A DNA stretch of 64,000 nucleotides, from the NCBI RefSeq assembly GCF_963976355.1, contig NZ_CAXBKA010000002.1, forward strand, positions 598,711 through 662,710, read 5' to 3'. Below, in pieces: positions 1 through 64,000 of this stretch. A program made the translations under genes and the position numbers. Every line of letters begins with the position of its first letter. Position 1 is the stretch's first letter. Source of the DNA: an uncultured Sneathiella sp. (GTDB lineage: Bacteria; Pseudomonadota; Alphaproteobacteria; Sneathiellales; Sneathiellaceae). Under the pieces are notes generated by a model. That model was not told the origin of the DNA. It searched no databases and saw only the letters and a list, made by a program, of their open reading frames with translations.

Positions 1-1
1 A

Positions 2-757
2 TGGAAGGAGGGCAAGCAGGATGTGCCGCCATATGTCATCCTTGATATACCGGAGGAATGGCGCAAGAGAATTGCGCCCGAAATGCCGGTGGATGAGAAG
101 AAGCGGACCTTCTTTCGTCTCGCCATCCCGCTGGCTTTCGTTGCCAATCATGGCATAAGCCGGGATCAGGAACGGCTGCGCAGCCTCGAGAAGGAGCATC
201 GCGCAGGCAAATCGCTCAGCGAGAGAGATGTCGCCTGGCTGAAGCAGCAGGCCACGGCCTATGCACTCGAAGAAGATGGTCTGAATGATAAATTCTGGGC
301 GACGTTCAATGAACGGATGGACACGATCCCGCCCTCCCTGATCGTGGCGCAGATGGTGGAGGAAAGCGGCTGGGGTACCTCACGCTTCGCGGCAGAGGGC
401 AATGCGCTGTTCGGGCAGTGGAGCTATGACGGCGGCATCAAGCCCGAGGAACAGCGCGAGAACAAGGGCGATTACCGTATCGAGGCGTTCAAGACGCCGC
501 TCGATTCCGTGCGCGCCTATATGCTCAACCTCAACTCCCATACATCCTATGCCGATTTCAGGAAACGCCGGGCGGCGTTGCGGGCAAAGGGTCAGCCGGT
601 CACCGGGCCCGACCTTGTTGGTACGTTAATCGAATATTCGGAACGGCGGGAAGCCTATGTAAAGATTATCGAGGAGATAATGGAGCACAACAGCCTGCCG
701 CCGCTCGATCATGTGCGGCTGGCCTCCGGCAAGTTGACATATCTGCAGCTGGAATAG
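2..757 (+). CDS. Bax/FlgJ-related N-acetylglucosaminidase-domain protein (5' end probably outside window)
   Basis: The reading frame is open from base 2 with no upstream stop; the listed ORF is 23..757 (GTG). The block AQMVEESGWGTSRFAAEGNALFGQWSY matches the glucosaminidase/Bax signature as I remember it. Confidence 0.6.
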   Translation, partial: WKEGKQDVPPYVILDIPEEWRKRIAPEMPVDEKKRTFFRLAIPLAFVANHGISRDQERLRSLEKEHRAGKSLSERDVAWLKQQATAYALEEDGLNDKFWATFNERMDTIPPSLIVAQMVEESGWGTSRFAAEGNALFGQWSYDGGIKPEEQRENKGDYRIEAFKTPLDSVRAYMLNLNSHTSYADFRKRRAALRAKGQPVTGPDLVGTLIEYSERREAYVKIIEEIMEHNSLPPLDHVRLASGKLTYLQLE

Positions 758-767
758 AGGATTTTTG

Positions 768-2000
768 TCAGTCCAGGGCGGCCCGGCGCGTGGTGGAGAG
801 AGCTCTTCTCCGCCTGTCGACTTCCCTGAAGCGCAATCTCACCAGCCGGTTGAGGTTGGTCAGACCGTCGAGAAGGCCGGGAATAACAACTTCCGACGGT
901 TTTTTCTGCTGGGCAAGATGACGGAGTGCCGTCAGCATGGTATCGCTTTCGCGTTCGCCATCATCGATCAATGCCCCGATCAGCCCGGCATCGGCGGCGC
1001 GGGTTGCACGGATATATTGCTCCAGCCGCGGGACCGTGCGCGGAATGATCAGCGCCCGCTTGTTCATGGAGAGAACCTCGCAGAAGGTATTATAGCCGCC
1101 CATGGCGACAACGGCGGAGGCTTCCTGCATCAGGCTCTCCAGATGGCTATCGAAGGTAACGGCGCGGACGCGGGGCAGTTTCTGAATGCGGTCACGGAAA
1201 CTGGCGCGGGTTTCCGGCGGCATGAAGGGCCCGAGCACGAAGAGTGCATCCAGCGGCGGCTCACGGTTTCCCTCATAGGCGCGCAGCACCCAGTCGGTCA
1301 GCACATCGCCATCGCCGCCGCCGCCGACGGTGACCAGCACGTAAGGCGCTGTCATCTCGCTCAGGATTGCCGGCTCCGAAACCGCGGAGACGGAGCGCGG
1401 CAGATAGCCTGTATAGGTGATCTTGCGTTTCACATTCGCGGGGATATCGATGCCGGCGAGGGGGTTATATATCTGCTTGACGCCGAAGATCCAGATATCG
1501 TCATAGAGCTCCTCAAGGGCGGGCAGGACGTTCTTGCGCTGCCATTCCGGACCGAGCAGCGACGGATCATCAAGGACATCGCGCAGTCCGAGGACAAGAT
1601 GGGTTCCCGCCGCCTTCAGCATTTCTAGCGTTCCGGTGACCTCCCCTTTCAGGCCATAGGGCTCCTTGTCGACAATGAAGATGTCCGGATCGAAGGTCTC
1701 GGCCGTATGCTGGATAATGGAGGCGCGCATGGCGAGCGTCTGCTCGGTATCGATATGCAGGCTGAGGGATGTATATTCACCGTTGCGCAACTTGATGATG
1801 CCGGGGATACGGACGAAGTCGACCCGGGCCTTGAAATCAAAACTGCCGATGATGGGGGAGCCGGAGAGAATGAGGACCGACAGGTTCTGGTTCTGCTCGA
1901 CAAGCGAATTCGCCATGACCATGCAGCGACGCAGATGACCGAGGCCAAACGAGTCGTGACTGTAGATCAGGATGCGTCTCGCATTTTCGATCTCGTTCAT
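768..2000 (-). CDS. Glycosyltransferase, MurG/GT28-like (COG4671-type predicted glycosyl transferase)
   Basis: 410-aa ORF. The N-terminus RILIYSHDSFGLGHLRRCMVMANSL and a C-terminal Rossmann-like block (VLVTVGGGGDG ... AMGGYNTFCE) are typical of this GT family. It is divergent from flp. Confidence 0.6.
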   Translation of the reverse strand: MNEIENARRILIYSHDSFGLGHLRRCMVMANSLVEQNQNLSVLILSGSPIIGSFDFKARVDFVRIPGIIKLRNGEYTSLSLHIDTEQTLAMRASIIQHTAETFDPDIFIVDKEPYGLKGEVTGTLEMLKAAGTHLVLGLRDVLDDPSLLGPEWQRKNVLPALEELYDDIWIFGVKQIYNPLAGIDIPANVKRKITYTGYLPRSVSAVSEPAILSEMTAPYVLVTVGGGGDGDVLTDWVLRAYEGNREPPLDALFVLGPFMPPETRASFRDRIQKLPRVRAVTFDSHLESLMQEASAVVAMGGYNTFCEVLSMNKRALIIPRTVPRLEQYIRATRAADAGLIGALIDDGERESDTMLTALRHLAQQKKPSEVVIPGLLDGLTNLNRLVRLRFREVDRRRRALSTTRRAALD

Positions 2001-2039
2001 GGTTCACCTCCGCGTCTGTCGTCACGCATATACGGGGTT

Positions 2040-2668
2040 ATGTCCTATAGATCAACTTTATATCCGGGATCGATTAGAAATGCACTCTGATTCGTCAATA
2101 AAAAATATACTGAATTTCTCTCCAATTTAATTGCAATCCGATATTTTTCTCATAAAAATATTATAATTCAATAATTAGCGAAATAGTTGAATAGAAGAAA
2201 ATAGAATATTCAGCGATTCGATTTAGTAAAATCTATCAATGCGAGGAAATTTTTTAAAATGAAAAGCAATTTTTGATAGAAAAATAATTAATATAAAAAT
2301 CATATAAGTTAATTTAGGGCGAATTAACCATAAAAAATCATAGAATTAACTATAATTAAATAAAATTTAATGTGACTCTTTCATAAATCAATTTTATAGT
2401 TGAAAACATCTTGACGGAAATAAGTCAACAAAAATAACTAGTTATTGAGTTTGTTGATTTTTTTGTAGAATTAGTTTTCGTTTTAGTCGCGTATCCGGTT
2501 TTTGTTACAGATATAGAGGCGATATATTTTCCACTGATCTCGTATTTGTTGCTTTTTATGATCCAGTGAATTCGCCTCCTGAAGGGGTATATAACAATTT
2601 AATAGTGTATTTTGGCTTGTTGTCTTTACCTGAATTTATAAGCCAAGTCTAACTTTGGGGGTTATGAT
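2040..2668. promoter_or_regulatory. Extremely AT-rich divergent intergenic/promoter region between the glycosyltransferase and flp
   Basis: No ORF of 60 aa or more. The 60-nt lines I counted (2101-2160, 2281-2340) are 22% and 17% GC in an otherwise ~60% GC window. It contains a GAATTAAC direct repeat (2321-2328, 2343-2350), TTAA-N7-TTAA (2356-2370) and a possible sigma-70-like TTGGCT-N17-TTTATA (2612-2640). Confidence 0.6.
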
Positions 2669-2854
2669 ATGAGAAAAATACTGACGGATTTATGGAATGA
2701 TGAAACCGGCGTGACGGCGGTTGAATATGCCTTGATGGCCGCCGCCGCGGCGGCAGTCGTGGGCGTTGCCGGAACCGCTTTCTATACCAAGCTGCAAACG
2801 GCGTTCAATGCCATTGATCTTTCGGGGTCCGGCAGCGCAACGCCGCCGAACTGA
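2669..2854 (+). CDS. flp: Flp-family type IVb/IVc prepilin
   Basis: 61 aa. The Flp processing motif G/VTAVEYALMAA follows a short charged leader (MRKILTDLWNDETG), then a hydrophobic helix. A GGGGG Shine-Dalgarno lies upstream. It is the first gene of the tad locus. Confidence 0.9.
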   Translation: MRKILTDLWNDETGVTAVEYALMAAAAAAVVGVAGTAFYTKLQTAFNAIDLSGSGSATPPN

Positions 2855-2879
2855 GCAAGTCATTTCAGGACAGTACCTT

Positions 2880-2904
2880 CCGCGCGGAATATTTGTCCGC
2901 GCGG
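2880..2904 (+). terminator. Stem-loop between flp and cpaA (possible partial terminator or attenuator)
   Basis: Perfect 9-bp inverted repeat CCGCGCGGA-atatttg-TCCGCGCGG, 26 nt after the flp stop. There is no clear U-tract. Confidence 0.4.
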
Positions 2905-2918
2905 GAGGGCCCAAACTC

Positions 2919-3416
2919 ATGACAGAATATTATCCGATATTTGCCATACTCCTGCTCTGGCTGGCGGCCTGGACCGATCTCACGCGGCGCCTTATCCGCA
3001 ACTGGATCTCCATCGCCCTGCTGTTGCTGTTTGTACTGTTCGCCTTTTTTACGGCGCAGCCGCTTGATGTCGCGGGGCATATGCTTTGGGCGGCGGGACT
3101 GTTTGCCGTCATGTTCATCGGCTTCTGCTTTGGCAAGGTCGGCGGGGGCGATGTCAAGCTCGCGACGGTCACCATGCTTTGGGCGGGACCGGAAATGGGG
3201 CCGGTTTTCTTGGTTGTCACGGCGCTGACCGGCGGAGGTCTCGCGATTGTCATGCTGTTGCCGCAGCTGCGCCTGCTCTCCGAATGGGCCTTCGCGCCGA
3301 TAACGAAACATCTGGCCTCGCCGGAGCCCGCCGATGCGGCGTCGGTTCCCTATGGGGTCGCGATTGCGACCGGTGGCACCGCCGCGCTCTACGCCTCATA
3401 CATAAGCGGTGGTTAG
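2919..3416 (+). CDS. cpaA: Prepilin peptidase CpaA/TadV (A24 family aspartic peptidase)
   Basis: Polytopic membrane protein with the two Asp motifs (AAWTDLTRR and GGGDVKLATV). The start is moved to ATG 2919 (MTEYYPIF) within listed ORF 2766..3416. Confidence 0.8.
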   Translation: MTEYYPIFAILLLWLAAWTDLTRRLIRNWISIALLLLFVLFAFFTAQPLDVAGHMLWAAGLFAVMFIGFCFGKVGGGDVKLATVTMLWAGPEMGPVFLVVTALTGGGLAIVMLLPQLRLLSEWAFAPITKHLASPEPADAASVPYGVAIATGGTAALYASYISGG

Positions 3417-3425
3417 GAGGGAGGC

Positions 3426-4250
3426 ATGAAAAGCTTTATCTTCATTCTCCTGTCCGCCCTGTTTCTCGGTTCCGCCGCCTATCTCGGGAATATGTTTCTT
3501 TTCGAGGACGGGGCGCAGCCGCCCGTTTCCCTGCTGGCGCCTACGAAGGCGCCGGAGCAATATGCGCTGAGCCTGACGCGACCCGTGAAAAACGGCAACA
3601 TTCTGGAAAAAGACATGCTGATGTGGCGTCCCGTACCGGAGGATATCCCAGCGGGAAGGCTGTTGCTGAAAGGAGAGGCTGAACTGGCAGACTGGTCGGG
3701 TGCCGTTCTCACCCGGGACTTGCCTAAAGGCGCCTTTCTTGAAAAAGCGCGCCTCGTTCTGCCGACGGACCCCGAGTATATGAAGGCGCTGCTGACGGAA
3801 GGGATGCGTGCGCGCCCCGTGGCCATCGACAATGCCGGGGAGTTCGGCGATCTTCGCGCCGGGGACCATATTGATCTCATCCTGACCTACAAGGCGCCTG
3901 CGGGCAGTGTCGGGGACGGGGAGACGGTCGTCAAAACCATACTAGAGAGCGTGCGCGTTGTCGGAACAGGAACAGGTGCTTCAGGCTCCCTCACGCTGGC
4001 GCTCTCTCCCGCGGATGTTGAGCTGGTATCGGTCGCGGAGACAATCGGCCGCCTTAAGGTTTCCCTGCGCGGGGAAACTAATGGTGACGCACCCCGAAGC
4101 ACAGCGGATGTCGCTGCCTTCTCTGCAAGCGATCTCTTTCCGGAGCTGAAATCATCGCCCCGTCCTGTTGTACAAAATACGGCAAGGGAAGTCCGGATAT
4201 TCCGCGGCGGCGAGACGAAGGTCCTCACCCTCACAGGCGGAGGTCAATAA
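3426..4250 (+). CDS. cpaB: Flp pilus assembly protein CpaB/RcpC
   Basis: 274 aa with an N-terminal TM/signal anchor (MKSFIFILLSALFLGSAAYL). Its position between cpaA and the secretin fits. A strong SD (AGGAGGGAGG) precedes it. Confidence 0.8.
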   Translation: MKSFIFILLSALFLGSAAYLGNMFLFEDGAQPPVSLLAPTKAPEQYALSLTRPVKNGNILEKDMLMWRPVPEDIPAGRLLLKGEAELADWSGAVLTRDLPKGAFLEKARLVLPTDPEYMKALLTEGMRARPVAIDNAGEFGDLRAGDHIDLILTYKAPAGSVGDGETVVKTILESVRVVGTGTGASGSLTLALSPADVELVSVAETIGRLKVSLRGETNGDAPRSTADVAAFSASDLFPELKSSPRPVVQNTAREVRIFRGGETKVLTLTGGGQ

Positions 4251-4258
4251 GGCACGCC

Positions 4259-5662
4259 ATGAACCATCCTGTCAGAAAAATCGGACTGCTGGTGCTGATG
4301 CTGGGCGTGCTTCTGCTGTTTTCGCCGCCCCGGGGTCAGGCGACGGAGACGGAGGGTCAGGAGAGCCTGTCGCTTGAGGTCAATCAGGGGCGGCTCTTTC
4401 CCCTGAAAACGCCGGTGACGGAAGTTCTGGTGACCAATCCGGCCATCGCCGATGTCCAGGTGACTGCCGCCAACGGCCTGTTCATCTTCGGCAAGGCCCC
4501 GGGGCGGACCCATATCATGGCGCTTGGCGCGGACGGGCGGGCAATCTTCGATCAGTCGGTCACGATAACCCGCGATCTTGAGACACTGTCGGTACTGCTG
4601 AAGGAACAGTTCCCGGGAAATAAGCTGGCAGTCCAGTCGACGCCCGGCCGTATTCTGCTCTCGGGGCTGGCGCAGACACCGGTTCAGGCGGAACAGATCG
4701 TTTCTGTTGTAAGAGGGTTTCTCTCGGAAGGGGAGGAAATCGTCAACCGCCTGGAGATGCTGGCCCCGTCGCAGGTGAATATCCGTGTGCGTATTGTCGA
4801 GATGAACCGGGAGGCGACAAAAAATCTCGGGATCAACTGGGATGTGCTGCTGAATCCGGGATCGCTGGCGATCGGGCTGATCACCAACCGCTGGCCGACC
4901 ACCGTTGGTAATCTGTTCATTCCAAATTCCTTCAACAGCCGTGTCGGGGGCAGCGGCTTTCTGGGATATCAGGGGAGCAGCGGCTCTGCGTCCGTCGTGA
5001 TTGACGCCCTGGCGGAGGAAAATCTGCTGACGGTTCTGGCGGAACCCAATCTGACATCCCGCTCCGGTGAGACCGCTAGTTTTTTTGCGGGCGGGGAGTT
5101 TCCCATTCCCGTGTCCGCCAACGACGAACAGGTGACAATCGAGTTCAAGAAATTCGGCGTCATCCTCGATATCACGCCGACGGTCCTCTCCGATCAGCGG
5201 ATCAGTATCCATATCCGGCCGGAAGTGAGCGAGATTTCCGAGGTCGGCTCGGTTGTCATCAGTAATTTCCAGATTCCCGGCATTGCCGTGCGCCGGACGG
5301 AGGCGACCATCGAGCTTGCGAGCGGTCAGAGCTTCGCCGTTGCCGGACTGTTGCAGAACCAGACCCGGAATATTGTCAATGAAGTGCCCTGGCTCGCCGA
5401 TCTCGCGATCCTGGGGCCGCTGTTCCGCTCCACCCGCTATCAGAATATGGAGACCGAGCTGGTGATCATCGCCACGGCCAATATCGTGAAGCCGCGCGAG
5501 AATGTCGCCCTCGCCACCCCGACGGACGGCTACCGCCCGACCGGCATTGTCGAGAAAATGACCGAGGGGACACTGGCCCGGCCAGCCCTCGCACCCGAAA
5601 TTCCGGGTGGGTCGGGGCAAGGCGGACTGACCCTCAAAGGCCCGGTTGGGTATATTTATTAA
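4259..5662 (+). CDS. cpaC: Outer-membrane secretin CpaC/RcpA
   Basis: Signal peptide, followed by the secretin C-domain blocks GGEFPIPV, GVILDITPTV, IPGIAVRRTEATIELASGQSFAVAGLLQN and VPWLADLAILGPLFRS. Confidence 0.9.
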   Translation: MNHPVRKIGLLVLMLGVLLLFSPPRGQATETEGQESLSLEVNQGRLFPLKTPVTEVLVTNPAIADVQVTAANGLFIFGKAPGRTHIMALGADGRAIFDQSVTITRDLETLSVLLKEQFPGNKLAVQSTPGRILLSGLAQTPVQAEQIVSVVRGFLSEGEEIVNRLEMLAPSQVNIRVRIVEMNREATKNLGINWDVLLNPGSLAIGLITNRWPTTVGNLFIPNSFNSRVGGSGFLGYQGSSGSASVVIDALAEENLLTVLAEPNLTSRSGETASFFAGGEFPIPVSANDEQVTIEFKKFGVILDITPTVLSDQRISIHIRPEVSEISEVGSVVISNFQIPGIAVRRTEATIELASGQSFAVAGLLQNQTRNIVNEVPWLADLAILGPLFRSTRYQNMETELVIIATANIVKPRENVALATPTDGYRPTGIVEKMTEGTLARPALAPEIPGGSGQGGLTLKGPVGYIY

Positions 5663-5679
5663 GCTGGATGGGGGATAGC

Positions 5680-6303
5680 ATGAAAATATTCACAGCCGCC
5701 GTGCTTCTTCTGCTTGCGTTTCCCGCGCTTGGCGCCTGCACCGCGCCGCAAAACCCCACGACGCTGCCGGTCAGTCAGGGCAAGAACGGGGCCGAGAGTA
5801 AAAGCTATCTCATTTCCTTCTCGCCGCAAGGGACTGATGGCGACCTCCGGGCGCATGACGGGCTCTCCTTTTCGGATTTTCTGAATGATCTCGTCCGCGA
5901 TCCGCCAGGATATGCCCATTTTCGCCTGAATAACAGCCGTATGGATGAGGCGTTGCTGATGGAGAGGCTGCAACAATCCGGCCTTGCGCGTTCCAGCGAT
6001 ATCGAGATAAACCCGGCGCCCGAAAGCCCCACGGCGGCGGCGCTGACCGTCAGGGTGACCTATTACTACTACCGGCTGGCCGATTGCGGCACCGATCTTT
6101 CCTTCCGCAAGCTCGATCACATCGCCATGACATCGCCGGGCTTCGGTTGTGCGGTCGAGCGGAACCGGATGCTCAGCCTCGCGCGTCCCGACGACTGGCG
6201 GCAGGGCCGGTCGCTTGCCCCCGCTCTTGCAGGGCCGGATGTCAAGGCGGTGACAACATGGCAGAACGCTGCGCCGAGACCCTTTCCAGAGCGCACGAAA
6301 TAG
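5680..6303 (+). CDS. cpaD: Pilus assembly lipoprotein CpaD
   Basis: Lipobox LAFPALGAC after MKIFTAAVLLLL. The gene order matches cpaC-cpaD-cpaE. The start is set at ATG 5680 (SD GGGGGA) rather than 5668. Confidence 0.65.
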   Translation: MKIFTAAVLLLLAFPALGACTAPQNPTTLPVSQGKNGAESKSYLISFSPQGTDGDLRAHDGLSFSDFLNDLVRDPPGYAHFRLNNSRMDEALLMERLQQSGLARSSDIEINPAPESPTAAALTVRVTYYYYRLADCGTDLSFRKLDHIAMTSPGFGCAVERNRMLSLARPDDWRQGRSLAPALAGPDVKAVTTWQNAAPRPFPERTK

Positions 6304-6315
6304 GGGACGGACAAA

Positions 6316-7536
6316 ATGGCTAAGCGACAGACACCCGAAATCGTGACCTTTCCGGCAAGCGACGCGCCGTCGGTGACCGCCGCCGCCTTCATTGCCGACC
6401 GGGAGACGGAAAAGCAACTCAATGAATTGCTCCCCAAATGGGGCTATGGCAAGGCCCGTATCGTCCGGGGCTCCATTGCAGATGCCATCCAGGCGTATGA
6501 AACGACAGCCATGCCGGAGATATTGATTGTCGATATCTCCGACACTCCTTTGCCGCTGTCGGAGTTGCAGGCCCTTGCGGATATCAGCCCGCCGCAGGTC
6601 AATGTGGTGGTGCTGGGCACGCGGGATAATGTCGGGCTCTATCGCGATCTCATCGACATCGGGGTGACGGATTATCTGGTCAAGCCGGTGCCGTCCGACC
6701 TCCTTTATAAGGCAGTTGCCCGGGCCAGCGGGCAGGGCACCACCCGCCGCGCCGACCAGAGGACCGGCAAGACCATCGCCGTCCATGGGGTGCGCGGGGG
6801 TGTTGGGGCCACCACGACCGTGGTCAATACCGGGTGGCTGCTTGCCAATATCCATAACCGCCATGTGGTGTTGGCCGATTTCGATCTCTCCGGCGGGACG
6901 CTGGCCCTTGAATTGGGGATGGAGTCGTCCTCGGGGCTTGCGGAACTGCTGACGGGGCCGGACCGTATCGATAACGTCTTTGTCGACCGCGCCCTGCTGG
7001 AGGTGGAAGAGAGGCTGAAGCTCCTCGCTTCCGAGGCTGCGTTTGAGACAAATCAGGATTATGACGCCGCCGCCGTTGCCGCCCTGATGCAGCATTTACG
7101 CAATCGCTTCCACTTCATTATTCAGGATGTTGACCGGGGACGGCCCGCCGTCGCCATGGAGGTCCTTCAGGCCGCCGATGTCCGGTTGCTGGTGATGGAT
7201 CCGTCGCTCGCTGCCGTGCGCGATGCCGCCCGTATTCTCAAATTACTTGAGAAAGGGGCCGAGGCCCAAAAAACACTGGTCATTCTCAACCGGGTGCGGC
7301 CGGGCGGGCGGGCCGATGTGCCGCTCGATAAGATCACCGAATTTATCGATCATCCGGTCGATCTGGTCATTCCCTTCGACAGGAAGAAGCTCGCGCTCGC
7401 CAGCCTCAACGGGGAGCCGGTCGCCCGCCGGAAGTCGCCGATAACCGATGCCTATCAGCGGCTGGCCGCGGAGCTGGTCGGGCAGGGGGATGCGAAGCGC
7501 CGCCATGGCTGGCTCGCCGGCCTGATGGGAGGCTGA
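6316..7536 (+). CDS. cpaE: CpaE/TadZ pilus localisation protein (receiver-like N-domain plus MinD/ParA-type ATPase fold)
   Basis: 406 aa with a deviant P-loop HGVRGGVGATTTVVN and a MinD/ParA-like layout. It lies directly upstream of cpaF. Confidence 0.85.
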   Translation: MAKRQTPEIVTFPASDAPSVTAAAFIADRETEKQLNELLPKWGYGKARIVRGSIADAIQAYETTAMPEILIVDISDTPLPLSELQALADISPPQVNVVVLGTRDNVGLYRDLIDIGVTDYLVKPVPSDLLYKAVARASGQGTTRRADQRTGKTIAVHGVRGGVGATTTVVNTGWLLANIHNRHVVLADFDLSGGTLALELGMESSSGLAELLTGPDRIDNVFVDRALLEVEERLKLLASEAAFETNQDYDAAAVAALMQHLRNRFHFIIQDVDRGRPAVAMEVLQAADVRLLVMDPSLAAVRDAARILKLLEKGAEAQKTLVILNRVRPGGRADVPLDKITEFIDHPVDLVIPFDRKKLALASLNGEPVARRKSPITDAYQRLAAELVGQGDAKRRHGWLAGLMGG

Positions 7537-7537
7537 G

Positions 7538-8893
7538 ATGTTCGGCCGGAAATCCGATATGGGTGAGATGGCAGGGCTGGCCGAGACGGAAGATGCGTTC
7601 ATCGGGGCGCCGACCGCGACGGACCGCACCGCCCGCGTCCCGGCGGAACTGGTCGAAAGGGTCCGCCAGCAGTTCTATAACCGGATCGACCCGACCGCCG
7701 CCTCCAGCATGGCGCCGGAACAGCTTTCTTTACGGATTACCGAGGCTGTCTCGAAAATTGTCGATGAAGGCAGGCTTCAGCTCAACGGCAAGGAGCAGGG
7801 CGCCATCGCGCGGGAGCTGTTCGACGATATCGTCGGTATCGGCCCGATCGAGACCCTGCTTGGCGATCCGGAGGTGACGGATATTCTGGTGAACGGGCCG
7901 GACACCGTCTATGTCGAGCGGGCGGGCCGTCTGGAACTGACGGCCTACAAGTTCCGCGATGACAATCATGTACTGGAGGTTGCGCGGCGGATTGCGGCCT
8001 CCGTCGGGCGTCGGGTGGATGAGGCAAACCCCATGGTCGATGCCCGCTTGAAAGACGGCAGCCGCGTCAATGTGATTGCGCCGCCGCTCTCCGTCTATGG
8101 CACGATCATCTCGATCCGGAAATTCTCGAAAGACGTCATGGGGCTGGATGAGCTGTGCGCGGGCCGCGCCTTTTCCCCGGCAATGAACCGGTTCCTCAAG
8201 ATCGCGGCGCGCTGCCGCCTTAACATCCTTGTCTCCGGCGGGACCGGGTCGGGCAAGACGACGCTGCTGAACGCGCTCTCCGGCCTGATCGATGAGAATG
8301 AGCGGATTGTCACCATCGAGGATGCGGCGGAAATCGCCCTGCAGCGCCCGCATGTGGTCAGCCTCGAGACACGCCAGCGCAACAGCGAGGGGAGCGGCGA
8401 AGTCTCGCAGCGTGATCTGCTTCGCAACAGCCTGCGCATGCGCCCTGACCGTATCATTATCGGCGAGGTTCGCGGCGCGGAAGTCTATGACATGTTGCAG
8501 GCCATGAACACGGGGCATGACGGGTCCATGTCCACCATCCATGCCAACAGTGCGCGCGATGCCTTGCTGCGCCTTGAGAACCTGATGCTCTCAAGTCTCG
8601 CCAATTATCAGAGCCGGGGTGCGCGGCAGCAGATTGCGAGCGCCCTCGACCTTGTCATCCATGTGGAGCGCGGGCCGGACGGCCGCCGCTTTATCCGTAA
8701 TATCTCGGAAATTGTCGCCCTGGAAGGGGATGTCATTACCAGTCAGACCTTGTTTGACTATAGAGGCGCGGGGGAGGGTGGCGGTCAGGCCACTGGGGCG
8801 GGCTTTCACTACACCGGTGCCCGTCCGCATTTCGAGGAAAAGGTCGCGAAATTCGGTCTTCTCCCGGAGCTGCAGGAGGTGCTTTTGCCATGA
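7538..8893 (+). CDS. cpaF: Tad secretion ATPase CpaF/TadA
   Basis: Walker [17 protein letters not shown], Walker B/Asp box [10 protein letters not shown], His box [12 protein letters not shown]. Confidence 0.95.
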
Positions 8894-9846
8894 TGCCGGA
8901 ACTCAACATGCTGCCCGTCTCAGAATGGCTGCCGCTAACGGCCTTCGCCGTTTTCCTGCTGAGCGGGATTATTCTCTTGCTGTTTGCCCATCGTCAGATC
9001 GGCAGGCGGAGCCGGATATTGACCGCGCGGCTTACCGGGTTGCAGGGGATGCGCGAAGCGACGCCGGTGCCGCTCACGCCGCTGCCGGAGATGACGACGC
9101 TCTATACTGCGGAGATTCCAGCGCGAAACTGGCGCGAAAAGATTACCTCGCGCCTCGGCATGCTGCTGCTCGCGTCCGGCCTTGTTGGCGCGCTTCTGAT
9201 TGCGGGTTTTGTTGGTTTCCCTCTCATTACAGGTTCCCTCCTTCTCGGCGGTGTCCTCCTTACCGCCGCCGTGATCTCCTTTCGGATATACCGGCGCAGG
9301 GCCCGCCAGCAGCGGTTTGTCGAGCAGTTGCCGGAGGCTATCGACATCATTATCCGTGGCGCCCGCGTCGGCATGTCCCTGCAGGAGAATTTTCAGGTCA
9401 TCGCGCGGGAGATGCCGGACCCGGTGGGCAGCACTTTTCGCATTCTCGCCGAGAAGCTCGCGATCGGTATCGACCTTGAAACCGCGCTTGACGCGACCGT
9501 TCGCTCTATCGGGGTGAAAGAACTGCAATTCATGGCGACGACCCTGATCCTGCAACGGCGCACCGGCGGGCAGTATGCGGAGGTGCTCGAAAATCTGGCG
9601 CAGGTGCTGCGTGACCGGCGGGCGCAGGCCTTGAAAGCGCGGGCGCTGACATCGGAAGCGCGCATGTCGGCGCGCATCGTGACCGGCGTGACGGGGGTAA
9701 TACTGCTCATCATGTCGATCACCAACCGGGCGCAGCTGGAATTCCTTTTCGTGGACCCGCTGGGCCAGAACCTGCTGATCTATTCCGCCATCAGCATCCT
9801 CTTCGGGTTTTTCATCATCTCCCGCCTGCTGGGGACATTGAAATAA
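8890..9846 (+). CDS. tadB: Tad inner-membrane platform protein TadB (T2SSF domain)
   Basis: 318 aa polytopic protein with an ATGA start/stop overlap with cpaF and the conserved locus position. Confidence 0.85.
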   Translation: MMPELNMLPVSEWLPLTAFAVFLLSGIILLLFAHRQIGRRSRILTARLTGLQGMREATPVPLTPLPEMTTLYTAEIPARNWREKITSRLGMLLLASGLVGALLIAGFVGFPLITGSLLLGGVLLTAAVISFRIYRRRARQQRFVEQLPEAIDIIIRGARVGMSLQENFQVIAREMPDPVGSTFRILAEKLAIGIDLETALDATVRSIGVKELQFMATTLILQRRTGGQYAEVLENLAQVLRDRRAQALKARALTSEARMSARIVTGVTGVILLIMSITNRAQLEFLFVDPLGQNLLIYSAISILFGFFIISRLLGTLK

Positions 9847-10814
9847 TGGACATCCGGATCGATACAGGGGAGGAGGTTGTGCTGCTGGCGATGATGGCGC
9901 TCTGCTTTCTGCTGGCGGGTCTCCTGTTCATTGCCGCCGTCCGGGCAAAAAAGACGGAACTTGTCGATCGTCGGCTCGGCGGGGTTCTGCTGGATAAGCC
10001 AGTACCTGCAAGAAAGCGCGACGTGCCACTCCGGATCGATCTTGAAAAAGAGAAGGAGCCGGAGGTGCGCGCGGGCAAGACAACGGCGTCCGTCCTCTCC
10101 GGCCTGATCGGAAGCCGGGGTCTCAACCGGCGGCTCATCCGGGCGGGCTATGATCCCGGAAAATACCGCCGCCCTTTTTATATCGCGCGAATCCTCTGTT
10201 TCTGCCTGGAGGCGTTTCTGGCGGCACTCCTGTTCGATGCGGCATTGGCGGATCAGTTCGGACCTCTGATCACCGCCGCCCTTGTTCTCGCCGCCGGGAT
10301 CAGCGGGAGTTTCTTGCCCAACATGCTGCTGAAATTTCGCATCCGGCAGCGGCGCAGGCGGATCGAACGGGCGATGCCCGATATGATCGATCTGCTTATC
10401 CTCTGTGTCGAGGCGGGGCTGACCCTCGAGACCGCGCTTGTCCGCACCATCGAGGGGTTGGAGCCCTTCGCGCCGGAGGTTGCCGCCGAGATGAAGATTA
10501 CCTTAAGCGAGCTTCGGATCCTGCCCGATAAATCCATGGCGCTCACCAATCTTGCCGATCGCACGGCGTCGAAAAGCCTGAAATATCTCGTGCTGTCGCT
10601 GCGTCAGGCGGAACGCTATGGCACCTCGATCACCGGGGCGCTGAAGGCGGTGGCGATGGAGAACAGGAAAATGGCCATACTGGAGCTGGAGAATAACGCG
10701 TCCCGGATGCCCGCGCTGCTGAGCGTCCCCCTCATTCTTTTTATCTTGCCACCGGTCGTGGCCATTTCCGCCGGGCCCGGCTTTGCGTTGATGATGCGAA
10801 CGATTGGAGGATAA
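9846..10814 (+). CDS. tadC: Tad inner-membrane platform protein TadC (T2SSF domain)
   Basis: 322 aa. It overlaps the tadB stop by 1 nt and is a paralog-like partner of TadB. Confidence 0.85.
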   Translation: MDIRIDTGEEVVLLAMMALCFLLAGLLFIAAVRAKKTELVDRRLGGVLLDKPVPARKRDVPLRIDLEKEKEPEVRAGKTTASVLSGLIGSRGLNRRLIRAGYDPGKYRRPFYIARILCFCLEAFLAALLFDAALADQFGPLITAALVLAAGISGSFLPNMLLKFRIRQRRRRIERAMPDMIDLLILCVEAGLTLETALVRTIEGLEPFAPEVAAEMKITLSELRILPDKSMALTNLADRTASKSLKYLVLSLRQAERYGTSITGALKAVAMENRKMAILELENNASRMPALLSVPLILFILPPVVAISAGPGFALMMRTIGG

Positions 10815-10815
10815 T

Positions 10816-11637
10816 ATGCTGTGCCGACTATTGCTTCTGGCCCTGATTGCCGCAATCTTCTCCGGCTGCGCCATGCCGGAGGGTGATCTGGATGCGCAAA
10901 CCCTGTTCGAGGATAAGGCCGCGCGGGAGCGGGCCCTCAAAATCGCGGATATATCGGTCGAGTCCGGTAATTTCCCGGCGGCCATTGATATATATCAGAA
11001 AATCCTGACCAAGAACCGCTTTGACGAGCCGGTTCTCTATCGGTTGGGGGAAACCTATCTCAAGGCCGGAGCGCCGCAGGAGGCCGTCACCGTCTTTGAA
11101 AATCTGGAAGCCTTGACGCCGGAGGATGTCCGCCCCTGTCTCGGGCTCGGCCGCGCCAACCTCTCTCTTTACCGGCCGGAAACGGCTGATCTGTATTTTG
11201 CCAAATGCACCGAGATTGACGGCGAGAATATAGAGGCGCTGAGCGGGCGCGGCATTGCGCTCGATATGGCCGGTGCTCATCAACAGGCGCGGGAGAATTA
11301 TAGCCGTGCCCTGATGATCGCGCCGGACGATATGGGCATCCGCAACAACCTCGCGCTTTCCTATCTGATGGCGGGGGAATATGACGCGGCCATCAAGGCC
11401 CTCGCGCCGCTTGCCTTCACCCCGAAATCGACGGCGGTGATCCGCCAGAATCTCGCCATGGCCTACGGCCTTGCCGGGGATGAGGCGTCGGCGGCGCGGA
11501 TTGCCCGGCTCGACCTCGACCATCCGACGGTGGAGAATAACCTCCGATTCTATCGGCAAGTCCGGCGGATGGAGGATACGAGCCTGCTCCGGCGATTGCT
11601 TGTCGGTCCGCGCATGGTGGAGGAAACCCACTCGTGA
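10816..11637 (+). CDS. TPR-repeat lipoprotein, TadD/CpaI-like
   Basis: Lipobox IFSGC after MLCRLLLLALIAA, followed by TPR-like repeats. ATG 10816 is preceded by GGAGGA; the listed ORF starts at TTG 10804. Confidence 0.75.
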   Translation: MLCRLLLLALIAAIFSGCAMPEGDLDAQTLFEDKAARERALKIADISVESGNFPAAIDIYQKILTKNRFDEPVLYRLGETYLKAGAPQEAVTVFENLEALTPEDVRPCLGLGRANLSLYRPETADLYFAKCTEIDGENIEALSGRGIALDMAGAHQQARENYSRALMIAPDDMGIRNNLALSYLMAGEYDAAIKALAPLAFTPKSTAVIRQNLAMAYGLAGDEASAARIARLDLDHPTVENNLRFYRQVRRMEDTSLLRRLLVGPRMVEETHS

Positions 11638-12128
11638 CGCTGCCGCTCCAGACATACGCGCGATTGCGGGAGGAGCGGGGCTCGCTCGCCGTTGAGCTTG
11701 CCATCCTGCTGCCGATTGTCTTTGCCATTGTCTTCGCCGCGATCGACATCAGCCGGGTTCTACTCGCCCGCGGCCTTGTCGATCAGCTCGGCGTCGAGCT
11801 TGCGGGCAGCCTGAAATATGAAACAACTCCGGCGGCACGCGCCCTGCTGACGGAAGCAGCGCTTCAGGGGCAGTTATCGTCGCTGTCCTCGAACCTCGGC
11901 GGTGGATTGATCGATACATCCCGGCTCAGCCTGTCCGTCCTTTCCTATGACGACCTTCCGGCGTTTGTGAGCGAGACAGCGGGCGGCGCCCTGATCGGCC
12001 TGCCCGAAGCGGTGACCGCCATCCGTCTTGACTATGCGGTGCCGCTGACGACGCCCTTTGCGAATTTCTTCTATGAGACAGGCGAACTTGTCCAGTCGTC
12101 GATCATGGTTATCAACAATGGCCGATAA
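11634..12128 (+). CDS. tadE: TadE-like pseudopilin
   Basis: N-terminal prepilin-like site ERG/SLAVELAILLPIVF. GTGA overlap with the upstream stop. Confidence 0.7.
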   Translation: MTLPLQTYARLREERGSLAVELAILLPIVFAIVFAAIDISRVLLARGLVDQLGVELAGSLKYETTPAARALLTEAALQGQLSSLSSNLGGGLIDTSRLSLSVLSYDDLPAFVSETAGGALIGLPEAVTAIRLDYAVPLTTPFANFFYETGELVQSSIMVINNGR

Positions 12129-12675
12129 CACGCTGAAAAATAATCAAAAAAGCATTCTCCGGGATCAGCGGGGCAGCCTGGCGGTTGAGGTGGCGCTGAT
12201 CGTCCCGGCGATCATGTTCCTGCTGCTCGCGGGTGTGACCCTTGCGCATATTGTGCAACTGACCCGGACGACGGACCGGGTGGCCGCCCTGATGGCGGAT
12301 GATCTGTCGCTTAAATCCGGGTTGATCGAGGCGGATTTCGATACGGTTCTGGCGGCAGCGGCGGGCGTGATTGGTGAAAGCGGGTTCCCGGCGGCGATCC
12401 GGGTTGATTTGTCGGCACTGGAGCTCTCCGAGGACGGCAGCGCGATTATTCTCTGGAGCCGGAGCCGGTCAAATGGCGGGCTTGCCTGCGCCCCGGCGTC
12501 ACCGGCCTTGCCCGCGCCCGGTGACGGGGCCACGCTTCAGTTCATTCTGGTCGATCTCTGCGTTACCCCGGCGGAGGGCTTCTTCCTCTCCAGCTTTCTC
12601 AACGTGACCGGTTTCACGCTGCATGGCCGGGCGCTTGCCGTCGGGCGGAAGGCGGCTGTCCGCAGCCTGGGTTGA
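12118..12675 (+). CDS. TadE/TadF-like pseudopilin
   Basis: N-terminal QRG/SLAVEVALIVPAIMF, nearly identical to the site in the preceding gene. The start is moved to ATG 12118 (MADNTLK). Confidence 0.65.
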   Translation: MADNTLKNNQKSILRDQRGSLAVEVALIVPAIMFLLLAGVTLAHIVQLTRTTDRVAALMADDLSLKSGLIEADFDTVLAAAAGVIGESGFPAAIRVDLSALELSEDGSAIILWSRSRSNGGLACAPASPALPAPGDGATLQFILVDLCVTPAEGFFLSSFLNVTGFTLHGRALAVGRKAAVRSLG

Positions 12676-13994
12676 TGAGGGCCCGCGCCGTGCTCCGCCG
12701 CTTCAGCCAGTCCGAGGACGGCGCGGCGCTGCTTATTTTTACGCTGACATTGTTCATTGTCCTCGGCGGGATCGCCTTTGCCATCGATGCCTCGCGGTTT
12801 TTTGCCGCGAAATCACGTCTTGCCCTGGCGACGGAGATGGCCGCCGTCGCCGCCGCAAAGAACCTGCGTTTTCTGGATATCCCGGCGGTGGAGCAGCTCG
12901 CGGTGGATATGGTCCGCGCCAATTTCGCGGGCGCCAGCCTGCTCAACTATGCGAGTGCGACCGCTGTGCCTCCCGCCGTTACCCTGACCCCTGATCTGGA
13001 GACGGGCGAGGTGACGGTCGAGAGCAGCGCGACGGTCCCGACAACCCTCTTGCGGGCGCTGAACTTCATGGATGATGTCACGGTTTCGGCGCGCATCACC
13101 GCCCGTCAGGAAAGGCCGGAGGCGGAGGTCGCCCTCGTTCTGGAGGCGTCCGATGCGATGGAAAACTCCGGCCGGCTGGCGGAGGTCAGGACCGCCGCGA
13201 GTGCCTTTATCTCGGCTATGGAGGCGGAGGTGCCGCAAGGCGCAGGTGTGAAATGGGGCTTTGTTCCCTTCGGCAATGCCATGGTCAATGTCGCGCCGCA
13301 TTCGGACTGGATCGAGAGTGGAAGCTGGCCCCTGAGCCTGCCGCCGGTCATTCCGGGAACCACGGGATGGATGGGCCTGCTCGCCGAAGATCGATGGTGC
13401 GTCTCCCCGCGGAGCGGACCGGTGGGGGAGAATGATACGCCGCCGGGTCTTGCGCGGTTTCCGCTTGTCCTCAGCCTGTCTTCAATGTCGACACCGCCTC
13501 TCGGCCTTCCGCATTTTACCAATGTAACAACGGCGGACTGCCGGGAGGAGCGGATCTTGCCGCTCGGTGACGGGGCGACGCTGCTCGGCGCCCTCAGCAG
13601 TCTTGGCGGTAATGGCGATGCCGCCTATGGCCGGGGGATGCTGTGGGCGGAACGGCTGCTATCGCCGCAATGGCAGGGGGTCTGGACCGGCGATAGCACC
13701 ATCCCGGCGGCCTATGATGATACGATAATCGAGAAGGTGGCGCTGCTGCTCGCAAGTTCCGTCGCCAGCGACATATCGGAGAATACGCGCCTTGCGGATA
13801 CCTGCGCGCGGATGAAAGGCAACGGCATCCATCTCTATACCATCGATTATTTCGCCCCGGCGGCGACCTCCACTCTCCTGCAAGGCTGTGCCAGCACCGC
13901 CGGGCATTATTTCAGGGTGACGGATGCGGCGGGGCTGAACCAGGCTTTTCAGTCAATCGCCCGCTTCCTGACCATCGTCCGTTTTCCGGGATAG
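12672..13994 (+). CDS. tadG: TadG-like pilus assembly protein with a vWA-like domain
   Basis: N-terminal TadE/G-type hydrophobic segment EDGAALLIFTLTLFIVLGGIAFAIDASRF. The central EVALVLEASDAM block resembles a degenerate vWA MIDAS strand. Confidence 0.7.
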   Translation: MMRARAVLRRFSQSEDGAALLIFTLTLFIVLGGIAFAIDASRFFAAKSRLALATEMAAVAAAKNLRFLDIPAVEQLAVDMVRANFAGASLLNYASATAVPPAVTLTPDLETGEVTVESSATVPTTLLRALNFMDDVTVSARITARQERPEAEVALVLEASDAMENSGRLAEVRTAASAFISAMEAEVPQGAGVKWGFVPFGNAMVNVAPHSDWIESGSWPLSLPPVIPGTTGWMGLLAEDRWCVSPRSGPVGENDTPPGLARFPLVLSLSSMSTPPLGLPHFTNVTTADCREERILPLGDGATLLGALSSLGGNGDAAYGRGMLWAERLLSPQWQGVWTGDSTIPAAYDDTIIEKVALLLASSVASDISENTRLADTCARMKGNGIHLYTIDYFAPAATSTLLQGCASTAGHYFRVTDAAGLNQAFQSIARFLTIVRFPG

Positions 13995-14867
13995 CTCGGG
14001 CCAGCCCTCAGGGACAATGAAACAGCGCTCGGTTTTGTTGCCATTTTTCAGGGCGACAAGTTGCGGCGCCGGTCTCGATTCAAACTGCCGGGTGAGATAG
14101 TTGGCCAGATCGTCGGCGCCGCCTTCCATTGTTTCGCCCGCGTGAAATTCCGGTGTGATCCAGCGTTTCTTCGCCAGCGGCAGGAAGCGAACGACCGTCT
14201 TAAAGCGGGGGCTCTGCAACTCTCTGATCGTCAGCCAGCCTCCGCTCAGGCTGTCATCCGCAATCCGCGATGGCAGAAGCCTTTGAGTGGCGCCGAGCGG
14301 ATGGAACAGGCATCCCTTGACCCAGGGGTGGGAGGTAATCTCTCCAATGCCGAGCGCTTCCAGCTTCTCCCGCGTCTCAGGTCGTGCCGGCAGGGCAAGC
14401 TGATGGTCATACATCCGGTGGAACTTGTGGGCGAGAGTGTCTTTCTGCATGGGGCCGACGAAATCGGCCTCTTCCTGCCCGCTCCCGATATTGAGATAGA
14501 ATTTGACGGCCAGCTCCCAGTGATAGGCCTTGCCGTTCTGGGTGAAGACCAGATCAAGCTCGCCGAGGCTGCGCCTGTCCCGGTAGATCCGGATATTGCT
14601 GCCGATGACCTCGACTGAGGGAAGATTGTTCAGCCAGAAAATCACCAGCTGCTCGAAATAGCGCCCGAGATTGAGGCGCGGCGTCGCGGCAAGGTGGCTG
14701 AGCAGGGGCGCGGGATCCGTCGCCAGCCGCTCCAGAAGCAGGGCGGTTTCCGGATGATGGGCAAGTTCCGGTTCTGCGCGATGTTTGAGCAGGAAGGGCG
14801 AGGTGATCACCCATTGAAGATCACGTAAGGAAAAGGGCGGTATGGCGGGCGTACCGTCCGGCATCAT
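13953..14867 (-). CDS. DUF1853-family protein
   Basis: 304 aa. The blocks YFEQLVIFWL and GELDLVF..WELAVKFYL are what I recall for DUF1853. It is the last gene of a four-gene overlapping operon. Confidence 0.55.
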   Translation of the reverse strand: MMPDGTPAIPPFSLRDLQWVITSPFLLKHRAEPELAHHPETALLLERLATDPAPLLSHLAATPRLNLGRYFEQLVIFWLNNLPSVEVIGSNIRIYRDRRSLGELDLVFTQNGKAYHWELAVKFYLNIGSGQEEADFVGPMQKDTLAHKFHRMYDHQLALPARPETREKLEALGIGEITSHPWVKGCLFHPLGATQRLLPSRIADDSLSGGWLTIRELQSPRFKTVVRFLPLAKKRWITPEFHAGETMEGGADDLANYLTRQFESRPAPQLVALKNGNKTERCFIVPEGWPELSRKTDDGQEAGD

Positions 14868-15700
14868 CCGTACAGGCTGTAGAACATGCGAAGGGAGGTG
14901 ACGAACAGGAAGAAGGCGAAGGTCTTCTTGAGAAGCCCCGCGTTGATCCTGTGGGCGATACGGGCGCCGACCGGCGCGAACAGGGTGGCCATGGGAAAGA
15001 TCACCAGAAAGCCCAGAATATTGACATAGCCGATATTGCCGGGCGGCAGGTTCTGAACCTCAAGGCCCGAGATCAGGAAACCGATGGTGCCCGGTATGGC
15101 GATGATCAGCCCGACGGCGGCGGCGGTGCCGACGGCCCTGCGGATGGGATAGCTGCAAAGGGTGAGGATCGGGACGGTGAAGGTGCCGCCGCCAATCCCC
15201 ATCATCGCCGAAAATCCGCCGATAAAAAGGGCGAGCATCTCCTTGAAGGGCGATTTGGGAAGTCCGGCGGAAAGAGACTTGTTTTCCGGGCGAAACGCCA
15301 TATTCGCGGCCACGACAAGCGCCAGCACGGCAAAGACGAGGGTGAGCATGCCGGCATCCGAAAAGCTGGCGACGATCGTACCGATGATGACGCCGATGAA
15401 GATCACCGGCCCCCAGCTCTTGAGCAGCGCCGTATCGATCGAACCCTTCTTGTAATGCGACCGGGCGGAGGAGATGGAGGTCGGGATGATCACGGCAAGC
15501 GAAGTGCCGATGGCGACATGAATACGGATGTCGTCATCGACGCCAAAGAAGGGCAGGATGTTGTAGAGCACCGGCACAATCACGATCCCGCCGCCAACGC
15601 CCAGCAGTCCGGCGAGGATGCCGCCGATAATCCCTGTTGCCGCCATTCCCGCAATCAGGCCGATGAGCAGCGGCAGGGAAATATCGGCAAAGATAGTCAT
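14864..15700 (-). CDS. TauE/SafE-family anion (sulfite-type) exporter membrane protein
   Basis: 278 aa, about 8 TM segments, with the glycine-rich repeats GLLGVGGGIVIVP and MMGIGGGTFTVP characteristic of TauE/SafE. Confidence 0.85.
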   Translation of the reverse strand: MTIFADISLPLLIGLIAGMAATGIIGGILAGLLGVGGGIVIVPVLYNILPFFGVDDDIRIHVAIGTSLAVIIPTSISSARSHYKKGSIDTALLKSWGPVIFIGVIIGTIVASFSDAGMLTLVFAVLALVVAANMAFRPENKSLSAGLPKSPFKEMLALFIGGFSAMMGIGGGTFTVPILTLCSYPIRRAVGTAAAVGLIIAIPGTIGFLISGLEVQNLPPGNIGYVNILGFLVIFPMATLFAPVGARIAHRINAGLLKKTFAFFLFVTSLRMFYSLYG

Positions 15701-17130
15701 GAGCTTTTCAGAAGATCGCGGATGATCAGTTCGAGCTTGTTGAGCGAGTTGCAGGTCTCGGCGGTGGTGCAGTTGGGGGCGATGCGTGGCATTTCCGAAT
15801 CCCCCGACCCCCAGATCGATTTCCGCTCCGGGTTGAGCCAGATGACCCGCTTCGCCCGCTGTTTGATCTCTTTCAGGATATCAGCCCGCGGATCGGAGCC
15901 ATTGGAGCGGCCGTCTCCCAGGAAAATCACGGTCGTCTTGTTATCGATCTCGTCAAAGACAAGTTCCTTCAGATCGATCATGGCCTGCCCGTAGTCCGTT
16001 GACCGGCCACCAAATTCATCGATGGCCATGGGCACAGCCTCCTCCGGGCCATAGCGATCGAACAGCTCGGTAACCTCGCCAAGGGTGCCGGAAAAGGCGA
16101 AGGATCGGACTTTCGGCAGTACTTCATTGAGGCTGTAGAGAAACAGGAGGAGAAACCTTGCCACCGCAGCGACGGAGCCGGAGACATCACAGACCGCGAT
16201 GACCTTCGGCCGATCCTTGTGCTTTTGCTTCCAGTGGGTTTCGAACAGGATTCCGTCATAGGCGACATTGCGGCGCATGGTCTTGCGGATATCGAGATGG
16301 CCGCGATTCTTGACCTTGCGCACCCGGGAGTTCATATCCGTCAGCCGCTTCGCCATGCGCCGGACGAGATCGCGCATATGCTTGAAATCGCGCTGCTCGA
16401 TATTGGAGAGGCGGACATTTTTTAGGATATCCTGCCGGAACTGCTTGGCCTTGCCGCTGCTGGTGAGGGCAAGTTGCCGCTCCACCATGTCGCGGACCGA
16501 ATCGAACAGGAGCTCCAGCCGCTCCTCGAGCCGCTCCGCCCCCTCGGTATCGCCCTCCTTGTTCCTCTTTGAAATTTCCTTGTTGACCTGATCGAGGCCC
16601 ATTCCCTCCATGATCCGGCGGGTATAGAGGCCGCGTTGCGTCATCAGGACGATGTTGCGAAGGTTGGCGGCATTCGCCGCCGCTGTCATCGCCATGGCAA
16701 GCTCGGTCCGGTCGTTTTGCTCAAGCAGCTCAAGGAGGGAGGTCGCGGGTCCGCTCGATTGCTCTCCCGACATGCCGCCGCCGCCTTCGCCGCCGCCGGA
16801 GGCCGGGCCGGGCGCAACCTCGTTATCATTGGCCTGGTCGGTTTCGGGCGGACCGGATGGCGTCTCGTCTGAGGACGGGTCTTCTTCCTCAACCTCTGGC
16901 GCCAGATCCGGGTTGATGTTGTAGCTGAAAAATTCATCGAAACAGCGATCGAAATTTTCATGCTCCTCCACCGTTTTCGCCATAACCTGCGCCAATGCCG
17001 TTTTCAGCAGCCCGCGATCCTCATAGCCGAAAATCCGCACGGTTTCGGCGGCATCGACGCTTTCGGAAATCGATACGGGAACATCCGAATAGCGCAGCAT
17101 TTCCACAAAATCGGCGAGCGGCTTATCCAT
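15697..17130 (-). CDS. VWA-domain protein, CoxE-like
   Basis: 477 aa. It has an acidic low-complexity linker, then a vWA MIDAS block VIAVCDVSGSVA. It is translationally coupled to the MoxR ATPase (TGATG overlap). Confidence 0.75.
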   Translation of the reverse strand: MDKPLADFVEMLRYSDVPVSISESVDAAETVRIFGYEDRGLLKTALAQVMAKTVEEHENFDRCFDEFFSYNINPDLAPEVEEEDPSSDETPSGPPETDQANDNEVAPGPASGGGEGGGGMSGEQSSGPATSLLELLEQNDRTELAMAMTAAANAANLRNIVLMTQRGLYTRRIMEGMGLDQVNKEISKRNKEGDTEGAERLEERLELLFDSVRDMVERQLALTSSGKAKQFRQDILKNVRLSNIEQRDFKHMRDLVRRMAKRLTDMNSRVRKVKNRGHLDIRKTMRRNVAYDGILFETHWKQKHKDRPKVIAVCDVSGSVAAVARFLLLFLYSLNEVLPKVRSFAFSGTLGEVTELFDRYGPEEAVPMAIDEFGGRSTDYGQAMIDLKELVFDEIDNKTTVIFLGDGRSNGSDPRADILKEIKQRAKRVIWLNPERKSIWGSGDSEMPRIAPNCTTAETCNSLNKLELIIRDLLKSS

Positions 17131-18077
17131 CAGCGGGTTTCTTTTTGCGCCACAGCAATGAATTTTGGCACTTCGCTGTGCATGTTGTCGATATCTTCCT
17201 CGAATTTGAGCAGCATGTTGAGCGTGTTGCGTACGAGGTCCACTTCCAGCTTGTCGGCATGGAGCAAGAGCAGCGTTCGGGCCCAGTCGATGGTCTCGCT
17301 GACCGCCGGAAGTTTCTTGAGGTCCTGCGTCCGGAGCTGCTGCACGAAGGAGACAAGCTGGTTACGGAGGTTCTCCTCAAGGTCCGGCACCCGAGTCTGG
17401 ATAATCCGCCGTTCCAGCGACGCATCGGGGAAGGGGATATAAAGATGCAGGCAACGGCGCTTCAGCGCATCGCTCATTTCCCGGGTATTGTTGCTGGTGA
17501 GGAAGACAAGCGGTTTTGTTCTTGCCTTGATCGTACCGATTTCCGGTACGGAAATCTGGTAGTCCGAGAGGATTTCGAGCAAATATGCTTCGAACTCATG
17601 ATCGGACTTGTCGATCTCGTCGATCAGCAGGACGGCTTTGACCTCGGATTTCAGGGCCTGCAACAGCGGGCGCGCCTCCAGGAATTTTTCGGAATAGAAG
17701 CTGTCGCCGAACTGGTGGAGCTTCTCCATTGAAGCCTCCAGCCCGACCGCATCCTCCAACAGGTCCCCAAGTTTTTCCTTCAGGATCTGGGTATAGAGAA
17801 GCTGTTTGCCATATTTCCACTCATAGAGCGCCTTCGATTCGTCGAGCCCCTCATAGCATTGTAGCCGGATCAGCGGCGCCTCCAGTATCTCGGAAGCCGC
17901 CTTGGCGAGTTCCGTCTTGCCGACGCCCGGAGGCCCTTCCACAAGGATTGGTTTATCCAGCTTCTGCGATAAATAGATAGAAGTGGCGATATGGCGATCG
18001 CAGATATAACCCGCGGCCTCAAATCCGGCCTTGATCAGGTCAATTGCAGTTGCTGGGTCTTTATCAATAAGTGTCAC
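17130..18077 (-). CDS. MoxR-family AAA+ ATPase (CoxD-like)
   Basis: Walker A VEGPPGVGKTELAK, Walker B VLLIDEIDK, and a size of 315 aa. Confidence 0.85.
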   Translation of the reverse strand: MTLIDKDPATAIDLIKAGFEAAGYICDRHIATSIYLSQKLDKPILVEGPPGVGKTELAKAASEILEAPLIRLQCYEGLDESKALYEWKYGKQLLYTQILKEKLGDLLEDAVGLEASMEKLHQFGDSFYSEKFLEARPLLQALKSEVKAVLLIDEIDKSDHEFEAYLLEILSDYQISVPEIGTIKARTKPLVFLTSNNTREMSDALKRRCLHLYIPFPDASLERRIIQTRVPDLEENLRNQLVSFVQQLRTQDLKKLPAVSETIDWARTLLLLHADKLEVDLVRNTLNMLLKFEEDIDNMHSEVPKFIAVAQKETR

Positions 18078-18251
18078 GTATCGGTTCCATGTTATTATTA
18101 TTGTTCAGTCAATATAAGCGCATATCTATTCAATATCAGGCCCGCCCGCGCTTTGCCAGTGCTATCCAACTGGACAGGCAAGGTCGGGCGCGGTAAAAAG
18201 CGGCAACAATGCGGCCGAATATGCCGCATTTTACGGCTTAGGTGAACGGAA

Positions 18252-20933
18252 TTGGCAAAAATGAGTACGACAAAAGAAATACGCAGCACCTTTCTCGACT
18301 ATTTCGCAAGGAATGGTCATGAAAAGGTGGATAGCTCTCCGCTGGTACCGCGGAACGATCCGACCCTGCTGTTCACCAACGCGGGCATGGTGCAGTTCAA
18401 GAATGTATTCACCGGCCAGGAGAAGCGCCCCTATAACCGCGCGGTGACGACGCAGAAATGCGTGCGCGCAGGCGGCAAGCATAACGACCTTGAGAATGTC
18501 GGCTATACCGCGCGCCATCTGACCTTTTTCGAGATGCTGGGGAATTTCTCCTTCGGTGACTATTTCAAGGAACGCGCGATCGAGCTCGCCTGGAATTTGC
18601 TGACCAATGAATATGGCCTGCCGAAGGAAAAGCTGCTTGTCACCGTCTATCATGATGATGACGAGGCGGCCGGCCACTGGAAGAAAATTGCCGGACTTCC
18701 TGACGAGAAGATTATCCGCATCGCAACCTCCGATAATTTCTGGTCGATGGGCGATACCGGTCCCTGCGGTCCCTGTTCGGAGATTTTCTATGATCACGGG
18801 GAAGAGATTCCCGGCGGACCGCCCGGCAGCCCGGATGAGGATGGCGACCGCTTCATCGAAATCTGGAACCTCGTCTTCATGCAGTTCGAGCAGTTTGCGG
18901 ACGGCAAGCGCGAGAGCCTGCCGCGTCCGTCCATTGATACCGGCATGGGGCTGGAACGGCTGACGGCTGTCCTGCAGGGCGTGCACACCAATTATGATAT
19001 CGACCTGATGCGCCATATTATCGAGGCTTCGGCCGAGGTGTCCGGCGTTGCGCCGGATGGGGAGTTTCAGGCTTCCCATCGGGTGATCGCCGATCATTTG
19101 CGCTCCTCCGCCTTTCTGGTCGCAGACGGGGTGACGCCATCGAACGAGGGGCGGGGATATGTGCTCCGCCGGATCATGCGACGCGCCATGCGCCATGCGC
19201 ATATTCTGGGCGCGAAGGACCCGATGGTCTACAAGCTGGTGCCGACCCTTATCGATGAGATGGGCGATGCCTTCCCCGAACTGCACCGGGCGCAATCACT
19301 GATCACCGAGACCCTCAAAGTCGAGGAGAACCAGTTCAAGCAGACGCTGGACCGCGGTCTCAAGCTGCTCGGCGATGCGACGGAAAAACTCGGCAGCACC
19401 GAGGCGCTTCCCGGCGATGTCGCTTTCAAGCTTTATGACACCTACGGTTTCCCGCTGGACCTGACGAAGGATATCCTGCGCGGCCAGAACCGGGGGCTGG
19501 ACGAGGCCGGGTTCGATGCCGCCATGAAAAAGCAGAAGGAGGCGGCCCGCGCCGCCTGGACCGGGTCCGGTGAGGCGGCAACGGACCAGCTCTGGTTCGA
19601 TCTGCATGAAAAGCTCGGCGCGACGGAATTCCTTGGCTACCAGACGGAAACGGCTGAGGGCAAGACACAGGTCGTGATCAAGGACGGCAAGGAAGTCGAA
19701 AAGGCATCCGAGGGCGATGCGGTGATGGTTGTGCTCAACCAGACCTCCTTCTATGGCGAAAGCGGCGGCCAGCAGGGCGATCATGGTGTCCTGAAAACGC
19801 CTGCCAGGTTCGAGATGAAAGTGACCGACACCCAGAAGAAACAGGATCTGGTCATCCATATCGGGAAAATCACGAAGGGTTCCCTTTCGACCGGGGACGT
19901 CGTGGAGACCCATGTCGATGGGCGGCGGCGGGCGAAGCTCCGGGCGCATCACTCGGCGACCCATCTCCTGCATGAGGCGCTGCGTCAGACACTCGGCGAT
20001 CATGTGACGCAGAAAGGTTCGCTCGTGGCGGAAGACCGTCTGCGCTTCGACTTCTCGCATCAGAAACCGATGAGCGAGCCGGAACTTGCCGCCGTTGAGC
20101 GGATGGTCAACGACCGGATTCGCATCAACGCCGATGTCGCCGTTCACCTGACGACGCCGGAAGCCGCAATTGAGGCCGGGGCCATGGCGCTGTTTGGCGA
20201 GAAATACGGCGATGAGGTCCGGGTTGTCTCCATGGGCGGGCTCGACGAAGGCAAGGGCGCGGGCCGGGATTATTCGACCGAGCTGTGCGGCGGTACCCAT
20301 GTCGCGCGCACCGGCGATATCGGTTTCCTCAAGATCGTGAGCGAGGGCGGCCTCGCGGCCGGTATCCGCCGGATCGAGGCGGTCGCCGGGGAAGCCGCGC
20401 TTGACTATGTCAATGCCCGCGAAAAACTGCTGGCCGAGGCGGCATCGAGCCTGAAAATCGCGCCGAGCGAGCTTGGTGCGCGTATTCAGGGGCTGCTGGA
20501 AGAGCGCAAAAAGCTGGAACGCGAGCTCGCCGATACCCGTAAAAAACTGGTCAGCGGCGGCAGTGGTCCGGCGGAAGAGGCGGAGAAGGTCGGGAACATC
20601 TCCCTGATGACCCGGTTGCTCAGCGATGTGCCGCCCAAAGACCTGAAACCGATGGCGGATGAGATCAAGAAGAAGTTGAAAAGCGGTGTGATCGTGCTGA
20701 TCGCCAATAACGATGGCAAGGCGTCTATCGTTGTCAGTGTTACCGATGACCTGACCGGCGGCATCAGTGCGGTCGATCTTGTCCGCGCGGGCTCCGAGGC
20801 ACTTGGTGGCAAGGGTGGCGGTGGCCGTCCCGACATGGCGCAGGCCGGCGGTCCCGACGGGGCCAAGGGGGCCGATGCCGTCGATGCCATTCGCAAGCTG
20901 ATTGCCGAAGGTGAGGTTGCCGCGGCGCCTTAG
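18252..20933 (+). CDS. alaS: Alanine--tRNA ligase
   Basis: 893 aa. It has the canonical N-terminus [20 protein letters not shown], the editing-domain HSATHLLH...CGGTHV motif, and a C-terminal DHHA1-like [13 protein letters not shown]. Confidence 0.97.
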
Positions 20934-21178
20934 GCAGCAATGCTGCCCCGATCCAATCGGGGTAGAACCGGAAAGGGGCAGCACGCCTCCCTTCGACGAT
21001 CCGGTTGCCAGCCATTGACCAGCTAACCGGTAAAACGGCAAATGGCGGTTGGCTGTGTCCGAAAATGGGCAATTTCAAGGTGATTTCGGGGCGGGCATAT
21101 TTTTGCCTGGCGCTTGATATGGTGCGATTTTCCAATACATATGAAGCACGCCTGCGAGGGTATGTTTAGGAATACGCC

Positions 21179-22144
21179 ATGAACAATTTCAAGACCGGAT
21201 TACTGATTGCCGCGATCACCGCGCTTTTTCTTGCCGTTGGCTTTCTGATCGGCGGCACGACGGGAATGATTATCGCCCTTGTCATTGCTATCGGCATGAA
21301 CGGTTTCGCCTACTGGAATTCCGACAAGATGGTGCTCAAGATGTATGGCGCGCGTCGGGTGACGGAGAATGAGGCGCCCGCTCTCGTGCGCCTGGTAGCG
21401 GAGCTGGCCGTGCGGGCCGAGTTGCCGATGCCGAAAGTCTTCATCATGGATAATCCGCAGCCCAATGCCTTTGCGACGGGGCGCAACCCTGAAAATGCGG
21501 CGGTGGCCGTCACCAGCGGTCTGATGAAAATCCTGACACAGGAAGAACTGGCCGGTGTGATCGCTCATGAACTCGCGCATATCAGGAACCGCGATACCCT
21601 GACCATGACGGTCACGGCAACACTGGCGGGTGCGATCAGCATGCTCGCCAACTTTGCGCTTTTCTTCGGCGGCAACCGGGATAGCCGGGGCGGGATCATC
21701 GGCATGCTGGCGATCATGATCCTCGCGCCCCTCGGTGCGATGCTGGTGCAGATGGCGATCAGCCGGACACGGGAATATTCCGCGGATCATACCGGCAGTG
21801 AAATCTGCGGTAATCCGGACTGGCTGGCGAGCGCGCTTCAGAAGTTGGATAAAGCCGCCCGCGGGATCGAGAATGTGCCCGCAGAGAAGAACCCGGCCTC
21901 CGCCAGCCTGTTTATCATCAATCCCCTGCATGGACAGCGAGCCGATAACCTGTTTTCAACCCATCCCGCCACGACGAACCGGGTTCGGAAGCTGAAAGAG
22001 CTGGCCCAATCACTTATGCCCGGCAAGGGCCGCAGTGTCAGGAAGACGCGGGAGAGGGGCCTGCCGAGGGCGCGTCAGGGCACAACGCCCTACACGGACG
22101 GTCCCGCCGGGTCCGACAATTCCCCAAAGGGTCCGTGGGGCTGA
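21179..22144 (+). CDS. htpX: Zinc metalloprotease HtpX
   Basis: TM segments plus the HEXXH motif [12 protein letters not shown] and the downstream REYSAD block. Confidence 0.9.
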
Positions 22145-22774
22145 TCAGACGGTTTTCGGGGACTTGACGAGCGCCCGCGTCAGGAAGCGGCTCAAGTGAT
22201 CGACATATTCCTGGCGGCTTTGCCCCTTGCGATAGGCCATCGGCGCGGAGAACTGGATCAGGCCCATCATGGCATGGCCGATCAGGTCCGGGTCGATATC
22301 CTCATACAGTTCCCCATTGAGGCGGGCGTCCTTCAGCCGAGAGATAAAACCGGCGGCGAAGCGGCTGCGGAGTTCTTTCGAGCTGGAATCGGTGGGATCG
22401 AAAACCTTGGTGTCGACCAGTGCCGATCGCAACAACCCCGGGTTTTGTTCGGCGAATTCCTGAATGGCGGTCAGGCTGTTACGGATATATTCCTCGAAAC
22501 TGTCGACATCCGGAATACGGGCCTGGACATAGGAATGCAGATCCTCCTGCGCGGCACTTGCAAATTCCATGAAAATTTCACGCTTGTCCATGTAATGGCT
22601 GTAAAACGTGCCATGCGCGACATCGGCTTCCTTGGCGATATCCTGGGGCCGGGTTTCGTGGTATCCCTTGCTTACAAAGAGTTTGCGGGCGGCGGCGAGC
22701 AGCCGTTTGCGCTTCTCTTCTTTTCTTTTGCTGGCCCGGTCGGTTGCTAGTGTTAATTGTGGAGACTCAACCAT
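22145..22774 (-). CDS. TetR-family transcriptional regulator
   Basis: HTH block RKLFVSKGYHETRPQDIAKEADVAHGTFYSHY. ATG 22774 with SD AGGTGA is preferred over the listed TTG start at 22834. Confidence 0.8.
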   Translation of the reverse strand: MVESPQLTLATDRASKRKEEKRKRLLAAARKLFVSKGYHETRPQDIAKEADVAHGTFYSHYMDKREIFMEFASAAQEDLHSYVQARIPDVDSFEEYIRNSLTAIQEFAEQNPGLLRSALVDTKVFDPTDSSSKELRSRFAAGFISRLKDARLNGELYEDIDPDLIGHAMMGLIQFSAPMAYRKGQSRQEYVDHLSRFLTRALVKSPKTV

Positions 22775-22828
22775 GCGCGCTTCACCTGTTAGAATTTTTA
22801 TTTTTTTCGTGTCTGCTGCTGGCAATTG

Positions 22829-22844
22829 TGACAACTATTTGTCA
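22829..22844. promoter_or_regulatory. Candidate TetR operator palindrome
   Basis: TGACAA-ctat-TTGTCA perfect 6-bp inverted repeat in the divergent tetR / acyl-CoA synthetase intergenic region. Confidence 0.35.
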
Positions 22845-22910
22845 ATATCCTTACAATAGCAGTCTGCCGCGATAAATAGAACAAAAAAATAACCGGAGCT
22901 TGTTGCCCAA

Positions 22911-24818
22911 ATGTCCTCAACCATACCTTTTCGGCCATTTAGCCGGCCCTCGCCGGATATTTCCGCCAGCCGCGATCCCGATGGCAGCTGGATTATCCGA
23001 AGCAATACCGATCTTGGCAATTATGAGGCGAATATAGGCGCCTATTGGCGGGCGGCGGCGGAGCGGTTTCCCGACCGTGCGTTTCTCGTCGAATGCTCCC
23101 AGGGCGATACCTGGCCAGAGCTCAGTTATCGCACGGCGAGAGAGCAGGCCGACCGGATCAGCAGTTATTTACTTTCAAGAGGTTACGGGCCGGAAAAGTC
23201 CGTCATGATCCTCTCCGCCAACAGCTTCGCCCATGCAACCTTGATGATGGGGGCAGTGCAGGCGGGCATAACGGTGACGCAGCTTTCACCGTCATACTCC
23301 CTGGTTGGAAATGACTTTGCGAAACTCAAATATGCCGTGGAATTGACCGAGCCGGGCCTGATCTTTGCCGAGGATGGCGATGTTTACGGCGCGGCACTCG
23401 ATGCCCTCGATCTGACGGGCAAGGACATTGTTACCGTTACAGGGCGGGATCACGGCGGAGTAAGGTTTGGCGCGTTGCTGGAGAATCTGGACAGCGCGGC
23501 GGTGGAGGCGGCCTTCAATGCGGTGACCGGCGATCATCTCGCCAAAATCCTGTTCACCTCTGGCTCGACCGGGATGCCGAAGGCGGTGCCCAACACCCAG
23601 CGGATGCTGTGCTCGGCGCAGAAAACGCTGGAACTCATCGCCGAAGCCCCGGACCCGGTCAATGATCCGACCCGGGTACTCGACTGGCTCCCGTGGCATC
23701 ATACCTATGGCGGTAATGTCAATTTCTTCGCGATTGCAAGGGTTTGCGGTACATTGTTCATGGATGATGGAAAACCAACGCCGGGGCTGTTCAGCCGGAC
23801 GATCGAGAATCTGAAGGTCATCTCCCCGTCGCGGTTCAGCACCGTGCCCGCCGCCTACAGCTATCTCGCCGACCAGATGGAGGCGGATGAGGAGCTGGGC
23901 CATGCCTTCTTCAAAAATCTCAGGATTTGTCAGTATGGCGGCGCGGCGCTGTCGCAGGAAATGTTCGAGCGGATGCAGCATCTCGCGATCAAATATACCG
24001 GCATGCGCATTCCCTTCGGCACGGGCTGGGGCGCGACCGAGACGACCGGCACCGGCACCGCCGTCCATTGGAACAGCGATCGTGTCGGCCTGATCGGCGT
24101 CCCGACACCGGGAATCACGGTGAAAATACTGCCCGCCGGAGAAAAGCTCGAAATCCGGATCAAGGGGCCGAATGTCCATACGGGATATTACAAACGCCCG
24201 GACCTGACCGAACAATATTTCGATGAGGACGGGTTCTACTGCATCGGCGATGCAGTCAAATGGGTTGACCCCGACCATCCGGAGAAGGGCATGATCTTCG
24301 ATGGCCGCGTCGCCGAGGATTTCAAGCTCGCGAACGGAACCTGGGTCAGCACGGGCTCCTTGAGGCTCTCGCTCATCGACGCCCTCGATCCGCTGGCGCG
24401 CGATGTGGTCATCGCCGGGCATGACCGGGACGAAATCGGCATCCTGATCCTGCTGACCGAGGCCATGCAGAAAAAATATGCCGAACAGACGGCGGCTTTG
24501 TCCTCCGATGGCAAACGGATTGTCGCGCCGCCGCTGATTGAGTCTGTTCAGGAGAAACTCAGCCGTTATAATCAGGACAATGCCTCACCGAGCCGGCGGG
24601 TGGGTCGGGCGCTGATCCTGGCGGAACCGCTGTCGGTGGATAAGAACGAGATAACGGACAAACAATATATCAATCAGGGAGCCGTCCTTTCCAACCGAGC
24701 CGACCTCGTGGCGTTGCTGTTTAGCAGTGACGGAACGGACGGCGTAGTAAAACCGGACAATAACAAATTAACGAAAGGCGATATCGATGTCAGGAATGAA
24801 CAAGCGGATACTGCTTAA
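22911..24818 (+). CDS. Feruloyl-CoA-synthase-like AMP-dependent acyl-CoA synthetase
   Basis: 635 aa. AMP-binding motif ILFTSGSTGMPKAV. The N-terminal architecture (short peptide, then SWIIRS...AAERFPDRAFLVE) is like the long Fcs-type synthetases. Confidence 0.7.
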   Translation: MSSTIPFRPFSRPSPDISASRDPDGSWIIRSNTDLGNYEANIGAYWRAAAERFPDRAFLVECSQGDTWPELSYRTAREQADRISSYLLSRGYGPEKSVMILSANSFAHATLMMGAVQAGITVTQLSPSYSLVGNDFAKLKYAVELTEPGLIFAEDGDVYGAALDALDLTGKDIVTVTGRDHGGVRFGALLENLDSAAVEAAFNAVTGDHLAKILFTSGSTGMPKAVPNTQRMLCSAQKTLELIAEAPDPVNDPTRVLDWLPWHHTYGGNVNFFAIARVCGTLFMDDGKPTPGLFSRTIENLKVISPSRFSTVPAAYSYLADQMEADEELGHAFFKNLRICQYGGAALSQEMFERMQHLAIKYTGMRIPFGTGWGATETTGTGTAVHWNSDRVGLIGVPTPGITVKILPAGEKLEIRIKGPNVHTGYYKRPDLTEQYFDEDGFYCIGDAVKWVDPDHPEKGMIFDGRVAEDFKLANGTWVSTGSLRLSLIDALDPLARDVVIAGHDRDEIGILILLTEAMQKKYAEQTAALSSDGKRIVAPPLIESVQEKLSRYNQDNASPSRRVGRALILAEPLSVDKNEITDKQYINQGAVLSNRADLVALLFSSDGTDGVVKPDNNKLTKGDIDVRNEQADTA

Positions 24819-25818
24819 ATCACGGCCTGTGGGAGAGCCGACAGCGGAGAATTTCGAGCTGGTGGAAACGCCGGTCCCGACACCGGGCCAAGGCCAGTTT
24901 CGCGTCAAGGTGATCTATATGTCTCTCGACCCGTATATGCGGGGTCGCATGGGGGCAGAAAAGACTTATGCCGCCAATGCGGAGGTCGGGGAGACCATGG
25001 TCGGCGGCGGCGTCGGCGTGGTCGAGGAATCGAATAACGACCAGTTCAAGCCCGGTGACTATGTCATGTGCGCGACCGGCTGGCAGAGCTATTGCCTGTC
25101 CGACGGGACCGGCGCCATGAAGCTTGACCCTGCAAGGGCGCCCATTTCGACGGGTGTCGGTGTTCTCGGCATGCCGGGTCTGACCGCCTACTACGGCCTG
25201 CTGGAAATCGGCAAGCCGCAGCCCGGGGAAACGGTGGTGGTTGCCGCGGCCTCCGGCGCGGTTGGCGGCGTGGTCGGGCAGATCGCCAAGATCAAGGGTT
25301 GCCGCGCCATCGGGATTGCCGGATCGGCGGATAAATGCGCCTTTGTCGTCGATGAGCTCGGCTTCGATGCCTGCCTCAACTACAAATCCGCGGAATTCCC
25401 CGAGGAACTCGCCCGGGCCTGTCCTGATGGTGTTGACGTCTATTTCGAGAATGTCGGCGGCAAGGTGTTCGAGGCGGTCCTGCCGCTTTTGAATGATGAT
25501 TCCCGCATGCCGGTCTGCGGCCTGATCTCGCAGTACAATATGACGGAACTGCCCGAGGGCACGAATATGCTCCCCGCGCTGATGCGCTCGGTTCTGACCC
25601 ATCGTATCCTGATACAGGGCTTCATCATTTCCTATCATTTCCACCATCTGCCAGCCTTCCTCAAGGATGTCAGCGGCTGGATCAAGGAAGGAAAACTGAA
25701 ATACCGCGAAGATATCGTGAAGGGGATCGAGAATGCGCCCGAGGCCTTCATGGGCCTGCTGAAGGGCAAGAATTTCGGGAAACTGCTGGTGCAGGTTGCC
25801 GACGATCCGACACGCTAG
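24787..25818 (+). CDS. NADP-dependent MDR-family oxidoreductase (alkenal/enoyl reductase-like, YncB/PTGR1 type)
   Basis: N-terminus NKRILLKSRPVGEPTAENFELVETPVP and nucleotide motif AAASGAVGGVVGQIAK. The true start may be ATG 24796. Confidence 0.8.
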   Translation: MSGMNKRILLKSRPVGEPTAENFELVETPVPTPGQGQFRVKVIYMSLDPYMRGRMGAEKTYAANAEVGETMVGGGVGVVEESNNDQFKPGDYVMCATGWQSYCLSDGTGAMKLDPARAPISTGVGVLGMPGLTAYYGLLEIGKPQPGETVVVAAASGAVGGVVGQIAKIKGCRAIGIAGSADKCAFVVDELGFDACLNYKSAEFPEELARACPDGVDVYFENVGGKVFEAVLPLLNDDSRMPVCGLISQYNMTELPEGTNMLPALMRSVLTHRILIQGFIISYHFHHLPAFLKDVSGWIKEGKLKYREDIVKGIENAPEAFMGLLKGKNFGKLLVQVADDPTR

Positions 25819-25861
25819 TAAACAGTCAGAAAAAGAAACCCAAACGGAAGGAAACAAGAAT

Positions 25862-27946
25862 ATGACTGCCATCACTGATTTTGTCAGCTACGAGGCGAAG
25901 GGAACGGTCGGGGTCATCACCATCGACAGCCCGCCGGTCAATGCCCTGAGCCAGAAGGTGCGCGCCGGAATCAAGGGCGGAATTGAAATGGCGGTTGCCG
26001 ATGATTCGGTCACGGCCATTGTACTGGCCTGCGCCGGTCGGACCTTTATCGCCGGTGCGGACATCACCGAGTTCGGCAAGCCACCGCAGGAACCGGGGCT
26101 CAATGACGTGATCGCCACCATGGAAAGCTCGACCAAGCCGGTTGTCGCCGCCGTTCACGGCACGGCGCTTGGCGGCGGGCTGGAGACAGCGCTTGGCTGT
26201 CATTACCGGGTGGCAAACCCCACCGCCAAGGTCGGCCTTCCGGAAGTCAAGCTCGGCATTCTTCCCGGCGCGGGCGGAACACAGCGCCTGCCGCGGGTTG
26301 TCGGCGTGCCGATGGCACTTGAGATGATTACCTCGGGCAACCCCATCGGGGCCAAGAAGGCTTTGGAAGTCGGGCTTGTCGATGAGGTCGTCGAGGGTGA
26401 TTTGACCGAGGGGGCGATTGCCTTTGCGAAAAAGGTCGCGGCGGAGGGCCGTCCGCTCGTCAAGATCAGCGAACAGAACGACAAGCTGGCGGAGGCAAAG
26501 AAAAACCCGGCCATCTTTGATGAGTTCCGCAAAAAGAATGCCCGCAAGTTCCGTGGGTTCGAGGCGCCGGAAAACTGCATCAAGGCGGTGCAGGCATCGG
26601 TCGATCTGCCGTTCCCGGACGGCCTCAAGCGGGAGCGCGAGCTGTTCATGGAACTGATGGGTGGCGAACAGGCGAAGGCGCAGCAGTATTTCTTCTTCTC
26701 CGAACGGCTCGCCAACAAGATCCCGGATGTGCCGAAAGACACCCCGCTGATCGATATCAACACGGCGGGCATCGTCGGCGCGGGCACAATGGGCGGCGGC
26801 ATCGCCATGAACTTTCTGCAGGCCGGTATCCCGGTGACGATTGTCGAAACCACGCAGGAGGCGCTCGACAAGGGCATCAGCGTCATCAAGTCGAACTATG
26901 CCGCCACCGTCTCCAAGGGCCGGCTCACACAGGAAGCAATGGACAAATACATGTCGCTCCTGACCGGCAGCACCAATCTTGAGGACCTTAAGGACGTCGA
27001 TATCGTCATTGAGGCGATTTTCGAGAATATGGACGTCAAGAAAGAGGTTTTCGGCAAGCTCGACAAGATCTGCAAGCAGGGCGCGATTTTGGCGACGAAC
27101 ACCTCGACCCTCAATATCGATGAGATCGGCGAGGCAACCTCACGCCCCGAATATGTCATCGGCCTGCATTTCTTCAGCCCAGCGAATGTCATGCGCCTGC
27201 TGGAGGAAGTGCGGACGAAAAAGACGAGCGCCACGGTCATGGCCACCTGCATGGCGCTTGCGAAACGGATCGGCAAGGTGCCGGCCATGGTCGGCGTCTG
27301 CGACGGCTTCGTCGGCAACCGTATGCTCGCCAAGCGCGGCGATCAGGCGGCACAGCTCATCCTTGAAGGCGCGAAGGTCGAGGATGTCGACCGCGTGCTC
27401 TATGATTTCGGCTTCCCGATGGGTCCGTTTGCCATGTCCGATCTTGCGGGTAACGATGTCGGCTGGCGTATCCGTCAGGGCCGGGGCGTCACCAGCCCGG
27501 TCGCCGATGCGATCTGCGAGCTTGGCCGGTTCGGACAGAAAACGGGCGATGGCTACTACCACTATGAAAAGGGCAGCCGCACGCCGCAGCCGGACCCGAT
27601 TGTCGAGGATATCATCGTCAAGGCGGCCCGCGATGCCGGGATCAACCGGCGGCAGGTGTCGGATGAGGAAATCCTCAAGCGTTGCATCTATCCGATGATC
27701 AACGAGGCGGCGAAAATCCTCGAAGAGGGCATCGCCACCCGCGCGAGCGATATCGATGTCATCTGGGTCTATGGTTATGGCTGGCCGATCTATCGCGGTG
27801 GGCCGATGCGCTACGCCGATCATATCGGCCTTGAAAACATCTATAACGACCTGCTGAAATTCAGGGAAGAGCATGGGGACGAATGGACCCCGGCGCCGCT
27901 CCTTGAGAAGCTGGCCAAGGAAGGCAAGGGGTTCAAGGATCTCTAG
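25862..27946 (+). CDS. Bifunctional enoyl-CoA hydratase / 3-hydroxyacyl-CoA dehydrogenase (FadB/FadJ-like)
   Basis: The crotonase N-domain (FIAGADITEF, HGTALGGGLE) is followed by the NAD motif GIVGAGTMGGGIA and HFFSPANVM. The start is moved to ATG 25862. Confidence 0.9.
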   Translation: MTAITDFVSYEAKGTVGVITIDSPPVNALSQKVRAGIKGGIEMAVADDSVTAIVLACAGRTFIAGADITEFGKPPQEPGLNDVIATMESSTKPVVAAVHGTALGGGLETALGCHYRVANPTAKVGLPEVKLGILPGAGGTQRLPRVVGVPMALEMITSGNPIGAKKALEVGLVDEVVEGDLTEGAIAFAKKVAAEGRPLVKISEQNDKLAEAKKNPAIFDEFRKKNARKFRGFEAPENCIKAVQASVDLPFPDGLKRERELFMELMGGEQAKAQQYFFFSERLANKIPDVPKDTPLIDINTAGIVGAGTMGGGIAMNFLQAGIPVTIVETTQEALDKGISVIKSNYAATVSKGRLTQEAMDKYMSLLTGSTNLEDLKDVDIVIEAIFENMDVKKEVFGKLDKICKQGAILATNTSTLNIDEIGEATSRPEYVIGLHFFSPANVMRLLEEVRTKKTSATVMATCMALAKRIGKVPAMVGVCDGFVGNRMLAKRGDQAAQLILEGAKVEDVDRVLYDFGFPMGPFAMSDLAGNDVGWRIRQGRGVTSPVADAICELGRFGQKTGDGYYHYEKGSRTPQPDPIVEDIIVKAARDAGINRRQVSDEEILKRCIYPMINEAAKILEEGIATRASDIDVIWVYGYGWPIYRGGPMRYADHIGLENIYNDLLKFREEHGDEWTPAPLLEKLAKEGKGFKDL

Positions 27947-27973
27947 GCCGTCCTTCTGCACGGGAAACCCCGC

Positions 27974-29449
27974 CTATGTGGCGGGGTTTTTTGCTTTATG
28001 CTCCCGGTAGATCACATAGCCGACGGGAATTAGCGCGAGAGAGAAAAACAGGCAGGCGATCAGGAAGCAGTCCTGAAAGGTGCGGGCGAGAGCGTCCAGT
28101 GTCTCGGCCTTGCTCAAATGCGACGTATGTGCCGCCGTCATCATGTCCGCCTGGTAATGGGCCGTGCGGGCGGTGATCAGCACGGCGATGACATTGACCC
28201 CCGTACTGCCGCCCAGCATCCGGCAGAAATTGAGCGCGCCGGAAGCCTGTGGCACCTGTTCCGGGCGCATGCAGGACAGCGACAGGGTGTTGTTGGAGGG
28301 CATGATCAGCCCGAGCGCACCACGGCTTACCATCAGCCAGCCGGCGACAAACCAGAAACTGCTAAACTGGTCCGCATAGCTGATCGCGTAGGAGGATCCG
28401 ATAAACAGCAGCACACCGGTCAGCAGCAGGCGGTGCGGCGGCATCTTGTCCACCATCCGCCCGGCAAGCGGAGAGATGAGGGCGAGGGTCAGTCCGCCTG
28501 GCAGCAGCATAAGGCCGGCATTTGTCGCGTTTGCCTCCAACACCGTTCGCGCATAGAGCGGCAGCATATAGATGCTGGAAAACATACCGGCGCTGACGAT
28601 CGCGGCAATCAAAACGGTCGAGGTGAAATAGAGGTTGCGGAACATATCGAGACGGAGCAGCGGTGCCCGGCTCTTGCGCTCCCTCAGGATAAAGAGGGTC
28701 AGGCCGGTAAGGGCGATAGAGAGGAAGACAATCACCTTCGGATCGGTGAAGCCGTGAAACTGGCTTTCCGACAGGCCGTTCAGGAAGCTGGCAACCGTAA
28801 TGGCGATCAGCAGGAAGCTGATATAGTTGAAGCGGCTGAAGGACTTCTCATCGCGGGTGTCGGGGAGGAATTTCCAGCCCAGAAATCCCCCGATAAAGGA
28901 GAGGGGCAGCGCCGCCGTAAAGGTATAATGCCAGTCCAGGCTGTCGGTGATAATGCCGCCAAGCGTCGGGCCGATGGCCGGACCGAGGACGATCACCATG
29001 CTGAAGGTGCCAAGGGCCGTGCCCCGCTTTTCATGCGGAAACAGCAGAAAGACAAGTGCCATGGTCAGCGGCTGCAGAATGCCCGCGCCGGAGCCCTGCA
29101 GCACCCGCGCCAATACCAGCAGGCCATATTCCGGTGCGAACTGACCGAGCATGCTGCCGCTGAAGAAGAGGGCGGTCGCCAGCATGAAGGCGGGCCGGAC
29201 CCCGAAGTTATACATCAGCCAGGCGGAGGACAGCATGCAGATGGTCGAGGCGCTCAAATAGGCCGTCGACATCCACTGTGCCGACGCCTGCGTGATATCG
29301 TAGTCCGCCATGATATTGGTCAGTGCGACATTGACCATGGTCGAGGAAAAGATACTGGACAGCAGCCCGATAATAACCGCGAGGACGGCAATCCATTTAT
29401 AGCTGGCGCCGTATTTCCTCTCCAGATATCGGTTTCGGGGTGTGGTCAT
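27974..29449 (-). CDS. MFS transporter, DHA2 (EmrB/QacA-like, 14-TM) family
   Basis: 491 aa, about 14 hydrophobic segments, with an MFS motif-A-like LFPHEKRGTALG. Confidence 0.85.
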   Translation of the reverse strand: MTTPRNRYLERKYGASYKWIAVLAVIIGLLSSIFSSTMVNVALTNIMADYDITQASAQWMSTAYLSASTICMLSSAWLMYNFGVRPAFMLATALFFSGSMLGQFAPEYGLLVLARVLQGSGAGILQPLTMALVFLLFPHEKRGTALGTFSMVIVLGPAIGPTLGGIITDSLDWHYTFTAALPLSFIGGFLGWKFLPDTRDEKSFSRFNYISFLLIAITVASFLNGLSESQFHGFTDPKVIVFLSIALTGLTLFILRERKSRAPLLRLDMFRNLYFTSTVLIAAIVSAGMFSSIYMLPLYARTVLEANATNAGLMLLPGGLTLALISPLAGRMVDKMPPHRLLLTGVLLFIGSSYAISYADQFSSFWFVAGWLMVSRGALGLIMPSNNTLSLSCMRPEQVPQASGALNFCRMLGGSTGVNVIAVLITARTAHYQADMMTAAHTSHLSKAETLDALARTFQDCFLIACLFFSLALIPVGYVIYREHKAKNPAT

Positions 29450-29450
29450 T

Positions 29451-30578
29451 TTACGAGCCGGAAAACTCCTCCCGGACCGCCTTGTTATGCTCTCCGAGAC
29501 CTGGGATGGCTCCGTACTTCTTGTCCTCTCCCGTCAGATGAATGGGGGAGGCGAGCAGATTGACCGGGCCCGAAGGGCTGTCGACGACGTTGCGTTCAAG
29601 CTGCGGATGCTTCGACAGGTCGGCGACACTGTTGAGCGCGCCGAAGGCGATGCGTCCTGCCTGCAGCCGCTCGATCACCTCGGATCGCGGCAGACTGCCG
29701 AACACCTTGTCGATTTCCGCATTGAGGGCAGGGCGGTTGCTGACCCTGAGTTCGTTCGTACAAAAGCGCGGATCATCGGCAAGGGCGGCATTCTTGAGGG
29801 CATGTTCACAGAGATTGCGCCATTCGGTCTGGTTCTGGATCGAGATGACGACGGGTCCGCCTTCCTTCGTCTCATAGGCTTCGTAAGGTGCGATGGACGG
29901 ATGGGAAAGGCCGCCGCGCCCCGGAGCCTTGCCGCCATATTCCTGATGCAGCAGCGGGACCGTCATCCAGTCCGCCATGCCGGCAAAGAGCGTTGATTTG
30001 ATGGCGCGCCCCTTGCCCGTCCGTTCCCGTTCATAGAGGGCCTCCAGCACGCCGACAAGGCCATGCATCCCGGCGGCGATATCGCAGACGGACACGCCGA
30101 CGCGGCCCGGTCCTTCCGGTGATCCGGTGACCATGGCAAGGCCCGTCTCGCTCTGGACCAGCATGTCATAGGCCTTCATTTTCGAATAGGGCCCTTCTTC
30201 TCCATAACCGGAGATATCGACGGTGATCAGGCGCGGATTTTCGGCCTGCAGCGCGTCACTCCCAAGGCCGTAGCGTGCCGCCGTGCCGGGCGCGAGATTC
30301 TGGATAAAAACATCGGCTCCGGAAATAATTTTCTTCAGAAAATCAAGGTCTTCAGCGACTTTTATGTCAAGCTGGATTGACTCCTTTCCCCGGTTGAGCC
30401 AGACGAAATAGGCGCTCATCCCATGAACGACCGTATCATAGTTTCGGGCGAAATCGCCTTCGGGCCGCTCGACCTTGATCACCCGCGCCCCGGCATCGGC
30501 GAGGCGGCAGGAAAGATAGGGGGCGGCAACCGCCTGTTCAAGGGAGACGACAAGGATTCCGTCAAGGGGTCCGGGCAT
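29451..30578 (-). CDS. CaiB/BaiF family III CoA-transferase
   Basis: N-terminus LDGILVVSLEQAVAAPYLSCRLADAGARVIKVERPEGDFAR is the family hallmark. Confidence 0.85.
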   Translation of the reverse strand: MPGPLDGILVVSLEQAVAAPYLSCRLADAGARVIKVERPEGDFARNYDTVVHGMSAYFVWLNRGKESIQLDIKVAEDLDFLKKIISGADVFIQNLAPGTAARYGLGSDALQAENPRLITVDISGYGEEGPYSKMKAYDMLVQSETGLAMVTGSPEGPGRVGVSVCDIAAGMHGLVGVLEALYERERTGKGRAIKSTLFAGMADWMTVPLLHQEYGGKAPGRGGLSHPSIAPYEAYETKEGGPVVISIQNQTEWRNLCEHALKNAALADDPRFCTNELRVSNRPALNAEIDKVFGSLPRSEVIERLQAGRIAFGALNSVADLSKHPQLERNVVDSPSGPVNLLASPIHLTGEDKKYGAIPGLGEHNKAVREEFSGS

Positions 30579-30650
30579 GATCGGCTTCTTTTTTGATTTT
30601 TCTAAGGGACCCTATCTATGCCCCGCGACGGGAAAAGAATCAATAGGCCG

Positions 30651-31319
30651 TTACCCTTTCCATATGGACAGAATGCGGCTGAGATGAGCGTGCGGCAGGC
30701 CCGTTTCTTCGTGCCAGTCATTGAAGGCCGCCTGCACGGTGGCGCGATCCGTCTTTGAGGTCAGCTTGCCGCTTGCAACCTTCAGCCGGTTGAGTGCCTC
30801 GACCACATCCGCCGTCAGGATAAAGCCGTCCTTTCCCATCATCCGGAGGAAATAGGGACCGGAATTACCGCCGAGCTGCTTGAACCGGATCTTGAGTTCA
30901 TCCCAGAGCGCAATGATATTCTCGACCGGCCAGTCGGCGATATAGTCGCCGATGGAACCGTGTTGTTTCGCAATCTCGACAAGGGCGAGGGCATTATGGT
31001 GGGTGGCGTGGATCTTGCCGAGATGGCGGATAATCGCCGTATTCTCCATAAGGCCCGCAATGTCATCCTCGGTCATGAAGGCAACGCGGGAGGGTTCGAA
31101 GCCGTGAAATGCCTCCTCAAACGCGGGCCATTTGTTCCGGACCATGGTCTGGTTCAGCCCGGTCGAGAAGATGCGAAAGCTCATGGCGGAAAAATACTCG
31201 GCGGCGGGAATGGCGCGCAGCTCGGCCTCTGTTTTAAGCGCGGGCATCCGGGCGGCGAGCTCGTCCGCGCCACCGGCCGCCTGTTCCGCTTCTTTACGGA
31301 TCTTGTCAAATGATATCAT
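30651..31319 (-). CDS. Tag-like (DNA-3-methyladenine glycosylase I fold) protein, atypical
   Basis: The core FEPSRVAFMTEDDIAGLMENTAIIRHLGKIHATHHNA parallels E. coli Tag FDPVKVAAMQEEDVERLVQDAGIIRHRGKIQAIIGNA. No Cys is present at either terminus. Confidence 0.55.
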   Translation of the reverse strand: MISFDKIRKEAEQAAGGADELAARMPALKTEAELRAIPAAEYFSAMSFRIFSTGLNQTMVRNKWPAFEEAFHGFEPSRVAFMTEDDIAGLMENTAIIRHLGKIHATHHNALALVEIAKQHGSIGDYIADWPVENIIALWDELKIRFKQLGGNSGPYFLRMMGKDGFILTADVVEALNRLKVASGKLTSKTDRATVQAAFNDWHEETGLPHAHLSRILSIWKG

Positions 31320-31370
31320 CGGGCCCTCCTTGATCGATGGCGACAGAATAGCCCGAACTTGTGCGCACCG

Positions 31371-33635
31371 CTACGCCGTAAATCCGGCTTTGGACAAGGG
31401 CAGTTCCCGGACGCGCTCCCCGGTGGCGGCGAAGATGGCGTTGGCAAGGGCCGGGGCGATGGGCGGAGTACCGGGCTCGCCGATCCCGCCCATGCGGCGT
31501 CTGCTCGGCGCGAGATGCACCTCGATGTCCGGACAGTTCGCGAGGCGGACCATCTCGTAATCGGGGAAATTGCCATTAATGACCACGCCGTTCTCGATCT
31601 CAATCTCGCCATAGAGCGCTGCCGTCAGGCCGAAGATGATCCCGCCTTCCATCTGCGCCGTTACCGTGTCGGGATTGACGACCGTGCCGCAATCCACCAC
31701 GCAGAATACCTTATCTACGGTGAGGGCCTTGTCCGCGCCGACCGTCACCTCGACAACCTGCCCGACGATCGAGCCATAGGATTCATGCAGGGCCACGCCG
31801 CGTCCGCGTCCCGCCGCGAGCGGAGCATCCCAGGCGCTCACCTGCACCAGTTTCTTCAATACCGTGGAAAAATCCGGATGTGTCGTCAGATGGGCAAAGC
31901 GGAAGGCGACCGGGTCCTGCCCGGCGGCATGGGCCATCTCATCCATGAAGGATTCGGTGAAAAAGGCGTTGTAGGAATGGCCGACGCTCCGCCAGAAGCC
32001 CACCGGCACCAGTAGTTCCACCGGCACATGATCGACCCGCAGGTTCGGAAATTCATAAGGCAGGTCCGCCGCACCCTCGGCGGTGGTGTTGTCCGATCTG
32101 TCCATCGTCATCCAGGGCAGGAGACGGGCAGTGAAGGACCCGCCGACCGATTGGCTGACGATCCGGTTGTCCCAGCCCGCCATCTTGCCGCCGCTATCAA
32201 GACTGCCGCGAAAGCGGGAGAGGGCGGCCGGGCGGTACATGTCATGCTGCATGTCATCCTCGCGCGTCCATTGCAGCTTGACCGGACGGCCTTTCATTTC
32301 CCTGGCGATGGCGACCGCCATGACCGCGAGGTCGATTTCGGCCCGCCGCCCGAAACCCCCGCCGAGATAGGGCGTGTGGATCCTGATATTCTCGGAATCG
32401 ATATCCACGAGATCGCCAGCATACCATTTCATCAGGGTCGGCGCCTGATTGGGCATCCAGATATCCAGCGTCTCGTCGGTCAGCAGGGCCGTGCAGTTCA
32501 TCGGTTCCATGCAGGCATGGGCGAGATAGGGAACCTTGTAAATCGCCTCGATCGTCGGCGGCGATTCCTCAAACGCGGTTTTGACATCGCCCGCTTCGGC
32601 ATAGTCGCGGGCATCGCCGTCTTGCAGTTTTTCTTCCAGCCGCGCCATGATGCTGGCAGATGAATACTCTTTTGCTGGCCCTTCCGTAAAGACGGGATCA
32701 AGCGCCTCCACCGCCGATTTCGCGCGCCAGAAGCTGTCGGCGACAACAGCGACGGCATTTTCGAGCGGGACGACTTTGAGCACGCCGGGCATTTCCATCG
32801 CCGGGGCGGGATCATGGCTTTCAAGGGTTCCATCCAGGGTCGGGGCCAGGCGGACAGCGGCATGGACCATGCCATCAAGCATGATGTCGGTACCGAAAAC
32901 GGCGCTGCCGTCGACCTTGGCGGGAATATCAAGGCGCTTTTGCGGCGTGCCGATCAGCTTGAACTCGCTGGCGTCCTTCAGCTTCGGCTCGATGGAGACG
33001 GCCTCTTCGGCGGCGGCAGCAACGAACTCGCCATAGCTGCCTTCGCGGCCTTCCTCGCGGTGGCTGATAATGCCGTTCCTGACCTCGCATTCGCTGGCGG
33101 GCACGCCCCAGCTTTTCGCGGCGGCGCTGACCAGCATGGCCTTCGCCATCGCCCCGGCCTGCCGCATGGGCGCCCAGGCATCGCGGACCGAGGTGCTGCC
33201 GCCGGTGACCTGAACCCCGAGCAGGCGACCGACTTTCTCCATGGCCCAGGCGCCGACGGTATCCTCGCCCTTGTGATAGCCGTCATTGAAGGGCAGCGAG
33301 TCCTGTATCAGGGTGATATTCGCATAGACATCATCGACCGGCGACTGCTCGGCGGTGACATCGGCGAAATAGACATCCATTTCCTCGGCGACCAGCATGG
33401 CAAGCGCGGTATAGACGCCCTGTCCCATTTCCGAGCGGGGAATGGCGACGGTGACCTTGCCGTCCTGATCGACCTTGACCCAGGCATTGAGGGCGATTTC
33501 GCCTTCATCGGTGGTGGCGCGAAGGGCAGCGCTGTCGCGATGATTGCCATCGAAGCTGCAACCGACGGCAAGGCCGCCGCCGACGAGAGCGCCCGCCACC
33601 ATGAAATTGCGCCGCGTAAGCGTGAAATTGCTCAT
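31371..33635 (-). CDS. Molybdopterin-binding large subunit of an aldehyde-oxidase/xanthine-dehydrogenase-family oxidoreductase (IorB-like)
   Basis: 754 aa with a Tat-type leader TRRNFMVAGALVGGGLAVGC. Its ATGA-type overlap with the upstream 2Fe-2S subunit fits the family organisation. Confidence 0.85.
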   Translation of the reverse strand: MSNFTLTRRNFMVAGALVGGGLAVGCSFDGNHRDSAALRATTDEGEIALNAWVKVDQDGKVTVAIPRSEMGQGVYTALAMLVAEEMDVYFADVTAEQSPVDDVYANITLIQDSLPFNDGYHKGEDTVGAWAMEKVGRLLGVQVTGGSTSVRDAWAPMRQAGAMAKAMLVSAAAKSWGVPASECEVRNGIISHREEGREGSYGEFVAAAAEEAVSIEPKLKDASEFKLIGTPQKRLDIPAKVDGSAVFGTDIMLDGMVHAAVRLAPTLDGTLESHDPAPAMEMPGVLKVVPLENAVAVVADSFWRAKSAVEALDPVFTEGPAKEYSSASIMARLEEKLQDGDARDYAEAGDVKTAFEESPPTIEAIYKVPYLAHACMEPMNCTALLTDETLDIWMPNQAPTLMKWYAGDLVDIDSENIRIHTPYLGGGFGRRAEIDLAVMAVAIAREMKGRPVKLQWTREDDMQHDMYRPAALSRFRGSLDSGGKMAGWDNRIVSQSVGGSFTARLLPWMTMDRSDNTTAEGAADLPYEFPNLRVDHVPVELLVPVGFWRSVGHSYNAFFTESFMDEMAHAAGQDPVAFRFAHLTTHPDFSTVLKKLVQVSAWDAPLAAGRGRGVALHESYGSIVGQVVEVTVGADKALTVDKVFCVVDCGTVVNPDTVTAQMEGGIIFGLTAALYGEIEIENGVVINGNFPDYEMVRLANCPDIEVHLAPSRRRMGGIGEPGTPPIAPALANAIFAATGERVRELPLSKAGFTA

Positions 33636-34093
33636 TGGGTCCCGCCTTGCAGTTCAATCGCGCGGCGGATGGCTTTTCGGATACGCGGATAGGTGCCGCA
33701 GCGGCAAATATTGGTGATGTTCTCCGCAATCTCGGCATCGCTGGGGTTCGGGTTATCGCGCAGAAAGGCGGAGACCGCCATGATCAGGCCGGACTGGCAA
33801 TATCCGCATTGCGGCACCTGCTCGTCGATCCATGCCTGCTGCACCGGATGAAGCTTGTCGGTTGCCATGCCCTCGATTGTCGTGATTTTTGCGCCCACTG
33901 CATCCACGGCGAGATAACCGCAGGAGCGCACCGCCTCGCCATCCACATGAACGGTGCAGGCGCCGCAGGCGGAAATCCCGCAGCCATATTTGGTGCCGGT
34001 CAGCTTCGCGGTATCGCGCAGGGCCCAGAGAAGCGGAGTATCCTCCTCCACCTCCAGTTCGTGCATCGTCCCATTTATGTCGAGCTTGATCAT
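33632..34093 (-). CDS. (2Fe-2S)-binding small subunit (IorA-like)
   Basis: Cys motifs CGISACGACTV and CGYCQSG. The start is moved to ATG 34093 (MIKLDINGT). Confidence 0.85.
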   Translation of the reverse strand: MIKLDINGTMHELEVEEDTPLLWALRDTAKLTGTKYGCGISACGACTVHVDGEAVRSCGYLAVDAVGAKITTIEGMATDKLHPVQQAWIDEQVPQCGYCQSGLIMAVSAFLRDNPNPSDAEIAENITNICRCGTYPRIRKAIRRAIELQGGTQ

Positions 34094-34204
34094 CGGGCTC
34101 CGTCCGTCACTTCCGGAAAACAGGCATGAATAATAGAATATGTTGCCGGAATTCTCCATGACAACCCGTGAAGGTGTCATATTTGTGGCTGGCCACCAGC
34201 GGGA

Positions 34205-36010
34205 TTAGGCCGCGCCGTCCTCGATCGCCTTCAGGAAGGTCGAGCCGTATTTCTCCAGCTTGCTGCGGCCGACGCCCTGCAATTCCCCGAAGGCCGTAAG
34301 CGACTGGGGCTTGAGCGCCGCCATCTCGATCAATGTCCGGTCATGGAAAATAACATAGGGCGGGACATTCTGTTCTTTTGCGAGGGTAAGGCGGACGGAT
34401 TTCAGAAGGTTGAACAGTGCCTCCTCATGGGCGTTAGAAAAATTGCGGGATGGTTTCGCCGTCGACTTCTCGCCCTTCGGCCGCGCCGGGCTCTTTTTCA
34501 GCTCCAGCGTTACGTCCCCTTTGAGAACCGGGCGGCAGCTCTCGTCCAGCGACAGGCCGCCATACCCCTCCATATCGACATTGAGCAGCCCATGGGCGAG
34601 CAGCTGGCGGAAGATCGATTGCCAGTCCGGGCGGCTGATCCCCTTGCCCATGCCATAGGTGCTGAGGCGGTCATGGCCGAATTTGCGGATTTTCTCGGTT
34701 TCCGCGCCAAAGAGGATATCGATGATATGACCGGCGCCGAACATCTCGCCGCTCCTGTATATACAGGAGAGGGCCATCTGCGCCGCTTCCGTGGCATCGA
34801 AAAGATCGGCCGGTTCCAGACAGTTGTCGCAGTTGCCGCAGGTTTCGGGCGGATCCTCCCCGAAATATTTCAGGATCAGGTAACGTCGGCAGAGCGCGCT
34901 TTCGCAGAACTGCAAAAGCGATTCGAGCTTCGTGCGGTCCAGCTGCTGCTGGGCGAGCGTCTTGTCCGGGTTCTGCATCAGGAACTTGAGTTTCGCCACA
35001 TCCTGAAGGCCATAGGCAAGCCAGGCATCGGCGGGCAAGCCGTCGCGCCCGGCGCGGCCTGTCTCCTGATAATAGCTCTCCATATTCTTCGGCAGGTCCA
35101 GATGGGCGACGAAGCGCACATCCGGCTTGTCGATCCCCATGCCGAAGGCGATGGTCGCGACGATGATCACCGCATCCTCCTTCAGGAAGCGTGCCTGCGT
35201 CGCCTGCCGTGTCTCCGCTTCCAGCCCGGCGTGATAAGGGAGCGCAATGCGTCCCGTCGCGGCAATCTTCGCGGCGACCTGCTCCACCTTCTTGCGGGAC
35301 ATGCAATAGACAATACCCGCATCCTCGTTATGTTCGGTCTTGATGAAATCGAGCAGCTGCGCCGTGCCATTGGTCTTGGTTGTCAGGCGGTAACAGATAT
35401 TCGGCCGGTCGAATCCGGCGCGATAAATTTCCCCATAAGAAAGGCCAAGCCGCTCGACGATATCCTTCTCCGTCGGCTCATCCGCCGTGGCGGTAAGGGC
35501 GAGGCGCGGCACATTCGGGAACTTCTCGTGCAGGACAGCAAGGCGGAGATACTCGGGGCGGAAATCATGGCCCCATTGCGAGACACAATGCGCCTCGTCA
35601 ATCGCGAAGAGAGAAATCTCAGAGCGTGAGACAAGATCAAGAAAACCGCCCGCAAACAGCCGTTCCGGCGCAATATAGAGGAGTTTGAGCTCGCCGTTCA
35701 GGAAGGCGGTCCGGACCCTTTCCTGTTCCTCCAGGCTATGGGCGGAATTAAGCGCCGCCGCCGCGATGCCGAGCTGTTGCAGGGCTTCCACCTGGTTCTG
35801 CATCAGGGCGATCAACGGCGAAATGACGATGGCCGTTCCCTCCATGCAGAGCGCCGGGATCTGGTAGCAGAGCGACTTGCCGCCACCCGTCGGCATGAGG
35901 ACGAGGGCGTCTCGCTTGGCAATGATATGATCGATAATGTCGGCCTGGTCCCCCCGGAACGCGGGATAGCCGAAAACGGAGGTGAGAATCTGGACAGGGT
36001 TACGCAACAT
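34205..36010 (-). CDS. recQ: ATP-dependent DNA helicase RecQ
   Basis: 601 aa with MPTGGGKSLCYQIPA, FAIDEAHCVSQWGHDFRPEY, the zinc-binding CGNCDNC and a C-terminal HRDC-like region. Confidence 0.95.
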   Translation of the reverse strand: MLRNPVQILTSVFGYPAFRGDQADIIDHIIAKRDALVLMPTGGGKSLCYQIPALCMEGTAIVISPLIALMQNQVEALQQLGIAAAALNSAHSLEEQERVRTAFLNGELKLLYIAPERLFAGGFLDLVSRSEISLFAIDEAHCVSQWGHDFRPEYLRLAVLHEKFPNVPRLALTATADEPTEKDIVERLGLSYGEIYRAGFDRPNICYRLTTKTNGTAQLLDFIKTEHNEDAGIVYCMSRKKVEQVAAKIAATGRIALPYHAGLEAETRQATQARFLKEDAVIIVATIAFGMGIDKPDVRFVAHLDLPKNMESYYQETGRAGRDGLPADAWLAYGLQDVAKLKFLMQNPDKTLAQQQLDRTKLESLLQFCESALCRRYLILKYFGEDPPETCGNCDNCLEPADLFDATEAAQMALSCIYRSGEMFGAGHIIDILFGAETEKIRKFGHDRLSTYGMGKGISRPDWQSIFRQLLAHGLLNVDMEGYGGLSLDESCRPVLKGDVTLELKKSPARPKGEKSTAKPSRNFSNAHEEALFNLLKSVRLTLAKEQNVPPYVIFHDRTLIEMAALKPQSLTAFGELQGVGRSKLEKYGSTFLKAIEDGAA

Positions 36011-36094
36011 ACCCCTTTATACAGTCATCCTGTCGCCGATCAATGGGGGATTGGCGGACGGAGGCGGGTTATTCGCCTTCGCCGGTTGGTGAGG

Positions 36095-36361
36095 TCAGCC
36101 GCGCTGCTTCAGCTGTTCCTTGAGCGCCTGTATTTCGAGGGCGGCTTCGGCGAGGAGTGATTTCAGACGCTGGTTTTCCTCGTCAACTTTTTTAAGGCGG
36201 CTTATTTCCTGGGCGCCGCTCTGCTCGGCCCGTTTTTTCCAGCGGTAGAGTGTCGCCCGGGAAACATCATGGGCCTTTGCTGTCTCTTCCATCGTCCGGC
36301 CGCCGGCCAGTTCCTGAAGGATCATGTTGATCTCCTGCTGAGTATAACTTTTGCGTTCCAT
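36095..36361 (-). CDS. Orphan IS3-family transposase OrfA-like HTH/leucine-zipper protein (no OrfB)
   Basis: 88 aa. HTH AKAHDVSRATLYRWKKR plus the coiled coil ENQRLKSLLAEAALEIQALKEQLK is typical of IS3/IS911 OrfA. Only 84 nt separate it from recQ, so no orfB follows. Confidence 0.6.
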   Translation of the reverse strand: MERKSYTQQEINMILQELAGGRTMEETAKAHDVSRATLYRWKKRAEQSGAQEISRLKKVDEENQRLKSLLAEAALEIQALKEQLKQRG

Positions 36362-36461
36362 GAGACTGAACGTCCTCGATTGAATGTTTTTACCGTGCCA
36401 TCATGCCTCAGCTTTCCGTTGTCGTTTCATATCCGTTGCCGTCGCCAGCGAGAGGGCTGTC

Positions 36462-36791
36462 CTACTTCTTCCCGAGTTCATTGACCACCGCCTGGAGGGC
36501 GGCGAGATTTTCCGGTATGGCGCTGCCGGCGATCAGATCCTGCGAGGCCTTCGCCGCCGCGGCCGGATCGGAACTCAGCAACTGCTTGGATGCTGCGATG
36601 GTAATGGCGTTATGTATCGAATAGCTATGTTGCTGTTGCGCGATGACGTTCTGAAGCGCGAGCCCGACTGAGTGGGCCATCTGCTGATACAGAATGGCCA
36701 TTGCCTCGGATGGGGCATCCCCCAGGACGCTTAAATTCGTCTGCGCGATGGCGCCCGTTATCTGGCTGTTTACAAATGACTCTGATGGCAT
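36462..36791 (-). CDS. RebB-family (R-body 'killing trait') protein, paralog R1
   Basis: 109 aa. VNSQITGAIAQTNLSVLGDAPSEAMAILYQQMAHSVGLALQNVIAQQQ matches the Reb signature. Confidence 0.85.
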   Translation of the reverse strand: MPSESFVNSQITGAIAQTNLSVLGDAPSEAMAILYQQMAHSVGLALQNVIAQQQHSYSIHNAITIAASKQLLSSDPAAAAKASQDLIAGSAIPENLAALQAVVNELGKK

Positions 36792-36847
36792 TGCCGCTCT
36801 CCTGTTGTCCTTCTGGGTTGTCCGGGTGATACGATTTTATCGGGACG

Positions 36848-37252
36848 CTAAGGCTTCAGCGGTGTCTGCGGCGGGGCGTGGGGCGGCGTTGCCGCCGTCG
36901 GGCGGGCGGCCGGTTGCAGCGCATGGCTGTTATGGTGGAAATGGTGGGTGGCCAGCGGATAGCGCGATTGGTTTAGTACGCCCGCCGTGCTGCGTCCGGC
37001 TGTCGCCGAAGAGAGCGCCAGCAGCGATTGCAGGTTCTGCGCCGTTGACGCCAGGCTGAGGCTGTAGTTGTTCTGCTGGTTTGCCACTGCATTCTGCATG
37101 GAGGTGCCCACGGCCTGCGCCGTGGTCTGGTAAAGGGTGCCCAGTGATTGGGCCGGCGCAAGGCCGATATTCATCACATTCGTCTGGGTGATGGCATCGG
37201 TGATCTGGCTGTTCACCGACTTTGTCTGTTCCGATGTCTTGGTTGCGGTCAT
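36848..37252 (-). CDS. RebB-family protein, paralog R2, with a His/Pro-rich C-terminal extension
   Basis: 134 aa. The core is VNSQITDAITQTNVMNIGLAPAQSLGTLYQTTAQAVGTSMQNAVANQQ. The tail is HHFHHNSHALQPAARPTAATPPHAPPQTPLKP. Confidence 0.8.
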   Translation of the reverse strand: MTATKTSEQTKSVNSQITDAITQTNVMNIGLAPAQSLGTLYQTTAQAVGTSMQNAVANQQNNYSLSLASTAQNLQSLLALSSATAGRSTAGVLNQSRYPLATHHFHHNSHALQPAARPTAATPPHAPPQTPLKP

Positions 37253-37374
37253 GGGCTTATCCTGTTGCGATCGATGCGGCCGCCGGGTCGAATACTACGC
37301 TTCTGCCACCCCGGGCGACAAAGGCGCAATATTCGATATACCGGTGAGAATAAAGCTGTTCTCAGGCAGCGGGG

Positions 37375-37731
37375 TTATGTGTTGAATTTTGGGGCGTTCG
37401 GGTTCTCCTGGCGAAAGCTCGACAGGACGCCTTTCAACGCCGCCATGGTTTCGGCGACCGGGTTGCCGCTCAGGATTTCCTGAGTAGACTTGCCTTCCGC
37501 TGCGACATCCAGGGTATACAGCAGGCTGACCGCCCCGGTAACCACAGCAGAATCGATGGAATTCTTATGCTGCTGGTTGGCGACCATATTCTGCATCGAC
37601 ATACCTGTGGACTGTGCGAGCATCTGGTACAGCATGCCCATTGATTCCGCCGGGGCATCGCCCAGCACCTTGACGTTTGTCTGGGTGACTGAATCGGTGA
37701 TCTGGCTGTTCATCCAAGTATTATCCGCCAT
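37375..37731 (-). CDS. RebB-family protein, paralog R3
   Basis: 118 aa. MNSQITDSVTQTNVKVLGDAPAESMGMLYQMLAQSTGMSMQNMVANQQ. SD AAAGGAG upstream. Confidence 0.88.
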   Translation of the reverse strand: MADNTWMNSQITDSVTQTNVKVLGDAPAESMGMLYQMLAQSTGMSMQNMVANQQHKNSIDSAVVTGAVSLLYTLDVAAEGKSTQEILSGNPVAETMAALKGVLSSFRQENPNAPKFNT

Positions 37732-37772
37732 TATCTAACTCCTTTATCTTTCATGTCCTTGGTAAAAGCCGC

Positions 37773-38093
37773 TTAGAATGCTCTCGCGGCGGCCTGTAGT
37801 GAGGTGAGGGCTTCCGCAACCGGGTTGCCGCCGAGAATCTCGGAGGTTGCCTTGGAATCGGTGGCCGTTGACATGGCGTAGAGAACATTCGTTCCCTGCG
37901 TTGTCACCGCGAGGTCAACCGAGTTGGCTCCCTGCTGGTTCGAAATGGCATTCTGCATGCTCGCGCCGACGACCTGGGCAAAAACCTGATAGGCATTGGC
38001 CATGGCAATGGCGGGCGCATCTCCCAGAATGCTGACATTGGCTTGGGTAACGGAATCGGTTATCTGGGCATTGACTGGTGTATCCCCTGGCAT
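37773..38093 (-). CDS. RebB-family protein, paralog R4
   Basis: 106 aa. VNAQITDSVTQANVSILGDAPAIAMANAYQVFAQVVGASMQNAISNQQ. SD AAAGGAGA upstream. Confidence 0.88.
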   Translation of the reverse strand: MPGDTPVNAQITDSVTQANVSILGDAPAIAMANAYQVFAQVVGASMQNAISNQQGANSVDLAVTTQGTNVLYAMSTATDSKATSEILGGNPVAEALTSLQAAARAF

Positions 38094-38141
38094 GGGTCAT
38101 TCTCCTTTAATAGTCTCAGGAACTCTTTCCTGTTAATGAAA

Positions 38142-38495
38142 TTAGGTTTGTGACTTCTGTGCTGTTTGCGCTTTCTTCAATTCAACGATGATAGCCTGAA
38201 GCGCGGAGACTATTTCTGCGTTTACATTTCCGGACAGGATTTCCTGTGATGCCTTCGCATCGAGCGAGGTATCCAGGCTGTAAAGCATGGCAACCCCCTG
38301 GCTGACGATGGCGTTGTCAATGGTGTTCATGCTGTGCTGGTTGGCGACCGCATTCTGCATGGACACACCGACGGCCTGGGCCATCATCTGATAGACCGTC
38401 CCCATGGATTGCGCCGGCGCACCACCGATCACTATCATGTTGGACTGGGTAACGGCATCGGTTATTTGGCTATTGACGGGTGTGTCGTTTGCCAT
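38142..38495 (-). CDS. RebB-family protein, paralog R5
   Basis: 117 aa. VNSQITDAVTQSNMIVIGGAPAQSMGTVYQMMAQAVGVSMQNAVANQH. SD AAGAGGA upstream. Confidence 0.88.
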   Translation of the reverse strand: MANDTPVNSQITDAVTQSNMIVIGGAPAQSMGTVYQMMAQAVGVSMQNAVANQHSMNTIDNAIVSQGVAMLYSLDTSLDAKASQEILSGNVNAEIVSALQAIIVELKKAQTAQKSQT

Positions 38496-38582
38496 GGACT
38501 AATCCTCTTTCATTCCTGTCAGCGTTGATCGAGAGAGGCAATTAATCCTCTTTCAATATGCAGAAGACGCCGGGGCGTGAGA

Positions 38583-38861
38583 TTATGTGACGCAACGGTG
38601 AGATTTTCTTGCGGCCGTTGCGAAAACTCTCAACCGTCTTGAGACTGAGCGGAATGATCCCGTATGCGACTCCCTGCCGGGGCAGGGGTGAAACTGGCGG
38701 AATTCTGCGAATAAGGCCGTACAGTCTTCATCGCGTTGGATATCCGGATTTACAGAAAAAAGAGTGTCATCTTTTTTGAGTTTAAAGGTGCTGAAGGGGT
38801 CGAAAACCGGGAAATCTCGGACTAGACCTGTATCGGCAAGCAGGGCGTGAGAGAGGCGCAA
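38583..38861 (-). CDS. Hypothetical 92-aa protein embedded in the reb array (no Reb motif)
   Basis: TTG start preceded by a strong SD AAGGAGGAG (38873-38881). It lies on the same strand between R6 and R5. A line I counted here (38701-38760) is 42% GC. I recognise no family. Confidence 0.4.
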   Translation of the reverse strand: MRLSHALLADTGLVRDFPVFDPFSTFKLKKDDTLFSVNPDIQRDEDCTALFAEFRQFHPCPGRESHTGSFRSVSRRLRVFATAARKSHRCVT

Positions 38862-38892
38862 GGCGAAGCGAACTCCTCCTTGCGGATCGTCG

Positions 38893-39345
38893 TTATCCGC
38901 CCATCTGCTGGACGATCTTGTTCATGGCGGCTGCGGTGGCCGCAACGGCATCGGCGGTGATGCCCGCAATTTCCTGACTTGTCTGCGCGGCGAGCGCGGT
39001 GCCGCCAGCGCTTGTGACCGCGTTCAGGCTGGTGGTGGCCGCCTGGGTCTGTGCGTTCAGGGCCTGGGTAATGGCGGCCGTCTGAGCATTGTAGGATTCG
39101 CCGATCGTTGCCTTCTGCGCGCTGATCGAGACGGCCTCGGCGTTCTTGAGGGCGGTGAGGGCGGCGGCACCGGCGTTGGTGACGCTGTTCATCATGTTCG
39201 AATTTGCCGTCGCATTTTCGAGCGCGAGGCCCGAGGAATGGGCGGCGAACTGATAGAGGAGGCCCATTGCGAAGGTCGCCGAGTCCTCGATTTTAGCAGG
39301 AGCGGGGGAGGATGCGCCATCGCCCCCGGATGAAGTTGTTGCCAT
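38893..39345 (-). CDS. Divergent RebB-like protein, paralog R6 (lacks the N-terminal NSQITD block; Ala/Thr/Gln-rich C-terminus)
   Basis: 150 aa. It retains only the central Reb block FAMGLLYQFAAHSSGLALENATANSN, followed by low-complexity NAQTAAITQALNAQTQAATTSLNAV... The SD is weak. Confidence 0.6.
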   Translation of the reverse strand: MATTSSGGDGASSPAPAKIEDSATFAMGLLYQFAAHSSGLALENATANSNMMNSVTNAGAAALTALKNAEAVSISAQKATIGESYNAQTAAITQALNAQTQAATTSLNAVTSAGGTALAAQTSQEIAGITADAVAATAAAMNKIVQQMGG

Positions 39346-39404
39346 GAGATTGATCCATAAAAAAATATGCCAGAAGAATGATTACTTAAAGTTGTCAAAG
39401 TCAG

Positions 39405-39878
39405 TTATGGGGTTGTGGAAGACGACGGTGTCTCGGACTTGCTGTCGTCCGAAGATTTTGTCTCCGTACTTGTGTCCGATGCCGGTTTGTCGGTGCTATC
39501 CGACGTCGTCTTGCTGTCGGTAGTGGACGCTGTGCTTGAGCCGTCCGAGCTGTCGGTTGCGGCCGGAGCAGCAGACGGATTGGTAGCAAGGGTCATCAGT
39601 TTCTGGAGATAGTCGAGACGCTCTGTCGGGGTCAGCTTTTCAATCTGGTCGGCAAATCCGTTCCGGAGCAGCCCGCTCGTTCCCGCGGCGACGGCGGCAG
39701 CTCCGAGAATATTGAGATGCTGCTGATTGGTGACCGCATTCTGGGACGCCATGCCGGCCGCCTGGGCAAGATTAAGATACATGGTTGCCATGGATTTTGC
39801 AGTAGAACTTCCTAAAAGTATCTCGCTTGTAGCAAGTACGGAGTTTTGTATTTGATCATCTGATTGTGAATTTGCCAT
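39405..39878 (-). CDS. RebB-like protein, paralog R7, with an acidic Ser/Thr-rich C-terminal tail
   Basis: 157 aa from ATG 39878 (the listed ORF extends to 39923 inside AT-rich DNA). The core is QIQNSVLATSEILLGSSTAKSMATMYLNLAQAAGMASQNAVTNQQ. The tail is ATDSSDGSSTASTTDSKTTSDSTDKPASDTSTETKSSDDSKSETPSSSTTP. Confidence 0.7.
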   Translation of the reverse strand: MANSQSDDQIQNSVLATSEILLGSSTAKSMATMYLNLAQAAGMASQNAVTNQQHLNILGAAAVAAGTSGLLRNGFADQIEKLTPTERLDYLQKLMTLATNPSAAPAATDSSDGSSTASTTDSKTTSDSTDKPASDTSTETKSSDDSKSETPSSSTTP

Positions 39879-40174
39879 TATTATAATTCCATTTTTTAAA
39901 TATTTTAAATAACAATAAAACAATAAATATATATTTATAAAAATATTGCAATATCGAATTTATATTTACTAATTATATTTGTTTTATTAATGGAATTCTG
40001 AGTCAGTATTATCATAAACATACGCCCGTATTAAAAATATAAAAAATGAAAAAGACACTTTAAAAGTGCATAAAGCTGCCCAAATAGAAATCATCGACGG
40101 GCAGCACAACCAAACGGCACGGCCCTTTTAGCCAGTTTTGTATTCCTGAAATTAAAATTTACTAGGGGGATAAC
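39879..40174. promoter_or_regulatory. AT-rich divergent control region between the reb array and the ECF sigma gene
   Basis: Lines 39901-39960 and 39961-40020 count to 10% and 18% GC. An inverted repeat GCTGCCC-N17-GGGCAGC lies at 40075-40105. No ORFs are present. Confidence 0.6.
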
Positions 40175-40888
40175 GTGAATCCGCTCAGGCAAGAAACACA
40201 ACCTAAACCCGATTTTCAAACCTATAAATTCGGCCCGGAGCGCCGTCTTTCTTTTCCGGAAATTTCACCGGTATATCCTTTAAATTTTAAAATCATGGAC
40301 ACAGACCTTGAGTCTGAAGATGTCCCCGTGAAATCTGTATCATCGGAGGAAGAGGCGCCAAGCGCCGATGAATTCTGGAAAGCATGGCACTCCCATAAGG
40401 AGTATTTAATTCGTCTCAGCATGATCTGGATGAATATCAGTGCGGCGGATGCCGAAGATGCCTTCAGCGATGCCACCATCCGCGCCTATGAGAAATATGC
40501 AGATCATGCCGCCCAGATCAGTAACGAGCGGGCCTGGTTCGCGCGATTGCTGCATAACATCTGCATCGACAAGCACCGGGCCAACAAGCGGCTGAAAAAT
40601 CTCTATGAGAAGGTCAAGGAAATCAGCACCATCGATCTCTCCGCCTATGAGACGCGACAGCTGACACCGGAGGGCAACCTGCTGAATTCCGAACTCGGAC
40701 TGCGTCTGCGCGAGGCGATAGAGGGACTGCCCGACCGGTTGCGCGGTCCGGTCGTCCTCCGGCTGGTGCAGGGGGAAGAGTATGAGACAATCGCGCACAA
40801 ACTCGGAATCTCCAATGACAATGTCCGCAAAAGGGTGCAGCAGGGTCGGGCACTGCTCCGCGAGAATCTGGAGATATTTCGCGGTTAA
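40175..40888 (+). CDS. ECF-type RNA polymerase sigma-70 family factor
   Basis: Region 2 (DAEDAFSDATIRAYEKY...WFARLLHNICIDKHR) and region 4 HTH (LPDRLRGPVVLRLVQGEEYETIAHKLGISNDNVRKRVQQGR). The GTG start has SD AGGGGGA; an alternative start is ATG 40295. Confidence 0.85.
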   Translation: MNPLRQETQPKPDFQTYKFGPERRLSFPEISPVYPLNFKIMDTDLESEDVPVKSVSSEEEAPSADEFWKAWHSHKEYLIRLSMIWMNISAADAEDAFSDATIRAYEKYADHAAQISNERAWFARLLHNICIDKHRANKRLKNLYEKVKEISTIDLSAYETRQLTPEGNLLNSELGLRLREAIEGLPDRLRGPVVLRLVQGEEYETIAHKLGISNDNVRKRVQQGRALLRENLEIFRG

Positions 40889-41007
40889 ATCCTCCTGATT
40901 GCACTATATTTTGATTTCCCTATCGACATCCCCCCGCGAAATCGGGTAACGATATTCGTTAGTACTTCCGGTGAAAGCCGGATCAAGTAGCTGGGGAGCT
41001 ATTACAT

Positions 41008-44000
41008 ATGAAAGACGGCATTGCTGCGCGTGATCCACGCGCGGACACTTCGCCCGTTGTATCCGACGAAGTGAAATTCACAACCTGCTATATGTGCGCC
41101 TGCCGATGCGGGATAAAGGTTCATCTGAAAGATAACAAGGTCCGTTATATCGAGGGGAACCCCGATCATCCGGTGAACCGGGGCGTCCTCTGCGCCAAGG
41201 GATCCGCCGGGATCATGCAGCAGAATTCTCCGGCAAAACTCAAGAAACCTCTCCTGCGCGTTGGTGAGCGGGGCGAGGGAAAATTCAGGGAAATAGAATG
41301 GGATGAGGCACTTGAGCTGGCGACCGGCTGGCTTCAGGAGGTGCGGGGCGACGATCCCGCCAAACTTGCCTTTTTCACCGGCCGCGATCAGTCCCAGAGC
41401 TTCACCGGCTGGTGGGCCAAGCAGTTCGGCACCCGCAATTTCGCTGCCCATGGCGGTTTCTGCTCGGTCAATATGGCGGCGGCGGGCCTTTACAGCATTG
41501 GCGGGTCGTTCTGGGAATTCGGCGAGCCGGACTGGGACCTGACGAAATATTTCCTCATGTTCGGTGTGGCGGAAGATCATGATTCCAACCCCATCAAGAT
41601 GGGTCTTGGCAAGCTGAAAACCCGGGGCGATGCCAAATTCGTCTCCGTCAATCCCGTGCGCAGCGGCTATTCCTCCATTGCCGATGAATGGCTCGGCATT
41701 ACGCCGGGCACGGACGGCCTGTTCGTGATGGCGATCATTCACGAGCTGCTGCGTGCCGAGAAGATCGACTGGGAGTATTTGAAGCGCTATACCAACGCCT
41801 CCTGGCTGGTGGTTCAGGCGGAAGGTGAGGCGGAGCACGGGCTGTTTGCCCGCAACGCGACGGGGATCTCTCTTGTCGCGACGCCGGATGGAAAACTGCT
41901 GCCGCTCAGCGATCGCAAGGCGGACCCTGTGCTTGTCGGCAGCTATACCCTGCCGTCGGGACAGAGAGCGGTTCCGGCCTTTCAACTGATGGCCGAACGA
42001 TATCTTTCCGAGGAATATAATCCGGATACAGTGGCCGCGCGGGTCGGGATCGAGGCGAAGACGATCCGCCGGATCGCCGCCGAGATCGCCGAGGCCGCGT
42101 TCGAGAAGGAAATCACCCTCGATATTCCCTGGACGGACTGGGCCGGCCGGCCGCAGCAGAAAATGATCGGCCGTCCGGTCTCCATGCATGCCATGCGCGG
42201 CATTTCCGCTCATTCCAACGGCTTTCACACCTGCCGCGCCATTCATCTTCTGCAGATGCTGATCGGCAGCATCGATGTGCCGGGCGGGTTCCGGCACAAG
42301 CCGCCCTATCCGAAACCCTGTCCGCCCGGACCGCTCCCTGCGGGGCAGGAGACGCGGGCGAATACGCCCTTGGATGGCATGCCGCTCGGTTTTCCGAAGG
42401 GACCGGAGGATCTGCTGGTTGATGAGGCCGGAAACCCGAAACGCATCGACAAGGCCTATAGCTGGGAATATCCGCTGTCGGCCCACGGGCTCATGCACAG
42501 CGTCATCCATAACGCCTGGGCGGGGGAGCCGCAGGAAATCGACGTTCTGTTCATGTATATGGCGAATATGGGCTGGAACAGCTCGATGAATGTGCCGGAC
42601 ACCATCCGCTATCTGACGGACAGGAAGCCGGACGGCAGCTATAAAATTCCGAAATTCATCTATTCCGACGCCTATCATTCCGAGACCGTGGCCTTTGCCG
42701 ATCTGGTGCTGCCGGACACCACCTATCTGGAACGCTGGGATTGCATTTCGTTGCTGGACCGGCCGATTTCCTCCGCCCATGGCGCGGCGGATGCCATTCG
42801 TCAGCCCATTCTGGCGCCGGGCCGCGATGTCCGCCCGTTCCAGGATGTGATGCTCGACCTCGGAGTGCGGCTGTCACTACCGGGCTTCGTCACGGAGGAT
42901 GGATCGGCGCTCTATCCGGGCGGCTATTCCGACTATATCGTCCATCATGAACGCACGCCGGACATCGGCCCGCTGGGCGGCTGGCGCGGTGAGGACGGAT
43001 CGGGGCAGGGGCGCGGCGCGGCGAATGAGGCGCAGCTCGATGCCTATATCGCGAATGGCTGTTTCTGGGAGAAGAAATTCACGCCCGAGCAGTCCTATTA
43101 CAAGTTCGCCAACAAATCCTATCTGGAGGAGGCCGTCCATATGGGCTGGCTCGCCATGCCGGGACCGGTGGTGATGGAAATTTACTCCGAAACGATGCAG
43201 AAATTCCGTCTCGCCGCCGAAGGGCATGGCCGCCGGCAACCGCCCGATCACTTGCGCGGGCGCGTCGCTGATTTCTTCGATCCGCTGCCGCTCTGGTATG
43301 CGCCCTTTGCCGATGCGGATATCGACAAGGGGCCGGGTTATCCGCTGCATGCGGTGACGCAACGGCCGATGCATATGTACCATAGCTGGGGCAGTCAGAA
43401 CGCCTGGCTCCGCCAGATTACGGCCCGCAACCCGATCTTCCTGCATGCGGATATGGCGCGGGAAAAGGACATCGCCGATGGTGACTGGGTGTGGATCAAC
43501 TCGCCCCATGGCCGGGTGAAGGCGCAGGCGAAGCTGATGCGCGGGGTCAACCGCAACACCATCTGGACCTGGAACGCCATTGGAAAGCGCAAGGGGGCCT
43601 GGAACCTGAAAGAAGACGCGCCGGAAGCAACAAAAGGCTTCCTCCTCAACCATATCATTTCCGAACTGCTGCCCCCGCGTGAGGATGGCTATCGCTATTC
43701 CAACTCCGATCCGGTGACGGGGCAGGCCGCCTGGTACGACCTTCGCGTCAATATCGAGAAATGCGCCGTGGCCGAATTCGGCGAAACGGAGCCGATGTAC
43801 GATGCGCAAGGCCCCGTCGACCTTGACGCTCCGCCGGACATGCTGCGCTATGGAGCGGACTTGAAGGGCAAGGAAAGTTCTCTTGAGCCGGTCGCCATGA
43901 AAGACTGGATCGGCAACCGTGCGGAAAATGCGGCGCAGACCACCGGCATCAAGCCCGGCCATGGCAACCAGACCACCGAACGACACAAGAAGGAAAAAGA

Positions 44001-44004
<4 letters not shown>
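41008..44004 (+). CDS. Molybdopterin (bis-MGD) oxidoreductase catalytic subunit, DMSO-reductase family, substrate unknown
   Basis: 998 aa. N-terminal FS0 motif C-x2-C-x3-C-x27-C (CYMCACRCG...LCAKG). No twin-arginine leader is visible. Confidence 0.85.
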
Positions 44005-44747
<743 letters not shown>

Positions 44748-44758
44748 GTTAAAGAGCA

Positions 44759-45709
44759 ATGCATCCAGCGAAATCCGTTATATTTTTCACCACCGCCTCG
44801 GGCGCCGGATACGGCCTGCTCGCCCTTCTTATCGCCGCGACCATTGGCGGCCTGTTCCCGGCGGATTTCTGGCTGGCCTTCGCCGGTTATGCCCTCAGCT
44901 ATGTCCTGATCACGGCCGGGCTGCTGTCTTCGACCTTTCACCTTGGTCATCCGGAGCGGGCTTGGCGCGCGCTCACCCAGTGGCGCTCGTCCTGGCTCAG
45001 CCGCGAAGGGGTGATGGCCATTTTCACCTTCCTGCCGACCGGGCTTTACGGGCTGCATCACTTGTTCTTTCCGGATCTCCTGCCGGGGGTGATGGCGCTT
45101 GTCGGGGGGATCGGCATTCTTGCCTGTATCGCCACCGTCTATTGCACGGCCATGATCTATGCCAGCCTGAAACCGGTTCACGCCTGGGCTAACGGCTATG
45201 TGCCGATGGGCTATCTTCTGCTCGCCCTGATGACCGGCTCGGTCCTGCTGAACGGTTTGCTCGCCGCCTTTGGTTATGCGGCGACCCTCATCGTGCTGCT
45301 GGCGGTCGTGGCGCTTGTGGCGGCCCTGATCTGGAAGATCGCCTACTGGCGTTTTCTCGACACCACCAAAAGTATTTCCACGCCGGAAAGCGCGACGGGC
45401 CTTGGCGAGTTCGGCAGCGTCAAGCTGTTCGAGGCGCCGCATACGGAGGCCAATTATCTGATGAAGGAAATGGGATTCCGGATCGCGCGCAAGCATGCGT
45501 CGGTGCTTCGGAAGATCGCGCTTGGCGCGGGCTTCATCCTGCCGATCGTGCTGATTATCATCGGGCTTTATGTCGGCGGCATCGGTCTGATTGCCGCCTC
45601 GCTTCTTGCGGTGATCGCAATGGCAATCGGGATCGTGACCGAGCGCTGGCTCTTCTTTGCGGAGGCCCGCCATACGGTCGGCCTCTATTACGGCGCTTCC
45701 CACGCATAA
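44759..45709 (+). CDS. DmsC/YnfH-type molybdoenzyme membrane anchor subunit
   Basis: 316 aa, about 8 hydrophobic segments, third gene of the operon. The N-terminus SVIFFTTASGAGYGLL is typical of the family. Confidence 0.75.
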   Translation: MHPAKSVIFFTTASGAGYGLLALLIAATIGGLFPADFWLAFAGYALSYVLITAGLLSSTFHLGHPERAWRALTQWRSSWLSREGVMAIFTFLPTGLYGLHHLFFPDLLPGVMALVGGIGILACIATVYCTAMIYASLKPVHAWANGYVPMGYLLLALMTGSVLLNGLLAAFGYAATLIVLLAVVALVAALIWKIAYWRFLDTTKSISTPESATGLGEFGSVKLFEAPHTEANYLMKEMGFRIARKHASVLRKIALGAGFILPIVLIIIGLYVGGIGLIAASLLAVIAMAIGIVTERWLFFAEARHTVGLYYGASHA

Positions 45710-45713
45710 AAAA

Positions 45714-45739
45714 GGGAGGCGGACTTGCGTCGGCCTCCC
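45714..45739. terminator. Bidirectional intrinsic-terminator-like hairpin between convergent genes
   Basis: GGGAGGC-ggacttgcgtcg-GCCTCCC, preceded by AAAA and followed by a T-rich stretch. It sits between the dmsC-like stop and the helicase stop. Confidence 0.5.
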
Positions 45740-45773
45740 TCTGGTTCTTAATACCCGTTACTGAAAGGGGTAA

Positions 45774-47153
45774 TCAGCCAGCCCGCTTAAATTTCTGCTT
45801 GCGAGCATCTGGACGTTTATTCTGCGCATTTGCAGCCGGGTTCGCGGACTTGCGAGACTTAAATCCCGGCTTACCTTTATTCTTACTGACGGTATTCTTC
45901 GGACGTTTGCGAAATGGTTTAACATCAGCCGCTGGTCTTTTGTCATCCTGAGTGCGAGCCGGACGTCCCTTTCGTCCCGGACGATGCTTCTTCTGTTCTG
46001 GCTTGGACGCAGGAGCGGGGAAGGGGTGATCTTCATCTATACGGACCTTTTGCTTGATGATCTGTTCTATGTTCCGAAGCAAATTACGTTCGCGCGGTTC
46101 ACAAATCGAGATGGCGATGCCGGTGGCCCCGGCGCGCCCGGTACGGCCGACGCGATGGATGTAGTTTTCTGCTTCCATCGGCAGGTCGTAGTTGATGACA
46201 TGGGTAATGCCGTTCACATCGATGCCGCGGGCGGCGACGTCGGTGGCGACCAGCACGGAAAAGCGGCCATTCTTGAAAGAACGGAGCGTCCGTTCCCGGG
46301 CCCGCTGGTTGAGGTCGCCATGAATGGCGGAGGCCTTGATGCCCTCGACCGCCGTTTCGATCTCGCTGGCAAGCGTATCGGCGGTGGCTTTCGTGCGCAC
46401 GAAAACGATGACGCGCTCTTTCTCCTGATCCGCCAGCAGATGCATGAGCAGGTCTTTCTTGTCATGCCCGCGCACCATCAGGACGGAATGATCGACGCCT
46501 TCGGCAACGGCCGTCTTGCGCGCGATCTCGACAAATTCCGGGTTTGTCAGCAGTTTCTCTGACAACTTACGGATCGCCGGACTCATGGTCGCGGAGAACA
46601 TGACGGTCTGATGCTCTTCCGGGAGCTTGTCGGTAATAAAGGTGACATCCTCGATAAAGCCCATGTCGAGCATGCGGTCGGCCTCATCGAGAATGATGGT
46701 TTCCACATTGTCGAGCTGGACCGTGCCCCGCTTCATATGATCGAGCAGGCGGCCGGGCGTTGCCACAAGAATATCGACCCCGCGCGAGAGCTGCTGCAGC
46801 TGCGGGCCATAGGGCGCGCCGCCATAGACAACCGTGTGGAACAGCTTCATGCCGCGCGTGAATACACGGATACAAAGGCCGATCTGCATCGCCAGCTCGC
46901 GCGTTGGCGCGAGGATGACGGCGGTCGGCTTGTTCGGTTTCGGCTTGCGCCGTTCATGCTGAAGCCGCTGCAGCAGCGGCAGCACGAAGGCCGCGGTCTT
47001 GCCGCCGCCGGTTTCGGCTACGCCCATCAGATCGGCACCGTCCATCAGCGCCGGGATCGCCCGGGACTGGATTTGCGTCGGCTCGGAAAAGCCCTGTTTT
47101 TCGATCGCACGCAGGAGCGGCCCAACCAGGTTGAGCTCTGTAAATTCGGTCAT
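45774..47153 (-). CDS. rhlE: DEAD-box ATP-dependent RNA helicase (RhlE-like)
   Basis: Motifs AETGGGKTAAF, PTRELA, DEAD (ILDEADRMLD), SAT and HRVGRTGRAG, plus a basic C-terminal tail. The start is moved to ATG 47153. Confidence 0.9.
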   Translation of the reverse strand: MTEFTELNLVGPLLRAIEKQGFSEPTQIQSRAIPALMDGADLMGVAETGGGKTAAFVLPLLQRLQHERRKPKPNKPTAVILAPTRELAMQIGLCIRVFTRGMKLFHTVVYGGAPYGPQLQQLSRGVDILVATPGRLLDHMKRGTVQLDNVETIILDEADRMLDMGFIEDVTFITDKLPEEHQTVMFSATMSPAIRKLSEKLLTNPEFVEIARKTAVAEGVDHSVLMVRGHDKKDLLMHLLADQEKERVIVFVRTKATADTLASEIETAVEGIKASAIHGDLNQRARERTLRSFKNGRFSVLVATDVAARGIDVNGITHVINYDLPMEAENYIHRVGRTGRAGATGIAISICEPRERNLLRNIEQIIKQKVRIDEDHPFPAPASKPEQKKHRPGRKGRPARTQDDKRPAADVKPFRKRPKNTVSKNKGKPGFKSRKSANPAANAQNKRPDARKQKFKRAG

Positions 47154-47568
47154 TCTTCTAATAGTCCTCACAAAACAAATACAATGTCGCCGCCTGGTGC
47201 GGGGCAACAGTTAAGGCCAAATAAGGTGAGAACCGCGTCTCCTTGACCTTAACGCCGGGGCACTTGCGAGGGACCGGCTGTCAGCAGCGCCGAAGCGCTG
47301 TGGAAATACTGTTCATATACCCGATGTTGGTTTCAGCAGCGTCATGCCGCTGGCACCGAATGCAAATACCATACAGGTATTGTGCAGCGCACATATGCGC
47401 GCCAATGGCGTCAATGTCAAGGGAATATGCGAATATTGGTTAACAAGCCGTGCCCGGAAAAGTCTTTGCTTTTCCTCCTTTTCAAGCCGCCCCCGGTTTC
47501 CTAGTATAGGGGCCGGTTAACCAGTTTTTTTACGCCGCAGATGAGTTTTCAGCGGCAAAGAGGGTAAT

Positions 47569-48384
47569 ATGGATATAGAAACAGTCGCGGACGAGATCGT
47601 CCTGATCGCCACCGAATATGGTCTTGATGTGATCGGCGCGATCATCATTCTGATCATCGGCAACATCATCTCCAAGCAGGTGCCGAAGGTTCTTCAGAAA
47701 GTCATGGACAAGCGGGGCATTGATCCGACGGTCAGCCAGTTTCTTAGTAACTTCGCCCGTTTTGCCATTCTCGCGATCACCCTGCTGCTGGTGCTGGCGC
47801 AGTTCGGCGTACAGACCGCCAGCCTGATTGCCGTTCTCGGTGCCGCGGGCCTTGCCATCGGTCTCGCCCTGCAGGGCACGCTCAGCAATGTCGCAGGCGG
47901 CGTGATGCTGCTGATCTTCCGCCCGATGCGGGTCGGCAACTATGTCGAGGCGGGTGGCCATGGCGGCACGGTCAAGAATATCACCCTCTTCACCACGGAG
48001 TTGGCGACGGTCGATAACATCCAGGTGCTTATCCCCAATGGTCAGGTCTGGGGCAGCGCCATCCGCAATTACAGCTTCCATCCGACACGGCGCATGGATC
48101 TGGTGATCGGCATTGCCTATGAGGATGATATCGACAAGGCGCGTGACATCATTGATCGCCTGATCAAGGCGGACGAGCGGTCCCACAAGGAACCGGCCCA
48201 TGTGATCGAGGTGATCGAGCTTGCCGACAGTTCCGTGAATTTCACGGTCCGCGTCTGGTGCGACAACGGTAATTACTTCCCGCTGAAATTCGCACTGACC
48301 AAGGCGATCAAGCAGACGTTCGACAAGGAAGGAATCTCCATTCCCTATCCGCAGCGCACGGTGCATATGCTCACCGAAGACTGA
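47569..48384 (+). CDS. Small-conductance mechanosensitive channel (MscS family)
   Basis: 271 aa with three N-terminal TM helices, then the MscS beta-domain block FRPMRVGNYVEAGGHGGTVKNITLFTTEL. Confidence 0.85.
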   Translation: MDIETVADEIVLIATEYGLDVIGAIIILIIGNIISKQVPKVLQKVMDKRGIDPTVSQFLSNFARFAILAITLLLVLAQFGVQTASLIAVLGAAGLAIGLALQGTLSNVAGGVMLLIFRPMRVGNYVEAGGHGGTVKNITLFTTELATVDNIQVLIPNGQVWGSAIRNYSFHPTRRMDLVIGIAYEDDIDKARDIIDRLIKADERSHKEPAHVIEVIELADSSVNFTVRVWCDNGNYFPLKFALTKAIKQTFDKEGISIPYPQRTVHMLTED

Positions 48385-48442
48385 TAAATTCGCGCGCGCC
48401 GGTCTTTATGGTCGGCGCGGCATCCCGATTCCCCGCATTCCG

Positions 48443-48883
48443 TTATCCCTGATAATGATCGATGCCGTATTTATTCCAGAAGAAGGCGCGGATGTTGATC
48501 AGGAATGCCGTGCTCCAGCCGAACAGGATAATGCCGCTCACCGCCTGCAACGAGGCCGTAAGACTCCATTTCTCCGACAGGATGACATCGCCGTAGCCCA
48601 GCGTCGTGAAGGTCACGGTGGAGAAATAGAGCGCTTGGGGCAGGCCCGAAAGCTCGCCGCTCCCCCAATAAAACAGCGCCCAGAGCCAGGCCTCGATCGT
48701 ATGCGCTGCGAACAGGCCGAGCACGACGATGATCATGATGACGATATGCCCGTAGGTCGGCAGCCGCCGGTCCCACCGTGGCCCGATCGCCTTCAGGCGA
48801 CGGAGCAGCAACTCCAGGCAGACCGCGTGATTGATCACGCAGGCGATGATGAGTCCCGTTCCAACCAGCAGCTGGATGAGCAT
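48443..48883 (-). CDS. Minimal two-TM potassium channel (KcsA-like pore only)
   Basis: Selectivity filter TFTTLGYGD between two TM helices. ATG 48883 with SD GAGGAGA is preferred over the listed 48931. Confidence 0.8.
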   Translation of the reverse strand: MLIQLLVGTGLIIACVINHAVCLELLLRRLKAIGPRWDRRLPTYGHIVIMIIVVLGLFAAHTIEAWLWALFYWGSGELSGLPQALYFSTVTFTTLGYGDVILSEKWSLTASLQAVSGIILFGWSTAFLINIRAFFWNKYGIDHYQG

Positions 48884-48965
48884 ATGTATTCTCCTCTGGC
48901 AGATATGCGTTTGCGGTCTCCAGAATAGCACGGGAGACGGCGAATAAAAGGGATGGATGAAGGGC

Positions 48966-49796
48966 TCAGTCGTCCGTGACCGGTGTCAGGTTGCGAAGCT
49001 CCCCGATGACCGCGCGGCCGAGTTCATTGACCCGGAGTTCGGGGAAATCCCCCGTCGCATCGAGCAGGGAATTCACGTCCTTTTCCAGAATGCCGATGGT
49101 ATTGATGATGGAGTAGCCTTCCTTCGCCCAGGAGATTTTCTCCATATTATCGCCGAACCAGGTGGCGCCGGAGCTGCTGCTGGCAACCTCCAGCAGTTTG
49201 TCGGGCGGGAAATCGAGGGCTTTGGCCGCCTTCACCACCTCCCGCACGGCAATGACGGAGGTTGCGGCCAGCATGTTGTTGAGCACCTTGCAGGTCATGC
49301 CCGCGCCAAGAGCGCCGAGATGATTGATTTCATTGCCCATGACCCTGAAGGCGGGCATCAGCTTCTGCACCGCCTCAGCATCCCCGCCGACCATGAAGGT
49401 GAGGGTGCCCGTCTCGGCGCCATAGGGCGCGCCGGACATGGGCGCATCGATCAGGATCGTTTCCTCAGGGATCATTTCCCGCAGGCGGTTAATCTGCTTC
49501 GGCGACAGGGTGGAGGAGATGATGAGAATTTCCGGATTTGCCTTGCCTGTGAAAAGACCATTCTCGCCGAGACAGAGTTCCTCCGTCTGGTGCCAGTCTC
49601 GCACCACGGAAATAATGATGGGGCAGCGGGCGGCGAGGGCGGCGGCGCTCTCCTGCATTTTTCCTGCGAAAGAGCCGAAATCCTCCGCTGGCCGGACGTC
49701 ATATCCGAATACTTCAAATCCGGCGCCCTGTAACTGCTGCGCCATCGGCAGGCCCATTGAGCCGCAACCTGCCACACCGATTGCCGGTAATGTCAT
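48966..49796 (-). CDS. NAD(P)-dependent beta-hydroxyacid dehydrogenase (3-hydroxyisobutyrate/6-phosphogluconate dehydrogenase-like)
   Basis: N-terminal Rossmann IGVAGCGSMGLPMAQQL and the family block GAGMTCKVLNNM. Confidence 0.8.
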   Translation of the reverse strand: MTLPAIGVAGCGSMGLPMAQQLQGAGFEVFGYDVRPAEDFGSFAGKMQESAAALAARCPIIISVVRDWHQTEELCLGENGLFTGKANPEILIISSTLSPKQINRLREMIPEETILIDAPMSGAPYGAETGTLTFMVGGDAEAVQKLMPAFRVMGNEINHLGALGAGMTCKVLNNMLAATSVIAVREVVKAAKALDFPPDKLLEVASSSSGATWFGDNMEKISWAKEGYSIINTIGILEKDVNSLLDATGDFPELRVNELGRAVIGELRNLTPVTDD

Positions 49797-49977
49797 GCCA
49801 CCCTCCCTCTGTTTTATTAACTATACCTCATTTTCGCGCGCGGCGTCATCTTTCAGTTTGACGGGGAAATGGGCTAATTGGACCCTATAATTAGATAAAA
49901 CCGGCCCTTTTAAACAAACCAATTTTGCATGAATATATACTCAGATTATTTCGCCCTTTTTATAAGAGGATAATGTC

Positions 49978-52005
49978 ATGTCTGTTGAACTTGCCAGCGT
50001 CTGCCCGCTCGACTGCCCCGATACCTGCAGCCTTACCGTTACGGTGGAGGATGGCCAGGTTTCAAAAGTGCGCGGCTCCACGGCCAATCCGCTGACCAAT
50101 GGCGTTGTCTGCAACAAGGTCGCGCGGTATTACCCCGACTTCGTCCATGGCAAGAACCGCCTGCGCCATCCGATGAAGCGCGTCGGGCCGAAAGGCGGGG
50201 AGGAGTTCGCGCGGATTTCCTGGGACGAGGCGCTCGATACCATCCATGAACGCTTCTCGGCAATTATCGAGGAACATGGGCCGCAGGCGATCATGCCCTA
50301 TAACTATGCCGGGCCGCATGGCCTGCTGGCGATGGGGTCGATGGACCTTAGGTTCTTCCACCGGCTGGGCGCAACACTCCTGTTCCGGCGGGCGATGTGC
50401 GGCGGCGTGAAATCGGAGGCCTTTATGGGCACCTTCGGCGCCGCGGGCGCAATGCAGCCCGAACAATGCGCCAATTCCAAGCTGATCGTCGTCTGGGGCA
50501 ACAATGTCACCTATTGCAACCTCCATCTCGCACCGATCATCAAGAAGGCAAAGGCGGAGGGCGCAAAGCTCGTCGTTGTCGATCCGAAACGCATCAAGAT
50601 AGCCGAGCAGGCGGATATGTATCTTCCCGTCAAGCCGGGCATGGACCTGATCCTCGCCTGGGCCATCGCGGTTGAGCTGGAGAAGATCGGCGGGTTCGAT
50701 CCGGCCTTCATCGATGCGCATGTCGAGGGGGCGGAAGAATTCTTGGCGGAAGCCCGGAAGTTCACTATCGAGGAATCTTCCGATCTTTGCGGGGTATCGG
50801 TTGCGGATATTCGCGCCTTTGCAAGGCTTTACAAGGACACCAGCCCGGCGGCGATTTCCGTCGGCAACGGGCTTGAACGCAATCAGAACGGCGGCAACGG
50901 TATCCGGGCCATTTTCGCTCTCCCCGCCCTAGCCGGGAAGTTCGGCGTGGCGGGCGGCGGCATCGTCGGCGGCGCCGGGAACCTGTTCCCGAAAACTCCG
51001 GCCAAGCTGCAGCGGCCGGACCTCGTGCCGGAGGGCACCCGGACCCTCAATATCGTCGATATCGGGCGGCATCTGGTAGAGGATGATCTCGATATCCCGC
51101 TGAAGGGCCTGTTTATCTATAACCACAACCCGATCGTTGTCTCGCCGGATCAGAATGTGACGCGCCAGGGGCTTGAGCGGAAGGATATCTTCACCGTCGG
51201 CTGCGATGTCGCGATGACGGACAGCATGAAATATTGCGATATCATCCTGCCCGCCGCCACCCATTTCGAGCATGACGATATCTTCTGCGCCTATGGCCAG
51301 CCCTATCTGCAGCGGGCGGAGCCGGTGATCGCGCCGGTCGGCGAATCGCTGCCCAATACGGAGATTTTCCGCCGTCTTGCCGCCCGTTTCGGCTTTAACG
51401 AGGATATTTTCAAGGCCAGTGACAAGGATCTGATGGACGATGCCATCGATGGCAGCGATCCGCGCCTCAAGGGCCACCGGGCCAGCGAAATTCCGATCGG
51501 AACGGCGCTCTCCATGGAGCGGGGCGGGGAGGATACCATCCTGTTCCTGAACGCGACACCGGCAACCCCGTCGGGCAGGATCGAGCTTAAATCCGCCTAT
51601 CTTCGGGACAAGTTCGGGCAGGAGGTGCCAACATATCATCCGGTTGCGGACAGTCTGCCGCTTTCCCTCGTCACGCCGTCCTCGAACAAGATGATCACCT
51701 CCACCTTTGGCGGGGTGAAGGCGAATGACGATGTGCCCGATCTTGAAATGCACCCCGTGGATGCCGCCGCGCGCGGCCTTGAGGACGGGGTACGGGTCCG
51801 CATCTATAACGATCTCGGCGAGGTTTTCCTGCCGCTTAAAATCACTGAAAATGTGCGCCCCGGTGTGCTATATTCGCCCAAGGGCTCCTGGTTCAAGACA
51901 ACAACGAACAACCAGACAGTCTCGGCGCTTGCGCCCACCACCAAGGCGGACCTGTCCGAGGGCGCCTGTTTCAATGATTGCCGGGTCGAGGTGGTTGCCG
52001 CCTGA
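49978..52005 (+). CDS. Molybdopterin oxidoreductase family protein (single-subunit, cytoplasmic type)
   Basis: 675 aa. N-terminal 4Fe-4S motif CPLDCPDTCSL...VCNKV and molybdopterin dinucleotide-binding-type C-terminus. Confidence 0.8.
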   Translation: MSVELASVCPLDCPDTCSLTVTVEDGQVSKVRGSTANPLTNGVVCNKVARYYPDFVHGKNRLRHPMKRVGPKGGEEFARISWDEALDTIHERFSAIIEEHGPQAIMPYNYAGPHGLLAMGSMDLRFFHRLGATLLFRRAMCGGVKSEAFMGTFGAAGAMQPEQCANSKLIVVWGNNVTYCNLHLAPIIKKAKAEGAKLVVVDPKRIKIAEQADMYLPVKPGMDLILAWAIAVELEKIGGFDPAFIDAHVEGAEEFLAEARKFTIEESSDLCGVSVADIRAFARLYKDTSPAAISVGNGLERNQNGGNGIRAIFALPALAGKFGVAGGGIVGGAGNLFPKTPAKLQRPDLVPEGTRTLNIVDIGRHLVEDDLDIPLKGLFIYNHNPIVVSPDQNVTRQGLERKDIFTVGCDVAMTDSMKYCDIILPAATHFEHDDIFCAYGQPYLQRAEPVIAPVGESLPNTEIFRRLAARFGFNEDIFKASDKDLMDDAIDGSDPRLKGHRASEIPIGTALSMERGGEDTILFLNATPATPSGRIELKSAYLRDKFGQEVPTYHPVADSLPLSLVTPSSNKMITSTFGGVKANDDVPDLEMHPVDAAARGLEDGVRVRIYNDLGEVFLPLKITENVRPGVLYSPKGSWFKTTTNNQTVSALAPTTKADLSEGACFNDCRVEVVAA

Positions 52006-52019
52006 TCCGAGGAGGAAAG

Positions 52020-52460
52020 ATGAGTAACCGGGAGAATGAGACGCCCGAAGCCGAGGGCGGCTGTCTGTGCGGCGGAATCAGGTTCAAGATATATCAGCGG
52101 TTGCGCCCTGTGGTCGTCTGCCATTGCAAGCAATGCCGGCAGACGGCGGGTTATCTCAATGGCTTTACCGTGAGCCTGCCGGAGAATCTCGAGTTTACGG
52201 CGGATGACACGCTGACCTGGTATGAAAGTTCGGACGAGGCGAAGCGCGGCTTCTGCAACAAATGCGGCTCCAGCATCTTCTGGACCTACAAGTCCGGCGG
52301 CAATATGGGGATCGCGCCGGGATCGCTGGACGAGCCGACGAAGCTGACGACGGCCATGCATATTTTCACGGAATTTGCCGGTGATTATTACGAGATTACC
52401 GATGGATTGCCGCAGCGCCTTGGGCAGCGCCATCCCGACGACATTCTCGAGCCGGGCTGA
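52020..52460 (+). CDS. GFA/CENP-V family protein (glutathione-dependent formaldehyde-activating-enzyme fold)
   Basis: Zinc Cys motifs GGCLCGGIRF, CHCKQCR and FCNKCGS. ATG 52020 with SD GAGGAGGA. Confidence 0.8.
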   Translation: MSNRENETPEAEGGCLCGGIRFKIYQRLRPVVVCHCKQCRQTAGYLNGFTVSLPENLEFTADDTLTWYESSDEAKRGFCNKCGSSIFWTYKSGGNMGIAPGSLDEPTKLTTAMHIFTEFAGDYYEITDGLPQRLGQRHPDDILEPG

Positions 52461-52525
52461 GATTTTGCTTGGGGCCCGCGCCGACTTTCCGTTAAACAGG
52501 AAGCTGTTTTTTCGGGGAGAATGAG

Positions 52526-53800
52526 TTGCGACAAGAGCCCAAGGATTTTCTGGACAACCTGTTCAAGGCGGCGGTCGGTGCCGCCGATCCGCTGTCGACG
52601 CTGGCGGGTTTCCTGCCGCCCCCGCCCAAGGGCCGGACCATCGTCATCGGCGCAGGCAAGGCCGCGGCGGCCATGGCAAAGGCGGTCGAGGATCACTGGG
52701 ACGGACCGCTTGAGGGGCTCGTCATCACCCGCTATGAACATGGCCTGCCTCTGGATAAGATCAGAGTGGTCGAGGCGGGGCATCCGGTGCCCGATGCGGA
52801 AGGCGCGAAGGCCGCCGATGATATCCTCGCGCTGCTGAACGGTCTCTCAGAGGATGATCTGGTGCTCTGCCTGATTTCCGGCGGAGGCTCCTCGCTGCTC
52901 GCAAAGCCCGGAGAGGGCATTACGCTGGATGAGAAAAAGGCGATCACCAAGGCCCTGCTGGCCTCCGGTGCCAACATCACCGAGATGAATACTCTTAGAA
53001 AGCATCTCTCCGCCATCAAGGGCGGGCGGCTGGCCGTTGCCGCCCATCCGGCAAGAGTCGTCACCCTCATGATCTCCGACGTGCCGGGCGATGATCCGGC
53101 GGTGATTGCGTCGGGACCGACCGTGCCCGATGCGACAACCTCCCGCGATGCCCGCGCGGTGCTGGAGAAATATGGGATCGAAATCCCGCCCTCCATCGAC
53201 GCGTATCTTGACAGCGACGCCTCGGAATCGCCCTCACCGTCGCATCCGGTGTTCGCCGCCGCCGTCAGCAGGATGATCGCAACGCCGCAGATGTCGCTCG
53301 CCGCCGCCGCCGATATTGCCGCGTCGAACAGCATCACGCCGGTCATCCTCGGCGACACAATCGAAGGGGAGGCGAAGGATGTCGCCGCTGTCATGGCGGC
53401 CATTGCCCGGCAGGTGAAATTCCATGATCAGCCTGCGGCGAAGCCCTGTGTCCTGATCTCGGGCGGAGAGACGACCGTGACGGTCAGGAGCGGGGGCGGC
53501 GAAACCGGGCGCGGCGGGCGCAATGCGGAATTCCTGCTCGCCCTCGCGGTGCATCTGGACGGCCTGGCGGATGTCTATGCGCTTGCCTGCGACACCGACG
53601 GTATCGACGGAACCGAGGATAATGCGGGCGCGATTATCACGCCGGACACGCTGAAACGCGCCGCCGGGGCGGGTCTGGACGCCAAGGGCTATCTCGTGCG
53701 GCATGACAGCTACAGCCTGTTCGATGCCATTGGTGATCTGATCAAGACGGGACCGACCCGCACCAATGTCAATGACTTCCGCGCCATCCTGATTCTGTAA
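52526..53800 (+). CDS. Glycerate 2-kinase / hydroxypyruvate-reductase-like (MOFRL family, TtuD-type)
   Basis: 424 aa with the blocks GAGKAAAAMA, ISGGGSSLL and a C-terminal GPTRTNVNDFRAILI. TTG start with SD GGGGAGA. Confidence 0.8.
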   Translation: MRQEPKDFLDNLFKAAVGAADPLSTLAGFLPPPPKGRTIVIGAGKAAAAMAKAVEDHWDGPLEGLVITRYEHGLPLDKIRVVEAGHPVPDAEGAKAADDILALLNGLSEDDLVLCLISGGGSSLLAKPGEGITLDEKKAITKALLASGANITEMNTLRKHLSAIKGGRLAVAAHPARVVTLMISDVPGDDPAVIASGPTVPDATTSRDARAVLEKYGIEIPPSIDAYLDSDASESPSPSHPVFAAAVSRMIATPQMSLAAAADIAASNSITPVILGDTIEGEAKDVAAVMAAIARQVKFHDQPAAKPCVLISGGETTVTVRSGGGETGRGGRNAEFLLALAVHLDGLADVYALACDTDGIDGTEDNAGAIITPDTLKRAAGAGLDAKGYLVRHDSYSLFDAIGDLIKTGPTRTNVNDFRAILIL

Positions 53801-53868
53801 GATATCATGAAACAGCCGAGTGATTCTGTCCGGGCTTAATAGTAACCCGCGCCGAAGCCCGCCGCGCT

Positions 53869-54297
53869 CTACTGCCGGCGCAGGACGAAACAGACGGCCA
53901 CCATCGATTTGCCGGTCTCCTGCAGGCAGAGCTCCATCTCGGTATCCGACAGGAGCGTCCCACTGAAATAGCTGTCCTCGTCGACGAACACGACGCTTTC
54001 CCGGTTGGCCCTGACGGCGCCGATGAGGGTCTCGCTGCGTGAGGGCGAGCTCCATGTGCCGATCAGCCCGCCGCCGTCCTGTTTCGTGATGGTCAGCGTC
54101 CATAGAACGGTCGGATTCCGAATCTCCGGGCCGGCCGTCGGGTTGACATGCTGGAGCTGGCCCGACACCGCACCCCAGCCGGTGCCCGACCAGGCGCCGC
54201 GAAGATCGGGGAACGCCTCCTGCGCCGCGAGCGGTGGGACCGGCAGGATCAGGGCGGCGGTGATGGCGAGCGCGGCCAAGCGGGGGTACAGGCGCAT
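53869..54297 (-). CDS. Secreted hypothetical protein
   Basis: Signal peptide MRLYPRLAALAITAALILPVPPLAAQ from ATG 54297 (SD GAGGAGA). I recognise no family. Confidence 0.5.
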   Translation of the reverse strand: MRLYPRLAALAITAALILPVPPLAAQEAFPDLRGAWSGTGWGAVSGQLQHVNPTAGPEIRNPTVLWTLTITKQDGGGLIGTWSSPSRSETLIGAVRANRESVVFVDEDSYFSGTLLSDTEMELCLQETGKSMVAVCFVLRRQ

Positions 54298-54747
54298 GAT
54301 CAAGGTCTCCTCGTCTAAATTGAACAACAGAATTGGAGTAACTTACGGTTGAGGTAGCCTCCTGCTAGAGATAACCTCATGACGCCCCAAAAGGCTCACA
54401 ATGTCGGAATCTACCAGCATTCCACAAGTGGCCTGCAGAGCGAGCTCAAGCTAGACGGATTTTATTAGCCGATCAAGTATTTTGCTCTCCCGGTTTCATC
54501 AGCGGTCTCTTTAACGCATAAATACCGGCGGTTTGGAGCTCAAATCTGAACCATCCTGATCCGGCACTGCCGGTTTTCCGCGTCGCTGGCAGAGCGGTCG
54601 CGCCGTCATCGTTTGAGTTGGGGCCGGATTTTGGTTGCCTGTATGACGGTGGTGCCCGCAAACAGAGAATTGCAACAATAATGGTATGCAGCATGGTGCC
54701 CGCCACCGCGACGTCGGCCAGCATGAAGATGAGGGCGCGGGCGCCGT

Positions 54748-55323
54748 CTAGATCTGCTTGCCCATCAGCACGACGAGCAGGGCGCGGGCTTCGGCGTCCG
54801 TCGCGTTCCTGATCTCATGCGGTTGATCGGCGGCGTAGCGGGCCGTCTCGCCGGGCCGCACCATTTCCGTCTCGATTCCCGCCTGGACCGTCAGTTCCCC
54901 GGCAAAAACCGTCAGATGCTCGGTCGTCCGGGAGGTATGCGGATTTGAGGTCATCTTGCCGCCGGGCTTCATGGTCAGCTCATACCATTCCATATCATTG
55001 ACGAGACTGGCCGGCCCCAGGACTTTGAGGCTGTATTGCCCCTTGGTGTCATTCAGGACCGGGACGGAGGCACCGCTGACCACGGTCAGGCTGTGGCCGG
55101 GTTCCTCTCCGCGCACGATATCATCGATGGTCTCGCCCAGCGCCTCCGCCAGCCGCCAGACAGTGGCAAGGGTTGGGTTTGTCTCATTACGCTCTATCTG
55201 GGACAGCATGGACTTCGACACGCCACAGACAGCCGCCAGCTGATCGAGCGTGAGATGTTTCTCCTTGCGGAGGCGGTTTATGGTTTGCCCCACGGCGGGG
55301 GGATTATTCAGGCGATCCGACAT
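54748..55323 (-). CDS. XRE-family HTH transcriptional regulator with a C-terminal cupin domain
   Basis: HTH block LTLDQLAAVCGVSKSMLSQIERNETNPTLATVWRLAEAL, followed by a cupin beta-barrel region (HLTVFAGELTV...GETARYAADQPHEIRN). Confidence 0.85.
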   Translation of the reverse strand: MSDRLNNPPAVGQTINRLRKEKHLTLDQLAAVCGVSKSMLSQIERNETNPTLATVWRLAEALGETIDDIVRGEEPGHSLTVVSGASVPVLNDTKGQYSLKVLGPASLVNDMEWYELTMKPGGKMTSNPHTSRTTEHLTVFAGELTVQAGIETEMVRPGETARYAADQPHEIRNATDAEARALLVVLMGKQI

Positions 55324-55337
55324 TTTTCCGATTGACA

Positions 55338-55388
55338 GGAATTAAATCCAATATATTTTACGAAATACAATATAACGGATTTTATTCC
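55338..55388. promoter_or_regulatory. Large imperfect palindrome (candidate operator) in the XRE-cupin / tdh divergent region
   Basis: GGAATTAAATCCAATATATT-N11-AATATAACGGATTTTATTCC. 17 of 20 arm positions are complementary by my hand alignment. Confidence 0.45.
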
Positions 55389-55411
55389 AACGCACAACAC
55401 ATAGGTGTCCC

Positions 55412-56470
55412 ATGTTCACAATAGCCAAAACCGAAGCCGCCCGCGGCATCTGGTCCGCGTTCAAAGAAACCTTAAGCGAACCGGCGCGCGGCATGGTCAT
55501 GGTGGACGTGATCGCTGCCGGGATCTGCGGGACCGACTATCATATCTATAGCTGGGATGCCTGGTCCGCCGGGCGCATCAAGACGCCGATGACCATCGGA
55601 CATGAATTCGTCGGGCGAATCTCCGCCATCGGCGAGGGCGTCACCGGCTATAGCATCGGCGACCGGGTCTCCGCCGAATGTCATATCGCCTGCGGGGAAT
55701 GCCATTTCTGCCGCACGGGCAACGCCCATATCTGCGAGAAGACGAGCATTATCGGCGTCGACCGCCCCGGCGCCTTCGCCGAACAGGTGGAAGTCCCGGC
55801 GAGCAATCTCTGGCGGGTGCCGGACGCTATCCCCGACAAACATGCCGCCGTGTTCGATCCGGTTGGCAATGCCATGCATATGGTCGCGACCGCGAAAGTA
55901 ACGGCGAAGAATGTGCTGATTGTCGGCGGTGGCCCCATCGGGCTTTTCGCGGCGGCGATTGCCAAGGCCCATGGCGCCCGCACCGTGGCGCTGCAGGAGC
56001 CGAACCAGGCCCGCGCCGCCATCGCCCGGAGCCTCGATCTTGATCTTGTGATCAATCCGCGCGATCCCGGCGCGTCCGAGGAGATTCTCGCGCTCACCGG
56101 CGGCCATGGCCCGGAAGTCATCCTGGAAGTGAGCGGCAACGGCAAGGCGCTCAATGCGTCGCTCGATATCGCTGCGCCGGGGGCCGTCGTTGCGCTTCTT
56201 GGCATTCCCGCCGGACTGGTCGAGCTTGACCTTGGCGCCAAGGTGGTGATGAAGGGGGTCAGCCTGATCGGCATCACCGGACGGCGCATGTACGAGACCT
56301 GGTATCAGGTCGAGGCCTTCATGCTGAAAAACCCGGACCTGATGGACAAGGTGATCACCCATGTCCTGCCGGCGACGGACTTCGCCCATGGCTTTGAGTT
56401 GATGGATGAAGGCGCCTGCGGCAAGATTGTCCTTGATTTTCAGACGTTAGACCAAAGGTTACCCATATGA
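55412..56470 (+). CDS. tdh: L-threonine 3-dehydrogenase
   Basis: Zn-MDR motifs AAGICGTDYH and GHEFVG, the structural-zinc Cys cluster CGECHFCRTGNAHIC, and pairing with kbl. Confidence 0.9.
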   Translation: MFTIAKTEAARGIWSAFKETLSEPARGMVMVDVIAAGICGTDYHIYSWDAWSAGRIKTPMTIGHEFVGRISAIGEGVTGYSIGDRVSAECHIACGECHFCRTGNAHICEKTSIIGVDRPGAFAEQVEVPASNLWRVPDAIPDKHAAVFDPVGNAMHMVATAKVTAKNVLIVGGGPIGLFAAAIAKAHGARTVALQEPNQARAAIARSLDLDLVINPRDPGASEEILALTGGHGPEVILEVSGNGKALNASLDIAAPGAVVALLGIPAGLVELDLGAKVVMKGVSLIGITGRRMYETWYQVEAFMLKNPDLMDKVITHVLPATDFAHGFELMDEGACGKIVLDFQTLDQRLPI

Positions 56471-57660
56471 CCAATACACTTCTTTCACGGCTGACGGATG
56501 AGCTTTTCGCCGCCGATCAGGCGGGCACCTACAAGCGCCTGAAAACCATCGAAGGGCCCATCGGCGACCGCATCCAACTGGCAGAGAAGGGGGAAGTGAC
56601 TCTCCTTTCCTCCAACGATTATCTCGGTTTCGCCAACCACCCGGAGATCGTCGAGGCGGCGCGGGACGCTCTCCTCAAATACGGGGCGAGCACCGCGTCG
56701 GTGCGCTTTATCTGCGGGACGCAGGATGTGCATCAGTCGCTGGAGGCCGATCTCGCGCGCTTTCACGGAACCGAGGCGGCGCTCACCTATTCCTCCTGCT
56801 GGGCGGCGAATACGGGGTTGTTTGCGGCAATATGCGGGGCCGGTGACGTCATCCTCTCCGACGAGCTTAATCATGCGAGCCTGATCGACGGCATCCGCGC
56901 GACGGCGAAAAATGTCGTCCGCGATGTCTATAAACACAGCGATATGTCCGACCTGGAGGCGAAGCTGAAAGCCCATGCCGACGCGCCGTCCCGTCTTATA
57001 GTGACGGATGGGGTCTTCTCCATGGAAGGGGATATCGCCCCGCTCGATCAGATCGTTGCGCTCGCAAAAAAATACGACGCGCTGATCGTGCTGGATGACA
57101 GTCACGGTCTCGGCGTCATGGGCAAGACCGGCCATGGCACGGCGGAACATTTCGGCGTTATGGACAAGATTGATATTTTCACCGGCACCCTCGGCAAGGC
57201 GCTTGGCGCAGGCACGGGCGGCTTCGTTGCCGGTCCAAAGGCAGTCACGGAAACATTGATCCAGAAGTCGCGGCCGCATCTCTTCTCCAATGCGCTGCCT
57301 GCCAGCGTCGCGGCGGCGGGGCGGAAATCTCTTGAGTTGCTGGAGAAACACCCGGACCGCGTCACGGCGCTACAGGAAAAGGCGGTGAAATTCCGCGCTC
57401 TTCTCAATAACCTCGACCTCAAGCCGCTGCCCGGCGACAGCGCCGTTGTGCCGGTGATCGTCGGGGAAACCGCAACTGCCATCCGGCTGGCAGGCGAACT
57501 CCTCAACCGTGGCATCTTCGTCACGGGTTTCGGCTTTCCCGTTGTGCCGGAGGGAGAGGCGCGGCTTCGTTTTCAGCTCTCCTTTGCTCATACGGAGGCC
57601 GAGCTGGACGAGGCGGTCGTTGCCCTCAAAGATTGCCTGCAAAGCCCCGGTTCCGCATAA
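56467..57660 (+). CDS. kbl: Glycine C-acetyltransferase (2-amino-3-ketobutyrate CoA ligase)
   Basis: 397 aa alpha-oxoamine synthase with DELNHASLIDG, VLDDSHG and the PLP-lysine block GTLGKALG. ATGA overlap with tdh. Confidence 0.9.
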   Translation: MTNTLLSRLTDELFAADQAGTYKRLKTIEGPIGDRIQLAEKGEVTLLSSNDYLGFANHPEIVEAARDALLKYGASTASVRFICGTQDVHQSLEADLARFHGTEAALTYSSCWAANTGLFAAICGAGDVILSDELNHASLIDGIRATAKNVVRDVYKHSDMSDLEAKLKAHADAPSRLIVTDGVFSMEGDIAPLDQIVALAKKYDALIVLDDSHGLGVMGKTGHGTAEHFGVMDKIDIFTGTLGKALGAGTGGFVAGPKAVTETLIQKSRPHLFSNALPASVAAAGRKSLELLEKHPDRVTALQEKAVKFRALLNNLDLKPLPGDSAVVPVIVGETATAIRLAGELLNRGIFVTGFGFPVVPEGEARLRFQLSFAHTEAELDEAVVALKDCLQSPGSA

Positions 57661-57766
57661 AATCCGATGGCGAGCTTGTTTTAGTCGGTGTCGCCCTCTA
57701 AACAGGAAGGCGAGGGGGAGGCTGTATACTCCCGTTTTAATTCACTGACTGGACCCGAACAGACGG

Positions 57767-59434
57767 ATGACGGCGAAACAGGCCTATGACTATGTGATTA
57801 TTGGCGCGGGATCGGCGGGGGCCGTGCTGGCAAATCGCCTGAGCGAGGCGCGGGAGGTGTCCGTCCTGCTGCTCGAAGCCGGGGCGCGGACCCCGTGGTG
57901 GGACTGGCGCATTCACATGCCCTCGGCCTTGAGCTACCCCATGCATTCGGCCAGCCTCGCCTGGCAGTATTATACCGAACCGCAGGAACATCTGAACGGG
58001 CGCAAGATATACTGGCCGCGGGGCAAGGCGCTTGGCGGTTCCTCGGCGATCAACGGGATGTGCTATGTGCGCGGTCATGCGTTCGACTATGACGGCTGGG
58101 CGGCGCTGCCGGGGCTGGAGAACTGGTCCTACGCAGATTGCCTGCCCTATTTCAAAAAGGCGGAAACATATGATCGCGGGACCGATGACTATCGTGGCGG
58201 GAACGGCCCGCTCCATGTCTCCGTCGGCCCGTGCGATAATCCGCTTTATCACGCCTGGATGGAGGCGGGGCAGCAGGCCGGCTATCCCTTGTCGGACGAT
58301 ATGAACGGGTACCAGCAGGAAGGCGTCGCCCGGATGGATATGACCGTGCACCGGGGCCTCAGATGGAGCACGTCGCTTGCCTATCTCGATCCGGCGCGCG
58401 GGCGCGGCAACCTCACCATCCTGACGGGCGCGAAGACACGGCGCCTCACCTTCGAGGGGGCGCGTGCCACCGGTGTTGAATATGTCCTCAATGGACAGAA
58501 ACAGACCGCTCTCGCCACGCGGGAGGTGATCTCGGCGGCCGGGGCCATCAACTCCCCGCATCTACTGATGATTTCCGGGATTGGCCCGGCGGACAGTTTG
58601 AGGCAGCTTGATATTCCGATCGTGGCGGACCTGCCGGGCGTCGGGCAGAATCTTCAGGATCATCTGGAACTTTATGTGCAGCAGGAATGCACGCAGCCGA
58701 TCACGCTCTATAAGGTCATGTCGCCGCTCGCGAAACTGAAGGTCGGGCTCGACTGGATGCTGTTCAAGAAAGGCCTCGGCGCCAGCAATCATTTCGAGGC
58801 TGGCGGCTTTATCCGGAGCGAGCCGGGCATCGAGCATCCGAACCTGCAATATCACTTCCTGCCCATGGCGGTGCGCTATGACGGCGGCAACCCGACGGAC
58901 CGCCACGGCTATCAGGCGCATGTCGGGCCGATGCGATCGACCAGTCGGGGGTATATGTCGCTGAAAAGCGGGAATATCGACGACGCGCCGATGTTACAAC
59001 CCAACTATTGCGAAACCGAGCAGGATCGGCGGGAGCTTCGCGACGGGGTGAAGCTCACACGGGAGATTTTTGCGCAAAGCGGGTTCGATCCCTATCGCGG
59101 GGTGGAACTTGCGCCGGGACCCGAGGTGAAGACCGACGCCGAGATCGACGCCTTCGTGCGGGAGACGGTGGAGACCGCCTATCACCCGAGCTGCACCTGC
59201 AAGATGGGCACAGATGCCCTGGCGGTGGTGGATGATGCGGGCCGGGTGCACGGGGTGGAAAACCTCCGCGTGGTCGACAGTTCCATCATGCCGAACATCG
59301 TCAGCGGAAACCTGAATGCGCCAACCATCATGATGGCGGAGAAAATTGCGGATTTAATCAAGGGCGTCGCGCCGCTTCCCAAAAGCAGCGCCCCTGTATA
59401 TCGGGCGGAGAATTGGCAGACGAGCCAGCGGTAA
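57767..59434 (+). CDS. betA: Choline dehydrogenase (GMC oxidoreductase)
   Basis: FAD motif YDYVIIGAGSAGAVLANRLSE, the GMC signature GGSSAINGM and the C-terminal HPSCTCKMG. It is followed by betB. Confidence 0.9.
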   Translation: MTAKQAYDYVIIGAGSAGAVLANRLSEAREVSVLLLEAGARTPWWDWRIHMPSALSYPMHSASLAWQYYTEPQEHLNGRKIYWPRGKALGGSSAINGMCYVRGHAFDYDGWAALPGLENWSYADCLPYFKKAETYDRGTDDYRGGNGPLHVSVGPCDNPLYHAWMEAGQQAGYPLSDDMNGYQQEGVARMDMTVHRGLRWSTSLAYLDPARGRGNLTILTGAKTRRLTFEGARATGVEYVLNGQKQTALATREVISAAGAINSPHLLMISGIGPADSLRQLDIPIVADLPGVGQNLQDHLELYVQQECTQPITLYKVMSPLAKLKVGLDWMLFKKGLGASNHFEAGGFIRSEPGIEHPNLQYHFLPMAVRYDGGNPTDRHGYQAHVGPMRSTSRGYMSLKSGNIDDAPMLQPNYCETEQDRRELRDGVKLTREIFAQSGFDPYRGVELAPGPEVKTDAEIDAFVRETVETAYHPSCTCKMGTDALAVVDDAGRVHGVENLRVVDSSIMPNIVSGNLNAPTIMMAEKIADLIKGVAPLPKSSAPVYRAENWQTSQR

Positions 59435-59465
59435 AAACGAAACTCGCCCAGTTTGAGGAACAAGA

Positions 59466-60932
59466 ATGAGCAGACCGAAAAAAGTATCGCTTTATATCGA
59501 CGGCAAGGCCGCAAAGGCCATCTCCGGGAAAAGCTTCACCAATTTCAACCCGGCGACGGGGGCGAAGCTGTCCGAGGTGGAGCAGGCCGGACGGCGCGAT
59601 GTGGAGAAAACCGTTGTTGCCGCCCGCGCCGGATTCCGCGAATGGTCCGCGATGACAGGCAAGGAACGCGGGCGCATCCTCCGCAAGGCTGCCACAATCC
59701 TCAGGGAGCGGCGGATGGCACTCGCCGAGATTGAAGTCAGGGACACCGGCAAACCGATTGCGGAAGCGCCGGAGGCCGATGTCGACAGCGGCGCTGATGC
59801 GTTTGAGTTCTTTGGCGGGCTCGCCGCCGATATCAAGGGCGGCCATCATGATCTTGGCGAGACAGCCTTTGCCTACACACGCCGGGAACCGCTCGGTATC
59901 TGTGCGGGGATCGGGGCGTGGAACTATCCGCTGCAGATTGCCTGCTGGAAGACGGCCCCGGCGCTCGCGGCCGGAAATTCAATGATTTTCAAACCCTCCG
60001 AACTGACCCCGACGAATGCGGTGCGGCTTGCGGAAATCCTGACCGAAGCCGGATTGCCGAAAGGGGTGTTCAATGTCCTTCAGGGCGGCGCGGAGACGGG
60101 GCATTACATCGCCTCCCATCCGGAGATCGACAAGATTTCCTTCACCGGGTCCGTGCCGACGGGCCGCCAGGTGCTGGCCGATGCGGCCGGCTCGGTCAAG
60201 CATGTCACCATGGAGCTGGGCGGCAAGTCGCCGCTGATCGTCTTTGACGACAGCCAGATCCATAATGCGGTGTCGGCGGCGATGAACGCCAATTTCTACA
60301 CCCAGGGCGAAATCTGTTCCAACGGCACGCGGGTCTATGTGCATGAGGATATCCATGATGCCTTTATCGCGATCCTGAAAAGCCGGACCGAGGCCATGGT
60401 CGTCGGCGATCCGATGGATCCGGACACTCATGTCGGTTCCCTGATCAGCGCCGATCATTTCGAGAAGGTGATGGAATATGTCCGCCTCGGCATCGAGGAA
60501 GGGGCCTATCTGGTGAGCGGTGGTGAGAAGGTCACCGTCAAGGGATGCGAGAGAGGGAACTTCATTTCGCCTGCGATTTTCACGGCCTGCCAGGATGACA
60601 TGCGCATCTGCCGGGAGGAGATTTTCGGTCCCGTCATGTCGGTAATGTCCTTCCGTGATGAGGAGGAAGTGATCAATCGTGCCAACGATACGGAATTCGG
60701 CCTCGCCGCCGGGGTTTTCACCCAGAATCTTTCCCGCGCGCACCGGGTCGTGGCAAAGCTCCGCGCCGGGACCTGCTGGATCAACAACTATAACCTGACA
60801 CCGGTCGGGGTGCCTTTCGGCGGATACAAGCAATCGGGCATCGGACGAGAAAACGCGGCCGTCGCCCTTGATCATTTCACGCAGCTGAAATCGGTCTATG
60901 TTGAACTCGGTGACGTCGACTGCGGATATTAG
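59466..60932 (+). CDS. betB: Betaine-aldehyde dehydrogenase
   Basis: 488 aa ALDH with MELGGKSP, the catalytic Cys block GEICSNGTR and EEIFGPV. Confidence 0.9.
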   Translation: MSRPKKVSLYIDGKAAKAISGKSFTNFNPATGAKLSEVEQAGRRDVEKTVVAARAGFREWSAMTGKERGRILRKAATILRERRMALAEIEVRDTGKPIAEAPEADVDSGADAFEFFGGLAADIKGGHHDLGETAFAYTRREPLGICAGIGAWNYPLQIACWKTAPALAAGNSMIFKPSELTPTNAVRLAEILTEAGLPKGVFNVLQGGAETGHYIASHPEIDKISFTGSVPTGRQVLADAAGSVKHVTMELGGKSPLIVFDDSQIHNAVSAAMNANFYTQGEICSNGTRVYVHEDIHDAFIAILKSRTEAMVVGDPMDPDTHVGSLISADHFEKVMEYVRLGIEEGAYLVSGGEKVTVKGCERGNFISPAIFTACQDDMRICREEIFGPVMSVMSFRDEEEVINRANDTEFGLAAGVFTQNLSRAHRVVAKLRAGTCWINNYNLTPVGVPFGGYKQSGIGRENAAVALDHFTQLKSVYVELGDVDCGY

Positions 60933-61020
60933 CATGGCTGCCATTCGCCGAAGGTGAATTGACAGGCCGGGCCTTCCGGGTAAAAAAGGAACTCCCGTCC
61001 GCTAGTCGAGTAGTTCCCGA

Positions 61021-61923
61021 ATGGAAGCCTGGATACCGATCACCATCTTCGCGGCCTTCTTTCAGAATGTCCGCACAGCCCTGCAAAAATCGCTGAAAAG
61101 CCGGTTGAGCACCGGCGGGGCGACCTATGTGCGTTTCCTCTATGGCGCGCCGTTTGCGCTGCTCTATGTGCTCGGGATTGCGGAATTCACCGATCTGGTG
61201 GTGCCGGACCCGAATATGGAATTTGCGACTTTCGCGGTTATCGGCGGGCTTGCTCAGATACTGGCGACGGCCATGTTGGTTGCGCTGTTCAGCCTGAAGA
61301 ATTTTGCCGTCGGCACCACCTATTCGAAAACCGAGACTGTGCAGGCGGCCATTTTCGGGATTGTCATCCTCGGTGAGCATGTGGGCATGGGCGCCACTTT
61401 CGCCATTATCGTCAGCTTTGTCGGCATCCTGCTGATCTCCATGTCGTCAAGCGCCTTCACGATGCGCGATTTCCTCTCGGGCTGGACCAGCAAGGCGGCG
61501 GGCCTCGGCCTGCTCTCGGGCGCATTGTTCGGTGTCTCCGCCGTGGCGTATCGCGGCGCGGCGCTGTCGCTTGGCGGGGAGGGGGCGCTGATGCAGGCGG
61601 CCTTCACCCTTGTCTGCGTCCTTTTCTTTCAGACCGCGGTGATGAGTGTCTATCTCCCCTTGCGTGAACCGGGCCAGATCACCAAGGTGCTCATCAACTG
61701 GCGCGTTGCCATCTGGGTCGGCCTCACCGGCATGCTGGGCTCCGTCGGCTGGTTCACCGCGATGACATTGCAGAACGCCGCCTATGTCCGCGCCCTTGGC
61801 CAGGTCGAGCTCGTTTTTACCTTCATTGCCTCCTATTTCTTCTTCAAGGAGAGAACCAACAGGATCGAGGCGGCGGGCATTCTCCTTATCGTCGTTGGTA
61901 TCCTGCTACTGCTTCTCGACTGA
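61021..61923 (+). CDS. DMT-superfamily (EamA-like) transporter
   Basis: 300 aa, about 10 TM segments in two repeated halves. Confidence 0.7.
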   Translation: MEAWIPITIFAAFFQNVRTALQKSLKSRLSTGGATYVRFLYGAPFALLYVLGIAEFTDLVVPDPNMEFATFAVIGGLAQILATAMLVALFSLKNFAVGTTYSKTETVQAAIFGIVILGEHVGMGATFAIIVSFVGILLISMSSSAFTMRDFLSGWTSKAAGLGLLSGALFGVSAVAYRGAALSLGGEGALMQAAFTLVCVLFFQTAVMSVYLPLREPGQITKVLINWRVAIWVGLTGMLGSVGWFTAMTLQNAAYVRALGQVELVFTFIASYFFFKERTNRIEAAGILLIVVGILLLLLD

Positions 61924-62041
61924 AATTTTGCGAAAATATGACGATTTTTTTACAATTGACCGCATTTCCGGCCTTTTGTTTTGAAATCTCCTGCGTTATG
62001 GTTCGCAAATACGTGGATATCAAACAATTATGAGGTGATCG

Positions 62042-63202
62042 TTGGGAACGCATTATTCAAGCCGTGAAATGATCGACAGGCTTATCGGCTTCGATACGGT
62101 TTCCCGCAATTCCAACCTCGACCTGATCAATTTCGTTGCCGACTATCTCGCGGGCCATGGCGTTGAGGCCGTCCGTGTTTTCAATGACGACAAGACCAAG
62201 GCAAATCTTTATGCCACCGTCGGTCCGGCTCGGGAGGGCGGTGTTGTCCTTTCCGGCCATACGGATGTCGTCCCGGTAGAGGGGCAACCCTGGGATACGG
62301 ATCCCTTCACGGTAGTCGAGAAGGACGGGCGGCTCTACGGGCGCGGCACCTCCGACATGAAAAGCTTTTCCGCTATTGCGCTCGCCAAGGTGCCGGAAAT
62401 GATCGAGAAGGGACTATCGGTCCCGATCCATTTTGCGCTCTCCTATGATGAGGAAATCGGCTGCATCGGTGCGCCGTCCATGATCGAGGAGATCGCCAAT
62501 ACCCTACCCAGGCCCCGCGCCGTGATTGTGGGGGAGCCGACGATGATGGATATCGTCTCCGCGCATAAGGGGATCGTCACATTAAAGACGACCATTACCG
62601 GACGGGAGGCGCATTCCAGTCTCGTTGAGGACGGTGTAAGCGCGGTAATGGTTGGGGCGGAGCTGATCAGCTTTATTACGGGCATGATGGCGGAAAACAA
62701 GGCCCGCGCGTCCGCCGAAAGCAGGTTCAGCCCGCCCTATACCACCTTGACCTGCGGTGTTGTCCATGGCGGGACGGCCCCCAATATCATCGCCCGCAAA
62801 TGTGAGTTTCTCTGGGATATCCGTCATATCCCCGGGGACGACCCCTTGAGTTTCGTGGAAAGATTCAAGGCGCATTGCGAGACGGAAGTGCTGCCGCGCA
62901 TGCAGGCCGTTGCGAAGGAGGCCAGCATCGTGACCGAGATTTCCTCCAACGTGCCCGCGCTCGGACCGGAGGATGACGGGGAGGCCGAGCGGATCTGCCG
63001 CGCCATCACCGGCAAGAACACGACCGGCGCAGTTTCCTACGCCGCCGAGGCGGGACAGTTCCAGCAGGCCGGATTTTCAACGGTAATCTGCGGGCCGGGC
63101 TCCATCGGGGTCGCCCATCAGCCCAATGAATATATTGATATTGCACAGGTTGCAGCCGCGGAGAAATTTATCTCCGGTCTCATTGATATGCTACGAAAAT
63201 GA
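62042..63202 (+). CDS. argE: Acetylornithine deacetylase-like M20 metallopeptidase
   Basis: Blocks FDTVSRNSNL, LSGHTDVVPV and GRGTSDMKS. The TTG start is preceded by GAGGTGA. Confidence 0.8.
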   Translation: MGTHYSSREMIDRLIGFDTVSRNSNLDLINFVADYLAGHGVEAVRVFNDDKTKANLYATVGPAREGGVVLSGHTDVVPVEGQPWDTDPFTVVEKDGRLYGRGTSDMKSFSAIALAKVPEMIEKGLSVPIHFALSYDEEIGCIGAPSMIEEIANTLPRPRAVIVGEPTMMDIVSAHKGIVTLKTTITGREAHSSLVEDGVSAVMVGAELISFITGMMAENKARASAESRFSPPYTTLTCGVVHGGTAPNIIARKCEFLWDIRHIPGDDPLSFVERFKAHCETEVLPRMQAVAKEASIVTEISSNVPALGPEDDGEAERICRAITGKNTTGAVSYAAEAGQFQQAGFSTVICGPGSIGVAHQPNEYIDIAQVAAAEKFISGLIDMLRK

Positions 63203-63344
63203 CGACAATCGAATGCAATGGACAGAGATTGCACTATTCGTTAATCTCGAACACAGCATCCGTGAATAAAACCAATAAATACACGGCGAATTTGCCCCGT
63301 ATGGGCACTAACGAATAACTAGGTAACAAATAAAGGGAGTTATC

Positions 63345-64000
63345 ATGAAACTAAGGACAGGACTATTAGCCGCCACCATGGCAGCCGCTATTGCAGTGGC
63401 CGCGCCGGCACAGGCTAAAACCTTTAAATATGCCTTTCAGGGAGATCTGAGCTCCCTCGATCCGCATTCACTGAATGAATCCTTCCTGCTCGCCACACTT
63501 GGCAACGTGTATGAAGGTCTCGTTCTCTATGGCCCGAACCTGGAAATCATGCCGGGTCTGGCGGAAGAATGGAAACTGCTGACGCCGACAACCTGGGAGT
63601 TCAAGCTCCGCCAGGGCGTGAAATTCCACGGCGGTCAGGATTTCACGGCGGATGACGTGATTTTCTCCTGGCAGCGCACGCTCTCTGAAGGTTCCGACCA
63701 GAAGGTCCGCGGCGGCCAGATCAAGAACATCACCAAGGTCGATGACCATACCATCGTCGTTGAAACACCGGCTCCGAATCCCATTCTGGTTCAGGATCTT
63801 CCCTATCTGCTGATCATGGACAAGGAATGGTCGGAAGAAAACGGGGCGACGAATGCCACCAGTGCCGCCGGCGATAACACCGGCAACTATGCCAACCTGA
63901 ATGCCAACGGCACCGGCCCGTTCATGGTTGAAAGCCATAAGGCGGACGTGAAAACCGTCTTCAAGAAGAACGAAGACTACTGGAAAGACATCGATGGCAA
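63345..64000 (+). CDS. ABC transporter periplasmic substrate-binding protein, family 5 (peptide/opine/nickel type), 3' truncated by the window edge
   Basis: My own translation gives MKLRTGLLAATMAAAIAVAAPAQAKTFKYAFQGDLSSLDPHSLNESFLLATLGNVYEGLV...WEFKLRQGVKFHGGQDFTADDVIFSW. It has a signal peptide, SD AAGGGAG, and no stop before base 64000, so it is absent from the ORF track. Confidence 0.8.
   Translation, partial: MKLRTGLLAATMAAAIAVAAPAQAKTFKYAFQGDLSSLDPHSLNESFLLATLGNVYEGLVLYGPNLEIMPGLAEEWKLLTPTTWEFKLRQGVKFHGGQDFTADDVIFSWQRTLSEGSDQKVRGGQIKNITKVDDHTIVVETPAPNPILVQDLPYLLIMDKEWSEENGATNATSAAGDNTGNYANLNANGTGPFMVESHKADVKTVFKKNEDYWKDIDG

What the first reader, a model, noticed from the sequence alone, without database searches (positions are those of the whole stretch)
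36462..40888. Seven-paralog R-body (RebB 'killing trait' family) gene array with a dedicated divergent ECF sigma factor
Seven same-strand ORFs (minus strand, 36462-39878; 106-157 aa) are clearly paralogous.

- **Shared motif.** Five of them share the block [VM]N[SA]QIT[DG]-x-[VI]-x-Q-x-N-x3-[LI]G-x-AP-x2-[SA][ML]-x3-YQ-x7-G-x-[SA][ML]QN-x-[VI][AS]NQ[QH]. An example is VNSQITDAVTQSNMIVIGGAPAQSMGTVYQMMAQAVGVSMQNAVANQH in 38142..38495.
- **Family.** This is the signature I know from RebA/RebB/RebD. Those are the ~100-115 aa subunits of R-bodies, pH-triggered extendable protein ribbons first described in Caedibacter kappa particles. Functional homologs have been reported in Azorhizobium caulinodans and Pseudomonas aeruginosa.
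- **Organisation.** The array is denser than the classical four-gene reb locus. It has seven Reb paralogs, one non-homologous embedded ORF, an adjacent ECF sigma factor and an IS remnant.
- **Composition.** Two 60-nt lines inside 38161-38280 count to 48% and 52% GC, against 62% for a recQ line (35041-35100).

This looks like a horizontally acquired, self-regulated R-body module that has probably never been characterised in this lineage.
Basis: partly seen in the sequence, partly recalled or inferred. Interest (0 to 1): 0.85.

Follow-up and report, generated by a model that had tools for sequence, protein, structure and literature searches.

The report
R-body gene cluster with dedicated sigma factor
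This marine Sneathiella bacterium carries a conserved, intact set of seven genes for R-bodies (spring-like protein ribbons that can burst the membranes of cells that eat the bacterium) with its own switch gene. It is a real cluster of an already known kind, not a new type of system.

Summary
Seven same-strand ORFs (36462-39878, minus strand) are Reb paralogs. Six pass the Pfam RebB gathering score. The seventh (R6) falls just below it but is a divergent Reb by profile-profile comparison. An ECF-type sigma gene lies divergently next to the array.

- **Not a recent horizontal acquisition.** The module sits beside recQ in all eight named Sneathiella species, and a differently flanked copy is in Oceanibacterium, in the same family.
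- **Not an IS remnant.** The 88-aa HTH protein closes the reb operon in at least six genera.
- **Not a gene.** The "embedded ORF" is non-coding spacer.

New here is a bipartite motif, TCACA-N16-CGTCT, 71 nt upstream of R5. It is conserved across the genus. It is enriched upstream of reb genes only in loci that hold a homolog of this sigma (17 sites against 1.3 expected), and in other genera it also precedes the sigma gene itself. This supports direct control of reb transcription by the sigma factor.

The kind is known. Rhodospirillum centenum makes R-bodies and has a seven-gene reb operon next to a sigma gene. Links between sigma factors and reb genes were published in 2013 and 2021. Verdict: a new member of a known kind, with moderate interest.

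The parts
36095..36361 (-). HTH88: an 88-aa HTH plus leucine-zipper protein of IS3-OrfA type (Pfam HTH_Tnp_1). It is the terminal gene of the reb operon and a candidate dedicated regulator, not an IS remnant.
   Evidence: - Pfam HTH_Tnp_1, E 2.5e-16.
- Conserved directly after the last reb gene, on the same strand, in all Sneathiella loci except S. marina. Also in Oceanibacterium (49%), Acetobacteraceae (37%), Skermanella (37/34%), Rhodocista (31%) and Eilatimonas (36%).
- Single copy in the window.
- The nearest relatives among 5.8 billion proteins are only Sneathiella orthologs.
- Only 84 bp separate it from recQ, so no OrfB fits.
36462..36791 (-). R1, a Reb paralog (109 aa).
   Evidence: - RebB 63.7 bits.
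- 1:1 orthologs in Sneathiella and Oceanibacterium.
- Its clade lies next to the short RebD-like proteins in an NJ tree without bootstrap.
36848..37252 (-). R2, a Reb paralog (134 aa) with a variable His/Pro-rich C-terminal tail.
   Evidence: - RebB 73.3 bits.
- The tail is poorly conserved among orthologs.
37375..37731 (-). R3, a core Reb paralog (118 aa) and the best conserved of the seven.
   Evidence: - RebB 92.6 bits.
- 90%, 81% and 70% identical to its S. litorea, S. glossodoripedis and Oceanibacterium orthologs.
37773..38093 (-). R4, a core Reb paralog (106 aa).
   Evidence: - RebB 77.5 bits.
- 1:1 orthologs at 94%, 76% and 66% identity.
38142..38495 (-). R5, a core Reb paralog (117 aa) and the first gene of the five-gene unit.
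   Evidence: - RebB 90.9 bits.
- The identical protein is found on more than 23 marine metagenome contigs.
38565..38590 (-). Candidate ECF-type promoter of the R5-R1-HTH88 unit: TCACA-N16-CGTCT, 71 nt upstream of the R5 ATG. The inferred transcription start is near 38558.
   Evidence: - Only match in the 64-kb window, and the only match with at least 8 of 9 core bases upstream of a gene in the module.
- Conserved at this place in the Sneathiella loci recovered, in nearly all as an exact match.
- In 14 non-redundant loci that hold a sigma homolog: 17 sites upstream of reb genes against 1.26 expected, Poisson p 4e-14. In 16 loci without one: 0 sites.
- Also found upstream of the sigma gene in other genera.
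38496..38892 (-). Non-coding spacer between R6 and R5. Its 3' ~170 nt form a conserved promoter/leader block with an A-tract upstream of the -35 element.
   Evidence: - No gene was called here on the metagenome contigs.
- No Pfam hit.
- ORF identity decays fast.
- Alignment A4 shows only the promoter-proximal block conserved.
- Deeper Sneathiella species hold an opposite-strand M24 peptidase gene at this place.
38857..38884 (-). GC-rich hairpin just after the R6 stop codon; a possible terminator or attenuator separating R7-R6 from R5-R1.
   Evidence: - Window: dG -17.5 kcal/mol, z -1.1, so weak here.
- Relatives have hairpins of different sequence at the same place, with z from -2.2 to -4.65.
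38893..39345 (-). R6, a divergent Reb (150 aa). It has lost the N-terminal VNxQITD motif and carries an Ala/Gln/Thr-rich C-terminal half. It belongs to an old, separate subfamily.
   Evidence: - RebB 20.5 bits, below the gathering score.
- hhalign probability 97.4%.
- Orthologs are 65-97% identical across Sneathiellaceae, and reciprocal best hits exist in Rhodocista, Skermanella and Acetobacteraceae.
39405..39878 (-). R7, a Reb paralog (157 aa) with an acidic Ser/Thr/Asp-rich disordered tail. It is the first gene of the array.
   Evidence: - RebB 38.0 bits.
- The ATG at 39878 is conserved.
- Fast-evolving: 63% identity in S. litorea and 33% in S. glossodoripedis.
39879..40174 (.). Divergent AT-rich control region (GC 0.26). 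It contains a genus-conserved palindrome CACTTTAAAAGTG (40056-40068) and ATAC-N4-GTAT (40020-40031). It has no ECF motif.
   Evidence: - GC content.
- Conserved blocks in alignment A5.
- The palindrome is unique and present in nearly all Sneathiella loci.
- A sigma-70-like TTTAAA-N17-TATATT at 40064-40036 (-) overlaps the palindrome; this is a consensus match only.
40175..40888 (+). ECF-type sigma factor (237 aa from the GTG at 40175).
   Evidence: - Sigma70_r2 and r4_2; TIGR02937 71.2 bits.
- The start is backed by an invariant AGGGGG Shine-Dalgarno sequence and a GTG/ATG exchange at the same position in relatives.
- Co-located homologs (38-51% identity) in five other genera, and weaker ones (30-36%) in Thalassospira, Kordiimonas and Myxococcus.

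Best explanation
The locus 36095-40888 is a vertically inherited, self-contained R-body module of the family Sneathiellaceae. It is of the same type as the seven-gene reb operon of Rhodospirillum (Rhodocista) centenum.

**Shown here**
- Seven distinct Reb paralogs fall into at least four old subfamilies: the core R2-R5, and the R1, R6 and R7 types.
- A divergently encoded ECF sigma factor belongs to the module.
- A small IS3-OrfA-like HTH protein is the last gene of the operon.
- A TCACA-N16-CGTCT site precedes R5.

**Inferred mechanism**
1. An unknown signal acts on the AT-rich divergent region, probably through the conserved palindrome. It turns on the sigma gene and the R7-R6 pair.
2. RNA polymerase carrying the ECF sigma recognises the TCACA-N16-CGTCT promoter. 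It transcribes R5-R4-R3-R2-R1-HTH88.
3. The HTH protein feeds back on the circuit, as RebR does at the end of the Azorhizobium reb operon.
4. The Reb proteins co-assemble in the cytoplasm into a coiled ribbon. R3-R5 are likely the bulk subunits. R1, R2, R6 and R7 are likely minor or assembly subunits.
5. When a grazer ingests the cell and its phagosome acidifies, the ribbon unrolls and ruptures membranes.

Step 2 has only comparative-genomic support. Steps 1, 3, 4 and 5 rest on family membership and on published work in other species.
For: **Family and paralogy**
- Six of seven proteins pass the RebB gathering score. R6 is joined by profile comparison and by its orthologs.

**Purifying selection**
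- All seven genes are intact and syntenic in about 30 Sneathiella loci and in Oceanibacterium.
- R1 and R3-R6 are more conserved than the neighbouring RecQ: 85-94% against 83% in S. litorea, and 65-81% against 58% in S. glossodoripedis.

**Sigma linkage**
- A homologous sigma (38-51% identity) sits beside homologous arrays in five other genera.

**Promoter**
- The motif is conserved upstream of R5 in the Sneathiella loci recovered, as an exact match in nearly all.
- It lies upstream of both the sigma gene and reb genes in Oceanibacterium, Skermanella and Eilatimonas. It precedes the sigma gene in the Acetobacteraceae MAG and a reb gene in Rhodocista.
- Thalassospira loci carry 6-10 copies, several of them just upstream of reb genes.
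- Enrichment is 17 against 1.26 expected, p 4e-14, and 0 in loci lacking this sigma.
- The same motif follows distant sigma homologs in non-reb contexts, as expected of the sigma's own specificity.

**Literature**
- R. centenum forms R-bodies. Its seven-gene reb operon RC1_1993-1999 is induced up to 50-fold during cyst formation, and the nearby sigma gene RC1_2001 rises early (PMC4340629).
- In P. aeruginosa PA14 the reb-cluster sigma FecI2 is required for rebP1 expression and R-bodies are produced (PMC8322103).
- In Azorhizobium the last gene of the reb operon is an activator (PMC5527310).
Against: - No experiment exists for any Sneathiellaceae. R-body formation, pH-triggered extension and toxicity are all inferred.
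- The count of the motif in the window alone is not significant: 1 found against 1.32 expected by chance. The case rests on position and conservation.
- No ECF motif precedes R7 or the sigma gene in Sneathiella. The sigma is therefore not visibly autoregulated here, and R7-R6 must use another promoter.
- S. marina keeps the array and the sigma but has lost HTH88, so HTH88 is dispensable for keeping the module.
- More distant sigma homologs (33-39% identity) have no RebB neighbour.
- Casas-Pastor et al. suggested that multi-copy RebB proteins next to ECF sigmas might have a role other than R-body assembly.
Confidence: 0.75

Rival explanations
1. The Reb-like proteins do not build R-bodies here. 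They have another role, for example as modulators of the ECF sigma (a substitute for an anti-sigma factor) or as a different intracellular polymer.
For: - Casas-Pastor et al. raised this for ECF237, because several RebB copies and no other R-body proteins flank the sigma.
- No anti-sigma gene is conserved next to this sigma.
- R6 and R7 depart from canonical Reb proteins.
Against: - RebC has no homologs outside Caedibacter, so its absence is not informative (PMC3583457).
- R. centenum, whose locus type (sigma, reb array, HTH) is seen here in its congener Rhodocista pekingensis (L034), visibly makes R-bodies.
- Five core paralogs score 64-93 bits on RebB.
- The reb genes carry the sigma's target promoter. 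They are outputs of the sigma, not inputs to it.
Confidence: 0.12
2. One reading: a recently and horizontally acquired island marked by low GC and an IS remnant.
For: - R5, R7 and the sigma gene have somewhat lower GC (0.53-0.54) and GC3 (0.58-0.67) than neighbouring genes.
- The divergent intergenic region has 26% GC.
- The 88-aa ORF matches transposase HTH models.
- reb clusters are patchily distributed and are thought to spread by horizontal transfer (PMC13430693).
Against: - The same insertion site next to recQ is seen in all eight named Sneathiella species and many MAGs.
- R2 and R6 are at or above background GC.
- The HTH gene is conserved at the operon end across genera and has no OrfB.
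- There is no tRNA in the window.
- An ancient transfer into an ancestor of Sneathiellaceae is not excluded.
Confidence: 0.05
3. The sigma factor is only a neighbour. The reb genes are transcribed by the housekeeping sigma under other regulators, and the TCACA-N16-CGTCT site is an operator or a chance feature.
For: - No experimental transcription start is known.
- R7-R6 lack the motif.
- The single window match is within chance.
- In Azorhizobium the reb operon is controlled by PraR and RebR with no sigma factor reported.
Against: - Fixed 15-16 nt spacing, with a variable spacer sequence, across phyla.
- The motif co-occurs strictly with this sigma clade.
- It is present upstream of the sigma genes themselves and next to sigma homologs outside reb loci.
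Confidence: 0.08

Closest known systems
Rhodospirillum (Rhodocista) centenum reb operon RC1_1993-1999 with sigma RC1_2001. This is Reb 'group 5' of Dorr et al. 2026, whose seed is rcRebE (107 aa).
   Same: - A multi-gene same-strand reb array; seven R-body genes are reported for R. centenum.
- An adjacent sigma-70-family gene.
- In the congener Rhodocista pekingensis (L034): a sigma 39% identical, core Reb proteins 55-58% identical, an R6-type ortholog, an HTH_Tnp_1 gene at the operon end, and the TCACA-N15-CGTCT motif before a reb gene.
- R-bodies have been seen in R. centenum, and the operon is induced up to 50-fold in cysts.
   Different: - A different order (Sneathiellales, marine) with no known cyst stage.
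- In Sneathiella the array is split into two units, R7-R6 and R5-R1, by a spacer. In some species that spacer holds an M24 peptidase gene.
- There is no ECF motif before the sigma gene or R7.
- Orthology of RC1 gene numbers to L034 genes is inferred, because the R. centenum sequence itself was not in hand.
Pseudomonas aeruginosa PA14 reb cluster (rebP1, rebP2, rebD, rapA, rcgA, fecI2). This is the Group 2 synteny of Raymann et al. 2013.
   Same: - Reb-family structural genes with a cluster-encoded sigma factor that is needed for their expression.
- R5 is 47% identical to RebP-type proteins of Pseudomonas spp..
   Different: - Pseudomonas-type loci have 2-3 reb genes, no homolog of this sigma by tblastn, and no TCACA-N16-CGTCT motif.
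- The sigma in Paraburkholderia Group-2 loci is only 22% identical.
- The co-regulator there is RcgA. The cyclic-nucleotide-binding regulator of Group 2 is HP2.4. Neither is an IS3-OrfA-like HTH protein.
Caedibacter taeniospiralis type 51 R-body locus rebA-rebB-rebC-rebD
   Same: - The same protein family (Pfam RebB).
- Several paralogs with split roles: major subunits plus minor or assembly factors.
   Different: - Four genes on a plasmid in an obligate endosymbiont. RebC has no homolog here or anywhere else.
- No sigma factor is reported.
- Identity to the Caedibacter proteins was not measured here.
ECF237 (Casas-Pastor et al. 2021): an ECF group whose genes neighbour several RebB genes
   Same: An ECF sigma with several RebB genes in its neighbourhood and no obvious anti-sigma factor.
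   Different: - ECF237 is described as mainly from Bacteroidetes, with a Moorea example.
- Whether the Sneathiella sigma falls in ECF237 could not be tested, because the group HMMs were not available.
Azorhizobium caulinodans reb operon with RebR and PraR
   Same: A regulator is encoded as the last gene of the reb operon, and expression is tightly controlled.
   Different: - RebR is a Crp-Fnr protein, whereas HTH88 is an IS3-OrfA-like HTH/zipper protein.
- The Azorhizobium operon has four reb genes and no sigma factor reported.

Membership tests
RebB / R-body structural protein family (Pfam PF11747) | Match to the RebB profile above the curated gathering score (24 bits) | tested here: met
   R1-R5 score 63.7-92.6 bits and R7 scores 38.0 bits. 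R6 alone is below the cut-off at 20.5 bits, but hhalign gives 97.4% probability and its orthologs reach E 9.4e-14.
RebB / R-body structural protein family (Pfam PF11747) | Small proteins (~100-115 aa) encoded as clustered paralogs | tested here: met
   Sizes are 106-157 aa, and all seven lie within 3.4 kb on one strand. R2, R6 and R7 are longer because of low-complexity tails.
R-body system (functional definition) | Assembly into SDS-insoluble coiled ribbons visible by electron microscopy | not testable with these tools
   Needs expression and TEM. The only indirect support is that R. centenum, a congener of the Rhodocista locus L034 that shares this layout, makes R-bodies.
R-body system (functional definition) | Reversible pH-triggered extension and membrane rupture or killing | not testable with these tools
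   No computation available. No solved Reb structure is in the PDB by sequence search.
ECF (group 4) sigma factors | Only sigma-70 regions 2 and 4, and a match to the ECF superfamily model above its cut-off | tested here: met
   Sigma70_r2 plus Sigma70_r4_2, with no region 1.1 or 3 hit. TIGR02937 scores 71.2 bits against 42.9.
ECF (group 4) sigma factors | Cognate anti-sigma factor encoded next to the sigma gene | tested here: not met
   No conserved extra gene lies next to the sigma across genera. In the window the neighbours are R7 and a molybdopterin oxidoreductase. This feature is common in the family but not obligatory.
ECF237 subgroup | Assignment by the ECF Hub group HMM | not testable with these tools
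   The HMMs were not available. The context feature (several RebB neighbours) is met, but the published taxonomic range differs.
FecI2-type reb-cluster sigma (Pseudomonas, Group 2) | Sequence similarity to the sigma of Group-2 reb loci | tested here: not met
   There is no tblastn hit in the Pseudomonas loci at 1e-4. Identity to the Paraburkholderia locus sigma is 22%, E 3.7e-4. The function is analogous but the subgroup is different.
IS3-family insertion sequence (remnant) | OrfA followed by an OrfB DDE transposase, or its remains, between terminal inverted repeats; multi-copy or patchy presence | tested here: not met
   - Only 84 bp lie between the HTH ORF and recQ, and 100 bp between it and R1.
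- It is single-copy in the window.
- No close IS copies exist among 5.8 billion proteins.
- It holds a fixed position in more than 30 loci of six genera.
- Terminal inverted repeats were not searched for.
- Only the HTH_Tnp_1 domain itself is shared.

The most novel reading that the evidence does not exclude
The Rhodocista/Sneathiella-type R-body operons carry a conserved three-part control circuit that has not been described:
- an ECF sigma clade with the promoter specificity TCACA-N15/16-CGTC(T/A), which extends from Alphaproteobacteria to Myxococcota;
- a domesticated IS3-OrfA transposase HTH protein, fixed as the last operon gene and acting as a dedicated regulator;
- in Sneathiella, a second input through a palindromic operator in an AT-rich divergent region.

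If so, the seven paralogs are non-redundant subunits of a heteromeric R-body, and the R6 and R7 types act as nucleating or capping subunits.
Probability: 0.35. Interest if true: 0.55.

Novelty: new member of a known kind. Interest (0 to 1): 0.38.

Why it matters
- **Lineage.** R-bodies are rare mechanical protein machines of interest for predator-prey ecology and as engineered membrane-breaking actuators. This places an intact, strongly conserved module in a whole family of cultivable marine bacteria (Sneathiellaceae), where it has not been reported.
- **Promoter.** It gives a concrete, testable promoter and sigma pair for the Rhodocista-type operons. That could serve for controlled expression.
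- **Annotation.** Genomes label the HTH gene 'transposase', but it is a conserved operon member.
- **Limits.** It does not change what is known about how R-bodies work.

Tried and rejected
- **Rfam on 35900-41100 at E <= 1.** No RNA family found.
- **Sigma-70 promoter and terminator scan.** Eight promoter-like matches against 4.0 +/- 2.2 expected, and four terminator-like matches against 5.6 expected. Neither count is significant, and none of the terminator-like matches lies at the 3' end of a module gene.
- **PDB sequence search with the Reb profile.** No solved relative.
- **His-rich tail of R2 (THHFHHNSH) as a possible pH sensor.** Not conserved beyond close relatives, so dropped.
- **M24 peptidase remnant in the window spacer.** No tblastn trace.
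- **Azorhizobium operator consensuses.** The PraR (CAAC-N5-GTTG) and RebR consensuses were compared by eye with the conserved palindromes. They do not match.
- **Search from the sigma side.** Homologs below about 45% identity are not reb-linked. One TPR-fused homolog sits beside a contractile injection system. 'Dedicated' therefore holds only for the reb-linked subclade.
- **ECF237 membership.** Could not be tested, because the supplements and HMMs were not held.
- **Structure prediction.** Not run. A helical model would not have changed the verdict.

Full report
**1. Observation**

| Name | Coordinates | Length |
|---|---|---|
| R1 | 36462-36791 | 109 aa |
| R2 | 36848-37252 | 134 aa |
| R3 | 37375-37731 | 118 aa |
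| R4 | 37773-38093 | 106 aa |
| R5 | 38142-38495 | 117 aa |
| R6 | 38893-39345 | 150 aa |
| R7 | 39405-39878 | 157 aa |

- Pfam RebB (PF11747, gathering score 24 bits) is matched by R1-R5 at 63.7-92.6 bits and by R7 at 38.0 bits. R6 scores 20.5 bits, below the cut-off.
- R1-R5 are 39-53% identical to one another. R6 and R7 are 25-42% identical to the others over shorter stretches.
The written motif has one spacing error (x7 should be x6). With that fixed it matches R2-R5, and R1 with one substitution.
- The ORF at 40175-40888 (+) is an ECF-type sigma factor: regions 2 and 4, TIGR02937 71.2 bits against a cut-off of 42.9.

**2. R6 is a divergent Reb**

- Orthologs of R6 from 12 other loci were aligned.
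- The Oceanibacterium, Acetobacteraceae, Rhodocista and Skermanella members keep the N-terminal Reb motif that the Sneathiella proteins have lost.
- hhalign of this alignment against the five core paralogs gives probability 97.4%, E 1.4e-11.
- All 13 members hit Pfam RebB at E <= 0.01, the best at 9.4e-14.
- 'Seven paralogs' is therefore right, with R6 as a separate old subfamily.

**3. Source and distribution**

- The identical R5 protein occurs on more than 23 metagenome contigs, including Tara Oceans contigs, with the same gene order.
- A scan of one genome per species returned 79 loci. The best are Sneathiella MAGs at 97% identity, followed by S. sedimenti, S. litorea, S. chungangensis, S. 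chinensis, S. glossodoripedis and many MAGs.
- tblastn and hmmsearch over all loci show the order sigma | R7 R6 | R5 R4 R3 R2 R1 | 88-aa HTH | recQ in every sufficiently long Sneathiella locus, down to 58% RecQ identity. S. marina, added next, is the one exception: it lacks the HTH gene.
- Starting from sigma homologs, S. marina, S. aquimaris and S. limimaris were added. All eight named species therefore carry the module.
- Oceanibacterium hippocampi, in the same family, has an eight-gene version with a 51% identical sigma but without recQ next to it.
- The module is ancestral to the family. It is not a recent island.
- Composition agrees. Reb gene GC is 0.53-0.64 and GC3 is 0.58-0.78, against 0.58-0.63 and 0.70-0.79 for neighbouring genes. 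The only sharp anomaly is the 296-bp divergent intergenic region at 0.26.
- A comparable AT-rich leader (GC 0.21-0.30) precedes the Tad/Flp pilus operon at the start of the window. AT-rich control regions are a habit of this genome.

**4. The 'IS remnant' is a conserved operon gene**

- The 88-aa ORF at 36095-36361 matches HTH_Tnp_1 (E 2.5e-16) and weakly matches IS3 transposase models.
- It lies directly after the last reb gene, on the same strand, in the following:

| Lineage | Identity to window HTH88 |
|---|---|
| Sneathiella | 45-95% |
| Oceanibacterium | 49% |
| Acetobacteraceae MAG | 37% |
| Skermanella | 37% and 34% |
| Rhodocista | 31% |
| Eilatimonas | 36% |

- Invariant positions include the ...AT.YRW... 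recognition stretch and an EEN..L leucine-zipper segment.
- It is single-copy in the window.
- Its only close relatives among 5.8 billion proteins are Sneathiella orthologs, all annotated 'transposase'.
- There is no room for an OrfB, because the gaps on either side are 100 and 84 bp.
- S. marina has lost it.
- I read it as a domesticated transposase HTH protein serving the module, probably as a regulator. Its DNA target is unknown.

**5. The 'embedded ORF' is spacer**

- ORF 38583-38861 has a TTG start and no family hit, and it was not called on the metagenome contigs.
- Its identity falls to 72% and then 55% in relatives whose neighbouring R6 stays at 96-97%, and then it vanishes.
- The spacer is 330-505 bp in the window's clade and 69 bp in Oceanibacterium.
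- In the deeper Sneathiella clade it is about 950 bp and holds an opposite-strand 245-aa Peptidase_M24 gene, which is methionine-aminopeptidase-like.
- No remnant of that gene is detectable in the window.

**6. Promoter evidence**

- Alignment of the spacer shows that only its last ~170 nt are conserved, and this block persists across the genus.
- Its core is TCACA-N16-CGTCT at 38565-38590 (-), 71 nt upstream of the R5 ATG. The spacing is fixed and the spacer sequence varies, as in ECF promoters. An A-tract lies upstream.
- The pattern TCACR-N15-17-CGTCW occurs once in the window against 1.32 expected, so the count alone proves nothing.
- It is, however, the only match with at least 8 of 9 core bases upstream of any gene in the module.
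- In other genera it lies upstream of both the sigma gene and a reb gene: Oceanibacterium, Skermanella and Eilatimonas have both, the Acetobacteraceae MAG has it before the sigma gene, and Rhodocista has it before a reb gene.
- Thalassospira loci have 6-10 copies, Archangium has 6 and Kordiimonas has 6. Those listed lie 15-94 nt upstream of reb ORFs.
- In 14 non-redundant loci with a sigma homolog, 17 sites fall in reb-upstream windows against 1.26 expected (Poisson p 4e-14). In 16 loci of the Pseudomonas/Lysobacter/Paraburkholderia type, which lack this sigma, there are none.
- The motif also sits just after, or beside, distant sigma homologs that have no reb neighbours.
- Together this argues that the motif is the recognition sequence of this sigma clade and that R5-R1(-HTH88) is a direct target.

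In Sneathiella neither R7 nor the sigma gene carries the motif. The divergent region instead has a genus-conserved palindrome, CACTTTAAAAGTG (40056-40068), and ATAC-N4-GTAT (40020-40031). A hairpin follows R6; it is weak in the window and strong in relatives. I infer two transcription units and a second, unidentified regulator.

**7. Start of the sigma gene**

- The GTG at 40175 is preceded by an invariant AGGGGG. Two relatives have ATG at the same position.
- This supports the 237-aa form over the 185-197-aa forms found in some annotations.
- The first ~65 residues precede region 2 and vary between clades.

**8. Paralog history**

- Reciprocal best hits give 1:1 orthologs for R1, R3, R4, R6 and R7 in Oceanibacterium. 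R6 also has them in Rhodocista, Skermanella and the Acetobacteraceae MAG.
- An NJ tree, indicative only because it has no bootstrap, places the R6-type, R7-type and R1-type clades as old lineages.
- In that tree the R3-R5 core groups with the Rhodocista/Skermanella/Eilatimonas core. It is separate from the Pseudomonas/Lysobacter/Paraburkholderia RebP-type proteins.
- R1 and R3-R6 are more conserved than RecQ. R2 and R7, which carry low-complexity tails, evolve fast.
- This pattern fits non-redundant subunits.

**9. Comparison with what is known**

- Multi-copy reb loci are published: R. centenum with six or seven genes and Marinomonas with nine.
- A 2026 survey lists 671 taxa and 1,406 synteny patterns. 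It defines a rare 'group 5' seeded on Rhodocista rcRebE.
- Sigma factors beside reb genes were noted in 2013 as HP2.3, in 2021 as ECF237, and were shown to be required in PA14 as FecI2.
- In R. centenum the reb operon is induced up to 50-fold in cysts, and the nearby sigma RC1_2001 rises early.
- The Sneathiella sigma is not the FecI2 type. Its ECF group could not be assigned.
- No paper in the searched library links Sneathiella to R-bodies.

**10. Verdict**

This is a real, intact R-body module with a dedicated ECF sigma. It is a new member of a known kind in an uncharacterised family.

The horizontal-transfer, IS-remnant and embedded-ORF parts are wrong. The 'denser than classical' point is true but not novel.

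The added value here is:
- the promoter motif and its strict co-occurrence with the sigma clade;
- the conserved transposase-derived HTH gene;
- the split of the array into two units.

R-body formation and its trigger remain inferred.

Noticed in passing
L021:9051-9839 (-), L022:9021-9758 (-), L029:9051-9788 (-), L041:8080-8817 (-), L091:4071-4808, L092:4124-4861. The window equivalent is the spacer 38496-38892.: In the deeper Sneathiella clade a 245-aa Peptidase_M24 gene (methionine-aminopeptidase-like; Pfam E about 1e-42) sits on the opposite strand between R6 and R5, inside the reb array. It is absent without trace in the window's clade and in Oceanibacterium. It may be a dedicated N-terminal processing enzyme for Reb proteins, or just an insertion.
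   Followed up: partly
window 2001-2668 (AT-rich) and 2669-4250: A 650-bp stretch with 21-30% GC precedes a Flp pilin gene (2669-2854, Pfam Flp_Fap E 4e-11) and a CpaB/RcpC gene (3426-4250). This marks the start of a Tad pilus locus. Long AT-rich leaders are therefore not peculiar to the reb module in this genome.
   Followed up: partly
L090 (Sneathiella marina CP098747), 2401-2610: S. marina keeps all seven reb genes and the sigma gene. It has lost the 88-aa HTH gene, leaving a 208-bp gap. It has also lost the molybdopterin oxidoreductase and Fe-S subunit genes on the other side of the sigma gene. It is a natural knockout useful for testing the role of the HTH protein.
   Followed up: partly
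L031 (contig JBALWO010000001.1): This contig is labelled 'MAG: Pseudomonas marincola', but it carries the full Sneathiella-type module with Sneathiella-like RecQ (62% identity) and flanks. The contig or the bin appears to be misassigned.
   Followed up: no
L089:7001-7963 and flanks: A TPR-fused homolog of the sigma (33% identity, 320 aa) lies divergently next to an extracellular contractile injection system locus with sheath, tube and Pvc16 genes. Other TPR-fused homologs occur in Acidobacteriota. The sigma family is used by other loci that have no annotated RebB neighbour, one of them a contractile injection system.
   Followed up: no
window 40175-40330; P0025 and P0028: NCBI annotations of close orthologs start the sigma protein at about residue 52 (185-186 aa). 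One metagenome gene call starts at Met41 (197 aa). An invariant AGGGGG Shine-Dalgarno sequence and a conserved GTG/ATG at 40175 support the 237-aa form.
   Followed up: partly
L006:2176-3051: On one Tara contig the R6 reading frame runs on into the spacer (291-aa ORF), and the R7-to-R5 distance (stop to start) is about 110 bp longer than in the window. This may be a strain variant or an assembly artefact.
   Followed up: no
L021:11157-11181, L022:11168-11192, L026:11177-11202, L027:11169-11194, L041:10194-10219. The window equivalent is 37253-37374.: The deeper Sneathiella clade has a second TCACR-N15/16-CGTCW site just upstream of the R2 ortholog. In the window this 122-bp gap, the largest inside R5-R1, has no match with 8 or more of the 9 core bases.
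   Followed up: partly
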